Assembly (NCBI GenBank): GCA_963764695.1
Contig: CAVXTW010000015.1
Coordinates: 349,845 to 413,844, forward strand
Source: an uncultured delta proteobacterium
Lineage (GTDB): Bacteria > Myxococcota_A > Polyangia > Haliangiales > Haliangiaceae
Length of the DNA: 64,000 bases
Reading direction: 5' to 3'
Under the pieces are notes generated by a model that was not told the DNA's origin, did not search any database, and saw only the letters and a program-made list of their open reading frames with translations. The first letter of the stretch is position 1, and every line of letters begins with the position of its first letter. Below are positions 1 to 64,000 of the stretch, in pieces. The translations under genes and the position numbers were made by a program.

Positions 1-419
1 GCGCCCTGACCGGTGACGATCCCATCGACCCCGACTTCCCGGACGAGCCGTCCTTCATCGACTACTTCGATCTGGCGGGTCTGAGCGGGCAGAAGGCCGT
101 CCTGATCCGCGTGACGTCCACCGAGATCCTTCTCTCCGTGAGCCTGTACGACCGCGATCTTCGTGAGGCCGGCGACCCGGCCAGCGTCATCGATCGCTTC
201 GAGCGCACCTTCGAGCTCGACGGCAGCATCACCGCGGAGCTCGCCTTCTTCCCCGAGCCCGCCATCCGCCACGTCATCGGCGTGTCAACCTCCATCGGCG
301 GGCAGACCGGGAGCTATTCGGTCGAGGTTGTCAACGAAGGCGATCCGGTCGCAACCACGCTCGACATCCCGCCCGCACCGATCCAGGTGCGCCGGTCAGG
401 CGCCGGAGGGGTCCCGTGA
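1..419 (+). CDS. 3' end of a secreted peptidase paralog (C-terminal beta-sandwich/pre-peptidase-like domain); 5' part lies outside the window
   Basis: Translation (…FIDYFDLAGLSGQKAVLIRVT…SLYDRDLREAGDP…GDPVATTLDIPPAPIQ) is ~65% identical to the C-terminal domain of the downstream protease (nt ~2130-2560). In-frame stop at 417-419. Confidence 0.5.
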   Translation, partial: ALTGDDPIDPDFPDEPSFIDYFDLAGLSGQKAVLIRVTSTEILLSVSLYDRDLREAGDPASVIDRFERTFELDGSITAELAFFPEPAIRHVIGVSTSIGGQTGSYSVEVVNEGDPVATTLDIPPAPIQVRRSGAGGVP

Positions 420-512
420 TCGCGCCGAAAGGTGTCCAAGAGGTGGCAGTTCGACCGTCAGGGTGACGGATGGCGCGTGACCGTCCGCAGCCCGCAGCCG
501 AGAGGAGACGTC

Positions 513-2564
513 ATGAGCGTTTCTGGAACAGGAAGAAGCCCGATCGCGATCGCCGCGGCCACGATGTGCCTGGCCATCGGTCTCGCGGCATGCGGAGACG
601 ATCGCTCCAGCGGTGCCTCCATCGAGATAGACGGCGAGGCCGGGCCGAGCGCGAGCGCGGAGCTCGGGTCCGATCGCGGACGGATCGCCGGCTCGGTATG
701 GGAGGACGCCGACGGCGACGGACGCTTCGATCGACACGAGGAGGGCCTGCGCGGCGTGCGCGTGTACCTCGACGACAACGACAGCGGCGTCCTCGACGAC
801 GGCGAGCGCGAGACCACCAGCAAGGCGCGCGGCCGGTATTCGTTCGGCGGACTTTCGGCGGGCACCTACAACGTGCGCCAGGAGGTCCCGTTCGGATTGC
901 GCAACACGACCGGCGGCGAGGGGCCGTCGGTGACGCCGATCGCGGTCGAACGCTCACCGAGCGCGAGCATCATCGGCGGCGCGGTGACGACCATCGAGGA
1001 GTATCCGTTCATGGTCGCCGTGGGTGCCCTCTTCGAGGGAGAGTTCTTCCAGTTCTGCGGCGGCTCGCTCATCGGCGATCGCTGGGTGGTGACGGCGGCG
1101 CACTGCACGGAAGGATCCGTTCCGGAGGAGGTCGCCGTGCTCGTCGGCACCAACGACGTGAACGACGGGAGCGGGCAGGTCTTCGAGGTGGCCGCGCTGC
1201 ACATCCACCCCGACTACATCCCCTTCCCGGACGAGCCGACCGACGAGCCCTTCTCCGTCTTCGCCGGCTTCGACATCGCCTTGTGGGAGCTCTCGACGCC
1301 GGTCGCCCTGGCCGAGAGCGAGCTGAACACGGTCGAGATGCTGCCCGCCGGCACGCAGCTGGACCGGACCGGAACCCTGGCCACCACCATCGGCTGGGGC
1401 GTGACCGATCTCGACAGCGACCTCCTGCAGGAGGTCCACACGCCGATCGTCGACCAGGACGCGTGCCACGAGGTCTACTCCGACTCCATCAACTTCGAGA
1501 CCCAGATCTGCGCGGGCACCCCGGAGGGCGGCGTCGACGCCTGTCAGGGTGACAGCGGCGGCCCGATGCTGGTCCGCAGCCGGGACGACAAGGAGTGGCG
1601 GCTCTCGGGCCTCACCAGCTACGGCAACGGATGCGCCCTGCCCGGCAACCCGGGGGTCTGGGCGCGCGTCTCCGCGCTCTCCGACTGGGCCGAGGCGACC
1701 GCGCGCGAGCCATCGCGCGTGCACCGCGTCGAGGTCCGCGCGGGACGCACCGAGGCGGCCGACTTCGGCGACCAGACCACGCTGCGACCCGATCGCGAGC
1801 GCATCGACCCGCGCTGGCAGCTCACCAACCTGAGCACCCAGCTCGAGGGCGAGGACCGTCTCGCGCTGAGCTGGACCATCATCGACGAGGCGCGCCACCC
1901 GCGCCCGTTCGAGTGCAGCATCGACCTCGACGGGCCCGGCCCCGCCTCCAGCGAGCAGCTGTCCTGCGCCGCGGGCCCCAACCACGCCGAGATCGCTGCC
2001 CCACCGGCTGGCCTCTATCTCTCCGAGCTCGTCGCCGCCAGGTCGGGCGCGAACGAGAGCTTCCGTCGAAATCCGCGCGTCATGGTCGGGACGCCACCGG
2101 TCAGCTCGGTCGACGGGGCCTTGACCGAGGACGACCCGCCCGATCCCGACTACCTCCCCGATCGGTACTTCATCGACTACTTCGATCTGGCGGGTCTGAG
2201 CGGGCAGAAGGCCGTCATGGTCCGGGTGACGACGACGGACTTCATCCCGTTCGTGAGCCTGTACGACCGCGATCTCCGCGAGGCCGGCGACCCGAACAAC
2301 TTCCTCGATCTCTTCGACTTCATCTTCAACGACGACGGCAGCGTCACGGCGGAGCTCGTCTTCTTTCCCGATCCCGCCATCCGCTACGTCATCGGCGTGT
2401 CGCCGCTCTTCGCCGAAGAGACCGGGAGCTACTCCGTCGCCGTGGTCAACGAAGGCGACCCGGTGGCAACCACGCTCGACATCCCGCCCGCGCCGATCCA
2501 GGCGCGACGGTTCAGGCGCGGCGGGGCGATGATCGAGCTGCCGCCGCTCATCCACCCCCGGTAG
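513..2564 (+). CDS. secreted trypsin-like (S1 family) serine protease lipoprotein with N-terminal SdrD-B/Ca-binding-like domain and C-terminal pre-peptidase-like domain
   Basis: RBS agaggag upstream of ATG 513. Lipoprotein signal MSVSGTGRSPIAIAAATMCLAIGLAAC. S1 catalytic triad motifs IIGG…TAAHC, DIAL, GDSGGP. Motif WEDADGDGRFD. Confidence 0.8.
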   Translation: MSVSGTGRSPIAIAAATMCLAIGLAACGDDRSSGASIEIDGEAGPSASAELGSDRGRIAGSVWEDADGDGRFDRHEEGLRGVRVYLDDNDSGVLDDGERETTSKARGRYSFGGLSAGTYNVRQEVPFGLRNTTGGEGPSVTPIAVERSPSASIIGGAVTTIEEYPFMVAVGALFEGEFFQFCGGSLIGDRWVVTAAHCTEGSVPEEVAVLVGTNDVNDGSGQVFEVAALHIHPDYIPFPDEPTDEPFSVFAGFDIALWELSTPVALAESELNTVEMLPAGTQLDRTGTLATTIGWGVTDLDSDLLQEVHTPIVDQDACHEVYSDSINFETQICAGTPEGGVDACQGDSGGPMLVRSRDDKEWRLSGLTSYGNGCALPGNPGVWARVSALSDWAEATAREPSRVHRVEVRAGRTEAADFGDQTTLRPDRERIDPRWQLTNLSTQLEGEDRLALSWTIIDEARHPRPFECSIDLDGPGPASSEQLSCAAGPNHAEIAAPPAGLYLSELVAARSGANESFRRNPRVMVGTPPVSSVDGALTEDDPPDPDYLPDRYFIDYFDLAGLSGQKAVMVRVTTTDFIPFVSLYDRDLREAGDPNNFLDLFDFIFNDDGSVTAELVFFPDPAIRYVIGVSPLFAEETGSYSVAVVNEGDPVATTLDIPPAPIQARRFRRGGAMIELPPLIHPR

Positions 2565-2577
2565 GGGTTCTGCAGGC

Positions 2578-3258
2578 CTACGCCTCGTCGCTGTCGTCGA
2601 GGCGTCCGCCGCGCACAACGCGAAGCTTGCGGCGAGTCCAGGCGAGCTTGAGCTTCAGCCACCCGCGGCGGGCCGAGCGGTTTCGGTGGAGCAGCGCCGC
2701 ACTGACGCCCAGCAGCTCCGGCAACATCCAGGCGATGCCGTAGAACACGGCAAACACGATCGTGACGGCGACGACGACCGCCACGAGCTCGCGTCCGCGC
2801 ACGATGAGCACGAAGTACGCCCTGACCGGCTGATCGGGGAACTGCCGCGCCCACGCGATCACCAGCGTGTCCGCGACCACCATCCCGCCGAGCCGCGGAA
2901 GGTCCCAGGCGGCCGGCAACAGGAACGCGAGGAGGCAGGTCCCGAAACCCGCGATCAGCACGATGCCGGCGAGGTAGCGCAAGAAGCGCCGCTGACCCCA
3001 GGCTCGCAGCAGATCGGAGCCAAACACGTAGATCGTGACGCACGCGAAGATCAGCGAGAGCGGGCTGCCCTGGATGAACGGCCACGTCACGAGCCGCCAG
3101 ATCTGGCCCCGCCAGATCGCCTCGGGCAGCAGCGCCAGGCGGTGATACAGCGCGCCGCCTGCTCGCGCGTCCATGGCGACGATGAGTGACATCGCCAGCG
3201 TCACCGCGATCAGCACGGTCGTGACCTGCGGGCTCCGGCGCTGGACGATCACCGCCAC
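2578..3258 (-). CDS. polytopic membrane protein, rhomboid-like family (catalytic GxSG not evident; possibly inactive)
   Basis: Several hydrophobic helices. Rhomboid-like TM2 region WRLVTWPFIQG…FGSDLLRAWGQRRFLRYLAGI. No clear GxSG/H dyad seen. Confidence 0.4.
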   Translation of the reverse strand: MAVIVQRRSPQVTTVLIAVTLAMSLIVAMDARAGGALYHRLALLPEAIWRGQIWRLVTWPFIQGSPLSLIFACVTIYVFGSDLLRAWGQRRFLRYLAGIVLIAGFGTCLLAFLLPAAWDLPRLGGMVVADTLVIAWARQFPDQPVRAYFVLIVRGRELVAVVVAVTIVFAVFYGIAWMLPELLGVSAALLHRNRSARRGWLKLKLAWTRRKLRVVRGGRLDDSDEA

Positions 3259-3314
3259 GCGCGCATCATACGGCCGGCGCCGCCGATTATCAGCCCCTCA
3301 TCTGGCGCCCTCGG

Positions 3315-4118
3315 TCAGGGAGCGAGCGAACCGATCTCGACCTGATCGGCGTCGGGACGGTCGCGAGGCGTCCCGTTGACCAGGATGCAAGCTCGCTCCC
3401 AGGGCCGCTGACGCTCGAAGAAGGGCAGCTCCTCGGTCATCCACCACTGCCAGAACGCGGCGGCCTGCTCGGGGTCACCGTTGACGCCCTCGGCGATGTC
3501 GCGTGCGAGGGCGCGCCGCTCGGCCTCATCGAAGTCTGCCTGGACCCAGACCGTGGCGTCGATGAGGCCTGCATGCTCTCGCTGGCTCGCGCCGGTGCCC
3601 TCGACGAGGACCAGGTCGAGACCGGCGGGCACGGTGATGACCCCCTCGCGTCCTCGTCGCTCCCACGCCGGTGGCCGGAACGAGACCGCTCGTCCCTCGT
3701 GCAGGGGATGGAGAACGTCATCGGCGAGCAGATGGCCCCAGCCGAAGAGCGGCTCGTGCCAGGCGAGATCGTCGGTGTGGACCACCGCCGATGCGGCCGC
3801 GTGCCCCTGCAGCCGGGCCGCGAGGGTCAACTTGCCGGCGCCGCCGCGGCCGTCGATGGCGATGATCCGGGGCCGGCCCGGCGGGTCCCCCGCTGCTGCG
3901 ACGATGAGCTCCAGCAGCGCCGGCACGCGAACACGTCGCCACGCGACGGCCTCGGGCTCTCCATCTGGCAGCGTCAATCCATGAGGGTAGCACGCGGTGT
4001 CGTGGCACCAGGCCGTTGACGTCGGCTGCCCGACCAGTGCAGCTGTCCTACGCGATCCGCGCGAATCCGCCCCGTCTGGGACGAAAGACCCATGGTCGGG
4101 ACGCGGGGGCGGCGGCAT
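3315..4118 (-). CDS. P-loop nucleoside/nucleotide kinase-like protein (uridine kinase/AAA family)
   Basis: Walker A motif RIIAIDGRGGAGKLTLAARL. Start chosen at ATG 4116-4118 (MPPPPRP). The longer ORF extends upstream but overlaps the divergent gene. Confidence 0.55.
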   Translation of the reverse strand: MPPPPRPDHGSFVPDGADSRGSRRTAALVGQPTSTAWCHDTACYPHGLTLPDGEPEAVAWRRVRVPALLELIVAAAGDPPGRPRIIAIDGRGGAGKLTLAARLQGHAAASAVVHTDDLAWHEPLFGWGHLLADDVLHPLHEGRAVSFRPPAWERRGREGVITVPAGLDLVLVEGTGASQREHAGLIDATVWVQADFDEAERRALARDIAEGVNGDPEQAAAFWQWWMTEELPFFERQRPWERACILVNGTPRDRPDADQVEIGSLAP

Positions 4119-4142
4119 GGTGGCTCCAAAAGGAGAAGCCAC

Positions 4143-5057
4143 ATGCTCTCGCCAACACACTCGTACGCAGACGTGCTCAAGAGCTCCCTGAAGGTGGCCT
4201 GGACCGAACGTCAGGTGCTCGACGGGAAGAACTTCGACTTCGCGCGGCGGTTCCTGCCGCAACGGCTCTCGGGGGTGGACGACATCCGATGCCTGAACGA
4301 CGAGGAGAAGCTGAAACTCAACCAGATCATGGGCAACGCGTACTGCCACATCTTCGCCTACGTGGAGGAGTACATCATCCCGCAGGCGCTCGAGGCGGCG
4401 CAGCGTGACATCTACGGCGAGGAGACGCGCTTGCGCACGCTGCTGCGCTTCGCCGAGGAGGAGTCGAAGCACCAGGCGCTGTTCCGCGCCTCGATGAGCC
4501 TGTTCGAGAAGGGATTCGGCGTGCAGTGCGATCTGATTCCGGGCCGGGAGGAGGTGGCCAGGGCCGTGCTCGGCAAGTCGCGACTGTGCAGTTATCTACT
4601 GACGAGCATGATCGAGTGGTTCACGCAGCTGCACTACGTGGAGCACGTGAAGGACCGGCGCGACCTCGATCCGCTGTTCCAGGACCTGCTGCGCTACCAC
4701 TGGATGGACGAGGCCCAGCACGCCAGGATCGACTCGCTCCTGATCACCGAACTGTGCGACGAGATCGGCTCGGATGACCGCGAGAAGGCCATCGACGAGC
4801 TGCTCGAGCTCGGCGGCGCGGTTGACGGGCTCCTGTCCCAGCAGGCGGACCTCGACATCGATAGCCTCGAGCGCGTCACCGGGAGAAGCTTCGACGACGG
4901 CGAGCGGAGCGAGATCAAGCAGCACACGCTACGCGCGTACCGCTGGACGTTTCTCGTGTCCGGACTGGAGCACCCGAAGTTCGTGCAGATCGTGTCCGAG
5001 CTGACGCGCGACGGGCGCGCCAAGCTGGAGGCCGCCGCCAGAGCGCTCTCCAGCTGA
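4143..5057 (+). CDS. ferritin-like di-iron protein, AurF/p-aminobenzoate N-oxygenase-like family
   Basis: RBS aaaggag 8 nt upstream of ATG 4143. Two EExxH-type motifs (FAEEESKH, HWMDEAQHA) spaced as in di-iron carboxylate oxygenases. Confidence 0.55.
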   Translation: MLSPTHSYADVLKSSLKVAWTERQVLDGKNFDFARRFLPQRLSGVDDIRCLNDEEKLKLNQIMGNAYCHIFAYVEEYIIPQALEAAQRDIYGEETRLRTLLRFAEEESKHQALFRASMSLFEKGFGVQCDLIPGREEVARAVLGKSRLCSYLLTSMIEWFTQLHYVEHVKDRRDLDPLFQDLLRYHWMDEAQHARIDSLLITELCDEIGSDDREKAIDELLELGGAVDGLLSQQADLDIDSLERVTGRSFDDGERSEIKQHTLRAYRWTFLVSGLEHPKFVQIVSELTRDGRAKLEAAARALSS

Positions 5058-5081
5058 CGCGGCGCGCGCTCGGGATCTTCG

Positions 5082-6155
5082 TCAGGTGCGGAATCCGCGG
5101 TCGCGCGCGAACACGATCGCCTGCGCCCGCGTCCACACACCGAGCTTGTCGAACACGCTGGAGACGTGGTTCCGGACCGTCTTCTCGCTGATCGCCAGGC
5201 TCTCCGCGATGTCTGCGTTGCCGAGGCCGCGCGCGATCAGCGCGAGCACCTCGCGCTCGCGGGCGGTGAGGCGATCGAAGACGGCGTCCGCCGCCGCGGG
5301 CGCCGACACACCCACGAAGTCGAGGACACAATCCTGGAAGCGCGCCCAGGCCGGCTCCTCTTCGAGGAGGATGTGGTTGCGAGAGTCCAGCTCGACGAAC
5401 TGTGCGCCCGGGATGCCGGCCGCGAGCACCCGGCCTTCGGTTGCGGGACACACCTCGTCGTTCCGCGCGTGGAGGACCAGCGTCGGCGCCTGGATCCGAC
5501 CGAGCAGCGCCGTCGCGTCCAGGTCGGCACGGCACTCGAGGATCCTTGCCGCCATCTCTCCCGTGCTGGTCCGGCGGCAGAGCTCGTTGAACCAGGCGAT
5601 CTGCGCGTCGCTTGCCTCCGGCATGAAGCGCCCGGTGAAGACGTGCCGGAAAGCGGGGTTCTCCTTGCCCCAGCCGGCGCGAATGACCTGGGCGATGGCG
5701 CGGAACTCTCGCTCCTGGTCGGCGTCGTCGCGCCGCGCCCAGCCGCGTGCGTAGCCACCGTAAAGGATGAGCCGAGACACGCGCTCGGGATACAGCGCCG
5801 CGTAGCCGATGCAGGTCGCGGCGCCCTGCGAGATCCCGAGAAGGGAGACCGGCTCGACGATCCCGGCCGCCGAGACCACGGCGGCAAGATCCTCGACCCA
5901 CCGCTCGGCCGAAGGGTCGTCGACCTGCCAGTCCGTCAGCCCGCACCCGCGCTGATCAAAGCGCAAGAAACGGAAGTGCTCCCCGAAGAAGCGGATCCAG
6001 TGTCCCCATGCGGGGCTCTCCAGCTCGTACTCGAGGTGCGACAGCCAGTTCGGGGCCTTGACCAGAACCGGCCCCCCGCCCATCTCCGCCCACGCCAGCT
6101 GCACGCCGTCGGTGGTGCGCAAGTAGCGAATGCGCTGGCGGGGCCTCTTCTCCAT
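5082..6155 (-). CDS. alpha/beta-hydrolase fold protein fused to C-terminal LuxR-type HTH domain
   Basis: N-terminal hydrolase motif LLGISQGAATCIGYA (GxSxG-like). C-terminal REREVLALIARGLGNADIAESLAISEKTVRNHVSSVFDKLGV. GGAGG RBS before ATG 6153-6155. Confidence 0.7.
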   Translation of the reverse strand: MEKRPRQRIRYLRTTDGVQLAWAEMGGGPVLVKAPNWLSHLEYELESPAWGHWIRFFGEHFRFLRFDQRGCGLTDWQVDDPSAERWVEDLAAVVSAAGIVEPVSLLGISQGAATCIGYAALYPERVSRLILYGGYARGWARRDDADQEREFRAIAQVIRAGWGKENPAFRHVFTGRFMPEASDAQIAWFNELCRRTSTGEMAARILECRADLDATALLGRIQAPTLVLHARNDEVCPATEGRVLAAGIPGAQFVELDSRNHILLEEEPAWARFQDCVLDFVGVSAPAAADAVFDRLTAREREVLALIARGLGNADIAESLAISEKTVRNHVSSVFDKLGVWTRAQAIVFARDRGFRT

Positions 6156-6441
6156 GGTCGGGCCTCCTTCGATTATAGACCTCGTTCGGTCGGCCGCGTG
6201 AGCCATTGGTTCGAGGCCGTCACCCGGCGCCGCCGGCGGCCACGATTCGCTTTGCGAGGCCTCCCCCGCCCGCGGCCGACGAGGACACCGAGTCGCCGTG
6301 TATCAGTGACTGGCACGTACCAGATACGTTCCAGTCTGAAATATCGATTCAGGCAAGAATTCCTTTGTCGCTCGATTGCAGCGCCGCAGTACGTTCTCCC
6401 GTGCCGGCCAGCGTCGGCCAGGCGTTTCAAAGGAGGGTGTC

Positions 6442-6855
6442 ATGCGTCGTTGTTCCGTGCTGATCATGAGTGTGGCATTGAGTCTCGGACTCGCATCTTG
6501 CGTCCTCGACGAGGGCGACCCGTCGGACGAGATGGGTGAAGTCGACGAGGCAGAGGAGGTCGGAAGCGCATCGCAGGCGCTGACGCGCGACCAGCCGGCC
6601 AGCAGCGGAGGCGAGGTGGCGGCCGCACCCGGCGACCCGCAGCTCGCGCCCGCCGGTCAGGTCTGCGGCGGCCTGTGTCGGGAGAGCGTCAACTGGGCCT
6701 ACTCGACCTGCCGCTGGAACGTGACCCAGGACTGCCGCGAGCGGATCGTCGAGTTCTGCCACAACCGGAACTGGAGCTTCATCGACGCCTACTGGCGGAG
6801 CACCTGCTACGAGGGCTGGGTGCGCCTCTGGCCCGCAGTGACGGCCGACAAGTAG
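6442..6855 (+). CDS. small secreted Cys-rich lipoprotein (unknown function)
   Basis: RBS aggagg then ATG 6442. Lipobox MRRCSVLIMSVALSLGLASC. 8 Cys in the mature part. Confidence 0.5.
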   Translation: MRRCSVLIMSVALSLGLASCVLDEGDPSDEMGEVDEAEEVGSASQALTRDQPASSGGEVAAAPGDPQLAPAGQVCGGLCRESVNWAYSTCRWNVTQDCRERIVEFCHNRNWSFIDAYWRSTCYEGWVRLWPAVTADK

Positions 6856-7430
6856 CCCTCTGCCGGCACGCCGCGTCCAAGCTCGGCGGCCAGCCGCTTG
6901 CGCGCGGCGTGCAGCCGCGACCAGATGGTCCCCTCGGGCACGCCGAGGATCTCGCCGATCTCGCGGTGCGATAGCCCATCGACCGCGAACAGCGACAGCA
7001 CCGCGCGGTGATCCGCCGAGAGCACGCCGAGAGCGCGCTGGAGCGCCTCGCTCTCCTCGCGGCGGATTGCCGGATCGCCCGCGAAGGGAGCCGCGGGCTC
7101 CTCCTTCATCTCCTCGACGCGCCGGGACACCTCGCGCGCCCGGTGGCGCAGAGCTTCGCGCACCGCGATGCGGTACATCCAGGTCGACAGGCGCGCGTCG
7201 GCCCGGAAGCCGGGCAGCGCTCGGAACACCGAGACGAAGGCTTCTTGCAGAGCGTCCTCCGCAGTGGCGCGGTTGCCGCAGAGATGCAGACAGAGCCGGA
7301 ACAGCGGCTCGCGGAAGACCTCGAAGATCCGCGTCTGCGCCGCAGCTCGCTCGCGGGCTGCCGACGAGACGGCCGCCGCCAGGAGCGCGCGCTCCTCCGC
7401 GACCTCGAGCCTGGGCGCGCGCCCGTCCAT
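6807..7430 (-). CDS. ECF (sigma-70 family) RNA polymerase sigma factor
   Basis: Region 2 (AEDALQEAFVSVFRAL…LSTWMYRIAVREAL) and region 4 (HREIGEILGVPEGTIWSRLHAARKRL) motifs. Confidence 0.8.
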   Translation of the reverse strand: MDGRAPRLEVAEERALLAAAVSSAARERAAAQTRIFEVFREPLFRLCLHLCGNRATAEDALQEAFVSVFRALPGFRADARLSTWMYRIAVREALRHRAREVSRRVEEMKEEPAAPFAGDPAIRREESEALQRALGVLSADHRAVLSLFAVDGLSHREIGEILGVPEGTIWSRLHAARKRLAAELGRGVPAEGYLSAVTAGQRRTQPS

Positions 7431-7433
7431 CCG

Positions 7434-8087
7434 CTACTCGAGCTCGGCCCGCTCGCGCAGGAGACGCGGCAACACGACGAGGCGCGACCGCAGCGCGAGG
7501 ACGACGAAGAGCAGGACCAGCATCGCGCCCCCGGCGATCCGCCAGGGCGTGAGCTCGCCCGCCGCGAGGAGCCCGCCGACCGGAAGCAGGGTGAAGAAGG
7601 GCAGCACGAGCGCGTTCTGTTTCTCGATCTTGATCAACCTGTCGAGCTGTGACCGCAGCAGGACCAGGAGCGATCCAGGCGCGTGCTCCACCTCCCGAAC
7701 CTCGGCGATCGACCGGCGGGCGACGATACGGCCCCACACCACGACGGCGAGCCCGGCGATCAAGCTGGTGGCGATGTAGCCCCGCCCGAACACCAGGCCG
7801 ACGAGCGGGGCCGCGACGACCACCGCGGCGAGCCCCTTCCAGACGCCGGCGAGCATCTGCTTCCGCCAGCGCTCCACATTCCGCCCGAGCTCGCTCCAGT
7901 CCACGTCGCTGATGGCATCCGCCGCCTGCGTCCTCATGGCTTGCTCCAGCTCTCTCGACCGCGCCTCGAAGGCGCGGCAGGCCTCGCACGACGACAGATG
8001 CTGCGCCAGCCTGCCGGCCGGTTCCGGATCGAGCGCTCCGTGGAGCCGCTGCTCGATCGCAACTTCGAAGTCGTCGCAACTGGTCAT
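7434..8087 (-). CDS. membrane-anchored zinc-finger anti-sigma factor
   Basis: N-terminal HxxxCxxC motif (HLSSCEACRAF) followed by TM helices. Lies immediately upstream of the ECF sigma gene on the same strand. Confidence 0.7.
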   Translation of the reverse strand: MTSCDDFEVAIEQRLHGALDPEPAGRLAQHLSSCEACRAFEARSRELEQAMRTQAADAISDVDWSELGRNVERWRKQMLAGVWKGLAAVVVAAPLVGLVFGRGYIATSLIAGLAVVVWGRIVARRSIAEVREVEHAPGSLLVLLRSQLDRLIKIEKQNALVLPFFTLLPVGGLLAAGELTPWRIAGGAMLVLLFVVLALRSRLVVLPRLLRERAELE

Positions 8088-8198
8088 GGCCTTCGAGCTT
8101 CCTGTCCCTTTCGAGTCAGGAGGGTCGCCAGACCTTCACACGGGCCGGTGAAAAGTTGGGTCCCCTGCCAGGGCCGCAAGATCAGGCGCAGAGCAGGC

Positions 8199-9896
8199 TC
8201 AGTAGTTGACCCAGTTGGCGATCCGGCCTGCGTTCACGTTCATCGGTCCGACCCTCGTGACCGTCCAGCCGCCTGGCGGGGCGGGCGTCCAGATGTCGCG
8301 CGGGGGGACCGGGCCATTCGCTCCCCAGGCGATCTCGAACTGCTGGTTGGCTGCGTTGTACAGGTTCGCCGCCGCGGCCACGTTCGGCTGGAGGTTCCGG
8401 GAGCGATCGGCGACGGGGATGGCGGTGAACCCATCCTCGTCGCCGTCGCCATGGTGGACGCGCATGAAGGTGATGTAGCCCATGAGATCGGCAGCGTCGA
8501 TTCCGCGCAACGCGATCTCCGGGAAGCCGGCCCCGGCGAGCGCTATCTGGAGCGCACGGGTGTCAACATAGTTCGAGAGCGCCGGCATCCGGCACAAGTA
8601 CAGCTGCACGTGATCGACGTAGAGCTGCGGCGCGTCGTTCTGGCCGGCGTTCGCGCCCGTTCCGGTCCGAGCGACATGGACCCTCTGCCGCTTGGCCAGC
8701 GGAATGGTGCTGAGCTGGGGGAACGTCACGTTGATCTGGAACGCGGCCAGGTCGGGGGGATTGGCAAACTGAAAGGTGTTGCCGACGCCGCCGATGGTCA
8801 CGGCCGGCGTGACGCTGACGGCGGTGAAGAGGCAATTGTCGTTCTGATTGCAGCGGTAGTAGATGTGTCGGCGGTATTCCTCGCGGTGGAACGGATGCCA
8901 CGCCTCGCGCATCTTGGTTCGCTCGGCGTAGACTTGCGACGCCGCCTTGCACCACAGGCCGCGAGCGTCCCTGATCTCGCCGTAGGGACGGCCGTCGCCG
9001 CGCCAGCAGTACGAGACGACAGCGGTCTGTCTGACGAAGGTGGCCGCGAATGCCTGTGCCGCCGCCGCGCTGCCCCCCCATGCTGGATTGGTTCTCCAGG
9101 CGGTGTGCAGCTGCACCTGGGCCAGCCTCGGCGGGCCGACGATCGCGCGGTCGGTGCACTCGGCGATCGGCATGAAGCCCGAGCGAAGCGCCACCACCAT
9201 CGCCTCCTCGAACACGTCGGCTTTCGGGCGATACGCGTGCGTGATCTGGATGGGTGTATACGACTCCATCCTCGCCATCACCGTCTGTGCGCCATCCATC
9301 CGCTCCGGTAGCTCGTGGGTCTGCAGGAACGTGGTCGCGTTGAACGCGCTCGCGAGACCCGGGCCGGCGCCACCGTTCGCCAGAGCCAGCTGGACGGGCC
9401 GGTCGTAGAAGACGTTGAGGAAATCGACCATCCACTCCTTGCTGCGCTGCGGGACGTGGTTCCACTGCTGGCGTTCCATGAAGAAGTACGCGATCCAGCC
9501 CTTGGCATCGAGCGTGTCATCGTGGGCGCCGACGAGGCAGAACAGCGAGTTCGCCCGCCACACCTTTTCGGCATGGGCCACCACGAAGTCGGCGGGAAAG
9601 GCGAGCGCCGCCTTCACATCGAGCAGCATCGCGTACAGTCGCGACTCGGAGCCGGTCAGCGTGGTCCTGCTGATCTCACGGAGAGCCGCGACCGGCGGAT
9701 CCCCGACCGCCGGTGTCCTGTCCGCCAGGTAGCTCACCGCCGTCTGCAACCCGGCAGCGTTGCCGAGAGTGACCCGCTGCGTCAGCAGCGCGACCGCCGC
9801 GATGCTCTCCCCGCTGCGCCACGCGCTCCACGAGCTCTCGATCGGATAGCGATCGACGACATAGCGCTTCACCGCCTCGACGATGTTCATCGCCAC
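8199..9896 (-). CDS. hypothetical protein, 565 aa, no signal peptide, no recognisable motif
   Basis: Long ORF with codon bias matching neighbours. No family recognised by eye. Confidence 0.5.
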   Translation of the reverse strand: MAMNIVEAVKRYVVDRYPIESSWSAWRSGESIAAVALLTQRVTLGNAAGLQTAVSYLADRTPAVGDPPVAALREISRTTLTGSESRLYAMLLDVKAALAFPADFVVAHAEKVWRANSLFCLVGAHDDTLDAKGWIAYFFMERQQWNHVPQRSKEWMVDFLNVFYDRPVQLALANGGAGPGLASAFNATTFLQTHELPERMDGAQTVMARMESYTPIQITHAYRPKADVFEEAMVVALRSGFMPIAECTDRAIVGPPRLAQVQLHTAWRTNPAWGGSAAAAQAFAATFVRQTAVVSYCWRGDGRPYGEIRDARGLWCKAASQVYAERTKMREAWHPFHREEYRRHIYYRCNQNDNCLFTAVSVTPAVTIGGVGNTFQFANPPDLAAFQINVTFPQLSTIPLAKRQRVHVARTGTGANAGQNDAPQLYVDHVQLYLCRMPALSNYVDTRALQIALAGAGFPEIALRGIDAADLMGYITFMRVHHGDGDEDGFTAIPVADRSRNLQPNVAAAANLYNAANQQFEIAWGANGPVPPRDIWTPAPPGGWTVTRVGPMNVNAGRIANWVNY

Positions 9897-10085
9897 AGGT
9901 CTACGCCCAAGCCGCCCTCCCCTCCATGGGACGTTTCGTCCTCCTCATGTCAGCACCAGCCGCGCGCGGCGTGACGATCAGCGCGGTGGCTGGTCGTCAG
10001 CTGGGTTACGATCCACATTTCCAGGTGGATCTGGAGAAGGTCTGCGGTGCTCCCGGCGTACAGATGGAGGGGACAGGAGGAAGGA

Positions 10086-11696
10086 ATGAAGGGGACGCCG
10101 GGAAAGAGGAGTCGCTCGAACGACACCTACGCCGATTCCTCGCCCGTCCAGGTCGCGCCGGGCAAGCGCACCCTGGTGCAGCAGCGCTATGGCGCTGCCC
10201 CGCCGGCACCCCTGCCGGCTGAGGCGGTTCCGGGGGCCGACAGCGCCGAGGAACGGAGCGAGGAGGGTACACCCGAGCTCGGCAAGAACGCCGACGCCAT
10301 GGAGCCCGCTGTCCTGCGCAAGGAATCAGGCGGATCGGTCCCGTCGGACAAGGCCAGTTCGGCCCGTTTCGAGGGCGACAAGAAGCTCGAGGACGTTGCC
10401 GCCGGCCTCTCGACTGTCAAGCGGGGCGGCCGCGGGGTCAACGTGACCAAGGTGCAGCAGGCGCTGATCGACCTCGGATACAAGCTCCCCAGGTACGGCG
10501 TGGATGGCAAGTTCGAGGGCGAGACCAAGGCGGCGGTCGTGAAGTTCCAGAACGACCATGGTCTCGCACCGACGGGGGAGCTCGACAAGGACACCCTCGC
10601 CAGGCTCGACGCGATCTACGACACCCGCAAGCCGTACATCGATGCCGCCAAGCACGACCCTGCCCATCCCGGCACGCGCACGCTGTCGGCGGCCGACAAG
10701 GCCGATGCCCTCGCTGCCATGGTTCCCCAGGCCGGGGCCGGCGGCGCCCCGGCCGTGTTCACCGATGTCGTCGGCGGCAAGGCCTACGGCGACGAGATCC
10801 GCGATCATCTCCAGGCCCTCGTGAAGGCCTTCCACAAGGAGCTGTTCGAGGACAAGGAACCGCTGCGCGCCGACCCGGTGAAGAACTTCCACGAGTGGAG
10901 CACGATGGAGGGGCCGGCGAAGGCAGCCAAGCAGGTGACCGACACGCTGTACGATTCGAACTACGGCGGCGCCGCGGCCTTTCCGGCCATGACCCACGCC
11001 GGCGGCAACCTGGTCGATCAATGGGACGACGAGATCAGCCGCAACGCGGCGCTGTCGCCGGCCCAGAAGAAGGCGAAGGCGGACGACAAGGTCCGTTACC
11101 TCATCGATTCGAACTGCGAGGAGATCAATCACCGGCACGGCGCGGTCCCTTCGAACCCGACCGAGAAGGCGATCCTGCAGCCGATCGTGGACAGCTTCGT
11201 GGCGACGGCGGCGAAGGTGCAGACGATGCTCGAGCTCGACATCGGCTGGGAGGGCGCCCAGCTCGAGGGCGTGGTGTACCTGCAGCGCTACAAGAGCACG
11301 AACGCCGATGCGGCGACGGCCAAGGACCAGAACCGGATCCAGATGTGGGATCTTTTCCAGACCTGCATCCACGAGTACATCCACACGCTGGCGCACGCCG
11401 ACTACATCGCGTGGGCACAGACCTTCAGCGCCGCCGACGACAACACGCGCTACAACACCCTCGTCGAGGGGTTCTGCGACTTCTTCACCCTCAACGTGCG
11501 CAAGGCGATGGCGATCGACGCGACGATCCAGGGGCTGGTCGAGGGCCCCTACGCCAACGGCAAGGCGCCGGCCCCGGATCGGTCCGGCGTCTACCCGTCG
11601 CACGCCCAGGCGGAGCAAGTCGTGTCGATCGTCGGGATCAAGAACGCCCAGCGCGGATACTTCGGCGGCAAGACGTCCGGGATGGGAGGGCCGTGA
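10086..11696 (+). CDS. peptidoglycan-binding (PG_binding_1-like) domain protein with HExxH zinc-metallopeptidase-like motif; no signal peptide
   Basis: RBS aggagga before ATG 10086. PG-binding repeat VTKVQQALIDLGYKLPRYGVDGKFEGETKAAVVKFQNDHGLAPTGELD. HExxH motif FQTCIHEYIHTLAH near the C-terminal third. Confidence 0.6.
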   Translation: MKGTPGKRSRSNDTYADSSPVQVAPGKRTLVQQRYGAAPPAPLPAEAVPGADSAEERSEEGTPELGKNADAMEPAVLRKESGGSVPSDKASSARFEGDKKLEDVAAGLSTVKRGGRGVNVTKVQQALIDLGYKLPRYGVDGKFEGETKAAVVKFQNDHGLAPTGELDKDTLARLDAIYDTRKPYIDAAKHDPAHPGTRTLSAADKADALAAMVPQAGAGGAPAVFTDVVGGKAYGDEIRDHLQALVKAFHKELFEDKEPLRADPVKNFHEWSTMEGPAKAAKQVTDTLYDSNYGGAAAFPAMTHAGGNLVDQWDDEISRNAALSPAQKKAKADDKVRYLIDSNCEEINHRHGAVPSNPTEKAILQPIVDSFVATAAKVQTMLELDIGWEGAQLEGVVYLQRYKSTNADAATAKDQNRIQMWDLFQTCIHEYIHTLAHADYIAWAQTFSAADDNTRYNTLVEGFCDFFTLNVRKAMAIDATIQGLVEGPYANGKAPAPDRSGVYPSHAQAEQVVSIVGIKNAQRGYFGGKTSGMGGP

Positions 11697-11707
11697 GTGG
11701 GAGATAC

Positions 11708-12295
11708 ATGGCGCTCCTGGCCGGGCTCATCGCCTGCGGACCCAGCAGCCCGAGCTCGACGAACGGCGCCGGCGGCGGAGCGAAAGGATCGGACATGACC
11801 GTGATGAGCTGCGAGGAGGTCCGCGAAGCGATCGGTGCGCGCCGGTTCATCGACTGGCGCGGACTGCCGCCCGGGTGCACGGCCGAGCAGCTCTTCGGCG
11901 TGCCGCTCGACGACTCGTGGGGCGCGCTGCCCCTGGGGGATGCGCGGGAGCAGGCGCGCTCGCGGCTTCTCGAGCTCCCCGGCTACTACCGTCCTCTCGC
12001 CTATGCGCGCGACGGCGTGGTGGTCGCGTTCGACGCAATGAACCCGGAGCTGGACGGCGATGCGCCCGCGCTGGCCGAGAGCCTCGGCCCACCGGATGCC
12101 ACCGTCGACTGGACCTTCGGAACGGTGTCCATGCCTGGCGGCGAGCAGGTCTACGCAGCGCGCGGCATCACGCTATCCCTCAATCCAGAGACCCAGGGCG
12201 TCGTGTACGTGACAGTCTACGCGCCGACCACGGTCGAAACCTATCTCAAGCGGCTGCGCCCGCCGCGAGAGAAGCGGCCTCTCCGGCGCCCCTGA
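11708..12295 (+). CDS. lipoprotein of unknown function
   Basis: Lipobox MALLAGLIACG. Starts 12 nt after the upstream gene stop, in the same orientation. Confidence 0.5.
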   Translation: MALLAGLIACGPSSPSSTNGAGGGAKGSDMTVMSCEEVREAIGARRFIDWRGLPPGCTAEQLFGVPLDDSWGALPLGDAREQARSRLLELPGYYRPLAYARDGVVVAFDAMNPELDGDAPALAESLGPPDATVDWTFGTVSMPGGEQVYAARGITLSLNPETQGVVYVTVYAPTTVETYLKRLRPPREKRPLRRP

Positions 12296-12317
12296 GCTTG
12301 TCGAGCGTATGCGACGC

Positions 12318-12663
12318 GCGCGAAGCGCACGCGGTCGCACGGAGCGGAGGGAGTGCGAGAGAGGGGACTCGCCACGCGCCGGAATGGAACGCGAAGCGAA
12401 GCGCAGCGGAGCGAAGCCGTTCCCCGGCGCGTCCTCGAGGACCCTCTCCCCTGCGGGGAGCGCAGGGACGCGGGCGCGAAGCGGACGCGGTCGCACGACC
12501 GGAGGGAGTGCGAGAGAGGGGACTCGCCACGCGCCGGAATGGAACGCGAAGCGAAGCGCAGCGGAGCGAAGCCGTTCCCCGGCGCGTCCTCGAGGACCCT
12601 CTCCCCTGCGGGGAGCGCAGGGACGCGGGCGCGAAGCGGACGCGGTCGCACGACCGGAGGGAG
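12318..12663. repeat. tandem ~160-bp direct repeats (2 complete units plus the tRNA junction); each unit carries the last ~26 nt of tRNA-Leu and internal palindromes (gtcctcgaggac; ctcccctgcggggag)
   Basis: Units begin gcgcgaagcg(c/g)acgcggtcgcac…ggagggagtgcgagagaggggactcg at 12318, 12473 and 12633. The third unit runs into the genuine tRNA. Confidence 0.7.
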
Positions 12664-12746
12664 TGCGAGAGAGGGGACTCGAACCCCCAAGCCTTTTGGG
12701 CACGGGAACCTAAATCCCGCGCGTCTACCAGTTTCGCCACTCTCGC
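12664..12746 (-). tRNA. tRNA-Leu (anticodon TAG), long variable arm
   Basis: Minus-strand sequence GCGAGAG-TG-GCGAAACTGGTAGACGC-G-CGGGA-TTTAGGT-TCCCG-[15-nt variable arm]-GGGGG-TTCGAGT-CCCCT-CTCTCGC-A folds as a class II cloverleaf. Confidence 0.85.
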
Positions 12747-12775
12747 AGGTGGCGCGAAGGTAGCACGCGGTCCGG

Positions 12776-13678
12776 TCAGGCGATCCGGTGGACGAGGGGC
12801 TCGCCGCGAAACACGCGCGTCACGTTGGTCGAGACGATGGCGGCCATGCGGGACATGTTCTCTTCGGTGGAGCCGCCGACGTGCGGCATGACGACCACGT
12901 TGGGGCGCTGGTAGAGGGGATCATTCGGATCCCAGGGCTCGTCCCAGAAGACGTCGAGGCCGGCGCCGCCGAGGTGGCCGCTGTCGAGGGTGCGCTCGAG
13001 GGCCGCGCGGTCGATGACGGGGCCGCGGGCGCAGTTGATGATCAGCGCTCCGGGCTTCATCGATGCGAAGGCGCGGTCGTCCATCAGGGCGCGGGTCGCC
13101 GGGGTCAGCGGGCAGTGAAGACTGACCACGTCCGCCTCGTGCAGGAACTTCTCCCATTCGGCGTCGGTGCGGCGCGACTTCACGGCCGTCACCTTCATGC
13201 CCACGCCCTCGCCGAGGCGGGCCAGCGCGGTGCCGGTGACGCCCATGCCGATGATGCCGAGGGTGCGGCCGGCGAGCTCGCGGCCGATCGTGCTGCCGAT
13301 GGTGGCGCGGCCGAACGCGACCTGGGCTTCGGGGGCGCGGCGGAGCAGGGCCAGCATCAAGAACAGCGCCAGCTCGGCGACCGCCGGGCCGCTCTGGCCG
13401 GGGGCGTTGCAGACCGGGATGCCGCGGGCGCGGGCGGCCTCGAGATCGATGTTGTCGGTGCCGACGGCCGGCTGCTGGATGAGCCGCAGGCGGCTCGCGG
13501 CTTCGATGACCGCCGCGGTTATCGGGCCGTTCGACGGCAGGACCACGTCATAATCGACGACGACGCGCTCGAGCGGCTGGGCGCGGTCCCAGATGTCCAC
13601 CTCGGAGCCGGGCGGCAGGGCGCGCGCGATGATCTCCACGAACGAATGCCAGCCAGATCCGCAGAAGAGCGCTCGCAC
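12776..13678 (-). CDS. D-isomer-specific 2-hydroxyacid dehydrogenase family protein (NAD-binding)
   Basis: Motif GRTLGIIGMGVTG. …MPHVGGST… catalytic region. GTG start at 13676-13678 inferred (uncertain). Confidence 0.7.
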   Translation of the reverse strand: MRALFCGSGWHSFVEIIARALPPGSEVDIWDRAQPLERVVVDYDVVLPSNGPITAAVIEAASRLRLIQQPAVGTDNIDLEAARARGIPVCNAPGQSGPAVAELALFLMLALLRRAPEAQVAFGRATIGSTIGRELAGRTLGIIGMGVTGTALARLGEGVGMKVTAVKSRRTDAEWEKFLHEADVVSLHCPLTPATRALMDDRAFASMKPGALIINCARGPVIDRAALERTLDSGHLGGAGLDVFWDEPWDPNDPLYQRPNVVVMPHVGGSTEENMSRMAAIVSTNVTRVFRGEPLVHRIA

Positions 13679-13741
13679 GGCCCGGAGCCTAGCATCCCCG
13701 GCGCGGCTTAACCTGCTCGACTCTGCCGGGTCGATAGCCCT

Positions 13742-15460
13742 GTGAGGCGGCACCGCACCGGCGCGCTCCTGGTCTCGATCGGCGTGGTCGCGCTCGCGAC
13801 TGCCACGGTCCTCACCGCCGGCGCCGCGCCGGCAAAGCGCGCCGGGCGCCGCGCTCACCCGCCGCGCGATGCGGTCGCCCGCGTGGATGCCGAGATGGCC
13901 CGGCGCTGGAAGGCGGCCGGGGTCGAACCGGCCGAACCGGCCAGCGATGCCGAGTTCCTCCGCCGCGTCACCCTCGATCTGGCCGGGCGCATCCCCACCG
14001 CGGGCGAGGCGCTCGGCTTCCTGCGCGATCGGTCGCCGCGCCGGCGCGAGCGGCTGGTCGATCGCCTGCTGGCGTCGAGCGACCACGCCGAGTACTGGGC
14101 CGATGTCTACGTCGATCTGCTGGTCGGCCGCGATCTGCGCTTCCAGCCGCGCCGGTCGGAACCTGCGCGCGACTATCTGCGCGGCGCGCTCGCCGCCAAC
14201 ACGCCCTACGACGAGATCGCGACGCAGATCCTGACCGCGTCCGGGCCGCTCGACGGCAACGGTGCGGCCGGCTTCCTGGTGGCACAGGAGCGCAAGGGCG
14301 GCAGCATCGAGGCGGTCGCCGGCGAGACGGCGCGCATCTTCCTCGGGCTCCAAGTGCAGTGCGCGCGCTGTCACGATCATCCGTACGACCAGCGCTACAA
14401 GAAGCAGTCGTTCGCCGACTTCACCGCCTTCTTTGGCGATGTCCGGATCCGGCGCGGCAAGGTCGCGATGGGGCCGCGCGGCTTCATGATCGAGGACCGC
14501 CCGCTTCCGGCCGGCGCCGCGCAGCGCCCGCGCTTCCAGGCGCGCCTGAAGAAGCGGCCCGATCTCGCGTATGCCTTCGCCGAGCCGCGCTACTTCTTCC
14601 GCGCGATCGAGCCGCGGCCGGGAGAGACGAGGCGGCAGCGCCTGGTCCGCGCCATCCTGACCAGCGACCTGTTCGCCAAGGCCGCCGTCAATCGCATCTG
14701 GACCCAGCTCCTCGGCCGGCCGATCGCCGGTGCCAGCTGGGACGACCTCGGCGCCGAGCGCGACGAGAGCCACCCTGCCCTGCTCTCCATCCTGGCCGAC
14801 GACTTCACCGCCACCGGATACGACCATCGCCGCCTGCTGAAGATCATCGCTCTGTCGAGTGCCTACGGGCGGTCGTCGCGCGCGCCCGCCTCAGCAGACA
14901 CCGGCGCGCCCGCTCCAGCAGAAGCGACCACGGCCACCTCCGCCACCGCGACCACCACGGCCTCCACCGCGCCCGACGACACCGGGCCTGCCTTCGCGCG
15001 CATGCCGGTCCGCCCGCTGTCAGCCGATCAGCTCTACCGCTCGCTGCTGGTGGCCGCGGGCCTGCCGACCGGCGACCGCGACGACGCCACCATCCGCGAG
15101 GAGCGGCGGCGCATGCTCGGGCTGCGCGAGTTCCTGTTCACCTTTCCCGACGACGAGGATCGACAGGACGACAGCTTCACCGGCAGCGTGTCCCAGGCGC
15201 TGCTCCTGCTCAACGGCGCGGTGGCCAACCTGGGGTCGCGGGCGCGGCCGGAGCAGGCGCTCGGACGCATCCTGGTCGCCTCGGCCGATCCCGCCCAGCG
15301 CATCGAGTGGATGTTCCTGGCCACCCTCGCGCGCATGCCCACGGCTGCCGAGCGCGATCGCTACGCGGCCTACATCGCCAGGCACAGGAGCTCCCGCGCC
15401 GCGTACGAGGACCTGTACCACGCGCTGCTCACCTCGACCGAGTTCACCACCAACCACTGA
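13742..15460 (+). CDS. DUF1549/DUF1553 (PSD1/PSCyt-type) exported protein
   Basis: Signal-anchor-like N-terminus. DUF1549 motif RRVTLDLAGRIPTAGE. DUF1553 motif LGLQVQCARCHDHPYD. Confidence 0.75.
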   Translation: MRRHRTGALLVSIGVVALATATVLTAGAAPAKRAGRRAHPPRDAVARVDAEMARRWKAAGVEPAEPASDAEFLRRVTLDLAGRIPTAGEALGFLRDRSPRRRERLVDRLLASSDHAEYWADVYVDLLVGRDLRFQPRRSEPARDYLRGALAANTPYDEIATQILTASGPLDGNGAAGFLVAQERKGGSIEAVAGETARIFLGLQVQCARCHDHPYDQRYKKQSFADFTAFFGDVRIRRGKVAMGPRGFMIEDRPLPAGAAQRPRFQARLKKRPDLAYAFAEPRYFFRAIEPRPGETRRQRLVRAILTSDLFAKAAVNRIWTQLLGRPIAGASWDDLGAERDESHPALLSILADDFTATGYDHRRLLKIIALSSAYGRSSRAPASADTGAPAPAEATTATSATATTTASTAPDDTGPAFARMPVRPLSADQLYRSLLVAAGLPTGDRDDATIREERRRMLGLREFLFTFPDDEDRQDDSFTGSVSQALLLLNGAVANLGSRARPEQALGRILVASADPAQRIEWMFLATLARMPTAAERDRYAAYIARHRSSRAAYEDLYHALLTSTEFTTNH

Positions 15461-15474
15461 ACCTCGCCTTTCAC

Positions 15475-16770
15475 ATGCTCATTCGCCGAGACTTTCTTCG
15501 CCTCGCTTACGCGTCCGGCCTGGCCGCCGGCCTCGCCTCCTGCACCCGCGCCCCGCGGCGCGCCGCAGCACCGGTGCCCGGCGAGTCACGCGCGGCCGGC
15601 GTCACCGCCCCCACCACCTCGGCGGTCGGCGCCGGCCGCGCGCGGGCCTGCATCCTCCTCTACATGGCCGGCGGCCCCAGCCAGCTGGACACCTTCGATC
15701 CCAAGCCAGGCACGCCGTCAGCCGCCGGCCTCAAGGCCGTCTCCACATCGATCGCCGGCCTGCGCCTCGGCGAGCTGCTCCCCACCGTCGCTCGCCACGC
15801 CGGCCAGCTCGCCGTCCTCCGCTCGCTGGTCAGCGCCGAGGGCAACCATCAGCGCGCCGTCCACCTCATGCACACCGGCTACGCGCCGGGCGGCGGCGTG
15901 GCGCACCCGGCCTTCGGCGCCATCGTCGGCGCCGAGCGCGGCGGCGGTCCCCTGCCCGGCTACGTCGCGATCGGCGGGCCGGGCGCGGACGCGGGCTTCC
16001 TCGGCGCCGGGCACTCGCCCTTCGCGGTCCTCGCGCCGAGCAAGCCCGTCCGCAACCTCCACCGCTTCCGCGACATGGACTCTGCCCGCTTCGACGAGCG
16101 ACTCGCGCTGCGCCGCGAGCTCGACGCCGAGTTCGCAGCCGCTCACGACTCGTCGGTCGTGCAGGGCCAGCTGGCGGTCAGCGAGCGCGCCGTGGCCATG
16201 ATGAACGCCTCGCAGATCGCCGCCTTCGATCTCGCGCCCGAACCGGCCAGCGTGCGCCGCTCCTACGGCGAGACCGACTTCGGTCTCGGCTGCCTGATGG
16301 CGCGCCGCCTGGTCGAGGCCGGCGTCCCGTTCGTGGAGGTGACGCTCAAGGGCTGGGACACCCACTACGATCACGCCAACCGGATACGCCCCCTGTGCGC
16401 CGACCTCGACCGCGGCATGAGCGCGCTCATCGCCGATCTGGCGGCGCGCGGCCTGCTCGACTCGACGCTGGTCGTCTGGACCGGCGACTTCGGCCGCACC
16501 CCGGAGATCAGCGCGCGCGGCGGCCGCGACCACTATCCGCGGGTGACGCCCGCGGTCCTGGCCGGCGGCGGCACGCGCGGCGGACAGGTCATCGGCGCGA
16601 CCGACGCGCTGGGCCGCGAGGTGGTCGACCGGCCGCTCGCAGTGCCCGATCTGTACGCCTCGATCTGCGCGGCGCTCGGCCTTGACCCGTCGCGCTCCCG
16701 CATGTCTCCCGAGGGAAGACCGCTATCCACAGTCAATGGCGGACGGCGCATCGATGAGCTCTTCTCCTGA
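15475..16770 (+). CDS. DUF1501 (sulfatase-like) protein with Tat signal; canonical partner of DUF1549/1553
   Basis: Tat motif MLIRRDFLRLAYASG. Conserved GWDTHYDH, GDFGRTPEIS. Lies 14 nt after the upstream stop. Confidence 0.8.
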   Translation: MLIRRDFLRLAYASGLAAGLASCTRAPRRAAAPVPGESRAAGVTAPTTSAVGAGRARACILLYMAGGPSQLDTFDPKPGTPSAAGLKAVSTSIAGLRLGELLPTVARHAGQLAVLRSLVSAEGNHQRAVHLMHTGYAPGGGVAHPAFGAIVGAERGGGPLPGYVAIGGPGADAGFLGAGHSPFAVLAPSKPVRNLHRFRDMDSARFDERLALRRELDAEFAAAHDSSVVQGQLAVSERAVAMMNASQIAAFDLAPEPASVRRSYGETDFGLGCLMARRLVEAGVPFVEVTLKGWDTHYDHANRIRPLCADLDRGMSALIADLAARGLLDSTLVVWTGDFGRTPEISARGGRDHYPRVTPAVLAGGGTRGGQVIGATDALGREVVDRPLAVPDLYASICAALGLDPSRSRMSPEGRPLSTVNGGRRIDELFS

Positions 16771-16861
16771 CATCTCGCTTCTCCTGAGAAGTTAGATCGA
16801 GTACGGTTCCTGCCCGTAACGGGCGGTGCGGGCGGGAATCTGGACCCGGGAGAGGGCCTCG

Positions 16862-17401
16862 ATGCGGGAACTTCTCAAGCTGACCTCAGCAGTACGAGCA
16901 ATCGTCGCCCTGATCGCAGGCGCGGTGATGGCCAGCTGCCTCGGTGGCAGCGACGAGCCGCCCCCTCCGCTGGGCGCGACCACGGCGCCCGGAGCCCCCG
17001 CCGCGCCCGGCGCCGCCGAACGCCGCATCCGCAACGGCGACTACGCCTGCAGCATCGAGAGCGGCGGCCACCGCTACCAGGCGTACCGCTGCGCCGTCTT
17101 CCACGCCGAGGACGGCAGCCAGATCCTCGAGAAGGTGGGCGGCTCGCAGCGCTTCCGCGGCCGCGTGTTCCCGTACGACAGCGGCTTCTCCTTCGACGGC
17201 ACCTTCTTCTGCCCCGACGGAGACTGCACCGAGAACGTGACCGCCCGGTTCACGCCGGTCAGCGGCGCGCAGTATCGCGGAGTCATGCAGGGCCGCTCCG
17301 GCGCGCTCAGCGTCTCCCTGCGGTACATGCCGGGTGGCTTCACCTATGGCGGAGCCCGCGCCCCCCGCGTCGAGCCGCTGGCCGACGGCGTCCCCGAGTG
17401 A
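16862..17401 (+). CDS. lipoprotein of unknown function
   Basis: Lipobox MRELLKLTSAVRAIVALIAGAVMASC. Cys-containing mature region. Confidence 0.45.
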   Translation: MRELLKLTSAVRAIVALIAGAVMASCLGGSDEPPPPLGATTAPGAPAAPGAAERRIRNGDYACSIESGGHRYQAYRCAVFHAEDGSQILEKVGGSQRFRGRVFPYDSGFSFDGTFFCPDGDCTENVTARFTPVSGAQYRGVMQGRSGALSVSLRYMPGGFTYGGARAPRVEPLADGVPE

Positions 17402-17433
17402 CGGCGTCCCGGCTTTCGCGGTAGGGTCGCGCC

Positions 17434-18258
17434 ATGTCCACCAGTCTGCGCGGCAAGACGCTCTTCATCACCGGCGCCAGCCGGGGCATCGGCAAGGCGA
17501 TCGGCGAGCGCGCCGCACGCGACGGCGCCAACGTCGTCATCGCGGCCAAGACCGCCGAGCCGCACCCGAAGCTGCCCGGCACCATCTACACCGCGGCCGA
17601 GGAGATCGAGAAGGCCGGCGGGCGCGCGCTCGCGCTGGTGTGCGACATCCGCTTCGAGGATCAGGTCGCCGCCGCCGTCGCCAGGGCGGTGGAGACGTTC
17701 GGCGGCATCGACATCCTGGTCAACAACGCCAGCGCCATCAGCCTGACCGGCACGCTGGCCACGCCGATGAAGCGCTTCGACCTGATGCACCAGATCAACA
17801 CGCGCGGCACCTACGCCTGCTCGCAGGCCTGCATCCCGCACCTCCAGAAGGCGGAGAACCCGCACATCCTCAACCTGTCGCCGCCGCTCAACATGGAGGC
17901 GCGCTGGTTCGCCGGTCACGTGGCCTACACCATGGCCAAGTTCGGCATGAGCATGTGCGTGCTCGGCATGGCCGAGGAGCTGCGCGGCTCCGGCATCGCG
18001 GTCAACGCGCTGTGGCCGCGCACCGTCATCGCCACCGCGGCGGTGCAGAACCTGCTCGGCGGCGACGAGGTGGTCAAGCGCTCGCGCAAGCCGGAGATCA
18101 TGGCCGACGCCGCCCACGTCATCCTGACGCGCAAGTCGCGCGAGTTCACCGGCAACTTCTGCATCGACGACGAGGTCCTGGCCTCGGCCGGGGTGACCGA
18201 CCTGTCTCCCTACGCCTACGATCCGGCGGCTCAGCTTCTCCCTGACTTCTTCATCTGA
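17434..18258 (+). CDS. SDR-family oxidoreductase (HSDL2-like)
   Basis: Cofactor motif TGASRGIGKAIG. Motifs NNAS, Y…K active site (YTMAK). KTAEPHPKLPGTIYTAAEEIE characteristic of the HSDL2 subfamily. Confidence 0.85.
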   Translation: MSTSLRGKTLFITGASRGIGKAIGERAARDGANVVIAAKTAEPHPKLPGTIYTAAEEIEKAGGRALALVCDIRFEDQVAAAVARAVETFGGIDILVNNASAISLTGTLATPMKRFDLMHQINTRGTYACSQACIPHLQKAENPHILNLSPPLNMEARWFAGHVAYTMAKFGMSMCVLGMAEELRGSGIAVNALWPRTVIATAAVQNLLGGDEVVKRSRKPEIMADAAHVILTRKSREFTGNFCIDDEVLASAGVTDLSPYAYDPAAQLLPDFFI

Positions 18259-18279
18259 TCCAGCCGCACCGTAGTGCAC

Positions 18280-18442
18280 CCGCACTCGTACTCGTACTCG
18301 TGCGCGTGCGCGTACTCGTGCGCGTGCGCGATGAGGGCAGACTCGCTCTGCAGGGTCAGCCGAGTACGAGTAGGTGTACGAGTACGAGTACGTGTACGTG
18401 TACGCGCACGCGCACGCGCACGAGGACGCGCACGAGGACGGG
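18280..18442. repeat. imperfect long palindrome built from (ACTCGT)n/(GCGCGT)n hexamers facing (ACGAGT)n/(ACGCGC)n; putative bidirectional terminator / REP-like element
   Basis: Left arm cgcactcgtactcgtactcgtgcgcgtgcgcg…. Right arm …cgagtacgagtacgtgtacgtgtacgcgcacgcgcacg. Sits between convergent genes ending at 18258 (+) and 18458 (-). Confidence 0.6.
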
Positions 18443-18457
18443 CCGCGGACTCAATCT

Positions 18458-20875
18458 TCACTGTGAGCGCAGGGCCTCGACCGGATCCACTCGCGTGGCC
18501 GCTCGCGTCGGTGGCCAGCTGGCCAGGAGGCCGATGAGCATGAGCCCGCCGCCGACCACGCCGAAGGTGGTCGGGTCCCACGGGCTCACGCCGAACAGCA
18601 TCGACGAGAGCACCCGCGCCCCGGCCAGCGCGCCAGCCAGCCCGAACGCCACGCCGGCGCCGACCAGCACGGCGGCGCGGCCGACCACCAGCCGCACGAT
18701 GTCGGACTGGCCGGCCCCGACCGCGCGGCGGATGCCGATCTCGTGCGTGCGCTGGCGAACCGTGTACGACAGAACGCCGTAGATGCCGATCGCGGTCAGG
18801 AGCAGCGCGAGGCCGGCGAACGCACCGACCAGAAGGGCCGGGAAGCGGCGCACGAACATCCACGGCGCCCGCGCCATCCGCCCCTCCATGCTCTCGATCT
18901 CGAACACCGGGATGCTCGCGTCGAACTTCTTGATCACGCGCGCGATGTCGTTGCCGCTCACCGTGCCGCGCACGACCAGACTGATGCCGCTGTTGGGCCC
19001 CTGGTCGTAGGGTAGATAGACCGCCGGCCGCACCTGCGCGTCGAGCGGGCCGAGCTGCTCGTCGGCCACCACGCCGACGATGCGCCGGGGCTTCTCGGTC
19101 TTCGCATAGGTGAAGATGACGTGCTTGCCGACCGCGCCGCCCGGGAAGTAGAGGTCGGCCAGCGTCTGGTTGACGATCAGCACCTGCTCGCCGCCGTGGC
19201 GATCGCCCAGGTCGAAGGGGCGGCCATCGCGCAGGCGGATGCCCATCGTGTCGAAGTAGCCGGGGCTGATGTCGCGGATGTTGGCCTCCGGCTCCAGCTC
19301 GCCGGGTGGCGGCGGCTTGCCCTCGACGACGAAGCGAATGGTGGTGCCGCCGTCGCCCAGCGGCAGCCTGCTGGCGCTCGCCGCGCCGCGGGCACCCGGC
19401 AGGGCCGCCAGCCGGCTCAGGATCTCGGCATGCGCCGCGTTTGCCTGCTGCTCGTCCTCGTACGAGTCCGGCAAGGTGATGCGCGCGGTCATGAGCTCTC
19501 GCGTGTCGAAGCCGGGATCCATCGCCAGCACCTCGAGCAGGCTGCGCGCGACCAGACCGGCACCGACGAGGAGCAGGAAGGCCAGCGCCACCTCGCTCAC
19601 CACCAGCGCGTCGCGCAGGCGACTGCGCCGCGGATCCGCCGAGGCGCGTCCGTCGGCCTTGAGCACGTCGCCCAGATCCGGCCGCGACGCGCGCGACGCG
19701 CTCACCACGCCGACCGAGACGCCGGTGGCCAGCGCCAGCGCGAACGTCACCAGAAGCGCGATGCCGTCGATGTGCGCGTCGGCCAGGAACGGCATGCTCT
19801 GCAGCACCGACGCCGGCACCGTGGCGATGAGCGCGTCGAGCGCCCACAGGGCCAGGACCACGCCCAGCACGCCTCCGGCCACGGCGTAGAGCACCGCCTC
19901 GGTGGCGAGCAGCGCGACGAGGTTGCGTCCGCTGGCGCCCAGGGCCGCGCGCACCGCCAGCTCCTTGCCGCGCGCCAGATGCCGGGCGAGAAGGAGATTT
20001 GCGATGTTGGCGCACGCGATGAGCAGGACCAGGCCCGCGGTGCCGAGCAGGAGCAGCATGATCGGCCGCGCCTTGCCCAGGATCTCGTCGGCCAGCGGCA
20101 CGACAACGGCCCCGCCGCCCACGTTTGTGTCGGGATAGGTGGCGGCGAGCCGCCCGGCGATGGCGCTTGCCTCGGCCTGGGCCGCCTCGCGGGTGACGCC
20201 CGGCGCCAGCCGCGCGATGACATTGACCCAGTGAAGGTTGCGGCGCTCGCGCATGCCGCCCTCGGGGCGCGCCGCCATCCACACCGCCGGCTCGCCGGCC
20301 GGCGCGAAGACGAAGCCGGGCGCGAGCACGCCGACGATGGCGGTCGGCTGGCCGTCGATCGTCATGGTCTTGCCCAGCACGCGGCGGTCGCCGTCGAAGC
20401 GGGACTGCCAGGTGCCGTGCGACAGCACCGCGACGCGCTCGGCCCCGGGTGCGTCGTCGCGCGGCTCGAGCAGGCGGCCGAGCGCGGCCCGCGCGTCCAG
20501 CATGCGGAAGAAGTCGCCCATGGCCACACCGGCGCTGATCATCTCGGCGCCGTCGGTGGTGGTCAGCGTGAACGAGCGGTCGCCGTAGGCGGCGATGCCG
20601 TCGTACGAGCGCATGCCGGCGCGCCAGTCGAGGTAGTTCGGGTACGACGCCTCCATGCGGGCGAAGTCCTTGCGCGCCCGCGTCTCGAACAGCGCCACCA
20701 GCCGCTCGGGCGCCGGATAGGGCAGCCCGCGCCGCAAGGTCGCGTCGGCGACGGTGAAGATGGCCGTGTTGGCGCCGATGCCGACCGCGAAGGTCAGCAT
20801 CACCAGGACGGCGAAGCCCGGCCGGGCCGCCGCGCCCCGCAGAGTCGCGCGCAGCGCATCGCGCAGTACCTTCAT
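18458..20875 (-). CDS. ABC transporter permease, FtsX/MacB-like with duplicated permease domains (ADOP-type)
   Basis: 805 aa. N-terminal TM then large periplasmic domain then 3 TM, repeated twice. Typical MKVLRDALRATLR… start of MacB-like permeases. Confidence 0.85.
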   Translation of the reverse strand: MKVLRDALRATLRGAAARPGFAVLVMLTFAVGIGANTAIFTVADATLRRGLPYPAPERLVALFETRARKDFARMEASYPNYLDWRAGMRSYDGIAAYGDRSFTLTTTDGAEMISAGVAMGDFFRMLDARAALGRLLEPRDDAPGAERVAVLSHGTWQSRFDGDRRVLGKTMTIDGQPTAIVGVLAPGFVFAPAGEPAVWMAARPEGGMRERRNLHWVNVIARLAPGVTREAAQAEASAIAGRLAATYPDTNVGGGAVVVPLADEILGKARPIMLLLLGTAGLVLLIACANIANLLLARHLARGKELAVRAALGASGRNLVALLATEAVLYAVAGGVLGVVLALWALDALIATVPASVLQSMPFLADAHIDGIALLVTFALALATGVSVGVVSASRASRPDLGDVLKADGRASADPRRSRLRDALVVSEVALAFLLLVGAGLVARSLLEVLAMDPGFDTRELMTARITLPDSYEDEQQANAAHAEILSRLAALPGARGAASASRLPLGDGGTTIRFVVEGKPPPPGELEPEANIRDISPGYFDTMGIRLRDGRPFDLGDRHGGEQVLIVNQTLADLYFPGGAVGKHVIFTYAKTEKPRRIVGVVADEQLGPLDAQVRPAVYLPYDQGPNSGISLVVRGTVSGNDIARVIKKFDASIPVFEIESMEGRMARAPWMFVRRFPALLVGAFAGLALLLTAIGIYGVLSYTVRQRTHEIGIRRAVGAGQSDIVRLVVGRAAVLVGAGVAFGLAGALAGARVLSSMLFGVSPWDPTTFGVVGGGLMLIGLLASWPPTRAATRVDPVEALRSQ

Positions 20876-21033
20876 GATGCCCGGTCGAGCAAGCGCTGTG
20901 CCGGCTCAACCTGTCGGAATGCCTTCAGTCGTTCGGCTCGCGCAGGCACCAACCTGGGACGCCTGTTTCGCTTCCGGGACGCGAGGGTGCGGGCGCTCCG
21001 GCGGCGGGCCCTCAGCGAGTCTCGAGCCCCGTT

Positions 21034-22345
21034 TCAGCGCGCCGCGCGAACCGCCTGCTCGAACACGGCCGCAAACTGTGCGGCCTGGGCCCGACGGTGA
21101 TAGCGCTCGATGTCCACCGGATCGACCGCCGGGGCCGGCTCGCCGGCGCGAAAGCGGCGCAGGGCCGCGGCCAGGTGCGCCGCGATCGCCTCCTCGTCGC
21201 GCGGCGCGATGACCGTGCCGAGCCGGTGCCGCCGGCACAGGTCGGCCAGCGCGCCCGGCGGCGCCAGGGTCAGACAGGGCCGCCGCAGGTACATCAGCTC
21301 GAAGATCTTGGCCGGGTAGATCTTCTCCGCGCCCGGCACCTCGTCGAGCAGGCACAGCACCATGTGCGACGCGGCCAGCTCGCGCACCACCTCGTCCTTG
21401 TCGAGGTAGCCGCGCCGCACCACGCCGAGCGCCTCGCTCCCTTCAAAATGCGCGGCCTCGGTGTCGACGATGCGCCCGATGAAGCGCACCTCGAGCAGCC
21501 GCGCCAGCTCCGGGTTCTTCCCGGTGCAGCCGCCGCAGCGCGCCGAGCAGGCCCTGCGGCGAGGTGAGCTTGAACAGCGTGCCGGCGTAGGTGACGACGA
21601 AGCGATCGGTCGGCGGGGCCGGCCGCTCGGCGGGCGGCGGATAGTCGTCCGGATCGTAGCCGTTCGGGATCGCATACACGCGGGCCGGATCGAGAAACGG
21701 AAAGTCGGCCAGCAGCCGGTCGCGAAACTCTTCGGTCGCGGTCGTGATCGCGTGGGCCGCGCGGACCAGGCCGCGCTCGAGGGCCGCGCCGACCACCGCC
21801 GAGGCGCGCCCCATCATCTCGTACGTGCTGCGATACGTGGCCCAGTCGTCCCGGTAGTCGAGCACCACCGCGGTCGGCCGCCGCGCCCGGGCCAGCGGCG
21901 CCAGCAGGAACTGCGAGAAGGGCGGCCCGCTGATGAACACGACGTCGTCGCGGCGCGGACCGGCCAGCCGCTGGCCCAGCACCACCTGCGCGTGCGGCTG
22001 CCACAGGATCTGTGGATCCGGGACCAGCGCCGCGCGCGCCAGCCCGCCGGCCAGGCCGACCAGGCTGCGCATCGCGCCGCGCTTCTTCGGCCCGCCGCCC
22101 TCGCTCTCCCAGGTCGCCTTCTTGAGGCCGTAGCCCGGCTCCAGCGTGCGCGCGCGGATGATCTCCATGTCCGGATCGACGTCGCGCATGAGCGACTCGT
22201 CGAACACCGGCACCGACGGATTGGCGCAGGTCAGCACCGACGGCTGCACACCCGCGTCCGGGAGATACTTGGCCAGCTTGAGAGTGCGCCCCACCCCGGC
22301 GCCCCCGACCGGAGGAAAGACATAGGAGACCAGCAGCGCGCGCAT
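21034..22345 (-). pseudogene. group-1 (GT4-like) glycosyltransferase interrupted by a +1 frameshift near nt 21511 (pseudogene or sequencing error)
   Basis: N-terminal part in ORF 21443..22345 (MRALLVSYVFPPVGGAGV…). C-terminal part continues in ORF 21034..21675 (…ELARLLEVRFIG…LDEVPGAEKIYPAKIFELMYLRRP). The join (…LRRLHREEP|ELARLL…) requires removal of one G in cccGgag. Confidence 0.6.
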
Positions 22346-22360
22346 CGAAGTAGAGCTCTC

Positions 22361-24565
22361 CTACTTGGAGCAGGCCGCCGCGTCCACGGCGATCGTCCCG
22401 CTCGGATCGGCCTTCGTCTGCCCGCCGCGCGCGACCTCGATGCGACACCCGCCCGCCGCCCGCGCCGCCGCTGCCTTGTACGTCTCGCCCGGCGCCAGCC
22501 CGACGATCACCGCGCGGCCCAGCTGTCCCGGCACCGCCGCCTGCCCGCCCGCGGCACCGCCGAACAGCACCGCCACCCGGGTCGCCTCGACCATGCCGAC
22601 CGCGCCGCTCAGCCCCTCGCCGCGCACCGCCGTCACCTGATCCGGGCCCGCGCCCGCGTTGGCCGCCCGCAGCCAGGTGCGGATGTGGCGCGACTCGGTG
22701 CCGCGCGGCGTGTCCACCTCGATGCGCCAGACGTCCCCGTCCGGCTTGTTGCCGATGTAGATGTGGTCGTCCTCGAGGGTCGGCTCCTTCACCGAGCGCA
22801 GCTGCCCGCCGGCGGGATCGAGCGAGTACACGTCCAGACGCGATCCACCCGTCCGCACGGACGCGCGCGTGCCGGCGATCTCGGGCGCGGCGCGAACATG
22901 TGCCGTCCAGGTCGCCCCGTAGCTGTCCTTTGTCAGCTCGATCTGATCATCGATGACGACGACGTTGGGCCGCACGTAGACGAGCGTCCGCATCACCTTT
23001 GTCACCGCGCGGTCGGGGCAGCCGCGCAGCACGCACTTCGGATCCCAGTTGTCGGTCAGGTCGCCGACCGCCACCGCCGCGACGCCGCCGTCGTGCCACC
23101 TGACCGTGCGCGACCTGCGCCCGTAGACAGCGTGGCTGGGCACGTAGCGCAGCACCTCGCCGCGATCGTCGATCAGGATCGAGTTGTGATTGATCGTGGC
23201 GTACGACCCCTCGTCGCCGAAGTCTGCGGTGAGCGCGTCCTTGCCCCGCCAGATCTCGAAGTGGCCCTGGTCGTTGTGCTGGTGATCGACCGCCACGCGC
23301 GAGCCGGCCTGCAGGGACACCCAGATGGCGTTCTCCTTCCAGCTCGAGCGCATGAAGGTCTGCCCCGGCCCGGGCAGGTGATAGCTCAGCACGTCGGCCG
23401 CGCGCGGGTCCTTCTCCTCGCCGTTCGGGTCGTCCGACGCGAACGCGAACCACATGCGCTCCTTGCGGTGCGGGGGCAGGAGGCGCCGCACCAGGAAGCG
23501 CGCGTGCGCCGCCGCCTCCACGTTCGACCAGCCGAGCACCAGCAGCGCGTCCATCAGCCCCGACGGATCCGGCGGCGGCGGCCGCTCCGACTGGGTCGCG
23601 TTGCCGTACACCGACTGCCGATCCGGGTGCATGCGGTGCAGGTGCGCGTCCACGATCTCGGCCAGCCACGGGAACCGCACCGAGTAGTCGGCGCCGGTTG
23701 ACGTGCGCAGCGCGTCCACCAGCAGCGACACCTCCATCGTGACCAGCTGGCCGTACTGCCAGCCCTCGGCCCACTCGCCGCCGCGCAGCCGGGCGCGGAA
23801 GCCGGGGATGAGCTTGCCCTCCAGCATGCCGTACATCTTCTCGAGCCACGCCTTCGCCTCGTCCGCCTCGCCGTCGGTGGCGATGCCGGCCATGGCCAGG
23901 GTCGTGAAGTAGCCCCAGAAGTAGTTCGAGTACGGGCTCTCGCGCAGGTAGCCCTGCTCCATGTACCAGTCGAGCCACGCGTCGAGCCGCTTGATGATGA
24001 GCGGGCGCAGCTCTTCCATGCCCGGCTCGTCGTGCAGCCAGTCGTAGGCCAGCGCCGCGTACACGCCGAAGGCGCGGATCGGGTAGCCGGAGTTGCCGTG
24101 GATGACGTTGTCTCCGCCCTTGCCGTCGCCCACCCGCTGCTGGTCCTCGACCAGCGCGCGCACGTACTTGATCGCCCGGTCGCGGTAGCGCTTGTCTCCG
24201 GTGGCGTACCAGCACGTGGTCAGCGCGCCGATCGCGTCGCCCCACTGCAGCCCGAGGTAGCCGGCGCTGTTGTCATCCTCGTCGCGATAGAGCTGGCAGC
24301 GCTCCTCCATCTGGCGCCACATGGGCGAGCGCGCCTTCACCGCGGCCCGCATGCGCGCGACCGTCTCGGCGGTGAACAGGATGCGCGGGTGCTTGGTCGC
24401 CGACGGCGCCCGCTTCGCCACCGCGGCCGGCAGATCGACAGCCGGCGGGGGCACCGGATCGTAGACCGGCTCCTCGTCGTCGCCCGACCCCCGCCGGGAG
24501 ACGCCGCACGCCGACGCCAGGGCCGCCAGCAAGGCGAGCCCCGGCGCCCATCTCGCCGATCTCAA
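22361..24565 (-). CDS. polysaccharide lyase lipoprotein, alginate-lyase/heparinase II/III-like
   Basis: Lipobox LALLAALASACG. Alginate-lyase-like N-domain. C-terminal heparinase II/III-like block DHQHNDQGHFEIWRGKDALTADFG. Confidence 0.7.
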   Translation of the reverse strand: MRSARWAPGLALLAALASACGVSRRGSGDDEEPVYDPVPPPAVDLPAAVAKRAPSATKHPRILFTAETVARMRAAVKARSPMWRQMEERCQLYRDEDDNSAGYLGLQWGDAIGALTTCWYATGDKRYRDRAIKYVRALVEDQQRVGDGKGGDNVIHGNSGYPIRAFGVYAALAYDWLHDEPGMEELRPLIIKRLDAWLDWYMEQGYLRESPYSNYFWGYFTTLAMAGIATDGEADEAKAWLEKMYGMLEGKLIPGFRARLRGGEWAEGWQYGQLVTMEVSLLVDALRTSTGADYSVRFPWLAEIVDAHLHRMHPDRQSVYGNATQSERPPPPDPSGLMDALLVLGWSNVEAAAHARFLVRRLLPPHRKERMWFAFASDDPNGEEKDPRAADVLSYHLPGPGQTFMRSSWKENAIWVSLQAGSRVAVDHQHNDQGHFEIWRGKDALTADFGDEGSYATINHNSILIDDRGEVLRYVPSHAVYGRRSRTVRWHDGGVAAVAVGDLTDNWDPKCVLRGCPDRAVTKVMRTLVYVRPNVVVIDDQIELTKDSYGATWTAHVRAAPEIAGTRASVRTGGSRLDVYSLDPAGGQLRSVKEPTLEDDHIYIGNKPDGDVWRIEVDTPRGTESRHIRTWLRAANAGAGPDQVTAVRGEGLSGAVGMVEATRVAVLFGGAAGGQAAVPGQLGRAVIVGLAPGETYKAAAARAAGGCRIEVARGGQTKADPSGTIAVDAAACSK

Positions 24566-25158
24566 CCCGCGGGCTCCAGGAAGGACGGCACCGCCGCGTC
24601 GTCATCCACCAGCTGCTCGGCCGCCAGGGTGCGATCCGCCTGCAGCCACACCCGGTAGATCGGGATGATCTCGATCCCGGCCGAGCCGAGCGACCGCGTG
24701 GCGCCCTCGAGCTGGTGCTTGACGAAGAAGCTCGCCTCCCAGTTCATCCCCCAGTCCTTGAGGATGTTGAGCTCCTCCAGGAAGCCCACCCGCCGCAGGC
24801 CATGCCCGCGCAGGTCCGGGTCGGTCCAGGCGTCGTAGCCGTAGCCGCAGTCGGCCCGCAGCCGGACCTCGCACCCCGGCAGGCTCGGGTAGGCAGCGCT
24901 GTCGCGGTGGTGAAGCCAGGTGTAGCCCACGATGGCGCCATCACCCTCGGCGATCATCCAGTGATCGCCTCGCTCGAGCCGCTGGCGCATCTGCGCGATG
25001 TCCTCGTCGCCGTGATGCTTGCGGTTGACGCGGTCGATGTCTGCCTCGGTCCCCTTGACGAACTTCACCCGTGCGGACAGCCCCGTGGCGTTGGGATCGC
25101 GGCGGACGACGTCAGTGGAGCATTTACAGACGAATACTTCCCGGGCGAAGACCAGCAC
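24562..25158 (-). CDS. GNAT-family N-acetyltransferase (putative)
   Basis: Motif-A-like RGHGLRRVGFLEEL. Stop overlaps the start of the downstream lyase gene (ATGA). Confidence 0.45.
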   Translation of the reverse strand: MLVFAREVFVCKCSTDVVRRDPNATGLSARVKFVKGTEADIDRVNRKHHGDEDIAQMRQRLERGDHWMIAEGDGAIVGYTWLHHRDSAAYPSLPGCEVRLRADCGYGYDAWTDPDLRGHGLRRVGFLEELNILKDWGMNWEASFFVKHQLEGATRSLGSAGIEIIPIYRVWLQADRTLAAEQLVDDDAAVPSFLEPAG

Positions 25159-25213
25159 TCGGATATCGTACCAGATTGAAGGCTAGAGCCGAGCTGTGGT
25201 CTGCTCGACGGCA

Positions 25214-26512
<1,299 letters not shown>

Positions 26513-26514
26513 AC

Positions 26515-27552
26515 TTGCCTGGAAACGCATACGCCGAGGTCTGCCGCGAGCTACAGGGCTCGCCGCAGCGCTGGCTGGTCACCGGCGCTGCCGGCTTCAT
26601 CGGCTCGGCCCTGGTCGAGCAGCTCCTGCGCCTCGGTCAGGAGGTGGTCGGCATCGACAACCTCAGCACCGGGCGGCGGGCGAACCTGGACGACGTGCGC
26701 CGGGGGGTGGGCAGCGAGGCCGCCGCGCGCTTCGACTTCATCGAGGCCGACATCCGCGACCTCGAGTCGTGCCGCCGCGCCGCCCGCGGCGTGCACCTGT
26801 GCCTGCACCAGGCCGCGCTCGGCTCGGTGCCGCGCTCGGTCGAGGACCCGCTCGCCTCGCACCAGGCCAACGTCGACGGCTTCATCCACGTGCTGCTGGC
26901 CGCGCGCGACGCCGGCGTGCGGCGCGTGGTGTACGCCAGCTCGAGCTCGGTGTACGGCGATCACCCGGCCCTGCCCAAGGTCGAGGATGCGATCGGCGCG
27001 CCGCTGTCGCCCTACGCCGCGACAAAGCGGGTCGACGAGATCTACGCCGGCGTGTGGCAGCGGGCCTACGGGCTGGAGCTGATCGGGCTGCGCTACTTCA
27101 ACGTCTTCGGCCGCCGCCAGGATCCGGACGGCCCGTACGCCGCGGTCATCCCGCGCTGGATCAAGAGGCTGGCCGCCGGCGAGCCGTGCGTCATCTACGG
27201 CGACGGGATGCAGAGCCGGGACTTCTGCTACGTGGACAACGCGGTGCAGGCGAATCTACTGGCCGCGCTCGCCCCCGACCGGGCTGCCACCGGGCACATC
27301 TATAATGTTGGAGTCGGGGGCCGGACCACCCTGCTCGAGCTGCACCGGATGCTGCGCGATCGCGTGGCCACCCGGCGCCCGCCAGCGCAGGGCAGTGAGC
27401 CCCTGCACGCCGAGCCGCGGACCGGAGACGTCGTGCACTCGCAGGCGTCGATCGAGAAGGCCCGCAAGATCCTGCGCTTCGAGCCGACGGCGACCATCGA
27501 GGAAGGCCTGACGGCGACGGTGGACTGGTTTCTGGGCCACCCGAATGAGTAA
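26515..27552 (+). CDS. NAD-dependent sugar epimerase/dehydratase (WbpP/TviC-like UDP-GlcNAc 4-epimerase)
   Basis: Motif WLVTGAAGFIGSALVEQL. Catalytic YAATK. Starts (TTG/CTG, uncertain) directly after the dehydrogenase stop, suggesting an operon. Confidence 0.8.
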   Translation: MPGNAYAEVCRELQGSPQRWLVTGAAGFIGSALVEQLLRLGQEVVGIDNLSTGRRANLDDVRRGVGSEAAARFDFIEADIRDLESCRRAARGVHLCLHQAALGSVPRSVEDPLASHQANVDGFIHVLLAARDAGVRRVVYASSSSVYGDHPALPKVEDAIGAPLSPYAATKRVDEIYAGVWQRAYGLELIGLRYFNVFGRRQDPDGPYAAVIPRWIKRLAAGEPCVIYGDGMQSRDFCYVDNAVQANLLAALAPDRAATGHIYNVGVGGRTTLLELHRMLRDRVATRRPPAQGSEPLHAEPRTGDVVHSQASIEKARKILRFEPTATIEEGLTATVDWFLGHPNE

Positions 27553-27572
27553 GTCCAGTACCATTCGTTTGG

Positions 27573-28949
27573 ATGTTTATACCGGACGTGATCGAGGGTC
27601 ACTCGGTTAGTCTCCTGCGCGTGTCGTCGCTCCGGTCGTTTCTGATCCGCTCGCTGTTTCCCCTCGCCGTCGCCGCGCTGGCGCTGCCGGCATGCGTGGC
27701 CGACACATCCGGGCCGGGCGCGGAAGACGACGGCGCCGACGGCGACGACGGCAGCGGCGCCGACAAGGGGGACGACACCGACAGCCCAGGCGGCGATGAC
27801 GACGGCGATACCCCGGGAGACGACGACGACGGAGACGGAGACGGCGATGCCACTGATGGCGACGGCGACGACGCCAGCGGCGTGGACGCCACGACCCCGC
27901 TGGTGGACGCGGCGCCTCCCGACGCCGGCCCGCCCCCGCCCGAGGGTCCGTACCAGCTCCTGAGCGAGTCGGGCCTCTACAGCGACATCGTCAACAAGGT
28001 CCTGCGGCCCGACGTCACCGAGTTCGAGCCGGAGTTCAAGCTGTGGAGCGACGGCGCCGCCAAGCGGCGCTGGATCTACATGCCGGCCGGCACCCAGATC
28101 AATACCGCCCGGATGGACCGGTGGGTGGTGCTCCCCGGCACGACCGTGTGGAAGGAGTTCTCGGACCCGATCACCGGCAAGCGGCTCGAGACCCGCATCA
28201 TCCAGCGGCTGGCCGACGGCCAGTTCTACTTCGCCTCGTTCATCTGGAACGAGGACGACACCGAGGCGGTGTTCGACGACACCACGTCCCTCGAACCGGC
28301 GGTCAACATCCCGGCCGGCTGCTCGACGTGCGCGGACCCGCCGTGCGAGGTCTATCCGGCCGACTGCCACGTGGTGCCCAAATCGACCGAGTGCGTCCAG
28401 TGCCACGGCGGTGAGAGCAGCCGGCTGCTCGGCTTCAGCGCGGTGCAGCTGTCGCACGACGGGCCCGGCCTCACGCTGAGCGACCTGGCCGACCTGGACC
28501 TCCTGAGCGACCCGCCCGCCGGCGGGCAGACCTTCGCGGTGCCCGGCACGCCGGTCGAGCGCAACGCCATCGGCTACCTGCACGCCAACTGCGGCCACTG
28601 CCACTCGCCGGCGTCGGGCCAGAACGGATGCGAGTCGCTGACCGGATTCCAGGCGCGCGTGTTCCCGGACGACGTCGGCAGCGTCGAGGCCACGTCGGTC
28701 TACCAGACCGGCGTGGGTCAGCCGCTCGTCTTCTGGCTGGGCGAGGTGCGCGGCAACTTCACCGACATCACCGACCGCATCGTCCCGGGCGACCCGCAGG
28801 GCAGCGCGGTCTGGTACCGGATGAGCGTGCGCGAGTTCGGCCAGCTCGAGCCGCTCGACGACCACCAGCAGATGCCGTTCTCCTTCACCAACGAGGTGGA
28901 CGAGGACGGGCTCGCGGCGGTCGAGTTGTGGATCGACGCGCTGCCCTGA
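27573..28949 (+). CDS. putative di-heme c-type cytochrome lipoprotein with long acidic (D/G-rich) linker
   Basis: Signal/lipobox …LFPLAVAALALPAC. Two CxxCH motifs (ECVQCHGG; NCGHCHSP). Asp/Gly-rich low-complexity region after the lipobox. Confidence 0.55.
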   Translation: MFIPDVIEGHSVSLLRVSSLRSFLIRSLFPLAVAALALPACVADTSGPGAEDDGADGDDGSGADKGDDTDSPGGDDDGDTPGDDDDGDGDGDATDGDGDDASGVDATTPLVDAAPPDAGPPPPEGPYQLLSESGLYSDIVNKVLRPDVTEFEPEFKLWSDGAAKRRWIYMPAGTQINTARMDRWVVLPGTTVWKEFSDPITGKRLETRIIQRLADGQFYFASFIWNEDDTEAVFDDTTSLEPAVNIPAGCSTCADPPCEVYPADCHVVPKSTECVQCHGGESSRLLGFSAVQLSHDGPGLTLSDLADLDLLSDPPAGGQTFAVPGTPVERNAIGYLHANCGHCHSPASGQNGCESLTGFQARVFPDDVGSVEATSVYQTGVGQPLVFWLGEVRGNFTDITDRIVPGDPQGSAVWYRMSVREFGQLEPLDDHQQMPFSFTNEVDEDGLAAVELWIDALP

Positions 28950-28966
28950 GTTACGGTCCCGGCAAC

Positions 28967-29218
<252 letters not shown>

Positions 29219-29270
29219 AAGCCCGACGCGGCCGGGAAGTCGCCGGTCCGCGCGGGCGTAAGATCGCCAC

Positions 29271-29831
29271 ATGCGGGACCAGGCACAGGAGACCGAGCGC
29301 CAGGAGACCGAGGAGCTGGCGCAGAACAAGGATGCGGCGGCCGGCGCGCTCACCCCGACGCAGGGACAGGTGGAGGAGGTCCGGGCCGACGACCGGTCTC
29401 ACTTCTTCGCGGTCGCCAACTCGATGCTCATGGCCATGCACTGGCAGAGCCCCGAGCTGTTGACCGAGAAGCTGTCCCGCCGCGAGCACAACGCCATGAC
29501 GCTCATCTACGAGGCGCGCACGGCGCAGGAGACCGAGCTCGGCGCCGGCAAGATCTCGGCGCTCGAGCGCATGCGCTACCTCAACGAGGGTCTGGCCGGG
29601 CTGCAGGGCATCCTGGCCATGGCGCGCTCGCCCAACTTCCCCCAGGCGCGGTCTTACATCGAGGAGATCCGCAAGGCCATCGCGCGGCTCAAGGAAGAGA
29701 TCGCCCAGGCCATCGTCGCCGAGGAGCGGCGCAAGCGCCAAGAGCAGGACAAGAAGGAAGGCGAGAAGAAGAAGGGCGACGACGAGACCAAGGCCAAGAA
29801 GCAGGCCGAGGCCGAAGTCCGCAAGGCCTGA
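29271..29831 (+). CDS. hypothetical charged/coiled-coil protein
   Basis: ORF with K/E-rich C-terminus. No motif recognised. Confidence 0.4.
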   Translation: MRDQAQETERQETEELAQNKDAAAGALTPTQGQVEEVRADDRSHFFAVANSMLMAMHWQSPELLTEKLSRREHNAMTLIYEARTAQETELGAGKISALERMRYLNEGLAGLQGILAMARSPNFPQARSYIEEIRKAIARLKEEIAQAIVAEERRKRQEQDKKEGEKKKGDDETKAKKQAEAEVRKA

Positions 29832-29886
29832 CGCCGCGCTGTTGAACCGCGAAAGCGGGAAGGCCCCACAGCACCCGTCCTCGTAC

Positions 29887-29973
29887 TCGTACTCGTACTC
29901 GTACGCGTGCGCGTGCACGTCACACGAGCACGCGTACGCGCACGAGGACGAGGACGAGGACGAGCCGTGGCGT
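29887..29973. repeat. second copy of the hexamer-built palindromic element (ACTCGT…/…GAGGAC repeats)
   Basis: gtcctcgtactcgtactcgtactcgtacgcgtgcgcgtgcacg-tcaca-cgagcacgcgtacgcgcacgaggacgaggacgaggacgag. Same hexamer vocabulary as the element at 18280-18442. Lies just after the CDS ending at 29831. Confidence 0.55.
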
Positions 29974-30035
29974 CTTGGAGGTTCTCTTCGCGCCTGCGCG
30001 GTTCAACAGCGCCGCGAGCGGGCCGACATCGCGGC

Positions 30036-30389
30036 GTGAAGTTGCTCGTCTGTCTCTTCCTCGCCGGCTGCGCGCATCACCCGCGCGCGGCGATCGACAT
30101 GCGCGGGGGGTCGTGCGAGGCGGTGCAGTTCCGGGCGGCCACATCTGGTGAGCTGCCGGCGGTGCCGCTGCATGAGCTGGTGATCGCGGTCAACGGGCGG
30201 ATCTGTCACCGCGAGGGCGTTCCCGGCGACGCTGTCGTGTACGGCGAAGTGGCGTCGCTGTGCCCGGGCGCGTCGCTGTTCGAACCGGGGTCGAATCTGG
30301 TCGAGATCGCGCTGGTGCCACCCGGCTGCGGTGCGCGCCGGCCCGTCGCCCGTCGGAGAGCGCGCTGCGAGGCACCCGAGCCGGACTGA
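30036..30389 (+). CDS. small lipoprotein (GTG start inferred)
   Basis: VKLLVCLFLAGCAHH lipobox. Short Cys-containing mature protein. Confidence 0.35.
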   Translation: MKLLVCLFLAGCAHHPRAAIDMRGGSCEAVQFRAATSGELPAVPLHELVIAVNGRICHREGVPGDAVVYGEVASLCPGASLFEPGSNLVEIALVPPGCGARRPVARRRARCEAPEPD

Positions 30390-30425
30390 GCGACACCGGC
30401 GGGCGGCTGGGGTATCGTCCCGGCC

Positions 30426-32813
<2,388 letters not shown>

Positions 32814-32835
32814 GCGAGAGCACCAGGAGTCAGTC

Positions 32836-34042
<1,207 letters not shown>

Positions 34043-34064
34043 CCTTCGCGCGGTCTCGCCCCGG

Positions 34065-34709
34065 TCAGCGGATCGGGGCGAAGCCGAGCTCGACGCCGTG
34101 TGCGGCCAGCCGGGCCACCAGCTCGGCGCGCTGCTGCGGCGTCGAGTCGTCGCAGCGCAGGCGGCTCCAGCTGACGAAGTCCATGGAGCTGACATGCGAG
34201 GCGCTGTCGCCATGCACGGCGAGCAGGCGCTCGACGAGAGCCTGCGCCACGCCCCGCTCGGAGTCGGCGTGGCCCAGGAAGGTATGCATGGCCTCGCCGT
34301 TGGCCAGAAGCCGCGCCTCACCGCGGGCCAGGTCGGCCAGGGCAAGCATCTCGTGCTCGTCGACCAGCTGCTCGAACACCGCCGCCCACGGCGACAGGAT
34401 CGGCCGATCCTGTCCCTCGCCGTTGACGCGGACCAGGCCGCGCTTCCAGATCTGCGACGGGTCGATGTCTGCGACGGTGAACAGGAGCTGACTTCTGGGC
34501 GCGGGCGGACGATCGACGCCATTCCGCCACGCCTCCGGCTCCCAGGGGACGACGCCGTCGGCACGTCTCGCCGCGCTCACGACCGGCCCGGGCCCGACGA
34601 ACGCGATCGTGTCGCCGTCGGCGATCGCGCCGTGGATGACGTCGACAAGAACGCGAGTCTTCGCGCCCGCCGGCTCGACGTCGTGCACAAGAGCCCTGAA
34701 GCGGAACAT
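34065..34709 (-). CDS. hypothetical protein (paralog A of a tandem pair)
   Basis: [13 protein letters not shown]… shares N-terminal MFRF(E/R)ALVHDVEP and internal LLANGE(A/T) blocks with the neighbouring gene. Confidence 0.5.
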
Positions 34710-34812
34710 GGCCGTGAGATCTACGCCTGCAGCATCGGATCGGTTTCGCCGCGCTCGCGCCCTGTCGGGCGGGAGCTGAACGGGACCCTGGATCTACGCC
34801 CGCGGGCGGCGG

Positions 34813-35505
34813 TCAATTCCAGCGCTGCGCGTAGCTCAGCTCGATGCCGTGCTCGGCCAGGCGGGCGGCCAGGGCGGCCCGCTCCTGCAGCGTGGAGTCG
34901 CGGTGGCCGTAGCGGTCGCGCGTGCAGTACCAGAGGCGCAGATACGACCACTCGTCGATCTCATCGCCTTCCTCGCCGCCGAACAGCGCCCGCATTCGCT
35001 CGGCCAGCACCGAGGCCAGCGCGCGCTCGCCGTACCAGCAGCCCAGGAAGTAGTCGATGGTCTCGCCGTTGGCCAGCAGGCGGTCGTCAGGCCCCGGCCC
35101 AAAGGCCAGCAGGTCGGCCAGCGCGATACCCTCCTCGAGGGTGGACAGGAGGTCGAAGGTGGCCGCCCACGGGCACAGGATCGGCGACGGCTCGCCGGCG
35201 AGCACCTGGCTCTGCACGCGGCCGCGCCGCCACACCTGCGACGGCGGCACCTGGTTGACCACCAGCAGAAGACGACTCCCGTTAACCGGAGGCCGCCCGC
35301 GCTCGTCGTCCCACTCGTCGAGCTCGCCGACCGCCAGCTGGTCGACGGCACCCACAATCTCGCACCCGCCCGGGCCGACAAAGGTGACGGTTTCGCCCGG
35401 GCCGAGCGACCCACGGATGACGTCTACCTCGATTCGCGCGCCGCAGCACAGGCCGCCCTGCGCGACCGGCTCGACGTCGTGCACAAGCGCTTCGAACCGG
35501 AACAT
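34813..35505 (-). CDS. hypothetical protein (paralog B of a tandem pair)
   Basis: [13 protein letters not shown]…. Start ATG at 35503-35505 lies 4 nt from the tRNA-Lys 3' end. Confidence 0.5.
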   Translation of the reverse strand: MFRFEALVHDVEPVAQGGLCCGARIEVDVIRGSLGPGETVTFVGPGGCEIVGAVDQLAVGELDEWDDERGRPPVNGSRLLLVVNQVPPSQVWRRGRVQSQVLAGEPSPILCPWAATFDLLSTLEEGIALADLLAFGPGPDDRLLANGETIDYFLGCWYGERALASVLAERMRALFGGEEGDEIDEWSYLRLWYCTRDRYGHRDSTLQERAALAARLAEHGIELSYAQRWN

Positions 35506-35508
35506 CGG

Positions 35509-35581
35509 TGAGGGCAGAAGGACTCGAACCTTCAACCAACGGATTAAGAGTCCGTTGCTCTACCAATTGAGCTATGCCCCC
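35509..35581 (-). tRNA. tRNA-Lys (anticodon CTT)
   Basis: Minus strand GGGGGCA-TA-GCTCAATTGGTAGAGC-A-ACGGA-CTCTTAA-TCCGT-TGGTT-GAAGG-TTCGAGT-CCTTC-TGCCCTC-A. Good cloverleaf. Confidence 0.85.
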
Positions 35582-35634
35582 AAGAGCCTCGGATGGCTCG
35601 GGTACGTCTTCGGTTGTCAGTGTTTCGCGGTGCA

Positions 35635-35709
<75 letters not shown>

Positions 35710-35933
35710 CAGTGGCCGCGAGGCCGGGCGGGTTAGATAGCCGTGGGGGCGCTCCGGTGTCAAGTGAAGTCGGCGACGTGCGTGCACGCTTGCCACTCGG
35801 GGACGTTTGTGTAAGCCGAATTAACGTGTGGTTGCCTGTTCTCCAATTCTCGGGCCGCAGCTGAAGCTTGTATCATCGTGCGCCCCCACGAGCTCAAGGG
35901 GTTGCGCCTACCTGCCAACGGGTGGAGGACAAC

Positions 35934-38423
35934 ATGTCGAAGCTCCGGCGCGCCGTCCGCGGCGATCGTGATCGACTTCTCCTTGCCGGCCTCGTGCTGG
36001 CCATCGCAGGCTGCGGAGGCGATGGCTGTGCTGGCTGCGATCTGGCTCCTCTGCCGGCCGGCGGGTTGCCCGCCGACCAGACGATCGAGGGCGGCGCCCA
36101 GGTGCGCGTGGCGCCGAGCGGCTTCGGCAAGGTCGAGGAGATCGTCGGCGGCATCATCGACGACGCGCTCGGCGGCGGCGTCTGCATCCCGGAAGGCGAG
36201 GAAGACCTCGGCTTCATCGGCAACCTCACCTTCTGCTTCGAGAACCAGGGCGACTGCACCCCGGGATGCGACGCCGACATCGCGGTCGACTCGGTCGAGC
36301 TCACCCCGGAGCCGGGCCAGCTGCGCATCAGGGCGCAGTTCGACGTCCAGACCGACCTGCGCGTGCACCTCGCCATCAACGTCTTCCCCGACGTCAACTG
36401 CACGCTCGGCGTCACCGCCAACAACACCGTCGTCAACGCGCTGGTCGGCGTCGGCACCGATCCGACAAGCGGCGAGCTGACCGTCAGCCTGATCGACATC
36501 CCCGGCTTCGAGGTCGACCCGGACTTCAGCGGGTGCGGCATCGCCGGCGCGGTGATCAACTTCCTGGGCGGCCTGTTCGGCGACGTCATCTCGGACTTCG
36601 TGCTCGGCGCGCTCGAGCCACAGCTGCAGACCCTCATCGCCGAGCTGCTGCCGGATCCGCTCGGCATCGAGAACACGCTCGACCTGGGCGGCTTCCTGAC
36701 CACGCTGTCGCCCGGCACGACCGGCGCGCTCGAGGCGCGCGTGGTGCCCGGCGGCTACGCCTTCGTCGAGGGCGGCGGCCTGAGCGTCGGCATCCTCTCC
36801 GGCATCAACACCGACCGCGATCCGACCACGCGAACGCCCGAGCTCGACAGCGAGCCGGCGCTGTGCGTGCCGCCGATGCTGGCGCCCGACCTGGCCGCGC
36901 TGGGGCTGCCGCAGTCGCCGCGCGGCAACTTCGTGTTGCCGGCGGCCGGCGCCTTCCGCGGCCAGCCGGAGGACCCGAACAGCGACGTGGCGATCGGCGT
37001 GTCGCAGACCTTCCTCGACATGGCCGGCCACCACGTCGTCACGTCGGGGGCGCTGTGCCTCGGGATCGGCACGCAGACAATTCCGCAGCTCAACCTCGGC
37101 ATCATCGGCGTCGTGGTCCCGTCGCTGGGCCTGCTCGGCGAGGCCAGCGACCCGATGCTGCTGGTGACGCGTCCGAGCGGCGCGATCGACTTCACCGTCG
37201 GCGATGGCACCGAGGAGTCGCCGTCGCTCACCCTCCACCTGCAGGGCTTCCAGATCGACTTCTACGCGTTCCTGTTCCAGCGCTACGTGCGCGGCTTCAC
37301 CGTCGGTCTCGACCTGAACGTGGGCGTCAACCTCGAGTTCGCCACCGACGAGGAGGGCAACCCGCAGCTGGTGCCGGTCCTGGTCGGCCTCAACGCCGCG
37401 AACATCGGGGTGGACGTCCACAACGAGGAATTCCTGCAGGAGGGCAGCGCCGACCTGGAGGGCCTGCTGCCGTCGCTGCTCGAGCTGGCGCTGCCATTCC
37501 TGACCGGCGCGCTGCCGGAGATCGACGTGCCGGAGATCCTCGGCTTCCGCCTCGAGGGGCTGCGGCTGAGCAAGGTGACCACCGCCGACGATGACTTCCT
37601 GGCCATCTTCGCCACCCTGGGCGCGTCGCAGACGCTGGCCCGCCTGTCGCAGCAGTTCCCGGGCGTGGCCAGGGTGCACCAGCGGATGATGGCGGCGGCC
37701 CCGGCCGTCCCGGCACGCGCGGTGGCGCGCGGCAAGGCGCGCCTGGTGCGCGTGACGACGCCGAAGCCGGAGGCGATCCGCGCCCACCTGCGCGGCGAGG
37801 GCGGCGCCATGCCGCAGGTCGTGATCGACGTGCCCGCCCGCGACGAGCAGGGCCGCGATCTGGAGTGGACCTGGAACCTGGGCGGCGGCCTGTGGCGTCC
37901 GTTCCGCACCGGCGCGCAGCTGGTGATCGAGGAGCGCGCCTTCGCCATGCAGGGTCGTTATGCGATCCAGCTGCGCTCGCGCGTGGCCGGCGACTACCGC
38001 ACGCTGTCGCTCGAGCCCGAGGTGGTGCCGGTGGTGATCGACTCGGTGCCCCCGCGCATCCTGGTCGCCAGGGCCGCGGCGAAGGACGGCGCGATCACGG
38101 TGCCTGCGGAAGATCTCGTGACGCCGGCCGACAAGATCCAGCTGGCCTTCGGCGCGGCCGATGACGACGCGCCGGTGACGGCGTGGGGCGCGGGCAGCGT
38201 GACGGCGGAGCAGGCCGGCCAGCTGGCCGATGGCTCCGGGTCGCTTCGGGTCTGGGCGCGCGACGAGGTGGGCAACCAGTCGACCGCGCTCTTCGACGCG
38301 AGCGGGATGGTGAAGCTCGACGCGGCGGACGGGTGCGCCTGCCAGGCCAGCGGTGGACGCTCGGCGAGCGGGCTGGCGCTTCTGGTCCTGGCCGCGCTGC
38401 TCGGGCTCGGCCGCCGGCGCAAG
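35934..38423 (+). CDS. large surface lipoprotein ending in a MYXO-CTERM-like sorting motif (module 1 of a 1,814-codon uninterrupted ORF)
   Basis: RBS ggagga before ATG 35934. Lipobox LAGLVLAIAGCGG. C-terminal …DAADGCACQASGGRSASGLALLVLAALLGLGRRRK (GC motif, TM helix, Arg cluster). No stop codon follows. Confidence 0.5.
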
Positions 38424-39950
38424 ATGTGGCAGAAGATCGGCCGCGCCGGGCGGGCGATCGCGTTCGTGCTCGCGGCCGGCGCGCTGGCCGCGCAGCCGGC
38501 CTGCAGCTGCGGCAACAACAACGACGACGACGACAGCGGCGCCACCGACGCCGACGACGGCGACGACGACGCCACCGGGCCGATGTGCGAGACAAACGAC
38601 GACTGCAGCGACGAGTGCCCCGGCGAGGTACCTATCTGCGACGGCGAGCAGCAGTGCCAGTGCGACAGCGACGTGCAGTGGGGCCGCATCGGCCAGTTCT
38701 CGGAGATGGACGTCGCGCCTGACGGCACCGTCTGGGTGTCGGCCTACAACGCGTATCATGGCGACCTCATGATCGCGTCGCGCGACGAGGACGGCCGCAT
38801 CCCGGACGAGGCGTGGCAGTTCGTCGACGGCGTGCCCGACGGCCCGGTCCTGGTGCCGGGCAGCGACGTGCGCGGCGGCATCAACGAGCCGGGCCCGGAC
38901 GTCGGCCTGTACACCGACATCGCCGCCACCGACGGCGCCGTGGTGGTGACCCACTTCGATCAGGACACCGCCTCGCTGCGCTTCACCAGCAACCGCAGCG
39001 GCGGCTGGGTCACGCACGTCATCGACGAGGGCGTGCCGGCCCCGGAGAAGCCGGAGGGCGCCACCTTCGAGATCGCCGGCCAGTACTCGGCCGTGAGCTT
39101 CGATGCGGAGAGCCGCCCCGGCGTCGCGTACTTCGCCCACGTCCAGGACGGCGAGGGGGCGCGCAGCGAGCTGCGCTTCGCCCAGGCAGCCTCCAGTGAC
39201 CCGACCCAGGCCGGCGACTGGACCGTCAGCGTCATCGACAGCGCGCCGGTCCCGGCCCCGGGCAACGACCCGCTGCCGATCCCGATCGGCGTGGGCCTGT
39301 TCGTCAACGCGGCCCGGCTGGCCGACGGCAGCCCGGTGGTCGTCTACTACGACCGGGTCAACGGCGACCTGAAGTCGGCCCGCTACAACGCCGGTGCCGG
39401 CGCGTTCGATCCTCCCCAGATCCTCGACGGCGCGTCGGTCGACGTCGGCTGGTATCCCGGCGTGACCGTGGACGCCTCCGACGTGCTGCACGTGAGCTAC
39501 GTGAGCGCGGCCAACCACGATCTCCTCTACATGAACACCGCGACCGGCACGGTGGAGCTCATCGACGACGGCTATCGCGAGGTCGGCCAGACCGAGGACG
39601 GCCTGCCCATCCCGGACTTCCACTTCGTGGGCGACGACAGCTCCGTGGTGCTGGACGCGGCCGGGCTGCCGGTGGTCGCCTACCAGGACGCCACCACGCA
39701 CGAATTGCTGGTTGCGCGGCGCGACGCGGCCGGCGTCTGGACGCGCGAGACCTGGGCCGGCGACGAGACCGAGTTTGCAGGCGGCTACGGCTTCTACATC
39801 TCGGCCGACACCGCCGGCGAGGAGATCATCCTGTCCACCTGGGTCATCGACCTGCCGACCGAGGAGTACTGGATCGAGATCCTGCGCGACCCGGGAGAGC
39901 CTCCGGTCGAACTGAGGGCCCGGCTCCGGCCTCTGATAGGATCGAGGCCG
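38424..39950 (+). CDS. module 2 of the same ORF: lipoprotein-signal-bearing, acidic-linker, beta-propeller-like repeat protein
   Basis: In-frame ATG 38424 then MWQKIGRAGRAIAFVLAAGALAAQPACSCG lipobox-like signal, D-rich linker, Cys-rich knot (CETNDDCSDECPGEVPICDGEQQCQCD). Repeated …VVVTHFD…/…VVVYYD…/…LHVSYVS…/…VVAYQD… strands. Confidence 0.4.
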
Positions 39951-41312
39951 GTGCTTTTCTATCGCATCTTTCAGTGGCTGCTGCGGCTGGCCACGCGCGT
40001 GTTCTTTCGCCGCATCGAGATCGTCGGCCTGGGCAACCTGCCGGTCGAGGGTGCGGTCATCTTCTGCGGCAATCACCCCAACTCGCTGCTCGACCCGATC
40101 CTCATCACCGCCCACTGCGGCCGCATCGTGCACTTCGCGGCCAAGGACACGCTGTTCGAGAGCCGGCTCATGGGTGCGCTCCTGCGCCGCATGGGCGCGG
40201 TGCCGATCAAGCGGCGCATGGATCATCCGGGCCAGGAGGCGACGTCGAACGAGGACGCCTTCGCGGCGCTGCACCAGGTCCTGCTCGACGGGCGCGCGGT
40301 CGGCATCTTCCCGGAGGGGCTGAGCCACCTCGACTCGCAGCTGGCCCCGCTCAAGACCGGCGCGGCGCGCATCGCCCTGGCGGTCAAGCGCAAGGCGCCG
40401 GACAAGAAGGTCGCCCTCATCCCGACCGGCCTGGTCTACTTCACGCGCCACCGCTTCCGGTCGAGCGTGCTCATCCAGTTCGGCGCGCCGGTCGTCGTCG
40501 AGCTGCCGGCCACGGGTGAGGCGGCCGAGCGCGACGCGGCGCGGGCGCTGACCGGGCAGATCGAGGCGCGGCTGCGCGCGCTCACGGTCAACGCCGACTC
40601 GTGGGACACGATCTGGGTGCTCGACGGCGTGCGCCGGCTCTACCAGCCGCCCGACATGACGCTCGAGGATCGCGTCGAGCTGGCCCGCCGCTTCAACGTC
40701 GCCTATCCACAAGTCTCGCATCACCCGGAGGTGCGCGACCTCTACGGCCGCGTGCGCTCGTACCTGACCCGCATGTCCGCCGCCGGGCTGCGCGACGATA
40801 TCCTGCGCCGCGAGCTCGGGGTGGGCGACACGCTCTCGCGCGTCGTCGGCCACCTCGGGCTGCTGCTGTTCTGGACCCCGCTGGCGCTGGTCGGCGCGCC
40901 GCTCCACCTGCCGCTCGGGCTGCTGTTCCGCTACGTGGGCCGGTGGACCGCGCCGCGCAAGGACACGGTCGCCAGCACCAAGTTCCTGATCGGCTTTCTC
41001 ACCCTGCTGGCGGTGTATGCGGCGCTGGCCGTCCTGGCCGGCTGGAAGCTGGGCATCTGGGCCGGTGCGCTCACCGCGCTGGCGCTGCCGCTCTCCGGCT
41101 GGGCCTTCGTGCACGTGATCGGGCGCGTCAACGCCATGCGCCACCTGGTGCTGACCTTGCTGCGCGTGATGAGCCTGCGCCGTGAGGTGGCGGCGCTGCG
41201 CGCCGAGCGCGCCCGGCTGGTCGAGGACATCGTCGCCGCTGTCGATCGATTCCGCCCGGACGGCATGGAGCCGATGTTCGGCCCGCGACGCGGCGCGCCG
41301 GGAGAGACATGA
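39951..41312 (+). CDS. module 3 of the same ORF: lysophospholipid/1-acyl-glycerol-3-phosphate acyltransferase (PlsC/LPLAT family) with C-terminal TM segments
   Basis: In-frame GTG 39951 then VLFYRIFQWLLRLATRVFFRRIEIVGLGNLP. Acyltransferase motifs CGNHPNSLLDP (HxnD), FPEGLSH (FPEG). Hydrophobic C-terminus. Confidence 0.6.
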   Translation: MLFYRIFQWLLRLATRVFFRRIEIVGLGNLPVEGAVIFCGNHPNSLLDPILITAHCGRIVHFAAKDTLFESRLMGALLRRMGAVPIKRRMDHPGQEATSNEDAFAALHQVLLDGRAVGIFPEGLSHLDSQLAPLKTGAARIALAVKRKAPDKKVALIPTGLVYFTRHRFRSSVLIQFGAPVVVELPATGEAAERDAARALTGQIEARLRALTVNADSWDTIWVLDGVRRLYQPPDMTLEDRVELARRFNVAYPQVSHHPEVRDLYGRVRSYLTRMSAAGLRDDILRRELGVGDTLSRVVGHLGLLLFWTPLALVGAPLHLPLGLLFRYVGRWTAPRKDTVASTKFLIGFLTLLAVYAALAVLAGWKLGIWAGALTALALPLSGWAFVHVIGRVNAMRHLVLTLLRVMSLRREVAALRAERARLVEDIVAAVDRFRPDGMEPMFGPRRGAPGET

Positions 41313-41980
41313 GCGGCGCCGACGAGCGCCCGGCGGTCGTGTTCCTCCACGGCCATGGGCGTACCCACCGCTCGATGAATCCGTTGCGCCGCCACGTCGA
41401 GTCGCTGGGCTACACCACGTGGGCGCGCACCTACCCGTCGCGCCGCGCACCGATCGCCGCCATCGCCGACGAGGTGGCCGGCTGGATCCGCAGCGACCTG
41501 GGCGAGCGACCGCTGGTCGGCGTGACTCACTCGATGGGCGGCATCCTGGTCCGCTACATGCGCGACCGCCTGCCCTGGCGCGGGGTGGTGATGCTTGCCC
41601 CGCCCAACCAGGGCAGCGTGGTGGCCGCCCACCTGGGCCAGAGCCCGCTGTTTCGCTGGATGTACGGCCCGGCCGGGTGCGAGCTGGGCGACGCTGCGGA
41701 CTGGCCGCATCCGCCCGAGCCGTTCGCGGTGGTGGCCGGCACGCGCGGCCCGAGCTGGGGCAACCTGCCCAGCTTGCTCATCCGCGGCATGCGCCTGATC
41801 CCGGCCGGCGAACCCCACGACGGGACGGTCCGGGTGGCCGAGACGCGGCTCGACGGCATGGTCAGCTTCGCCGAGGTCGACGCCAGCCACACGTTTCTCA
41901 TGAACCACCCGGCCACCCGCGAGCTGGTCGGTCGATTCTTGAAGACAGGCCGGTTCACCGACGGCGGCGCGGCCAGGTAG
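41309..41980 (+). CDS. alpha/beta-hydrolase (lipase/esterase-like), start overlaps the acyltransferase stop
   Basis: Motifs VVFLHGHGRT and VGVTHSMGGIL (GxSxG). ATGA overlap at 41309-41312. Confidence 0.7.
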   Translation: MSGADERPAVVFLHGHGRTHRSMNPLRRHVESLGYTTWARTYPSRRAPIAAIADEVAGWIRSDLGERPLVGVTHSMGGILVRYMRDRLPWRGVVMLAPPNQGSVVAAHLGQSPLFRWMYGPAGCELGDAADWPHPPEPFAVVAGTRGPSWGNLPSLLIRGMRLIPAGEPHDGTVRVAETRLDGMVSFAEVDASHTFLMNHPATRELVGRFLKTGRFTDGGAAR

Positions 41981-41998
41981 CGACAACGGCGCCGTCGC

Positions 41999-42817
41999 GT
42001 GAATTCTGTCGAGTACAATGCGGCCATGTCGACCGGCCGCGGCATCAGCGAGCTCGCCTTCGCGCTGCCGCCGTCGCTCGGGGTCGATCCGGTCAAGGAG
42101 CTGGCCCGCCGCTTCGCCGACGTGCTCTACGGCGCCGGCTTCTCGACGGTGGTGCCGATGAAGTCGTACGAGCAGCTCGAGCAGGCGCTGCAGGAGGGCG
42201 AGGTCGACGCGGCGTGGGGCCCGCCAATCGTGTGCGCGCGCGTCGAGTCGATCGGCGGCCAGGTCGCGCTTCGCGCGGTGCGCTACGGCGCGGTCACCTA
42301 TCGCTCGGTCCTTGTCTGCCGCACCAGCGACTCGCTCGACCTGCGCCAGCTCGGCCCCGAGGGCGGGCGCCTGGCCCGCGCGGCCTGGGTCAACCCGCAC
42401 TCGATGGCCGGCTACGTCCTGCCCCGACATTACCTGCGCGCGCGCGGCATCGACGCCCGGCGCGCCTTCTCCGACGAGTGGCTGCTCGGCTCGTACGAGG
42501 CATGCTTCGAGGCGGTGCTGCGCGGCGAGGCGGACATCACCGCGTCGTTCGCCAACCGGCGCGGCCTGGGCTACCAGGAGCTGTGCCGCGAGCGCGCCTT
42601 CGACCTGCGCACGCTGGGCTACACCGACGAGTGCCCCAATGACGGCGTCGTGCTGAGCCCGCGGCTCGACCCGGAGCAGGCCAGCGCGCTCCTGGCCGGC
42701 CTGCACAAGCTCATCGCGCACCCGTCGTCTCTGTCGGTCCTTACCTCGACCTTCGATGTCGATGGCTTCGACCGGCCGCCCGCGTCGAGCTACAGCCCGC
42801 TGCTTTCGCTGCTTTAG
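41999..42817 (+). CDS. PhnD/SsuA-like (phosphonate-binding-fold) periplasmic-binding-protein-like protein without signal peptide
   Basis: Family-like blocks LAFALPPSLGVDPVKELARRFADVL…VDAAWGPP…VLVCRTSDSLDLRQLGPEGGRLA. Alternative start at 42026. Confidence 0.5.
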   Translation: MNSVEYNAAMSTGRGISELAFALPPSLGVDPVKELARRFADVLYGAGFSTVVPMKSYEQLEQALQEGEVDAAWGPPIVCARVESIGGQVALRAVRYGAVTYRSVLVCRTSDSLDLRQLGPEGGRLARAAWVNPHSMAGYVLPRHYLRARGIDARRAFSDEWLLGSYEACFEAVLRGEADITASFANRRGLGYQELCRERAFDLRTLGYTDECPNDGVVLSPRLDPEQASALLAGLHKLIAHPSSLSVLTSTFDVDGFDRPPASSYSPLLSLL

Positions 42818-42863
42818 CGGTTTTCGGTCACGAATTCGCGGCCGGCGCGTACTTGCACCCCAG

Positions 42864-43445
42864 ATGCTGGCGCAAGTGACCGCGGCCTGTGCGGCCGATC
42901 CGGACCCGATCGTCGCGCTCATCGAGGAGGGCAAGCACCGCGAGGCGGTCGCCCTGTGCGCCAGACAGCACGGCCCGGCGATCGGCCGGCTGTGCATGGC
43001 GCTGCTCGGCTCCCAGGCCGACGCCGAGGAGGCGGCCCAGGAGACGCTGCTTGCCGCGTGCGGCCAGATGGGCGCTTTTCGCGGCGACGGGACCGTGCGG
43101 GCCTGGCTGTTCGGCATCGCCCGGCGCCAGTGCGCGCGCCGCTTCGAGCAGGGGCTGCGCGACCGGCGCCGGCTGGAGCTTGTGCCGGGTATGGGGGTCG
43201 GCCCGGATGAGGCCTCGCCGGCCGCGACGGTGGCGACGATGCGGCGGGCGCGGGCGGTGCGGGCGGCTCTGGCGGTGCTGCGGCCGAGCGAGCGCGAGGC
43301 GCTGCTGCTGCACTACCAGGCCGGGTTGAGCTTTCGCGAGATCGCCGAGCTGAGCGGCATCGAGGAGGCGGCCGCGCGCAAGCGGGCGAGCCGCGGCCTG
43401 GCCCAGCTGCGCCGATCCATCACCTCCGACAGCGTGGAAGGATGA
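42864..43445 (+). CDS. ECF sigma factor
   Basis: Region 2 EEAAQETLLAACGQMGAFRGDGTVRAWLFGIARR. Region 4 LSFREIAELSGIEEAAARKRASRGLAQLR. Stop overlaps next start (ATGA). Confidence 0.75.
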   Translation: MLAQVTAACAADPDPIVALIEEGKHREAVALCARQHGPAIGRLCMALLGSQADAEEAAQETLLAACGQMGAFRGDGTVRAWLFGIARRQCARRFEQGLRDRRRLELVPGMGVGPDEASPAATVATMRRARAVRAALAVLRPSEREALLLHYQAGLSFREIAELSGIEEAAARKRASRGLAQLRRSITSDSVEG

Positions 43446-46400
43446 CGATGACTGCGAACAACGAGGCATGCGAGCGCTTCCTGGACGATCTGGCCGCGGT
43501 GGCCGACGGCGACCCGGATGTGCTGGCGCTCCACCTGGATCATCTCGAGCAGTGCGACGCCTGTCGCGATGCGCGCCACGAGGCGACGACCGTGCTGGCC
43601 GCGGTTGCGGCGGCGGGAGATGACTTCGTGGCCCCGGCCGATCTGGAGGCGCGCGTGCTGGCTCACGTCGACGCGCAAGCGGCGACGAGCTCGGCGACGG
43701 CCGAGGCCCCCACAGGCGCGGCGAGCGCCGAGCCGGAGGCAGTGACGGTGCGCGAGGCTCGTGCCCCGAACGGCGCGGCCGGGCCGGCCGATGCTCGCGC
43801 GCATCGTCGCGGACGGCGCGCATGGCTCATGGCCGGCGGCCTCGTCGCCGCGGCCGCCGCCTCGGTCGTCATCGTCGCGCGCGACGACGGCGAGGATTGG
43901 ACGCGCCCGCCGACGGGCGCGTCGGCAAGCTGGACCGGCAAGGTCGCCGTGGTCGACCGCGCCGCCGCCGACAAACGACCCGGCATCGAGGTGCGGCTCG
44001 ACGGCGCCCGCGAGTTCGCACCGGCCGGGCCCGGCGTGATGCTGCTGGCCGGCGCCGCGCTGCGCACCGACGACAGCACCCGCATCGAGCTCGCGCTGAG
44101 CGACGGCACCCGTGTCTATCTCGACCACGCGACCGAGGTCGCGCTCGGGCGCGGCGGCCGCGAGCTCGTGCTTGCGCGCGGCAACCTGGTCGCCGACGTC
44201 GCCCATCTGGATCGCGCACCGAACGCCGTGTTTCGCGCACCGACCGGCCGCGTCGAGGTCCTGGGCACGCGTTTCTCGCTCAGCGCCACCGACGACCACG
44301 CCAGCGTCCGCGTGGTGCGCGGGGCGGTGCGGCTGGTCTCGGATCGCGGCCAGGTCAACGTGCGTCCCGGCGAGGAGGGCACCGCCGGCCGCGTCGGGCC
44401 GCCCGAAGTGGCGGCCGCCGGCGACGTGGTGGCCGCGGTCGGCTGGTCGGAGCTGCTGGCCGCCGGCGAGCCGTCCGACGAGCTGCCGGCCGGCATCGGC
44501 GAGCTGCGCGCCCTCAAGCCGGGCGAGAAGCGCGATCGCGACTGGAAGCTGGCCCTGTCGCGCCACCGGGTGACCGTGCGCATCGCCGGCAACGTGGCGC
44601 GCACCGAGATCGAGGAGACCTTCCAGAACGACAGCCCGACCGCGCTGGAGGGCGTGTACCGCTTCCCGCTGCCGCCCGACGCGCGCATCGAGCGGCTCGC
44701 CCTCGACGTGAACGGCGCCATGGAGGAGGGCGCGTTCGTGGCCAAGGATCGCGCGGCCAGGATCTGGAAGGGCGTCATCCAGAAGGCGGCCCCGCGCAAG
44801 ATCGCGCCGCGCGACGAGATCATCTGGGTGCCGGGCCCGTGGCGCGATCCGGCGCTGCTCGAGTGGCAGCAGGGCGGTCGCTTCGAGCTGCGCATCTTCC
44901 CGATCCCGGCCCGCGGCGCGCGCACCATCCAGCTGGCCTACACGCAGATCCTCGAGCCGCAGGGCGCCGGCTCCGAGCGGCGCTACGTCTATCCGCTGCC
45001 GCACCACGACGGTGCGAGCGCGGCCCGGGTCTTCGACATCGATGTCCGCCTGAGCGGCGCCGACGCCTCGCGCGAGCCGCGCGTCGCCAGCTACCCGGTC
45101 GAGCAGCGCCGCGAGGGAGACGCGCACCGGTTCACGATGCACGCGAACGACTTCCGCCCGCGCGGCGACTTCGCCGTCGAGTACGCCCTGCCCGACAGCG
45201 CGGCCGAGCTGCGCGCCTGGAGCTTCGCCGGCGCGGCGGCGGCCGCTCCGACGGTGGCGGCGTCGCGTCGCGGCGGCGGCGATCCGGCCGTTGTCGCGGC
45301 CCAGCGCGAGATCGCGGCCGACGCGCGGCCGACAGCGCTCGTGGCCCTGCGCCCGCGCCTGCCCCGCTGGACCGAGAGCCGCGCGCGCGACATCGTGCTC
45401 GTGGTCGACAGCAGCCAGTCGATGGTGGGCGAGCGGTCCGCGCGCGCCCGCAAGCTGGTGACCGCGCTGGTCGGCGAGATGGACCGGCGCGACCGCTTCG
45501 CGCTGCTGGCCTGCGACGTGGACTGCCGCGCGTTCGCACCCGAGGCGCAGCCACCGTCGGCGGCGGCCGCGAAGCGCGTCGGCGAGTGGCTGGGCCAGGT
45601 GCAGCCGGCCGGCGCATCGGATCTCATCGGCGCGCTCGAGCGGGCTGCCCGCCTGCGCGGAGCGCGCGAGGCGTGGATCATCTACATCGGCGACGGAGCG
45701 GCCACCACCGGCTACCGGCGCCAGTCGGATCTGAAGGCCGAGGCGGCCGCGCTGGCCGGGCGCGAGCGCGTCTCGATCAGCACCGTCGGGATCGGCGGCG
45801 ACGCCGACACCAGCGCGCTGGCCACCGTCGCGCGTGCCGGCCACGGCTTCTTCACCCCGTACGCGCCCGGCCAGCGGGCCGAGCTGGCCGCCCTGTCGGT
45901 GCTCGAGACCACCTTCGGCGTGGCGCTTGTCAACCCGGTCGTCGAGCTGCCGCCCGGGCTCGAGGATGTCAGCCCGGCCGAGCTGCCCACCCTGCGCGCG
46001 GGCCAGGAGCTGCTGGTCGCCGCGCGCATGACCGGTCCGGTCCGCGGCCACGTCGTCCTGCGCGGCACCGTCGGTGGCAAGCCGTACCGCAACCGCTTCC
46101 CGATCGCGCTGGAGCCGAGCGCGGCGCGAGGCAACGCGTTCGTGCCGCGCGTGTGGGCGGCGCTGACAATCGAGCGCATGGAGCTGGACGGCGCCGACCA
46201 GGCCCGCATCGTGGCCATGTCGCAGGCCTACGGCGTGCTGTCGCGCCACACGTCGCTGCTCGTGCTCGAGAGCCCGGCCATGTTCCGCGCCTTCGGCGTG
46301 GACCGCAGCCGGCCGGCGCTCGAGTGGAGCGGCGACGAGGCGGCCGAGGCGGTCGAGTCGACGGGCGAGGTCCGCCACGACGCCACGACGCGCAGGCCGC

Positions 46401-47545
46401 GCCTGGCCAGCAGCGGCTACGGGAGAGGCGCGGGCGGCATGGCCGGTGCCGCCGACAAGGGTGCCGACGTGGTGGGCGGAATCGCCGCGGCGGGCGAGGC
46501 CGCCGCCGAGGACGAGAGCCTGGACGTGAAGGCGAAGAACATCGAGGCCCGGGAGCAGCCGAACAAGGCACCCGTCGTCCAGGCGCCGATGCAGCGGGCC
46601 AGGCGAATGATCCCGATGCGGCGCGAGTGGTTCCGCACCGGCGAGGTCGGCGCCTTCGATCGCTTGTCGAGCCGCATGCTGGACGCGGTGGCGCGGGCAG
46701 ATAGCGCGCACCGGCTCGAGCCAGACAGCCGCGAACGACACCGGGCCCTGGTCCAGGCGCTGGCCTACGCCGGCGATCTCGAGCGCGCGTTCCAGTCCGC
46801 GTCGCGCTGGCTCGAGCGCGACCGCATGGATCCGGAGGCGCTGGTCTACATGGCCGACCTGCTCGGCCGCCAGGGCCGCCGCGCCGACGCGGTGCGCCTG
46901 CTCTCCGGCGTCGTCAACCTCGAGCCGGACCGCCGCGATCTTCACCTGCGCCTGGCCGAGGCCTACGACCGGATCGGCGCCGACGACCGGGCCTGCTCGC
47001 ACCGCGTCGCCCTCGCCGCCCTGGCGCCGGCCGACGCTGCCACGCTCGGCGGGGCGCTCCGCTGCCAGCGGCTGACCGGCCGCGGCGAATCGGCCGATCG
47101 CATGCTGCGCGGCATCGCCGACGCCGGACTGCGCGCCCGGGTCGAGACCACGTCCGCCCTGCCGCCGAGCGGCGAGCGCGCCGCCGGCGACCTGATCGTC
47201 GACGCCAGCTGGGAGGCTCCTGTCGATCTCGACGTCTCGCTGGTGGCGCCGGACGGAAAGCGCATCTCGTGGCTGGGCGGCCGCACCGGCGTCGCGGTCG
47301 AGCGCGCGGGCGAGGCCGGCCGCGAGCGCCTCGGCCTTCGCCGCCTGCGCGCCGGCAACTACCTGGTCGAGGTCGCGCGCAGCGATCCGTCCGATCGCTC
47401 CCCGGTGCGCGGACAGCTGGCCATTCGCGCCCTGCGCGCCCGCGGCAGCCTGCCCTTCCTCCTCACCGGCGACCGCGCGGTGGTCGGCCGCGTCACCGTG
47501 ACCCGCGAGTCGCGGCTGGTGCCCCTGAGTCCGACGCCGTTCTAG
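43442..47545 (+). CDS. giant anti-sigma factor: N-terminal zinc-finger anti-sigma domain, TM, FecR-like domain, VIT domain, von Willebrand A domain, TPR-like C-terminal region (1,367 aa)
   Basis: HLDHLEQCDACRD (HxxxCxxC). TM …WLMAGGLVAAAAASVVIV. FecR-like TRVYLDHATEV…LARGNLVADV. VIT-like SRHRVTVRIAGNVARTEIEETFQN. vWA MIDAS-like DIVLVVDSSQSM. Helical repeats at the end. Confidence 0.7.
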   Translation: MTMTANNEACERFLDDLAAVADGDPDVLALHLDHLEQCDACRDARHEATTVLAAVAAAGDDFVAPADLEARVLAHVDAQAATSSATAEAPTGAASAEPEAVTVREARAPNGAAGPADARAHRRGRRAWLMAGGLVAAAAASVVIVARDDGEDWTRPPTGASASWTGKVAVVDRAAADKRPGIEVRLDGAREFAPAGPGVMLLAGAALRTDDSTRIELALSDGTRVYLDHATEVALGRGGRELVLARGNLVADVAHLDRAPNAVFRAPTGRVEVLGTRFSLSATDDHASVRVVRGAVRLVSDRGQVNVRPGEEGTAGRVGPPEVAAAGDVVAAVGWSELLAAGEPSDELPAGIGELRALKPGEKRDRDWKLALSRHRVTVRIAGNVARTEIEETFQNDSPTALEGVYRFPLPPDARIERLALDVNGAMEEGAFVAKDRAARIWKGVIQKAAPRKIAPRDEIIWVPGPWRDPALLEWQQGGRFELRIFPIPARGARTIQLAYTQILEPQGAGSERRYVYPLPHHDGASAARVFDIDVRLSGADASREPRVASYPVEQRREGDAHRFTMHANDFRPRGDFAVEYALPDSAAELRAWSFAGAAAAAPTVAASRRGGGDPAVVAAQREIAADARPTALVALRPRLPRWTESRARDIVLVVDSSQSMVGERSARARKLVTALVGEMDRRDRFALLACDVDCRAFAPEAQPPSAAAAKRVGEWLGQVQPAGASDLIGALERAARLRGAREAWIIYIGDGAATTGYRRQSDLKAEAAALAGRERVSISTVGIGGDADTSALATVARAGHGFFTPYAPGQRAELAALSVLETTFGVALVNPVVELPPGLEDVSPAELPTLRAGQELLVAARMTGPVRGHVVLRGTVGGKPYRNRFPIALEPSAARGNAFVPRVWAALTIERMELDGADQARIVAMSQAYGVLSRHTSLLVLESPAMFRAFGVDRSRPALEWSGDEAAEAVESTGEVRHDATTRRPRLASSGYGRGAGGMAGAADKGADVVGGIAAAGEAAAEDESLDVKAKNIEAREQPNKAPVVQAPMQRARRMIPMRREWFRTGEVGAFDRLSSRMLDAVARADSAHRLEPDSRERHRALVQALAYAGDLERAFQSASRWLERDRMDPEALVYMADLLGRQGRRADAVRLLSGVVNLEPDRRDLHLRLAEAYDRIGADDRACSHRVALAALAPADAATLGGALRCQRLTGRGESADRMLRGIADAGLRARVETTSALPPSGERAAGDLIVDASWEAPVDLDVSLVAPDGKRISWLGGRTGVAVERAGEAGRERLGLRRLRAGNYLVEVARSDPSDRSPVRGQLAIRALRARGSLPFLLTGDRAVVGRVTVTRESRLVPLSPTPF

Positions 47546-49413
47546 CGCCGGGCCGGGTCGCCGCCGGCGGCGTCGCCGAGCACGGTCTCGGCGTGCTCGG
47601 GAAGCGACGGCAGCTCGTCGGCGATCCAGCGGGCGATGATCTTGTCGCTGACCCAGACGCCGTGCCGCTCGACAACCGCGGCCAGGGCCAGCTCCAGCTC
47701 CTCGCAGGTGGCGAAGCGACTGTCCGGCTCGAAGGCCATGGCGCGGAACACGATCGCATCCAGCTCGGCCGGCAGCTCCGGCCGCACCGTCGACGGCGGC
47801 GGCAGGTGCGGCCAGCCGTCGCGGCCAAGATGCGCGAGCATCGCGAAGTCGAGGTTGATGACCCGCCCGGTCAGGAGCTCGTAGCAGATGGCGCCGACCG
47901 CGTAGATGTCGGCGCGCCGGTCGACGTCCTGACCGACTCGCTGCTCCGGTGACATGTACGCCGCGGTTCCCTTGATCTCGCCGACCTCGGTCCTGACCTG
48001 GCGGGTGGGCCCCGCGGCCTTGGCGATGCCGAAGTCGCCGACCTTGACCGCGCCGGTGCGCGCGACGAACACGTTCGCGCTCTTGACGTCGCGATGGACC
48101 AGATGGAGCGCCTCGCCGCGCGCGTCGACGGCGGTGTGGGCGTAATGCAGCCCGTCGCAGATGTGGCGAACGATCGCCAGGCCCACGCCGATCGGTATCT
48201 GCGCCTGGCGTCGGGCCACGCTGTGCATCAGGCGCTCGAGGTCGGCGCCGTCGACGAACTCCATGGCGATGACGTACTTGCCGTCCTCCTGGCCGAGATC
48301 GGTGATGGCGATGATGTTCGGGTGGCTCAGGTTCGAGGCCAGGCGCGCCTCGTCGAGGAAGTGATTCACGAACTTCGGATTGGCCGCCATGTCCTCGAGG
48401 ATCACCTTGAGCGCCACGAGTCGCTCGAAGCCGGCCTCGCCCTGGGCCCGCGCCAGGTACACGTCCGCCATCCCGCCGCTGCCCAGCCGCCGGATCACCG
48501 AGTAGCGTCCGATGCGGAAGCTCTCCGGCAGCGCCGTGCGCTGGGAGGCCGCGAACTCGGCGATCGGCGGCAGCGGATGAGTCGGGGCGCGCAGCACCTC
48601 CTGCACCGTCGGGTTCGTGCGGGGGCGGCGCCAGAAGAGAGTTGCCACGACAAGTCCCAGCGCGCCGAGCGCGATCCCGAGGACCAGCAGGCCGGGGTTC
48701 CAGCCGCCCGCCATGCGCCCGGGCGCGACCAGCCGCGCGCCCTGACTCGCCTCGCTCGTCAGCGGGACCGAGATGGCACCGCTGCCCTCGGCCGGCGGCC
48801 CACCTATCTGAAGGTCGCCGGCGTTGGTCTCGAGCCGGATGCCACCGCCGACCGGCTCCAGCAGCGCGCCCGGCAGCTTCAAATCGACGACGCGCGACAC
48901 CGCCACCGCGCCGGAGAGCTCGGTGGCGCGCTCGCGCGGGTCGACCTGGACCACCGCGGCCACGCGCAGCGTGTCGCCGTCCACCGCCAGGTGCATGCCC
49001 GGCGACGCCAGCGGCACCGCGACCTTCGACCCGGCGGGCAGACGAAGGAGCGACGTCGGCTCGCCGCCGCCTCGCGGCACCTGGGCGATCTCGATGGTCT
49101 CCTCGGGGCGCGGCCGGAATGCCAGCTCCTCGGTGGTGAGATCGCGGACCGTGGCTGCGTCGGTGGCGACCGCCAGCGCGAGGCGCGGCAGCTCGGCCAG
49201 GGTCTGCGCCCGCGACCGCGTCTCTGCCACGCGCTCGCGCAGGCGCGCGTCGATCTCGGCCGCGATGCGGGCCACGTCGGCGCGGGTCGGGCCGGTCTCG
49301 GGGACGCGGGCCACGGCGATCAGCGCGCCGGCCGCTGCCGCCCCCAGCGCCATCACCACGAGGCTCGCGGTTCGACGTCCTGTTCGCGCGGCAGACATGT
49401 CGGCCAGGAGCAT
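47542..49413 (-). CDS. Ser/Thr protein kinase with N-terminal extracytoplasmic sensor region flanked by two TM segments
   Basis: Kinase motifs LGSGGMADVY, VALK, HRDVKSANVFV, DFGIAK, SPEQ in the C-terminal half. N-terminal TM (ASLVVMALGAAAAGALIAV) and second TM (GLLVLGIALGALGLVVATLFW). Confidence 0.8.
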   Translation of the reverse strand: MLLADMSAARTGRRTASLVVMALGAAAAGALIAVARVPETGPTRADVARIAAEIDARLRERVAETRSRAQTLAELPRLALAVATDAATVRDLTTEELAFRPRPEETIEIAQVPRGGGEPTSLLRLPAGSKVAVPLASPGMHLAVDGDTLRVAAVVQVDPRERATELSGAVAVSRVVDLKLPGALLEPVGGGIRLETNAGDLQIGGPPAEGSGAISVPLTSEASQGARLVAPGRMAGGWNPGLLVLGIALGALGLVVATLFWRRPRTNPTVQEVLRAPTHPLPPIAEFAASQRTALPESFRIGRYSVIRRLGSGGMADVYLARAQGEAGFERLVALKVILEDMAANPKFVNHFLDEARLASNLSHPNIIAITDLGQEDGKYVIAMEFVDGADLERLMHSVARRQAQIPIGVGLAIVRHICDGLHYAHTAVDARGEALHLVHRDVKSANVFVARTGAVKVGDFGIAKAAGPTRQVRTEVGEIKGTAAYMSPEQRVGQDVDRRADIYAVGAICYELLTGRVINLDFAMLAHLGRDGWPHLPPPSTVRPELPAELDAIVFRAMAFEPDSRFATCEELELALAAVVERHGVWVSDKIIARWIADELPSLPEHAETVLGDAAGGDPARR

Positions 49414-49456
49414 AGCCTCGGGAGGCCGCCCTGGCTTCCCTCGGCCTGTTGTTGCG

Positions 49457-50888
49457 CTACTTGCGGGCCCCCCGGGGCGACCCGAACTTGTCCGGCTGCG
49501 GGCCCGGCGTCACGCCGCCGGCGGCGTCGATCAGGATGTCGTTTCGCGCCCGGCTTGATCTCGATGCGCTTGCTGACCGGCTCGGCGCTGCGCTCGGTCC
49601 AGGCGCGCAGCGTGTACGTCCCGGGCCGCAGCCTGTGGAACTTGAAGGCGCCCTTTTCATCGGTGACCACGTAGTGCGGAGCGCCGACCACGACGATCGA
49701 CGTGGACATGTTCGCGTGCAGGTTGCAGCCGATCCTGACGATGCCCTCGCGGTCGAAGCGCACCTCGCGCGACTGCCCGTTCTTGAAGATGCCGAGGTCG
49801 AACGGCCGCGCGTCGGAGCGCGAGAACACGTTGTGGTAGATCGCGTCGAAGTTGGGGAACGCGACGGTCGAGCCGACCGACACCGCGGCCAGGCGCGGCG
49901 CGAAGGCGCGGCCGCGCTGCTCGATCACGTGCGGCTTGGCGACCCGCTTGCGGTACTTGCCGCGCACCGGCGTCAGCATCACGACGCCGAACGCGTCGTC
50001 CACGTCCGCGCCGTCCAGGCGCAGCCGGCCGGACAGCTGCGAGCGCGCCGGCTTGCCGGACGGGTCGTCCTCGTCCGAGCCGCCGATAGCCCCCTTGGGC
50101 TGCGGCTCGCTACCCTCCGGCGCCTTCTCGAGCGCGGTGGCGATGCGCGGCGGCGCGCCGGTGCGAAACAGCGGCGCCAGCTCTGCCACCGCCGACGGGC
50201 TGGTCCACAGCTCGACCATGCTGAACAGCTGATCCGCATACGAGCGCTGGCCGCGGCGCAGCGCCGTGAAGGCCGCCCCCATGATCTCGGCGTGCTTGCC
50301 GAAGCGCTTCAGGTCGCGGCTCGCGGCGTCGATGCGCTCCAGCTCGTCGCCCGACGGCTTCTCGTCCGGCGGGATCACGATGTCCTGGCGGGTCGCGCCG
50401 ATGGCGCCGAGCACCTCGTGCCGCTCGGCGACACCGACCTTGAACTTGTCGAGCGACCCGACCAGCGCCTCGACCGTGGCGTCCCATTCCTCGTCGACGA
50501 TCTGCATCTGCACGTGCAGTCCGCGCATCGGGCGCCCGCCGTACTTGCACGGACCGCCCGACGCCGCGCACACGAAGTCGATCAGCTGGGTCGTCAGCTC
50601 ATCGATGTCGCTGTTGGCGAAGCGATACTTGACCCGCACATCACCGGCCAGCCGCGTGACGAACTCGCCGACGACAGCCTCGATGGCCGGCTTTCCGCCG
50701 AGGCGCTCGTACAAGCTTTTTGGTGGCCCGGTCGGCTTCTTCTTCTTCTCGGCGCGCGCAGCCCGCTTCGGCGCAGCCGGCTCCGGGTCAGGTGTGGATG
50801 CGCCGCACGCGACGACCGCAACCAGCGCGGCCGCGCACGCGAGACGAACGATATTGCGGATGACAGCAGTCCCGCTCTTCAGTCGCAT
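49457..50888 (-). CDS. lipoprotein with N-terminal truncated-hemoglobin (2/2 globin) domain and C-terminal carboxypeptidase-regulatory-like beta-sandwich; +1 frameshift near nt 49543
   Basis: Lipobox RLACAAALVAVVACG. trHb signature LYERLGGKPAIEAVVGEFVTRL…GGPCKYGGRPMRGLHVQM. CarboxypepD_reg-like …PGTYTLRAW…. Listed ORF 49353..51218 changes frame at ggcgcgAAAcgac; corrected reading ends …ILIDAAGGVTPGPQPDKFGSPRGARK* at 49457. Confidence 0.6.
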
Positions 50889-51507
50889 TCTCCCCTTCTC
50901 CCGCGGCGGATTGTCGCCCGCAGCGCTCGGGTGGGCAAGCACGGCCCCCACGCCCATACGCCGCCCGCGCCAGTTCGGATTTCGGAGGCTCATCTGCCAC
51001 ACGTTTTTCGGACCGTTCGATAGATTGTTGCGGCGCGAGCCCCCATCGCGCAAACTGTCGCGAGGCGACCCGTGCTCGTCCGGCCAGCGGCCGAGCGCAG
51101 TGAGGGAGGCCACGAGCGACTCGTGAGCGAGTCCGGTCAAGCGGGCGAGGTACGCCTGTGGCCGCGCGTCGCTCCGGTGGGGGGTCGCGCGGGACGGGCT
51201 AGCCGATCGCGAGGTCACTCCGCCAGACGCGTCGCCGTCCGTCCGGCGAGGGGAGCTTCCTGTCGCTGCTGTGGTTCCTGCATCGCCGCGCGCCCGACCC
51301 GGTCACCGCGCCGCTGGGCGATCGCTGGATCGACCGCAACCGCGACGCGGGCAGCGCGGCGACGACCACCGTGGGGCCCGATCGTGGATAGACCGGCCGC
51401 GACGGCGCCCAACGACGGCCCGGGCGGGCTACAGGACCGGCGTGCGGACCGCATCACCGCGTCGTGTCGCTCCCCTGGCCTGCTGTCCCGCCCGGCCTGC
51501 GAGTAGG

Positions 51508-51665
51508 AGGGGCCGAGCTCTGTCCGGGCGGAGTTGCCGCCAGACCCGCCCGGCCTGTGAGGCAGTGACGACCGAGCTCTGTCCGGACGGAGTTGCCGCC
51601 AGACCCGCCCGGCCTGCCAGGCAGTGAGGACCGAGCTCTGTCCGGACGCAGTTGCGGCCAAGCCT
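51508..51665. repeat. ~2.7 tandem copies of a ~58-bp repeat with core CTCTGTCCGGACGGAGTTGC
   Basis: gagctctgtccgggcggagttgccgccagacccgcccggcctgtgaggcagtgacgacc repeated at ~51515, ~51574, ~51632. Confidence 0.55.
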
Positions 51666-51807
51666 GGTGCAGGACGGGCTCTTCCGGGTCGACTACCGGG
51701 GTCATCCACGCGGAATCGCGGGAGTCCCTGGGGTCGGATCGGGGCCTGATTGGCGCGGATCAGCCTCCGACCGGGTTGTCTGGACGGAAAGGCTTGACCC
51801 GGACCCG

Positions 51808-51827
51808 CGGAATGAATATTCATTCCG
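51808..51827. promoter_or_regulatory. perfect 20-bp palindrome CGGAATGAAT|ATTCATTCCG; putative TetR operator ~100 bp upstream of the tetR-family gene
   Basis: Exact inverted repeat. Half-site GGAATGAA shared with the second site at 52569-52586. Confidence 0.5.
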
Positions 51828-51926
51828 TCGCCTCCTTCGGAGGCTCCGGGGAGCTCCAAGGTCGCTCCCCGAGCCACGGTCCTCGAATCGATCAGGCCGA
51901 ACCCCGAAGATGGTCCGCCGAAGCCG

Positions 51927-52514
51927 ATGACCCCGGTCCCCGCCCGCGCCGACGAAGCAGACAAGCGCTCCGCGATCCTCGCGGCGGCGCTCGCGCTCTT
52001 CGTGGAGCGCGGCTACTACGGGACGGCCGTGCCGGCGGTAGCGATGCGTGCGGGCGTCGGCGCCGGAACGATCTACCGCTACTTCAGGAACAAGGAAGAC
52101 CTGGTCAACGAGCTGTATCGCGAGTGCAAGACCTCGCTGACGACCCACGTCCTGCTGGGCCTCGATCCGGACGCGCCCCCGCGCGAGCAGTTCCATGAGC
52201 TGTGGAGCCGGCTGGCGGACTTCTACCGCAAGAACCCCAACGTCTTCTCGTTCCTCGAGCTCCATCACCACGCGTCGTACCTGGATCAGCTCAGCCGCGA
52301 CATGGAGCAGCGCGTGCTCGACCTGGCCACATCGTTCGTGGTCAAGCTGCAGGCCGCCAAGGTCTTCAAGCCAGTCCGAGCCGACGTGCTGATGACCATC
52401 GTGTACTGGTCCTTCGTCGGCCTCGGCCGCAGCGAGCAGGAAGGCCGCCTCGTCCTCAGCGACGAGAATCTGGCCGCGGCCGAGCAGTGCGTCTGGGAGG
52501 CCATCCGCTACTGA
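51927..52514 (+). CDS. TetR/AcrR-family transcriptional regulator
   Basis: HTH ILAAALALFVERGYYGTAVPAVAMRAGVGAGTIYRYFRNKEDLVNELY. Confidence 0.85.
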   Translation: MTPVPARADEADKRSAILAAALALFVERGYYGTAVPAVAMRAGVGAGTIYRYFRNKEDLVNELYRECKTSLTTHVLLGLDPDAPPREQFHELWSRLADFYRKNPNVFSFLELHHHASYLDQLSRDMEQRVLDLATSFVVKLQAAKVFKPVRADVLMTIVYWSFVGLGRSEQEGRLVLSDENLAAAEQCVWEAIRY

Positions 52515-52568
52515 CCGCCTCCCCGCCCTCCACGGGCACCCGCCCGGCGGCTTCGCACGCCCACCCGC

Positions 52569-52586
52569 GGAATGAACGTTCATTCC
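52569..52586. promoter_or_regulatory. perfect 18-bp palindrome GGAATGAAC|GTTCATTCC; second putative TetR operator between tetR and the downstream SDR gene
   Basis: Exact inverted repeat with the same half-site as 51808-51827. Confidence 0.5.
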
Positions 52587-52679
52587 CCGACCCGGCCGAG
52601 TCCCCGCCTCGAAGCGGGCGCCAACGCCTCCATCCCCTGGTCTCCGCCCATCGCGCCCCCTCCCCCGACGCCTTCGCTC

Positions 52680-52830
52680 CCAACTCCATCCGGACCGAGC
52701 ACTCCATCCCTCGCTCCAGCTCCGTCCGGACCGAGCCCTCCACCCAATCCTTCGCCCGCAACTCCGTCCGACCGAGCACCCCCTCAGCCCTTCGCTCGCA
52801 CTCCGTCCGGACCGAGCTCATCCCCCTCAA
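52680..52830. repeat. 4 tandem ~38-bp repeats with core CTCCGTCCGGACCGAGC (inverted orientation of the 51508-51665 repeat core)
   Basis: Copies at ~52691, 52727, 52770, 52806. Core is the reverse complement (1 mismatch) of ctctgtccggacggag. Confidence 0.5.
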
Positions 52831-52871
52831 GCCCTCTCTCGTCCCGTCTGCCGTTGCAACAGGAGCATGTC

Positions 52872-53780
52872 ATGACCGATCGCAAGCCTGTCGTTCTCAT
52901 CACTGGAGCTACCAGCGGCATTGGCCGCCACGCCGCGCTGTATCTGGCCGAGCGCGGATTTCACGTCATCGCCACGGGGCGAAACAGTGACGGTCTGGCG
53001 TCGCTGGCGAAGGAGGCGGCCACGGTCGGGCTGCTGACGCCGCTGCGGCTGGATGTGACCGATGCGGGGTCGATCGCGAGCACGGCGCAGGCGGTGGACC
53101 GGCTGACCGGCGGACGCGGCATCGATGTGCTGGTCAACAATGCCGGGTATGGCGACATGGCGCCGGTCGAGATGATCAGTGACGCCGATGTTCGGGCAAA
53201 TTACGAGACGAATGTGTTCGGTCTGCTCGCGGTGACGCGGGCGTTTCTGCCCGCGATGAGGCTGCGCGGCCGGGGCCGCATCATCAATGTCAGCAGCCTG
53301 GGCGGACTGTTCACGCTGCCGTTCTACGGCGTGTACAACTCGACCAAGTACGCGCTCGAGTCGCTGTCGGATGCGCTGCGCGTCGAGCTGCGGCCATTCG
53401 GAATCGAGGTGTCGATCATCGAGCCGGGCGCGATTCGCACCCGGTTCACGTCCGGGTCGATCGACACCGGCAGCAAGTACCAGACGCCGGCCTCGCCGTA
53501 TCGCCAGGTGCTCGCGCACTACACGTCGGTGGCGCGCAAGGTCAACCGCAAGGCGCCCGAGCCGCGGGTGATCTCGAAGGCGATCCATCACGCGGCATCG
53601 AGCCGCCGGCCGCGCGCGCGCTACGCAGCGCCGTTCAGCGCGCGCCTCGGCATCGCGATCCTGCGCGCCCTGCCCACGCGCTGGGCCGACGCCATCCTCC
53701 GCCGCGTCTCGCACATGGATCGCAAGCACCTGTCGGCCGGCGAGATGGCCGCAGGCGAGCTCGGCACCGGCCAGGCGTAG
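52872..53780 (+). CDS. SDR-family oxidoreductase
   Basis: RBS aggagc before ATG 52872. Motifs TGATSGIGRHAA, NNAG, YNSTKYAL. Confidence 0.85.
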   Translation: MTDRKPVVLITGATSGIGRHAALYLAERGFHVIATGRNSDGLASLAKEAATVGLLTPLRLDVTDAGSIASTAQAVDRLTGGRGIDVLVNNAGYGDMAPVEMISDADVRANYETNVFGLLAVTRAFLPAMRLRGRGRIINVSSLGGLFTLPFYGVYNSTKYALESLSDALRVELRPFGIEVSIIEPGAIRTRFTSGSIDTGSKYQTPASPYRQVLAHYTSVARKVNRKAPEPRVISKAIHHAASSRRPRARYAAPFSARLGIAILRALPTRWADAILRRVSHMDRKHLSAGEMAAGELGTGQA

Positions 53781-53801
53781 CCCGCCCAGCCTCAGCTCGC
53801 T

Positions 53802-55028
53802 TCACATGAAGTTGCGGGTGTGCAGGCTCGACAGCGCCTGCGCCTCGCCGTCGGTGAAGCCCAGCCGCCGCAGCCGGCGCTGGCGGCCCTCGTCCATGTC
53901 GCGCTCGAGCTCGACCACGGCGGCGTGACCGCGCGCGATCGCCTCAGGCTCCCACGAGCCGGCGCCGATCAGGACGAGCGCGTCGAACACTTCCTCGTTG
54001 AGACCGGCGGTGTGGCGCAGAGCGTCGTGGCGGCGCTCGACCGCGGCGGCCAGGCGCGAGCGCAGGCCCGGCTCCTCGCCGGCGTGGCGGGCGAGGTGCG
54101 CCAGGCCGAACGCGACGTGCCGCGCCTCGTCCTGCGCGGCCAGCCGCGCCACCTCGGCGGTGACCGGGTCGGGCGCGCGGCGATGCAGGAACCACAGCAG
54201 CGACAGAAAGCTCCCCTCGCCCAGCACCGACAGCAAGAACGAGGCGAGCGCGAAGTCCGGCTCGTCGACCAGGGTCTTGAGCGACAGCTGCCCGCCCACC
54301 GTCGACAGTCCCAGCTGATCGCGATGGAGGAGCGCACGCCGCGTGAACACCTCGATGTGGCGGGCCTCGTCGGCGGTCTGCACGGCGAGCAGCTGCATGA
54401 CCTCGCGGAAGTGAGGATGCAGCTGGGCCAGAAATCGAGCCGGGACGATCAGCGCGGCGGTCTCGTTCTCGATCAGATAGGTCATGACCTGGACCACCGC
54501 GTCCTCGATCTCGTCGGGCAGATCGCTCGGCGCGGCCCACGGGATCGCGGTGGCCGGATCCCACTGCGCCGCCGCCGCCTGCTCGTAGAGCCGCGCCGCC
54601 TCGTCGGCCCACACGAGCCGCTTGTCTCCGAGCGCGAAGTGGTACTCGGGCGCGCCGGCTTCCACCGCGGCCCCGCGCGCGGCCAGGCCCCACTGCCGCG
54701 GCGGCTGCGACACGACCCCGGCGCCGCCCGATCGCGCGTGGCCGGCGCGCTCCGCCCCGCGCCACCGACCCGCCTGGTCGGTACGCCGGGTCACGAATCC
54801 GGCCAGGTCGCTCACATCTCCACCCGAGCGCTCTGCCGGCTCGAGCTCGTGGCCCTGGGCGCGGCACCACGCCAGCAAGTGCAGGCCGAGGTGCGCATCG
54901 CGACCGCGAACCTCGAGGCGCTCACCAATCGCGACGTCGGCGAGCGCGCGCTTGAGCAACAGATGACCGCCCCGATCGAGCCCCAGGTCCGCCAGGTCGA
55001 CCCTGGCGGCCGGCCGGGACGCAGTCAT
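53802..55028 (-). CDS. ferritin-like di-iron domain protein (two DEARH motifs)
   Basis: …QTADEARHIEVF… and …AAQDEARHVAFGLAHL… spaced ~90 aa apart as in ferritin-like/MiaE-like four-helix-bundle di-iron proteins. Start ATG overlaps upstream stop. Confidence 0.5.
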   Translation of the reverse strand: MTASRPAARVDLADLGLDRGGHLLLKRALADVAIGERLEVRGRDAHLGLHLLAWCRAQGHELEPAERSGGDVSDLAGFVTRRTDQAGRWRGAERAGHARSGGAGVVSQPPRQWGLAARGAAVEAGAPEYHFALGDKRLVWADEAARLYEQAAAAQWDPATAIPWAAPSDLPDEIEDAVVQVMTYLIENETAALIVPARFLAQLHPHFREVMQLLAVQTADEARHIEVFTRRALLHRDQLGLSTVGGQLSLKTLVDEPDFALASFLLSVLGEGSFLSLLWFLHRRAPDPVTAEVARLAAQDEARHVAFGLAHLARHAGEEPGLRSRLAAAVERRHDALRHTAGLNEEVFDALVLIGAGSWEPEAIARGHAAVVELERDMDEGRQRRLRRLGFTDGEAQALSSLHTRNFM

Positions 55029-55894
55029 CAGCCGCCCCGGGTCCCGCCGGCCGTCACTCGCTCCAGCCACGGTGCCAGGGTCCCGAAGCGATCGACCGCG
55101 CGCTCGAGCTGCGCGTAGCCCTCGACCCGGCCCGGCTTCCACTGCTTGAGTCCCTCGAGGTCGAAAAGCCTCCGCACCTCCGGCTCGTCGTAGGCCATGT
55201 CGAACAGGAGCTCGACGAAGCGGTCGACGAGCCCGCGCGGCGCATCGTCGAGCACCGTGAAGTTGCAGTGGTCGTAGGGCGGCGTCTGATGGAGGATGCG
55301 CGTGGACCCGGCCGGCAGCACGCCCTCGAGGCCAAACAGGAGGTGGTTACCGTCGATCATGCACGCGGCCTCCACCTCTCCGCTCACCAGCGCGCGCGCT
55401 CCCTCTCGCTCACCACCGATGTGGTCGCCGTGCTTGCCCAGCAGCAGGTCGAAGCGTCGCACCTCGACGTCGCGATCCGGATCGAGGCCGGCGTCGGCCA
55501 GGTGCAGGAGCGGGATGAGGTGGGCCTGCGGTGAGTCTGCCGCGCCGGTCGCGATCCGCTTGCCCCGCAGATCGGCCAGCGTCTTCACGGTCGAGTCGGC
55601 GCGCACCGCGATGACCGACGTCAGGTCGCGATCGGTGTCGCGCATGGCCACGGCACGCGCGCGCCGGCCGCGCGCAGCCGCGACCCGCACCGCCTCGATC
55701 CACGCCAGCGGCGAGTTCCAGGCGACGTGATATTGACCGGCGAAGTGACCCTCGACCTGTCGTTCGTAGTTCGAGTACAGCACGTAGTCGAAGCTCAGGC
55801 CGCGCGCCCCGAAGTACTGCGCGAAGCCGTCCCAGATGGTGACCACCTTCGGGTCATAGGCCACCGCTCCGAGGAGCAGCGTGTCGCTCGCCAT
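55028..55894 (-). CDS. PhnD/SsuA-like binding-protein-fold protein, no signal peptide
   Basis: LLLGAVAYDPKVVTIWDGFAQYFGARGLSFDYVLYSNYERQVEGHFAGQYHVAWNSP…TSVIAVRADSTVKTLADLRGKRIATG. Paralogous in fold to the 41999..42817 product. Confidence 0.55.
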   Translation of the reverse strand: MASDTLLLGAVAYDPKVVTIWDGFAQYFGARGLSFDYVLYSNYERQVEGHFAGQYHVAWNSPLAWIEAVRVAAARGRRARAVAMRDTDRDLTSVIAVRADSTVKTLADLRGKRIATGAADSPQAHLIPLLHLADAGLDPDRDVEVRRFDLLLGKHGDHIGGEREGARALVSGEVEAACMIDGNHLLFGLEGVLPAGSTRILHQTPPYDHCNFTVLDDAPRGLVDRFVELLFDMAYDEPEVRRLFDLEGLKQWKPGRVEGYAQLERAVDRFGTLAPWLERVTAGGTRGG

Positions 55895-55908
55895 GTCGTC
55901 CCTCCGCC

Positions 55909-57042
55909 CTAGAAAACCGGCAGCCCGCAGACCGCCTTGCCGATGAAGTCGTACAGCTGATCGGTGGTCGGCGCCATCACGTTGGCAGCCCGCGAGTCGC
56001 GGAAGATGCGCTCCACGCCGACCTCGCGCCGGAACGCCGCCCCGCCACACACGCGCATCGCGGTGTCGAGGACCTGGCCGGCGGTCTCACCGGCAGCCGC
56101 CTTGCACTCGAGCACGCGCAGCATCGTGTCCGGCCTGCCGCTCTCCATCGCCGCCGCGGTGTCGAGCATGAGGCAGCGCGCCATGTCGGTGGCCACGCGC
56201 ATGCGCGCGATGTACGCGCGCAGGGTCGGCAAATCCGCCAGCGACGAGCCAAGGTGCTCGAACGTCGTGCCCGACGCGTGCGCGACCGAGCGCTCCACCG
56301 CGGCCTCCATCATGCCGACCGAGCAGGCCGATATGAGCAGGTTGAACACCGGCAGCGCGGCCTCGAGCATGACCCCCAGCCCCTGTCCGTCCTGGCCGAG
56401 CATCGCCGACGCGGGCAGGCTCGCACCCTCGGCGGTGACCGGAACCGAGTCGTTGCCGCGCAGCCCCATGCCGTCGAACGCCGCGCCGGTGCGCAGGCCT
56501 TCGGTCTCGCGCGGCACCAGCCAGATCGTGCTCGGCCCCTCGGCGGTCACCGGCCGGCTCGACCACACGTACGCGGTCGCGTGACTGGCGGAGGTGACCC
56601 AGCTCTTGCGCGCCTGGAGACGGACCTTGCCGCCGTCCATCTTCTCGGCGCTCGAAACCGGCGCCCAGAACATGCTGCGCGACCCCGCCTCCGAGAAGGC
56701 GAGCGTGGAAAGGTGGCGGCCCTCTGCAATGTCGCGGCGGACGTTCTCGGGCCCCAGCTTCTCGATCACCGCGGCGCCGGCGAAGTGCATCGTGACGACC
56801 ATCGCAGTCGAGCCGCACTCGCGCGCGATCCGCTCCACCACCAGGGCGGCGACCCGCGGCGACAGACCCAGCCCGCCGACGTCGCGGCCGGTCAACAGGC
56901 CGAGAACACCGGTCTTGCCCAGCGCGGCAACCGCCTCCGCGGGAAAGACAGCATTCCTGTCCACCGTCGCGGCGCTGGCGGCGACCACCTCGCGCGCGAT
57001 CCGGTCAACTGTCTCGAGCAGGCTCGCTTCGTCGTTCGACAT
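55909..57042 (-). CDS. acyl-CoA dehydrogenase family protein
   Basis: ACAD N/M/C domain order. Typical C-terminal …ERIFRDSRAANVMAPTTDQLYDFIG. Confidence 0.8.
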   Translation of the reverse strand: MSNDEASLLETVDRIAREVVAASAATVDRNAVFPAEAVAALGKTGVLGLLTGRDVGGLGLSPRVAALVVERIARECGSTAMVVTMHFAGAAVIEKLGPENVRRDIAEGRHLSTLAFSEAGSRSMFWAPVSSAEKMDGGKVRLQARKSWVTSASHATAYVWSSRPVTAEGPSTIWLVPRETEGLRTGAAFDGMGLRGNDSVPVTAEGASLPASAMLGQDGQGLGVMLEAALPVFNLLISACSVGMMEAAVERSVAHASGTTFEHLGSSLADLPTLRAYIARMRVATDMARCLMLDTAAAMESGRPDTMLRVLECKAAAGETAGQVLDTAMRVCGGAAFRREVGVERIFRDSRAANVMAPTTDQLYDFIGKAVCGLPVF

Positions 57043-57256
57043 TGGTTCCTCCCGGGGCCCGGGGGAACCGGCTGCGCTCAGCGGCCGAGAGCACCCGCGG
57101 GCGATGTGCTCGACCCGACACCGTCGGGCCAGGTACTGGTTCAGCGGCCGACAGAACGCAACATGGCGCGCATCATTTGCCAGCCGCTGGACACTGTCAA
57201 CCGAGTAGACTCGCAGCCACGTAGACTGTTTTCACTCGCCTATCCGGGGGAAGCAC

Positions 57257-59274
57257 ATGAGGAAAGCCACACGCGCCATCCTGCCACTCGTCTGTCTCCT
57301 CGCCGCTGCCTGCGGCGACGACAACGGCGGCGACGACGATGGTGACGACGGAGACGACGACGGCGGCGTGGAGCGCCGACTGGTCCTGTTTCACACCAAC
57401 GACGAGCACTCTCACCTCTTCGGCTTCGCGCCGGAGATCGACGACTTCCCGCTGCCGACCGAGCCCGGCGACGGCACCATCGTGGGCAGCATCGCGCGCC
57501 GCGGCGAGCTGCTCGACCAGGAGCGCGCCGCCCTCGACGACGAAGGCATCGACAGCCTGACGGTGTCGGCCGGCGACCAGACGCAGGGCGCCTTGCCGCA
57601 GATCGAGTTCGCGGAGACGTCGCCCGACTTCGCGCTGATGGCAGAGGTCGGCTACGACATCATGGCCCCGGGCAATCACGAGTTCGATCTCGGACCCGAG
57701 GCGTACGCCGCAGCCATCGAGGCGGTGCCTGACATGCCGCCCATCGTCTCGACCAACATCGTCTTCAGCGATGACCCGGGCGACGACACGCTCGAGGCGC
57801 TCTACGGCGAGGGTCTGTCGGCCGCGCCGATCACGCCGTATCAGATCCTCGCGACGTCGAGCGGCATCCGCGTCGGATTCGTCGGCATCATGGGCGTGAA
57901 CGCCTCGGACGTCGCGCCCAACAAGGTGCCCGTCAACTTCTCCACCGATCTCGAGGCCGTGTACGCGTCCATCCAGCCGGCCGTGGACGCCCTGCGCGAC
58001 CAGGACGTCGATCTTGTCGTCGCGCTCTCGCACAGCGGCGTCGACCTCAACACCCCGGCCAACGGCGAGGATTTCAACATCGCCCAGAACGTCGAAGGCA
58101 TCGACATCATCGTGAGCGGCCACACGCACACCCGGCTCGACGAGGCCATCATCGCCGACGGCCCGGACGGCCCGGTCCCGATCGTCCAGACCGGCTCCTA
58201 CGGCCGCTTCCTCGGCCGCGTCGAGCTCGTCCTCCCCGCCGACGGCGGCCGCGCCACCCTGGCCACCTCCGAGCTCCTCTCGATCGACGACACCATCGTC
58301 CCGTCCGATGACAGCATCACCTCGCAGCTCGACGCCCTCATCGCCAACCTCGAGGCCACCGTGCTGCCGGCCCAGATCTCCCGCATCGAGGGCGCGGAGG
58401 TCACCGATGATCCCAAGGTGCTCGGCGACCTCTACTACCGCGACATGGGCGCGACAGAGTTCGACATCATCGGCCAGCGCTCGCGCACCGAGACCAACAT
58501 GCTCAACCTCTCCAACGACGCCAAGCTGGCCGCGGCGGAGGAGTTCTTCGGTCCCACCGACATCGCCATCGAAGCCTCCGGCACCGTGCGCGACGACATT
58601 CTGGTCGGCGAGACGGGGGTGCTGAGCTACGCGGACCTGTTCCGCGTCTTCCCGCTCGGCGAGAACCCGTTCGACGGCGGATCGATCGGATATCCGCTGG
58701 TTCGCTTCAAGATCGCATCTGTCGGCCGAGTCAAGGCGGCACTCGAGGTCGGCGTATCGATCGGATACGTCGATGACTCGTTCTACCTGAGCGCCAGCGG
58801 GTTGTTCGTCGAGTACGACACCAACCTTGATCCGCTGGACACGTCCAACCTCAACAACGTCTTCGACGAGTCCAAGGGCCGTATCACGAGGATCGTCCTC
58901 GACGTCGACAAGTCGGGCACGCTCGACGAGACCGACATTGCCATCTTCGACCGCGCGCGGCCAGGTGATGAAGCCTGGAACAGCCGGCTGGGGGCATCAA
59001 CGACTTCTATTCGGTGGTTACCACGCTCTACATCGGCAGCTTCGCTGATGACAACGGGATTCCCCTGTACGACGACATGGAGCAGGGGGTCGCTCTCGAA
59101 GACACCATCCTGACCCGGGACGACGGCAGCGACGTGAAGGACTACGAGGCGTTCATCGGCTACATCCTCACTCTCACCGCCGAGAACAAGGGCTTCCTGC
59201 CGACCATCTACGATGAGAGCACCGCAAGGGAGGGCATCCCGCGCCACATGCTGTGCAAGGTCCGCTCTGCGTGA
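57257..59274 (+). CDS. 5'-nucleotidase/metallophosphoesterase (UshA-like) lipoprotein; C-terminus disturbed by a 1-bp indel near nt 58992
   Basis: Lipobox ILPLVCLLAAACG then D/G-rich linker. Motifs NDEHS, GNHEFD, SGHTHT. After …EAWNSRLG the frame switches to ORF 59014..59274 (GINDFYSVVTTLYIGSF…). Fixing needs one extra G in ctgggggcatc. Confidence 0.7.
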
Positions 59275-59279
59275 AGTAC

Positions 59280-60861
59280 GGCGGCTAGCGAGTCCCGAGG
59301 ACGCCAGACGTCGGGCTCGGGACTCACGATGCCGGCGGCGGAGAAGTCCTCGGGCAGCGTGACGTTGATACGGATCCTGCCCACTGCGCCGCCGCCGGCT
59401 CCCGCGAACACGAGCGCCGAGGACTCGGGGCGACTCTGCGTCTTCGCCGGGTGACGGAGGCGCCGACAGGCGCCGCCGCTGCCGCCATCACCGAAGCCCA
59501 GCGTCGGGTCCTGGGTGCAGCCCGTGCCGCCCTCGGCGGCCTGGCCGCTCAGTTGCCCATCCTCTCCGGTCGTTGCATCCGGCGGCTGCCCCCACCGCCA
59601 TTGGCGGCGATGGCTGTGCCCTCGGAGATGCCACGCGAGGCGCTTCGAGGAGGATTCCGCCACCCGAGCCGCCGCCGCTGCCGCCCGTCTGGCCCTCACC
59701 ACCGCGACCGCCAGCATCCAGGAACGCCTGCGAGCTCGAATCCGCGATCGAGATGAGCGTCCTGACTCACCAGCTGGATGGCGCCGCCCCCGGGCCGCCG
59801 ATCCTTCGTGCAGTGGTTCGGCGTCGCCCCCTGAGCAGCCTCCGCGAAGCGGCACGAGGGCCGCACCTCCGATCGCCGATCCGCCTGCGCTGCCCTCTGC
59901 CTCAAGGGAGCCGACGGCGCCGTTCCGCCGCTGGCGCCCGCGGTGGCGAAGCCGCCACCGCCTGCTCCGCTGATCGCGCCGCTGAACGACCCTCCTTCGG
60001 GCCGATTCACGGACACCGCCGGACGTCCCACGCAGCTTCCTTCGTGGTCGCGCCGGCCTCGACTTTCGCAGATTTCCGCGGAGCAGGATGTCTCCATTGG
60101 ACACGATCGCCAGAGCGCGTGAACCGGTCGCGGTGGTGTTGGTCAGCGTGAGCGAGTTGACGGCGAAGACACGGATCGCCACGCCGCCAGCTGGCGCCGA
60201 GATCTGGAAGTCGGGCACGTCCACCAGTCATCCCGTCGCCGTTGGTTATCGTCCCGGAGTCGGTGTTGATGACCGCACCATTCGTCAGCGTGACGTCCGG
60301 GGCGTCCGGCGTCATGTCGAGGTAGCCGGCGAGGTCGTTGGACGGCTCGACGTCGAAGCAGCGGGCGCCGATCTCCTCGCAGCCCAGCGGACAGGTGACG
60401 ATGTCCTCCACCTTGCCGGCCGCGCTGCACTGGATGAGCTGCTCGCCCGAGCAGATGCGGGTCTCGGGCTCGCACGTGCAGGTTTGCTCGGCGGCGTTGC
60501 ACTCGGAGCCGCACTCGACCGAGACCGTGGCCGTTCCCTGATCGTCGCAGTACACGGCCGTGTCGCCGTCGGAGCACTCGAGGAACGATCCGGGCTCGCA
60601 GGAGAAGCCACCGTCGTCAGAGTCGCCATCGCCGCCATCATCATCGCCGCCGTCGCCGCCTGGGCCGGCGTCGCCGGCGAACGGGTCGGGGATGCACGTC
60701 CGCGCGACGCCCTCGGACGCCGGGTGTTCACCCGCCAGGTCGCAATAGGGCCGCGCTGGATCGGTGCACCCATCGGGGCCGTCGCAGTAGAGCGGGTCGT
60801 AAACTTTGCACGCCGGGGCGGCGCAGACGAGAATCAAAAGAGCACGGCTGGCGACTCGCAT
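59280..60861 (-). CDS. secreted Cys-rich protein with Gly-rich (beta-helix-like) C-terminal half; 3' half shows multiple frame disruptions
   Basis: Signal MRVASRALLILVCAAPAC (ATG at 60859-60861). Cys-rich modules (YCDGPDGCTDPARPYCD; CEPGSFLECSDGDTAVYCDD…). Downstream pieces in two other frames (…SLTLTNTTATGSRALAIVSNGDILLRG…; …GGSFSGAISGAGGGGFATAGASGGTAPS…). Confidence 0.4.
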
Positions 60862-61002
60862 GGGGCAGATCTCCTTCGCGCATGATATCGGCCCGAGCGG
60901 CCGGCTGTTGCACGCGGCCTGTTCAACTCGTTCCGAAAGCGGGGCGACACGCATCTACGTCCTCGGCTCGCGTGGTCGCGGGCACGGTCCGGCGAACCTG
61001 AG

Positions 61003-61869
61003 ATGCGCGCGCTGCGTCTCTGCCTCCTGCTCGCGATCGCAGTCTCCACCTGCGCCGGGGCTGCGCCGCTCGAGACCACGACACCCGCTCGCCGGCCGCG
61101 CGGCGAGGTCCGGCCGGCCACCGTGAGGATCGCCAGCTGGAACCTCAAGCGGCTCGGTCACGGCAAGAAGCGATTCGACCTGGTCGCGCGCATGCTGGCG
61201 AACCAGGACGTCGCGGTCCTGCAAGAAGTGATGACTCCCGCCGGGGTTCGCCGCCTGCTCGCGCACCTGCCGGGCTGGAGCGCCGCCATCTCGCCGCGCG
61301 CGGTCGGGCGCCGCGGCTATGCCGAGCACTACGCGGTCCTGTACCGGCGCGATCGGGTCGAGCGGCTGCGCGCGTACACCGTCGACGACCCGGGCGATCG
61401 GTTCGCGCGCGAGCCGTACGTGGTCTGCCTGAAGGCGCGGGCGTTCGACTTCTGTGTCCTCACCATCCACGTCGTGTTCGGCCGCACCGTCGGTCCGCGC
61501 GATGCGGAGATCGAGGCGCTCGGGCCGCTGCTCGACCGGCTCATGCGCACATCGCGCGAGCGCGACTGGATCGTCGCCGGCGACTTCAACCGCCCGGCGC
61601 GCGCCGGGTGCTGGTCATCGCTGACCAGTCGCGGCTGGACCATGGCCCGCCGCCCGACCCCGACCAGCATCAGCGCGGCCGGCTACCGCAACGACTACGA
61701 TCACCTGCTGCTCAACCGGCGCTACACGCGCGAGTGGACCGGCGCCGCCGATCGCCTCGACTTCGTGTCCCGGGTCTGCCGCGGAGACTTTGCCTGGTGC
61801 CACGCACAGGTCTCCGACCACGCGCCGATCTACGCGACCTTCTCGACAGCCGGAACGGACGACGACTGA
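61003..61869 (+). CDS. secreted endonuclease/exonuclease/phosphatase (EEP, DNase I-like) family protein
   Basis: Signal MRALRLCLLLAIAVSTCAGA. EEP blocks IASWNLKRL, VLQEV, GDFN, SDHAPI. Confidence 0.75.
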   Translation: MRALRLCLLLAIAVSTCAGAAPLETTTPARRPRGEVRPATVRIASWNLKRLGHGKKRFDLVARMLANQDVAVLQEVMTPAGVRRLLAHLPGWSAAISPRAVGRRGYAEHYAVLYRRDRVERLRAYTVDDPGDRFAREPYVVCLKARAFDFCVLTIHVVFGRTVGPRDAEIEALGPLLDRLMRTSRERDWIVAGDFNRPARAGCWSSLTSRGWTMARRPTPTSISAAGYRNDYDHLLLNRRYTREWTGAADRLDFVSRVCRGDFAWCHAQVSDHAPIYATFSTAGTDDD

Positions 61870-62604
61870 CGCCGGAGCCCGGTAAGTTCTCGCTCGAGAT
61901 CTCGACCCCGAAGCCCCCGCCTCCCAGCGGCCACACGCGAGCGCGGTGCACGTGATCCGAGAGCTCGGGCAGGCTGATCACGAACACCCAGCCGCCGGCC
62001 AGACACCGGCTCGTCACCTCGACGGTCGAACGGGCCAGGTGGCAGCGGACACGCGCCTCCACGCCTCCGGAGGGGCAGACAGCATCCCCATCGAAGCCGG
62101 CCACGATGCCGGCCGGCCCCTCCACATCTCCGGGAGCCGCGAGCGCTCGCAGGGCCACGGACAATGCCCGGCCGCGGTCCGGACAATGCGCCGCCGGCGG
62201 CCCGCGGGATGAGCTGCCGCACGCTCCCATTCCCGGCCCGCTGACGACCCAGGCGGCCATTGCGATCCACGTGCGCCTCAGCACATCCGGAGCCCATCGC
62301 AAGGACAGCGCCATCGCAACCCCGCGGCCACTCGAGCAATGTCCGGCCCGGCGGCCGGGATCCCGGCCGGACGCGTCCCGATATCCGTCCACATCAGCCC
62401 TGGGGCGGGCAGCCCCGATAGGACGCTACTGCCCCCTCCACGCTGCGGAACCGTGACCTCACACAACATCGCCAAGCGGCAGGAATCACGCACCGCTCAC
62501 CTGGTGCGTATGGCCCCCGTTTACTGGTCTATCCGTTGCTAGTTAACAATGCGGCCCACGCCACGTGCTTCGCTCGGTCCCACGCCGGATCAACGAGGAA
62601 CCCC

Positions 62605-63804
62605 ATGCCCAGCCACAGTACTCCGCCCGGAGTCGCCGCCCTGTTACACAAGACGGAGCGGGTCCCGCGAGGCTCCGGGCAGCACCAGCTCCCGCGCGTG
62701 CGCCGGCGGGCCCTGCCGCTTCCGGCCGCGCCGGTGCCCATGTGGGCGGCCGAGGACGACGAGCCGACCGAGCTGCGCGTCATGGGGCCAAACGGTCCGA
62801 CGCCCGAGCGCTGGGGGCCTGCCGGCTCGGGCCTGCTGCGGACCGAGCGAGCCATCGGGCCAGGGTCCATCATCGGCAACTACCGGGTCATCGAGCCCCT
62901 GGCCAACGGCGGGATGGGCATCGTCTATCTGGGCGAGCACCTGCACCTCCGGCGCCAGGTCGCGATCAAGTTCCTGCACGAGCGCCTTCTATGGGATCGC
63001 TGGGCGGTCGCGCGCTTCTTCGCCGAGGCGATCGCTGCGTCGCGCGTCTCGCACCCGGGCACGGTCACCGTGCTCGACTACGGCACGTTCGAGGGCGGCG
63101 GCTACCTGGTCATGGAGCTCCTGCGCGGCGAGACCCTGAGCGGGCGCCTGGAGCGCGAGTGCCGGCTGCCCGTCGCGCGCATCCTCGACTTCGGCATGCA
63201 GCTGGCACTCACCCTGACCGCGGCGCACGATGCCGGCGTCATCCATCGCGACCTCAAGCCTGACAACATCTTCCTGGTCCCGGACGGCACCGGCTACGAG
63301 CAGGTCAAGGTGCTCGACTTCGGCGTCGCCAAGCTGACCTCGGACCGCGCGGCCCCGACCACCCAGCGAGGCGACCTGCTCGGCACGCCGCTCTACATGG
63401 CGCCGGAGCAGAGCGTGCACGCCGGCAGCGTCGACCAGCGCTGCGACATCTACTCGCTCGGCTGCGTGCTCTACCAGCTCGTCACCGGCATGGCGCCGTT
63501 CCGCGGCTCCATGTTCGAGATCCTGATCGCGCACCAGAAGGAGCCGCCGCCGTCGCCGCGCTCCTACGACCCCACCATCCCGCACGCCCTCGACGAGCTC
63601 ATCCTGCGCATGATGAACAAGTCGCCGGACGGGCGGCCCGGCAGCATGGCCGAGGTCGTGCGCGTGCTGGGCAGCATCCAGCGCGATCTGGCCGGCGAGG
63701 TGACGCGCCGCCCGGCGTACCGCTCCAGCGCGATCTGGCTCGGCCTGTTCTTCGGGCTCGGCCTGACCATCGCCGGCCTCTCGCACCTGTCTCACTACTG
63801 GTGA
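62605..63804 (+). CDS. Ser/Thr protein kinase with C-terminal membrane anchor
   Basis: Kinase motifs GGMGIVYLGEH, AIK, HRDLKPDNIFL, DFGVAK, APEQ. C-terminal TM AIWLGLFFGLGLTIAGL. Confidence 0.8.
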   Translation: MPSHSTPPGVAALLHKTERVPRGSGQHQLPRVRRRALPLPAAPVPMWAAEDDEPTELRVMGPNGPTPERWGPAGSGLLRTERAIGPGSIIGNYRVIEPLANGGMGIVYLGEHLHLRRQVAIKFLHERLLWDRWAVARFFAEAIAASRVSHPGTVTVLDYGTFEGGGYLVMELLRGETLSGRLERECRLPVARILDFGMQLALTLTAAHDAGVIHRDLKPDNIFLVPDGTGYEQVKVLDFGVAKLTSDRAAPTTQRGDLLGTPLYMAPEQSVHAGSVDQRCDIYSLGCVLYQLVTGMAPFRGSMFEILIAHQKEPPPSPRSYDPTIPHALDELILRMMNKSPDGRPGSMAEVVRVLGSIQRDLAGEVTRRPAYRSSAIWLGLFFGLGLTIAGLSHLSHYW

Positions 63805-63817
63805 GCAGGCGCCGCCC

Positions 63818-64000
63818 TCACTTCGCGCCGACGATCGCGGCGGCCTGCTCCTCGTAGGCCGCGATGGCGCGCCGGTGCTCGTCCGGGTGCTCGGGGCCGG
63901 CGAACGACGCGTGCACCGATCGGATGGTGCCATCGCGATTCACGAACAGCGTGATCGGAAACCCGGAGGCGTCCACGCCCTCGATGCCCGGCGGGATGAT
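63818..64000 (-). CDS. 3' end of a thioredoxin-fold (redoxin/TlpA-like) protein gene continuing beyond the window
   Basis: Reverse translation …IIPPGIEGVDASGFPITLFVNRDGTIRSVHASFAGPEHPDEHRRAIAAYEEQAAAIVGAK* resembles the C-terminal redoxin block (…F(L/V)(I/V)(D/N)RDG.I…). Confidence 0.45.
   Translation of the reverse strand: MIPPGIEGVDASGFPITLFVNRDGTIRSVHASFAGPEHPDEHRRAIAAYEEQAAAIVGAK

What the first reader, a model, noticed from the sequence alone, without database searches (positions are those of the whole stretch)
12318..12746. tRNA-Leu(TAG) followed by a tandem array of ~160-bp units that each end with the tRNA 3' terminus
Downstream of the tRNA-Leu gene (minus strand) there are two full direct repeats and a third partial one of ~160 bp. 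Every unit terminates with the last ~26 nt of the tRNA (…CGAGTCCCCTCTCTCGCACTCCCTCC). Units also contain perfect palindromes (GTCCTCGAGGAC; CTCCCCTGCGGGGAG).

Duplicated tRNA 3' ends are the classic footprint of site-specific integration at tRNA genes (attL/attR). A tandem array suggests repeated integration/excision scars or a replicating tRNA-derived repeat.

The array sits between the tRNA and a block of three orphan genes (8199-12295) with no recognisable housekeeping function.
Basis: seen in the sequence. Interest (0 to 1): 0.6.

Follow-up and report, generated by a model that had tools for sequence, protein, structure and literature searches.

The report
RtT-like repeat array after tRNA-Leu
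Downstream of a myxobacterial tRNA-Leu gene sits a copy-number-variable tandem array of a conserved, highly structured ~150-nt unit that ends with the tRNA's last 18 nt; it looks like an independent counterpart of the old E. coli tyrT/RtT repeats, not phage-integration scars.

Summary
A 155-bp unit is repeated 2.35 times directly downstream of tRNA-Leu(TAG) on the minus strand. Two copies are identical and the third is a diverged 60-nt stub. Each copy carries the tRNA's last 18 nt, starting in the T-loop.

The integration-scar reading is not supported. No integrase is nearby, the 4.1-kb gene block is not bracketed by the repeats, and no phage, plasmid or viral contig carries the unit.

Units of the same family follow the orthologous tRNA in five other related Polyangia-like lineages, in 1 to at least 2.5 copies. 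They share a three-hairpin fold: 93% of cells pair and nine pairs show compensatory changes. In that fold the tRNA-3'-end copy pairs with an upstream complement. The unit occurs nowhere else in about 170 kb of related DNA or in the representative genome.

The architecture matches the E. coli tyrT locus, checked here: 178 bp x 3.1, each copy holding the last 19 nt of tRNA-Tyr paired to an upstream complement, annotated as RtT/rttR. Rfam's RtT model does not match these units.

Best reading: a selected, structured tRNA-trailer module that expands and contracts by unequal recombination. Transcription, strand and function are inferred, not shown.

The parts
12664..12746 (-). tRNA-Leu(TAG) gene, CCA not encoded. 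Its last 18 nt (12664-12681, CGAGTCCCCTCTCTCGCA) are the sequence that recurs in every unit.
   Evidence: ARAGORN; Rfam RF00005 at 52.7 bits; sequence.
12757..12765 (-). TGCTACCTT, an extended -10-like motif 10 nt upstream of the mature tRNA 5' end. It is conserved as TGnTAnnnT in relatives. Inferred tRNA promoter, not verified.
   Evidence: Sequences. The consensus promoter scan found nothing here.
12509..12663 (-). Unit 1 (155 nt, tRNA sense): trailer, hairpin 1, hairpin 2, long arm, ending with a copy of the tRNA 3' end.
   Evidence: CM R1 hit at 106.8 bits.
12354..12508 (-). Unit 2, 100% identical to unit 1.
12312..12353 (-). Truncated unit 3: trailer only (~42 nt). Together with the preceding 3'-end copy (window 12317-12371), it is 98% identical to the start of the first unit of relative L006. 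It is followed by unique DNA and the convergent lipoprotein gene's stop codon (12293-12295).
12509..12526 (-). tRNA 3'-end copy no. 2 (CGAGTCCCCTCTCTCGCA). It forms the 3' strand of the long arm and closing stem of unit 1.
12354..12371 (-). tRNA 3'-end copy no. 3. It forms the 3' strand of the long arm and closing stem of unit 2.
12624..12644 (-). Hairpin 1 of unit 1 (same in unit 2 at 12469-12489). Its sequence differs between unit types but the pairing is kept.
   Evidence: (helix 1: 3 pairs with changes on both sides).
12606..12620 (-). Hairpin 2 of unit 1 (same in unit 2 at 12451-12465): a short, near-perfect hairpin with a 3-nt loop in the consensus of all unit types, each with a different stem sequence.
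   Evidence: (helix 2: 3 pairs with changes on both sides).
12517..12600 (-). Long arm of unit 1 (same in unit 2 at 12362-12445). The upstream complement AGGGUCCUCG pairs with the 3'-end copy CGAGUCCCCU and encloses the nearly invariant hairpin CGCGCCGG-GGAACG-loop-CGUUCC-CCGGCGCG. The loop holds a (GCGAA)n 5-mer run.
   Evidence: (helices 3-5, 90-100% paired).

Best explanation
The array is a lineage-conserved, structured 3'-trailer module of the tRNA-Leu(TAG) transcription unit, built like the RtT repeats of the E. coli tyrT operon.

Each ~145-155-nt unit has four parts:
- a short trailer;
- two small hairpins;
- a long arm whose distal hairpin is almost invariant;
- a copy of the tRNA's last 18 nt as its 3' strand.

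That 3'-end copy pairs with an upstream complement. In some unit types it also pairs with a GCGAGAG acceptor-like strand, which gives a tRNA-like four-way junction ending in the discriminator A.

Inferred: the units are transcribed with the tRNA from its own promoter. They act as the processing and termination region of the precursor, and may be released as stable RNAs as RtT is.

Shown: the number of units changes quickly between genomes. Inferred: the changes arise by unequal recombination or slippage between the repeated 18-60-nt 3'-end segments and by microhomology deletions. The two identical copies in this window would be the most recent duplication.

The array is not the product of integrase-mediated insertion.
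For: Shown:
1. Tandem array with the tRNA 3' end in every unit.
2. Units of the same family follow the orthologous tRNA, downstream of the same dehydrogenase gene, in five other related lineages: L002/L014, L005, L006/L038, L031 and L033. The flanking gene has diverged down to ~74% nt / 76% aa identity. Copy numbers are 1, 1 plus a 36-nt deletion derivative, 2, and at least 2.5.
3. The L006 arrangement was recovered independently from a second metagenome, L038.
4. At least two old unit lineages plus local duplications: identity is 100% within this window, 92% within L031 and 78% within L006, while L006u2 vs L005u1 is 83% and L006u1 vs L001u1 is 86%.
5. Conserved structure: 39 pairs, 93.3% of cells paired against 32-56% when partners are slid. 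Nine pairs change on both sides against 0-2 in the slid controls. No shuffle out of 500 reached the observed values.
6. Every unit folds on its own into the same four-way junction.
7. The unit is exclusive to the tRNA locus. There is one site in the only related genome hit by the genome-collection scan. The CM finds nothing else in 176 kb. The hairpin arms are not dispersed.
8. E. coli tyrT has the same architecture: 178 bp x 3.1, a 19-nt tRNA-Tyr 3' end in every unit starting in the T-loop, and an upstream GGGGAAGGAU pairing with it. The region is annotated rttR/tpr and is hit by Rfam RtT.
9. RtT is described as released from the tyrT primary transcript during tRNA processing (PMC4986893; PMC3318445).
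10. The copies carry the genomic trailer (GCA-CTCC), not CCA, so they arose by DNA duplication and not from mature tRNA.
Against: - There are no transcript data, so co-transcription, processing and any function are inferred.
- The strand is unresolved. Consensus folding energy is the same for sense and antisense (-56.45 vs -57.02). Only a weak excess of G-U over A-C cells (9 vs 4) favours tRNA-sense RNA.
- Only 8 distinct units from 6 related lineages were available, and the structure was derived from the same sequences, so the covariation statistics may be inflated.
- Two relatives (L003 at 87% aa, L035 at 71% aa) lack the unit, so it is dispensable.
- Synteny breakpoints fall at or next to the last 3'-end copy in L005 and L006. 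That is also what recombination at an att core would give.
- Rfam RtT does not match the units.
Confidence: 0.55

Rival explanations
1. Integration/excision scars. The tRNA 3'-end copies are attL/attR cores left by tyrosine-integrase elements that inserted at the T-loop-to-3'-end site of tRNA-Leu. The units are what remains of such elements, or of their attP arms (tRNA 3' end plus terminator).
For: - The repeated segment starts in the T-loop, a classic crossover sublocation.
- Unrelated low-GC phage contigs carry just such a tRNA-Leu 3' fragment plus terminator as an attP-like site.
- Gene content downstream of the array differs in every relative, and the breakpoints abut the last 3'-end copy.
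Against: - No integrase in the window or in any relative's downstream flank.
- The 4.1-kb block has no 3'-end copy at its distal border.
- The unit-to-3'-end junction is the same in all units. Independent deletions of element interiors would not give that.
- Hairpins are maintained by compensatory changes.
- The unit is absent from viral contigs, phages and plasmids.
- An element of 137 nt cannot encode anything.
Confidence: 0.12
2. Neutral minisatellite. A chance tandem duplication of the tRNA 3' end plus its terminator hairpins drifts in copy number, with no role beyond the terminator each unit already contained.
For: - Copy number varies, and the unit is lost in L003 and L035 with no obvious consequence.
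- Identical copies point to recent slippage.
- GC-rich sequence forms hairpins easily: mononucleotide-shuffle z is only -1.7 for one unit, and antisense folds equally well.
Against: - The unit persists across lineages whose flanking gene is only ~74% identical.
- The distal hairpin is nearly invariant.
- Nine pairs show compensatory changes, and hairpin 2 is rebuilt with four different stems.
- The same peculiar feature, a complement pairing with the 3'-end copy, arose in E. coli RtT.
Confidence: 0.2
3. DNA-level element. The hairpins act in single-stranded or cruciform DNA, or as protein-binding palindromes. Examples would be a bidirectional terminator or insulator between convergent genes, or a recombination hotspot that drives the downstream variability.
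For: - Sense and antisense fold equally well.
- The array sits between the convergent tRNA and lipoprotein genes.
- The downstream region is hypervariable.
- RtT-like sequences in enterobacteria have been linked to BIME elements that act as bidirectional terminators (PMC2965389).
Against: - Loop length of the long hairpin varies from ~15 to 26 nt, which does not fit a fixed-spacing duplex-DNA binding site.
- G-U cells outnumber A-C cells (9 vs 4) on the tRNA-sense strand.
- In L005 the downstream gene is co-directional, so the convergent arrangement is not conserved.
Confidence: 0.08
4. Assembly artefact. The second, 100% identical unit in this window is a collapse or expansion error of a long-read metagenome assembly.
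For: - The source contig has long-read-assembler-style naming, and its sister assembly L002 shows many frameshifted genes.
- The two units are exactly identical.
Against: - Multi-unit arrays occur in independent short-read assemblies: L006 and L038 from two samples, and L031.
- Even if the copy number here were wrong, the unit plus the extra 3'-end copies remain.
Confidence: 0.05

Closest known systems
E. coli tyrT operon distal repeats / RtT RNA (rttR, Rfam RF00391; Egan & Landy 1978 and Rossi et al. 1981 from memory; Bosl & Kersten 1991 as cited in PMC3318445 and PMC4986893)
   Same: - A tandem array directly downstream of a tRNA gene: 178 bp x 3.1 there against 155 bp x 2.35 here.
- Every unit contains the tRNA's 3'-terminal ~18-19 nt, starting inside the T-loop.
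- An upstream segment complementary to that copy pairs with it and encloses branched hairpins.
- The unit is not found as a free-standing gene.
All checked here.
   Different: - No sequence or covariance-model similarity: RF00391 gives no hit at E<=10.
- Different tRNA (Leu-TAG, not Tyr) and a different phylum (Myxococcota, not Gammaproteobacteria).
- CCA is not part of the copy, because it is not genome-encoded here.
- There is no second full tRNA gene in the operon.
- Release of an RNA and any stringent-response effect are untested here.
attL/attR duplications of tRNA 3' ends made by tyrosine integrases of phages, ICEs and genomic islands (P4-like elements at tRNA-Leu; named from general knowledge)
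   Same: Direct repeats of the tRNA 3' end beginning in the T-loop, next to a region of variable gene content.
   Different: - No integrase.
- The repeats are 155 nt apart and do not bracket the variable genes.
- The intervening DNA is a conserved structured unit.
- No element-borne copy was found.
REP/BIME-type palindromic repeats
   Same: GC-rich imperfect palindromes in intergenic DNA. Members similar to rtT were reported to belong to BIMEs (PMC2965389).
   Different: Not dispersed: a single locus per genome, always after tRNA-Leu(TAG).
tRNA-like structures and pseudo-tRNAs in tRNA operons (acceptor/T-arm minihelix mimics such as mascRNA; named from general knowledge)
   Same: In type-2 units the closing stem is GCGAGAG/CUCUCGC plus discriminator A, stacked on a GGGGACUC/GAGUCCCC helix. 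That reproduces the acceptor and T stems of the neighbouring tRNA.
   Different: - Not recognised by ARAGORN or by Rfam's tRNA or mascRNA models.
- Similarity of the unit body to the rest of tRNA-Leu is not above shuffled controls.
- The 'T-loop' is replaced by a ~70-nt hairpin.

Membership tests
RtT-type tRNA-operon repeats (E. coli tyrT; Rfam RF00391) | Tandem units lie immediately downstream of a tRNA gene on the same strand. | tested here: met
   E. coli reference.
RtT-type tRNA-operon repeats (E. coli tyrT; Rfam RF00391) | Each unit contains the 3'-terminal ~19 nt of the upstream tRNA. | tested here: met
   18 nt occurring 3 times at 155-nt spacing. In E. coli, 19 nt at 178-nt spacing.
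RtT-type tRNA-operon repeats (E. coli tyrT; Rfam RF00391) | The 3'-end copy pairs with an upstream complement and encloses internal hairpins. | tested here: met
   MFE folds of all units, consensus helices 3-5, E. coli units.
RtT-type tRNA-operon repeats (E. coli tyrT; Rfam RF00391) | Match to the Rfam RtT covariance model (homology). | tested here: not met
   No RF00391 hit at E<=10 in window 12100-12900 or L031 1500-2008. The same library hits E. coli four times at 133-138 bits.
RtT-type tRNA-operon repeats (E. coli tyrT; Rfam RF00391) | Released as a discrete RNA from the tRNA primary transcript. | not testable with these tools
   No expression data. Described for E. coli in PMC4986893 and PMC3318445.
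tRNA-targeted integrative element scars (attL/attR) | Direct repeats of the tRNA 3' portion. | tested here: met
tRNA-targeted integrative element scars (attL/attR) | A tyrosine or serine recombinase gene within or next to the bracketed DNA. | tested here: not met
   Pfam scans of window ORFs from 432 to 13711. Precomputed Pfam of the flanks in L001, L002, L003, L005 and L035.
tRNA-targeted integrative element scars (attL/attR) | The repeats bracket the accessory gene block. | tested here: not met
   Window 8192-12353 is absent from L005, but no 3'-end copy lies at its distal border. A mismatch search of the whole window found only the three copies.
tRNA-targeted integrative element scars (attL/attR) | An element-borne attP copy exists in phages, plasmids or viral contigs. 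| tested here: not met
   0 hits for the unit or junction in IMG/VR. blastn hits in phages and plasmids cover only the tRNA.
tRNA-targeted integrative element scars (attL/attR) | Relatives show a clean empty site (tRNA directly followed by the distal flank). | tested here: inconclusive
   L003 and L035 lack units, but their downstream DNA is unrelated, so no empty-site junction can be reconstructed.
REP/BIME-like dispersed palindromic elements | Many copies dispersed through the genome. | tested here: not met
   One site in the representative genome. No other CM hits in 176 kb. Arm motifs occur only in the arrays across 169 kb.
tRNA gene / pseudo-tRNA | Recognised by tRNA models, or significant sequence similarity to the tRNA body. 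| tested here: not met
   ARAGORN. Rfam tRNA hits only the true gene. In local alignment against shuffles, 29-74% of shuffles score at least as well for five of seven units, and 1.8-2.4% for the two L031 units.

The most novel reading that the evidence does not exclude
RtT-type units may be a convergently evolved, selected class of tRNA-mimic RNAs. In this class a piece of the tRNA operon's trailer reproduces the acceptor/T-arm helix of the neighbouring tRNA, using a literal copy of its 3' end. It is released by the tRNA-processing enzymes and acts on machinery that reads tRNA 3' ends, such as RNase P, RNase Z, the CCA-adding enzyme, or RelA and the stringent response (the role proposed for E. 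coli RtT). An independent origin in Myxococcota, with covariation-supported structure, would mean the architecture is functional and not an E. coli curiosity.
Probability: 0.2. Interest if true: 0.65.

Novelty: new variant of a known kind. Interest (0 to 1): 0.42.

Why it matters
The 178-bp tyrT repeats of E. coli have been known since the 1970s, and their product RtT still has no settled function. I could not find them treated as more than an enterobacterial oddity.

This window holds an unrelated sequence in a distant phylum, at a different tRNA, built to the same plan: the tRNA 3' end copied into every unit and paired to an upstream complement. It is conserved with compensatory changes and kept at the locus over long divergence.

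That suggests either a common generative mechanism at tRNA 3' ends or a common function for tRNA-end-mimicking trailer RNAs. It also gives a second system in which to test this.

Practically, duplicated tRNA 3' ends are not by themselves evidence of integrated elements. Island-finding tools that key on such repeats can be misled by arrays like this one.

Tried and rejected
1. Dispersed REP-like element. Rejected: the genome-contig scan with the hairpin pattern gave one relevant site and 13 single chance hits in unrelated phyla. The CM and motif scans agree.

2. Other tRNAs in the window (Lys, Arg at 35.5-35.7 kb) carrying similar arrays. They do not.

3. Known RNA family. Only tRNA is found.

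4. Pseudo-tRNA origin:
- The junction GTGGCGA|GTCCCC looked like the tRNA 5' end fused to the T-loop, but L031 has GAAG there, so this was dropped.
- GCGAGAGGGCGAG in type-2 units resembles the tRNA 5' end, but alignment scores are not above shuffles.
- This is left as unproven.

5. Retro-copy of mature tRNA. Rejected: the copies carry the genomic trailer CTCC, not CCA.

6. Small protein like E. coli tpr. Unit lengths (155, 153, 146, 144 nt) differ by non-multiples of 3, and the variable hairpins change sequence freely, so no frame is conserved. The long ORFs through the array are the stop-poor frames expected at 74% GC.

7. First metagenome scan with the full tRNA pattern found nothing. The second, with a shorter pattern, found L031 plus four unrelated tRNA-Leu/tig loci.

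8. Viral hits to the tRNA 3' end are low-GC phages unrelated to this lineage.

9. The contig with the closest differing context (P0004, JGI 3300041965) could not be read: no DNA was available. L039 ends before the tRNA.

10. Strand assignment from folding energy was uninformative.

11. My first guess at the lipoprotein's exact product was not on record.

Full report
**1. The observation**

ARAGORN and Rfam place a tRNA-Leu(TAG) gene at 12664-12746 on the minus strand. Tandem Repeats Finder reports a 155-bp period, 2.3 copies and 98% matches at 12318-12681.

Read in the tRNA sense, the repeat starts inside the tRNA at T-loop position C56. The last 18 nt of the gene (CGAGTCCCCTCTCTCGCA, ending at discriminator A73) recur at 12509-12526 and 12354-12371. 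CCA is not encoded.

Units 12681->12527 and 12526->12372 are 100% identical. The third copy keeps only about 60 nt (2 substitutions, 2 indels). It then runs into unique DNA and the stop codon of a convergent lipoprotein-like ORF. The 26-mer spanning the copy occurs three times in the window and never in 100 shuffles.

**2. Source and relatives**

The flanking 2-hydroxyacid dehydrogenase (12779-13711, minus strand) has a 100% match on a 764-kb ENA contig, L001. More distant homologues are named Polyangium, Polyangiaceae or Kofleriaceae. The GTDB representative of the sister genome is titled 'uncultured delta proteobacterium MFD03602.bin.2.3'. The organism is a GC-rich (~70%) Polyangia-like myxobacterium.

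Fetching the DNA around dehydrogenase orthologues gave a graded series of relatives. The side upstream of the tRNA is syntenic in all of them: dehydrogenase, PSCyt2/PSD1, DUF1501, DUF4893, adh_short, MacB/FtsX. The genes downstream of the tRNA differ in nearly every genome.

**3. The unit is a conserved family tied to this tRNA**

| Locus | Dehydrogenase identity to window | What follows the tRNA |
|---|---|---|
| Window / L001 | 100% aa | two identical 155-nt units + 60-nt partial copy |
| L002 / L014 | 96% aa | one 153-nt unit, a 36-nt derivative, then the truncated copy |
| L006 and L038 (two independent samples) | 94% aa | two diverged units (153 and 146 nt) + a third 3'-end copy |
| L005 | 85% aa | one unit + a decayed 3'-end copy |
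| L033 | 76% aa | one unit + a decayed copy |
| L031 | 74% nt | at least 2.5 units of 144 nt, running off the contig |
| L003 | 87% aa | no unit |
| L035 | 71% aa | no unit |

The 36-nt derivative in L002 is explained by a deletion between two CCGG motifs.

Unit identities indicate at least two old unit lineages plus recent local duplications:
- 100% within this window, 92% within L031, 78% within L006.
- L006 unit 2 against L005: 83%. L006 unit 1 against the window's unit: 86%.
- The window's truncated third copy is 98% identical to the start of L006 unit 1.

This is birth-and-death with local homogenisation, as expected from unequal recombination among the repeated 18-60-nt segments.

**4. 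The unit is not dispersed and not on mobile elements**

- A scan of 185,579 species-representative genomes with a 23-base hairpin pattern that matches every unit found only the sister genome, at one site. The other 13 hits are single chance matches in unrelated phyla.
- A covariance model built from the units finds only the arrays in 176 kb of window plus related loci.
- The hairpin arms alone are likewise confined to the arrays.
- Three IMG/VR scans for the unit, its junction and the 3'-end-plus-trailer found nothing.
- blastn against phage and plasmid collections matches only the tRNA itself.

**5. Structure**

Each unit was taken in the phase 'trailer through the next 3'-end copy'. In that phase the units fold on their own into the same topology:
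- a closing stem that uses the end of the 3'-end copy;
- two short hairpins;
- a long arm in which an upstream complement (GGGGACUCG and variants) pairs with CGAGUCCCC of the copy, enclosing the nearly invariant hairpin CGCGCCGG-GGAACG-loop-CGUUCC-CCGGCGCG.

In type-2 units (L005, L006 unit 2, L031) the closing stem is (G/A)CGAGAG against CUCUCGC followed by A. That reproduces the acceptor stem and discriminator of the neighbouring tRNA, stacked on a T-stem-like helix. In type-1 units (this window, L002, L006 unit 1, L033) the complement is longer (GGGAGAGGGGACUCG) and covers part of the acceptor strand itself.

RNAalifold on eight distinct units gives 39 consensus pairs, and 9 of them change on both sides. 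Pair counting gives these figures:

| Measure | Observed | Partners slid 1-3 columns | Shuffles reaching observed |
|---|---|---|---|
| Cells paired | 93.3% | 32-56% | 0 of 500 |
| Pairs with compensatory change | 9 | 0-2 | 0 of 500 |

Hairpin 2 is rebuilt with a different stem in each unit type, and L031 converts GGAACG/CGUUCC into GGAAACC/GGUUUCC.

Caveats:
- There are only eight related sequences, and the structure was derived from them.
- Sense and antisense consensus energies are equal, so the acting strand is not established. A 9:4 excess of G-U over A-C cells leans weakly towards tRNA-sense RNA.

**6. The integration-scar model tested**

- Pfam scans of the window's ORFs from 432 to 13711 show no recombinase. 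They show a trypsin-like protease, a rhomboid, an ECF sigma / anti-sigma pair, an alpha/beta-hydrolase-LuxR protein, a PG_binding_1 protein and ORFs with no hit.
- The precomputed Pfam of the relatives' flanks shows no recombinase either.
- Against L005, homology stops after the array and resumes at window 8191. The three-gene block (8192-~12311) is therefore a real indel.
- All tRNA-3'-end copies lie on the tRNA-proximal side of the block, and its distal border has none.
- The block is present in L002 and partly in the unreadable JGI contig of P0004. In that contig it is separated from the tRNA by a further 4.4 kb.
- The unit-to-3'-end junction is the same in all units, which independent deletions of element interiors would not produce.

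What remains in favour of the model is that synteny breakpoints abut the last 3'-end copy in L005 and L006, and that the copy starts in the T-loop. I keep this model at about 0.12.

**7. Comparison with the known: E. coli tyrT**

From memory, the E. coli tyrT locus carries 'a 178-bp sequence repeated 3.14 times', each copy containing the last 19 nt of tRNA-Tyr. I tested this on MG1655 (L032):
- TRF gives 178 bp x 3.1 at 95% matches.
- The 19-mer AATCCTTCCCCCACCACCA recurs at 178-nt spacing downstream of tyrV and once in the tyrT-tyrV spacer. The 22-mer that reaches further into the T-loop occurs only in the two real genes.
- The region is annotated as ncRNA rttR and tpr, and Rfam RtT (RF00391) hits it four times.
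- Folding the E. coli units in the same phase shows GGGGAAGGAU pairing with AUCCUUCCCC of the 3'-end copy, around branched hairpins. That is the same design as here.

[quoted passage not shown] It also notes similarity of rtT to BIME elements that can act as bidirectional terminators (PMC2965389).

RF00391 does not match the window or L031 even at E<=10. So this is the same kind of thing, but not a member of that family.

**8. Mechanism**

Shown:
- the array;
- its exclusive linkage to tRNA-Leu(TAG);
- its persistence and copy-number variation among relatives;
- the conserved fold with compensatory changes;
- the pairing of the 3'-end copy;
- the DNA-level origin (the copies carry the genomic trailer, not CCA);
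- the lack of integrase or bracketing.

Inferred:
- The tRNA has its own promoter: a TGnTAnnnT motif 10-12 nt upstream is conserved in relatives, although the consensus scan does not call it.
- Transcription runs into the units.
- The tRNA-like closing stem plus long arm provides processing and termination signals, and possibly a stable by-product RNA.
- Unequal recombination or slippage changes the copy number.

I give this combined reading 0.55. The rivals are a functionless minisatellite at 0.20, integration scars at 0.12, a DNA-level element at 0.08, and an assembly artefact for the second copy at 0.05.

**9. Novelty and interest**

The kind is known (tyrT/RtT), so this is not categorically new. 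It is an independent, non-homologous instance at another tRNA in another phylum, with better comparative support for its structure than I know of for RtT. I rate it 'new variant of a known kind', interest about 0.4.

The most novel reading not excluded is that such trailer units are a convergent class of functional tRNA-end mimics. I give that a probability of about 0.2, with interest of about 0.65 if true.

Noticed in passing
window 8192-12311 (three ORFs: 8199-9896 minus, 10047-11696 plus, 11708-12295 plus): The three-gene block is an indel relative to L005. It contains a 565-aa ORF with no Pfam hit, a 549-aa PG_binding_1 protein and a 195-aa lipoprotein-like ORF with an LIAC lipobox. GC is slightly lower (0.66-0.68) than on the other side of the tRNA (0.70-0.75). 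It is present in L002, and partly present and displaced by a further 4.4 kb in the JGI contig of P0004.
   Followed up: partly
window 12757-12765 (minus strand); same position in L002, L003, L005, L006, L031, L033, L035: A conserved TGnTAnnnT motif (TGCTACCTT here; TGCTAGATT, TGTTAGAGT and TGCTAGAGT in relatives) lies 10-12 nt upstream of the mature tRNA 5' end, in the 29-nt gap after the dehydrogenase stop codon. It looks like an extended -10 promoter for the tRNA. The sigma-70 consensus scan does not call it.
   Followed up: partly
L033 7130-7266: After its single unit, this relative carries a different tandem repeat (~34-nt unit TTTCGGGCTCGCGCCTGCGGCGCTCGCACTTTGG, at least 3 copies) that runs off the contig end.
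   Followed up: no
L002 (ENA ERZ25039511 contig_3614; same contig as L014): Many genes that are intact in the window are split or truncated here, including the dehydrogenase (193 aa), PSCyt2, MacB and PG_binding. This suggests a frameshift-rich long-read assembly, so single-base differences in its array should be read with caution.
   Followed up: no
L021, L023, L024, L025 (IMG/VR 3300045988 contigs): Low-GC viral contigs carry only the last ~22 nt of a tRNA-Leu plus CCA and a strong terminator hairpin, with no full tRNA. These are textbook attP-like sites, flanked by repeated TTGGCAACGG/TTGGAAAC motifs that could be arm-type integrase sites. They are unrelated to the window's lineage.
   Followed up: no
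window 12391-12417 and 12546-12572: A (GCGAA)5.4 pentanucleotide run forms the loop of the long hairpin. Its length varies between unit types (loop about 15-26 nt), so it is the most slippage-prone part of the unit.
   Followed up: partly
window 6807-8087 (minus strand); L005 11328-12650: An ECF sigma factor / zf-HC2 anti-sigma pair lies next to the variable block. In L005 the same pair directly follows the tRNA array and is co-directional with it, so there the tRNA trailer abuts the anti-sigma gene's upstream region.
   Followed up: no
L032 (E. coli NC_000913.3, 1286.7-1287.3 kb): A fifth copy of the tRNA-Tyr 19-nt 3' end and a fourth RtT model hit lie in the tyrT-tyrV spacer. So in E. coli the RtT unit also separates the two full tRNA genes.
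   Followed up: partly

Follow-up and report, generated by a model that had tools for sequence, protein, structure and literature searches.

How many proteins are encoded by a single reading frame that looks, from left to right, like three genes joined without a stop? We examined this question in a 64,000-nucleotide stretch of DNA from an uncultured delta proteobacterium (the window), whose assembly has a GC content of 72%. A 1,814-codon ORF with a TTG start occupies 35868..41312 of the + strand (1,792 aa counted from the ATG at 35934). An earlier note, made from the sequence alone, divided it into a lipoprotein with an internal MYXO-CTERM sorting signal (module 1), a second lipoprotein with a beta-propeller-like body (module 2) and a PlsC-type acyltransferase, and asked whether stops had been lost, naturally or through assembly error, or whether a genuine multi-module precursor is encoded.

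The stop-free ORF and its three modules are present as described. Third-position GC content (GC3) stays at 0.88-0.99 in one frame from ~36000 to ~41300, so the entire stretch is coding in that frame and is no stop-free accident. The antisense ORF of 1,896 aa (35760..41450) is a compositional accident. We consider it probable that the ORF represents two genes, A and B, joined by error, and that gene A encodes the genuine two-module precursor of a protein family. The two possibilities raised earlier thus each apply to one junction: assembly error to the second, between module 2 and the acyltransferase, and a precursor to the first, between modules 1 and 2.

The acyltransferase junction

The features around the second junction are as follows.

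35934 to ~39912, + strand: gene A, ~1,326 aa, modules 1 and 2
39909..39915, + strand: frameshift site GAACTGA with one surplus A (39910 or 39911); the ancestral stop, TGA at 39913-39915, is out of frame
39916..39950, + strand: former intergenic spacer, translated in the window as LRARLRPLIGSRP
39951..41312, + strand: gene B, acyltransferase, GTG start, 453 aa, PF01553
41309..41980, + strand: alpha/beta-hydrolase gene, an ORF of 223 aa with weak abhydrolase Pfam matches, overlapping the acyltransferase stop (ATGA)

This junction lies at 39909-39951 rather than at 39930-39960, where it had been placed before. Relatives end gene A with GTCGAC-TGA (L083 and L001), GTCGAC-TAG (L002 and L074) or GTCGAA-TGA (L084). 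The extra A is missing from the five relatives compared and is unique to the window, a computed result; in the alignment with L083, which has 95.5% nucleotide identity to the window, it is the sole non-triplet gap in 3 kb. Gene B seems to be fused because the A at 39910 shifts the stop of gene A and brings gene B into frame; no stop has been mutated away here, contrary to the idea of a lost stop codon.

Other +1 insertions were found in the window at 30961, 31946, 32516 and 33364, with a probable one at 49546. Those between 30961 and 33364 leave a FadB-like gene in four frame segments and a thiolase gene in two, and their flanks retain 89-97% amino acid identity and GC3 > 0.9. A unique A at 39910, together with at least four further +1 insertions that break conserved genes, makes the acyltransferase ‘fusion’ almost certainly an artefact, and the A itself is almost certainly a sequencing or assembly error.

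Two other readings take the sequence as given. The extra A could be a real, recent mutation that extends gene A into the acyltransferase, which would probably still be made from its own GTG and ribosome-binding site. The GTG is intact and preceded by purine-rich AGGA and GAGG, the hydrophobic N-terminus of the acyltransferase could act as a further transmembrane (TM) helix, and a true recent mutation would look identical to the A in the sequence. We consider this improbable, given that the insertion is unique among all relatives, even at the identity of L083, that the four or five additional +1 insertions hit conserved metabolic genes otherwise without signs of decay, and that the indels are all insertions, mostly lengthening short homopolymers, as is typical of read errors. 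More improbable by far is a literal three-module protein of 1,792 aa. The unbroken ORF with coding-type GC3 throughout speaks for it; against it stand at least 120 homologues among the matches listed (233 at E <= 1e-10), 1,275-1,409 aa long, which cover modules 1 and 2. Query coverage is ~71-74% in nearly all of these 120 and no higher than 74% in any, and none reaches the acyltransferase. A module 2 match that extends to the end was found in 75 loci, and every one of these has a stop 0-9 codons further on; the acyltransferase adjoins only in the five closest relatives, always as a separate gene in another frame.

Gene B is an ordinary, separate acyltransferase of the PlsC superfamily. L001 and L002 carry it as a gene of its own (452 aa) after a spacer of ~35-45 nt, and tblastn matches it at 91% identity in a single frame. 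As the earlier note had read from its motifs and in-frame GTG, it matches PF01553 (71.5 bits, gathering score 23, E 5e-19 to 7.5e-20) and, like PlsC/LPLAT proteins (PF01553), has C-terminal TM helices; it lies outside the fused family. It belongs to no specific equivalog among those scored: TIGR00530 (AGPAT) gave 62.8 against a cut-off of 102.95, and Aas and OlsA gave far lower scores. The 4-nt overlap with the hydrolase ORF at 41309 was described correctly and is also called in L001. The functional coupling of the two genes that had been drawn from it is not borne out, as the neighbourhood is found in the five closest relatives only.

The two-module family and its split relatives

The earlier proposal to align related loci and look for stops gave opposite answers at the two junctions: relatives have a stop at the second, whereas at the first, modules 1 and 2 continue in one frame with no intervening stop in 80 of 82 loci. 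A scan of a genome collection confirmed 139 relatives. The family, with a product of ~1,300 aa, comes nearly entirely from Kofleriaceae or Haliangiales metagenome-assembled genomes (MAGs). Judged from these loci, the first junction is a genuine, family-wide precursor in which an internal MYXO-CTERM-type signal is followed by a signal-peptide-like helix. Indel errors are demonstrable in this assembly, and the first junction could in principle also be an artefact, with a stop lost or a frameshift introduced. The junction is unbroken in those 80 independent loci and in each of the 120 listed protein clusters, at identities as low as ~42%, which makes this hardly conceivable.

Other Polyangia carry modules 1 and 2 as adjacent, translationally coupled genes. 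These split loci (L096, L098/L099 and L100/L101) come from independent short-read-style assemblies (k141, SPAdes NODE, Logan), and both they and the family architecture are results computed from the sequences. Split gene 1 encodes 863-885 aa with 32-35% identity to module 1 (E 1e-97 to 1e-125) and in L096, L098 and L100 terminates in ...FHGR..GGCGC..TM..RRRR-stop. Split gene 2 encodes a module 2 homologue of 482-489 aa with an ordinary signal peptide ending in xG↓CxC (arrow, putative cut). The two genes are separated by a 1-nt gap or overlap by 8 nt, and gene 2 of L098 has a GGAGG ribosome-binding site. Since the gene 1 product carries its MYXO-CTERM at the C-terminus and the gene 2 product its signal at the N-terminus, the helical hairpin of the fused protein is best read as a sorting signal fused to a signal peptide. 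By this comparison of arrangements, the fused architecture descends from a two-gene operon or interchanges with one.

Signals and domains of the gene A product

The gene A product contains the following features.

35934..36014, + strand: N-terminal lipoprotein-type signal peptide MSKLRR...LAIAG↓C27, hydrophobic segment aa 15-31
36081..37697, + strand: double-TULIP (BPI/CETP-like) module, putatively lipid-binding, ~aa 50-588
37740..38297, + strand: beta-sandwich (FN3/Ig-like) domains closing module 1, ~aa 603-788
38331..38423, + strand: internal MYXO-CTERM-type tripartite signal, G800-C801-A-C803, helix SASGLALLVLAALLGLG and RRRK
38412..38453, + strand: Arg-rich hairpin loop RRRKMWQKIGRAGR, presumably cytoplasmic, with a non-conserved ATG at 38424
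38454..38513, + strand: second hydrophobic helix, AIAFVLAAGALAAQPA followed by CSCG, ending in P-[GA]-C-x-C-G, a signal-peptide homologue
38580..38666, + strand: Cys-rich mini-domain (helix and two strands), 3' of the Asp-rich linker
38688..39890, + strand: beta-propeller body of module 2, AF2 pLDDT 89.5, pTM 0.86

The lipobox, the internal GCAC-helix-RRRK segment (aa 800-830) and the Asp-rich linker reported earlier are all present. C27 is kept in 117/121 homologues with [G/A/S][A/G] at positions -2/-1, and a GC..GC motif then follows. Module 1 has the two tandem TULIP barrels, each a long helix wrapped by a curved beta-sheet, by which membership of the BPI/LBP/CETP group is judged; in sequence it is no more than 11-14% identical to BPI and CETP. 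No Pfam match was found for module 1 at E <= 0.1, the LBP_BPI_CETP models included, and a PDB sequence-profile search also returned none.

The internal signal has most properties of MYXO-CTERM. In an alignment of 121 sequences, G800 and C801 are invariant and C803 is kept in 102; C801 is the invariant Cys that opens the domain signature. A TM helix (aa 810-826, Kyte-Doolittle mean 2.07) is followed by the RRRK cluster, the N-terminus is of the lipoprotein type, and the relatives are nearly all Kofleriaceae, Haliangiales or Myxococcales MAGs, in keeping with a Myxococcota host. It departs from MYXO-CTERM in position: the domain ends at aa 830 of ~1,326 and is internal in all fused relatives; among the homologues, the split-gene ones (L096, L098 and L100) alone carry it at the extreme C-terminus. 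The earlier note had named TIGR03901 as a check, and its outcome was mixed. The window scores 19.5 bits on aa 800-829, under the curated cut-off of 20 bits; P0001 (22.5), P0007 (33.4) and P0013 (25.4) score above it, with an internal match each time, and P0004, P0021, P0036 and P0055 gave no TIGR03901 match. The true C-terminal copies in split gene 1 proteins all fall below 20 (18.5 bits, 15.5 bits and no match).

In 115 cleanly parsed homologues, the loop that follows spans 3-46 aa; its median content is 8 R/K and 0 D/E, and its net charge is never below +3. Across the 121-sequence alignment it is 32% Arg. Its variable length and constant, strongly basic character fit the positive-inside rule.

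For the second helix, the in-frame ATG (38424) and ‘textbook’ lipoprotein signal described earlier hold in part. The ATG and a hydrophobic segment ending in PACSCG exist, but Met occupies the ATG column in only 2/121 sequences and Pro is found at -2 in 107/121. Aa 827-857 are homologous to a true N-terminal signal peptide in ten stand-alone homologues (P0156, P0265-P0270 and P0272-P0274), where the identical xG↓CxC motif closes a real N-terminal signal. The segment has the positively charged n-region and the uncharged h-region (15-24 residues, median 20) of a lipoprotein signal; it differs from one in being internal in the window and in not matching the lipobox [LVI][ASTVI][GAS]C. The residues that stand in place of the lipobox are P855 at -2 (107/121), G/A856 at -1 (116/121) and Cys at +1 (116-120/121), with C857 kept in 116/121 and C859 in 120/121. 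The PROSITE PS51257-type lipobox rule disallows Pro at -2. Pro at this position breaks the canonical lipobox, so that processing by LspA is uncertain. A minority of members have a single-Cys motif with Gly, Leu or Ser at -2, for example LMGG↓C and LGLG↓C.

In the Cys-rich mini-domain, Cys 885, 891, 895, 902, 908 and 910 are invariant or nearly so. The AF2 model gives the elements H32-38, E43-46 and E51-55, and a PDB profile search returned only weak matches to Cys-rich peptides. The modelled body bears out the propeller reading; in Foldseek searches against the PDB it matched PLL/PHL fucose lectins and sialidases (E 1e-11, TM 0.5-0.7, 10-15% identity).

Proposed processing and topology, and related systems

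From this arrangement we infer a topology, two cleavages, lipidation and a lipid-binding function. Sec would insert the N-terminal signal and module 1 would be exported; the MYXO-CTERM helix would act as a stop-transfer sequence, and the second helix, working as an internal start-transfer signal, would re-export the chain, placing module 2 outside. Myxosortase (MrtX) could then cut at the lipidated GC motif, and a signal peptidase before C857, either LspA after Lgt or SPase I. The products would be the same two lipid-anchored envelope proteins that split-gene species make, at 1:1, and the hairpin would be discarded.

The fused precursor is probably cleaved into two lipid-anchored proteins. In its specific form, the proposal is tentative: a double membrane cut (myxosortase at GC, signal peptidase at P-G↓C-x-C) may free the hairpin and yield a surface BPI-like double-TULIP protein, lipid-anchored at both ends, and a propeller lipoprotein, necessarily at 1:1. 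The hairpin could instead stay uncleaved, with modules 1 and 2 as one chain held in the inner membrane by two helices and the N-terminal lipid, and both ectodomains periplasmic; we regard this as rather unlikely, and equally so its corollary, a role of the conserved Cys motifs in disulfides or a metal site at the membrane surface. A two-helix anchor would account for the topology equally well, the two antiparallel helices carry the mirror-image motifs G-C-x-C ... C-x-C-G at one and the same face, LspA substrates do not canonically have Pro at -2, some members lack a TIGR03901 match, and, as nearly all fused-family loci keep the fusion, linkage itself could be selected. Yet in split relatives the sorting tag is free at the C-terminus of one protein and the signal peptide free at the N-terminus of the other, and this signal peptide must be removed or anchor the protein alone; the loop varies greatly in both sequence and length, which would be expected of a linker that is discarded; and the MYXO-CTERM Cys motifs are known cleavage determinants (PMC11980579).

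Several known systems bear on the cleaved precursor. MrtX cleavage of MYXO-CTERM is Cys-dependent, and internal MYXO-CTERM motifs have been called rare (PMC11980579). In Myxococcus xanthus, MXAN_5598 carries MYXO-CTERM mid-protein and was read as a two-gene fusion, with processing proposed and the N-terminal part surface-anchored (Wall laboratory, mBio 2025, PMC11980579). Like it, the window family consists of Myxococcota envelope proteins with a mid-protein MYXO-CTERM; it is a different family, a double-TULIP joined to a propeller rather than an adhesin joined to an outer-membrane beta-barrel/OmpA. MXAN_5598 is a single reported case, whereas here the arrangement defines the whole family, the downstream half is recognisably homologous to a signal peptide and has a conserved Cys motif, and unfused operons exist. 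The gene of the MYXO-CTERM surface protein TraA of M. xanthus lies directly upstream of, and overlaps, that of its partner TraB (PMC11980579, PMC3325183). The split-gene relatives L096 and L100 match this layout, without homology of the window family to TraA or TraB; the TraA partner is an OmpA-domain protein, whereas in the window family a propeller with a lipoprotein-type signal takes that place, and the pair is fused.

TipA of Bdellovibrio is also a bacterial double-TULIP protein (bioRxiv 10.1101/2025.09.09.675085). Its partner part is a C2-like sandwich instead of a propeller, and the predicted anchoring by an N-terminal lipobox and MYXO-CTERM is undescribed for TipA. An experimental precedent for an internal sortase-type tripartite signal comes from an archaeal PGF-type signal, which is cut by another class of enzyme and is unrelated in sequence to that of the window. 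Abdul Halim and colleagues (cited in PMC11980579) reportedly described it in 2017, in a Haloferax volcanii Tat substrate whose non-C-terminal tripartite signal is processed by the archaeosortase ArtA.

For annotation, one indel in a 72% GC assembly was enough to create a spurious 190-kDa ‘fusion protein’, and the window holds several such errors. The family itself, widespread in Kofleriaceae/Haliangiales, joins a MYXO-CTERM tag directly to the signal peptide of the following gene, and sister lineages have the operon unfused. For the myxosortase field it is a natural, family-wide test case of the action of MrtX and of LspA/Lgt on internal signals and of the minimal recognition motifs (GC-x-C and P-G-C-x-C), and it bears on the cooperation of a putative BPI-like lipid-binding protein with a lectin-like propeller in the myxobacterial envelope. 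Internal MYXO-CTERM has so far been discussed for MXAN_5598 alone, as a proposal. Since the pair is one fused gene in some related lineages and a two-gene operon in others, double cleavage, if true, would show by natural example that both a C-terminal sorting tag and an N-terminal lipoprotein signal function at internal positions. It would also make this the first bacterial ‘polyprotein’ resolved wholly by envelope sorting enzymes, possibly part of a myxobacterial outer-membrane lipid-handling device.

Coding frame of the giant ORF

G+C content in the window is 72%, and third-position G+C (GC3) holds at 0.88-0.99 in one frame from ~36000 to 41300, with the lowest second-position G+C one base earlier than the GC3 frame, as expected of a plus-strand gene. 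A simple GC-periodicity HMM assigned one plus-strand coding state over 36051-41280. Two ORFs occupy this region:

35868-41312, plus strand: giant ORF of 1,814 codons (1,792 amino acids from the ATG at 35934)
35760-41450, minus strand: antisense ORF of 1,896 amino acids, opposite the entire giant ORF

The antisense ORF was rejected as a gene, being a compositional artefact of a plus-strand coding sequence with 95% GC3. An earlier note on this DNA had described three gene-like modules joined in the giant ORF; its observation is correct, because the ORF, GC3 and HMM all give one plus-strand coding frame, and all segments it listed were found. Its interpretation was half right: the junction between modules 1 and 2 (junction 1) is a genuine precursor and natural fusion, and the junction between module 2 and the acyltransferase (junction 2) is not.

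An extra base at the acyltransferase junction

A protein search with the whole ORF recovered 233 proteins (E <= 1e-10). The best 120 of these 233 measure 1,275-1,409 amino acids and align with no more than 74% of the query, corresponding to modules 1 and 2; none of the best 120 reaches the acyltransferase. The closest two among the matches listed come from homologous loci L001 (93% amino acid identity) and L002 (84%), where a 1,334- or 1,335-amino-acid gene is followed by a spacer of ~35-45 nt, a separate 452-amino-acid PF01553 acyltransferase gene in another frame and an overlapping hydrolase gene. The aligned relatives end this gene with ...CCG GTC GAC TGA (or TAG); a single extra A at 39910 turns this into GTC GAA CTG A.. 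in the window. Locus L083, from a metagenome scan, is 95.5% identical to the window over 3,050 nt of DNA; a pair of in-frame triplets and the one A at 39910 account for every gap between them. A stop stands at this site in five of five aligned relatives, and 0-9 codons past the end of the module 2 match in 75 of the 75 loci whose match reaches that end. The GC-rich spacer has no stop in the shifted frame. The +1 shift takes the stop out of the reading frame and happens to bring the downstream gene into it. On these alignments junction 2 is, by all appearances, an indel artefact; the acyltransferase 'module' is an ordinary one, attached spuriously.

The extra A could be a real recent mutation or an error in the data, and the surrounding sequence bears on the choice. 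Aligned with L001 (92% identity over 13 kb), the window carries uncompensated +1 insertions within conserved genes at 30961, 31946, 32516, 33364 and 49546; GC3 phase shifts by +1 at each of the first four, and the GC-periodicity HMM places a frame change at ~49542. Two genes are affected upstream:

30426-32810: FadB-like gene (3HCDH/ECH), broken by +1 insertions at ~30961, 31946 and 32516
32875-34042: thiolase gene, broken by a +1 insertion at ~33364

In tblastn searches with the L001 proteins, the FadB-like enzyme lies in frames 3/1/2/3 and the thiolase in frames 1/2, in pieces of 89-97% amino acid identity. Neither gene is broken in L001. The thiolase is also whole in L002, whose contig holds part of the FadB-like gene as a single ORF. 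The five or six frame-breaking changes in ~16 kb are all insertions, most lengthen a short homopolymer and no other decay accompanies them, a pattern that marks read or assembly error and not evolution. Locus L074 (91% nucleotide identity), whose name suggests a long-read MAG, is more frameshifted still than the window. The A at 39910 is very probably a sequencing or assembly artefact, and a real recent mutation there seems decidedly improbable.

The ~49546 insertion, a single base relative to L001, coincides with a change of frame towards the 3' end of a gene of globin/CarboxypepD_reg type (49437-50715, minus strand). Further frame switches without an obvious gene boundary were called by the HMM at ~14854-14973, 21518, 24566, 55054, 55904 and 58991; these may reflect additional indel errors, or simply genes lying side by side.

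The idea of a coupling to lipid genes was dropped because the acyltransferase/hydrolase/PhnD-like neighbourhood is confined to the five closest relatives (L001-L004 and L074). In two close relatives the family gene and the acyltransferase are separated by 1.6-1.9 kb (L074:9985-11615, L003:4413-6340), so their adjacency in the window is not fixed even among near relatives. Clustering of neighbour ORFs at loci with usable flanks gave no conserved operon partner or pathway hint, the best cluster being an MltA lytic transglycosylase that follows the family gene in just 20 of 64 loci. Upstream of the family gene lies a paralogous pair with 44% mutual identity, conserved there in L001, L002 and L074 only, one member of which has a weak TetR_C_28 match:

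34068-34709, minus strand: paralogue of 214 amino acids
34816-35505, minus strand: paralogue of 230 amino acids

Downstream, an ECF sigma factor (229 amino acids) and a 1,367-amino-acid FecR/VIT/VWA/TPR protein occupy 42756-47545, a region with the look of a sigma/anti-sigma-like cassette that was inserted; L001 lacks a counterpart of 42942-47467, and the start of the region aligns in L074 too.

Fused and split forms of modules 1 and 2

In the AF2 models, module 1 (pLDDT 85.5) has two helix-in-curved-sheet barrels and then beta-sandwich domains; module 2 (pLDDT 89.5) starts with a small Cys-rich helix/hairpin unit ahead of a beta-propeller, whose fold comes closest to those of 7-bladed fucose lectins and sialidases (10-15% identity). 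Annotation of both modules by sequence against Pfam, NCBIfam and PDB gave nothing usable, only weak BNR_4 and chance-level Cys-rich peptide matches. The Cys-rich unit (38580-38666), built of a helix and two strands and holding 6-8 conserved Cys, recalls cysteine-stabilised peptide folds, but its PDB sequence matches are at chance level (E 0.15-0.9).

Alignments of 121 and 52 sequences (the latter set A2) contain modules 1 and 2 as a single chain down to ~42% identity. A GTDB genome scan yielded 139 relatives confirmed by tblastn, with 80 loci kept, almost all from Kofleriaceae, Haliangiales or 'Myxococcales' MAGs. Of 82 loci, 80 carry the two modules as one uninterrupted stretch in a single frame; the other two are L074, which is noisy, and L075, which has a stop at another place. 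Separate translation of module 2 from the in-frame ATG at 38424, which the earlier note had pointed out, was rejected: Met occurs there in only 2 of 121 homologues, and such a start is therefore not a family feature.

Junction 1 is a conserved hairpin (conservation from alignment columns, window protein numbering). It begins ...FHG..G-G-C-x-C, with G800 and C801 in 121/121 sequences and C803 in 102/121, and continues through a hydrophobic helix into an Arg cluster and variable loop of 3-46 residues, with a median of 8 R/K and 0 D/E (115 cleanly parsed sequences); over the 121-sequence alignment the loop is 32% Arg. A second, uncharged helix of 15-24 residues ends in P-[GA]-C-[SDN]-C-[GS] (P855 107/121, G/A856 116/121, C857 116/121, C859 120/121). 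Because the loop is strongly basic, the positive-inside rule places it in the cytoplasm and would put both large modules outside. The MYXO-CTERM model TIGR03901, whose cut-off is 20 bits, gives 19.5 for the window and 22.5-33.4 for three relatives, every time internally; a motif scan of the window found no other MYXO-CTERM-like motif. The N-terminal lipoprotein signal is canonical, with C27 conserved in 117/121.

Weak, sub-threshold matches to NF058595 ('invert_tail', lipo-invert putative C-terminal anchoring domain) fall exactly on the hairpin in two homologous proteins (P0004 aa 800-872, 17.4 bits; P0271 aa 30-79, 15.6 bits; cut-off 37), in segments homologous to window 38331-38513. This model may describe a related hairpin-type anchor; we found no literature on NF058595 or 'lipo-invert'.

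Exhaustive profile searches with the loop, helix 2 and module 2, followed up with the homologue P0156, recovered ten stand-alone module 2 homologues (476-499 amino acids) with ordinary N-terminal signal peptides that end in the hairpin's own xG|CxC motif (MASRAREAALGVLLLLGAAG|CQHD, ...ALCPG|CNCSE, ...SLHAG|CNCGS). Directly upstream lies an 863-885-amino-acid module 1 homologue (32-35% identity over ~810-840 amino acids, E 1e-97 to 1e-125) with an N-terminal lipoprotein signal and a truly C-terminal MYXO-CTERM (...FHGR..GGGCGC..helix..RRRR..stop); the downstream gene either begins 1 nt further on, behind a GGAGG ribosome-binding site, or shares 8 nt with its neighbour. These loci come from independent short-read-style assemblies (k141, SPAdes NODE, Logan), L098 and L099 from two samples and L100 and L101 likewise; L097, whose name suffix suggests nanopore data, and L102 were left out owing to possible frameshift errors. 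These split-gene loci show the window's family to be a fusion of a two-gene operon, the hairpin joining the sorting tag of gene 1 to the signal peptide of gene 2. The P0156-like subfamily has fused as well as split members, so each arrangement can apparently turn into the other.

In L102 (L102:1605-5596, an NCBI MAG), the split lies ahead of the MYXO-CTERM: a 799-amino-acid gene and a 531-amino-acid gene (MSEFHGR..GGCGC..helix..RR..helix..AGCNCGG) share an ATGA overlap. It may be either a genuine alternative split or the product of a frameshift error.

Proposed processing and its significance

MYXO-CTERM is cut by the myxosortase MrtX in a Cys-dependent manner, probably after lipidation, before type II secretion to the surface (PMC11980579), and in the stand-alone homologues the second helix seemingly serves as a cleavable or lipid-modified N-terminal signal. 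In the fused protein, Sec would export module 1 through its N-terminal signal, the MYXO-CTERM helix would act as a stop-transfer, and the second helix, for which the Arg loop would supply the n-region, would restart export and place module 2 outside. Given the MrtX precedent and the stand-alone use of the second helix, the most economical reading is that the precursor would be resolved into two lipid-anchored proteins equivalent to the split-gene products; that both Cys motifs are invariant beside a hypervariable loop fits this predicted resolution. Its main rival is an uncleaved two-helix anchor, in which the mirror-image CxC motifs could pair as disulfides and which would also suit the Pro at -2, a non-canonical lipobox residue. 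We favour, by a little, that at least the MrtX cut occurs; that both it and the second-helix signal are cut is plausible at somewhat under even chances.

Nothing in this finding is unprecedented. Internal MYXO-CTERM has been called rare, and the one case discussed, MXAN_5598, is taken to be a probable fusion of genes with a processed N-terminal part (PMC11980579); an internal archaeosortase signal processed in Haloferax is cited in that paper. Unlike MXAN_5598, to which it is unrelated in sequence, the family described here is a whole clade and not a single gene, couples the tag to a segment recognisably homologous to a signal peptide and has unfused counterparts. TipA/TipB (bioRxiv 10.1101/2025.09.09.675085) is a known example of a bacterial BPI-like double-TULIP working together with a beta-rich neighbour. 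Junction 1 is a natural system in which the processing of internal sorting signals can be cleanly tested, and it identifies a putative BPI-like/propeller pair of envelope lipoproteins in Polyangia.
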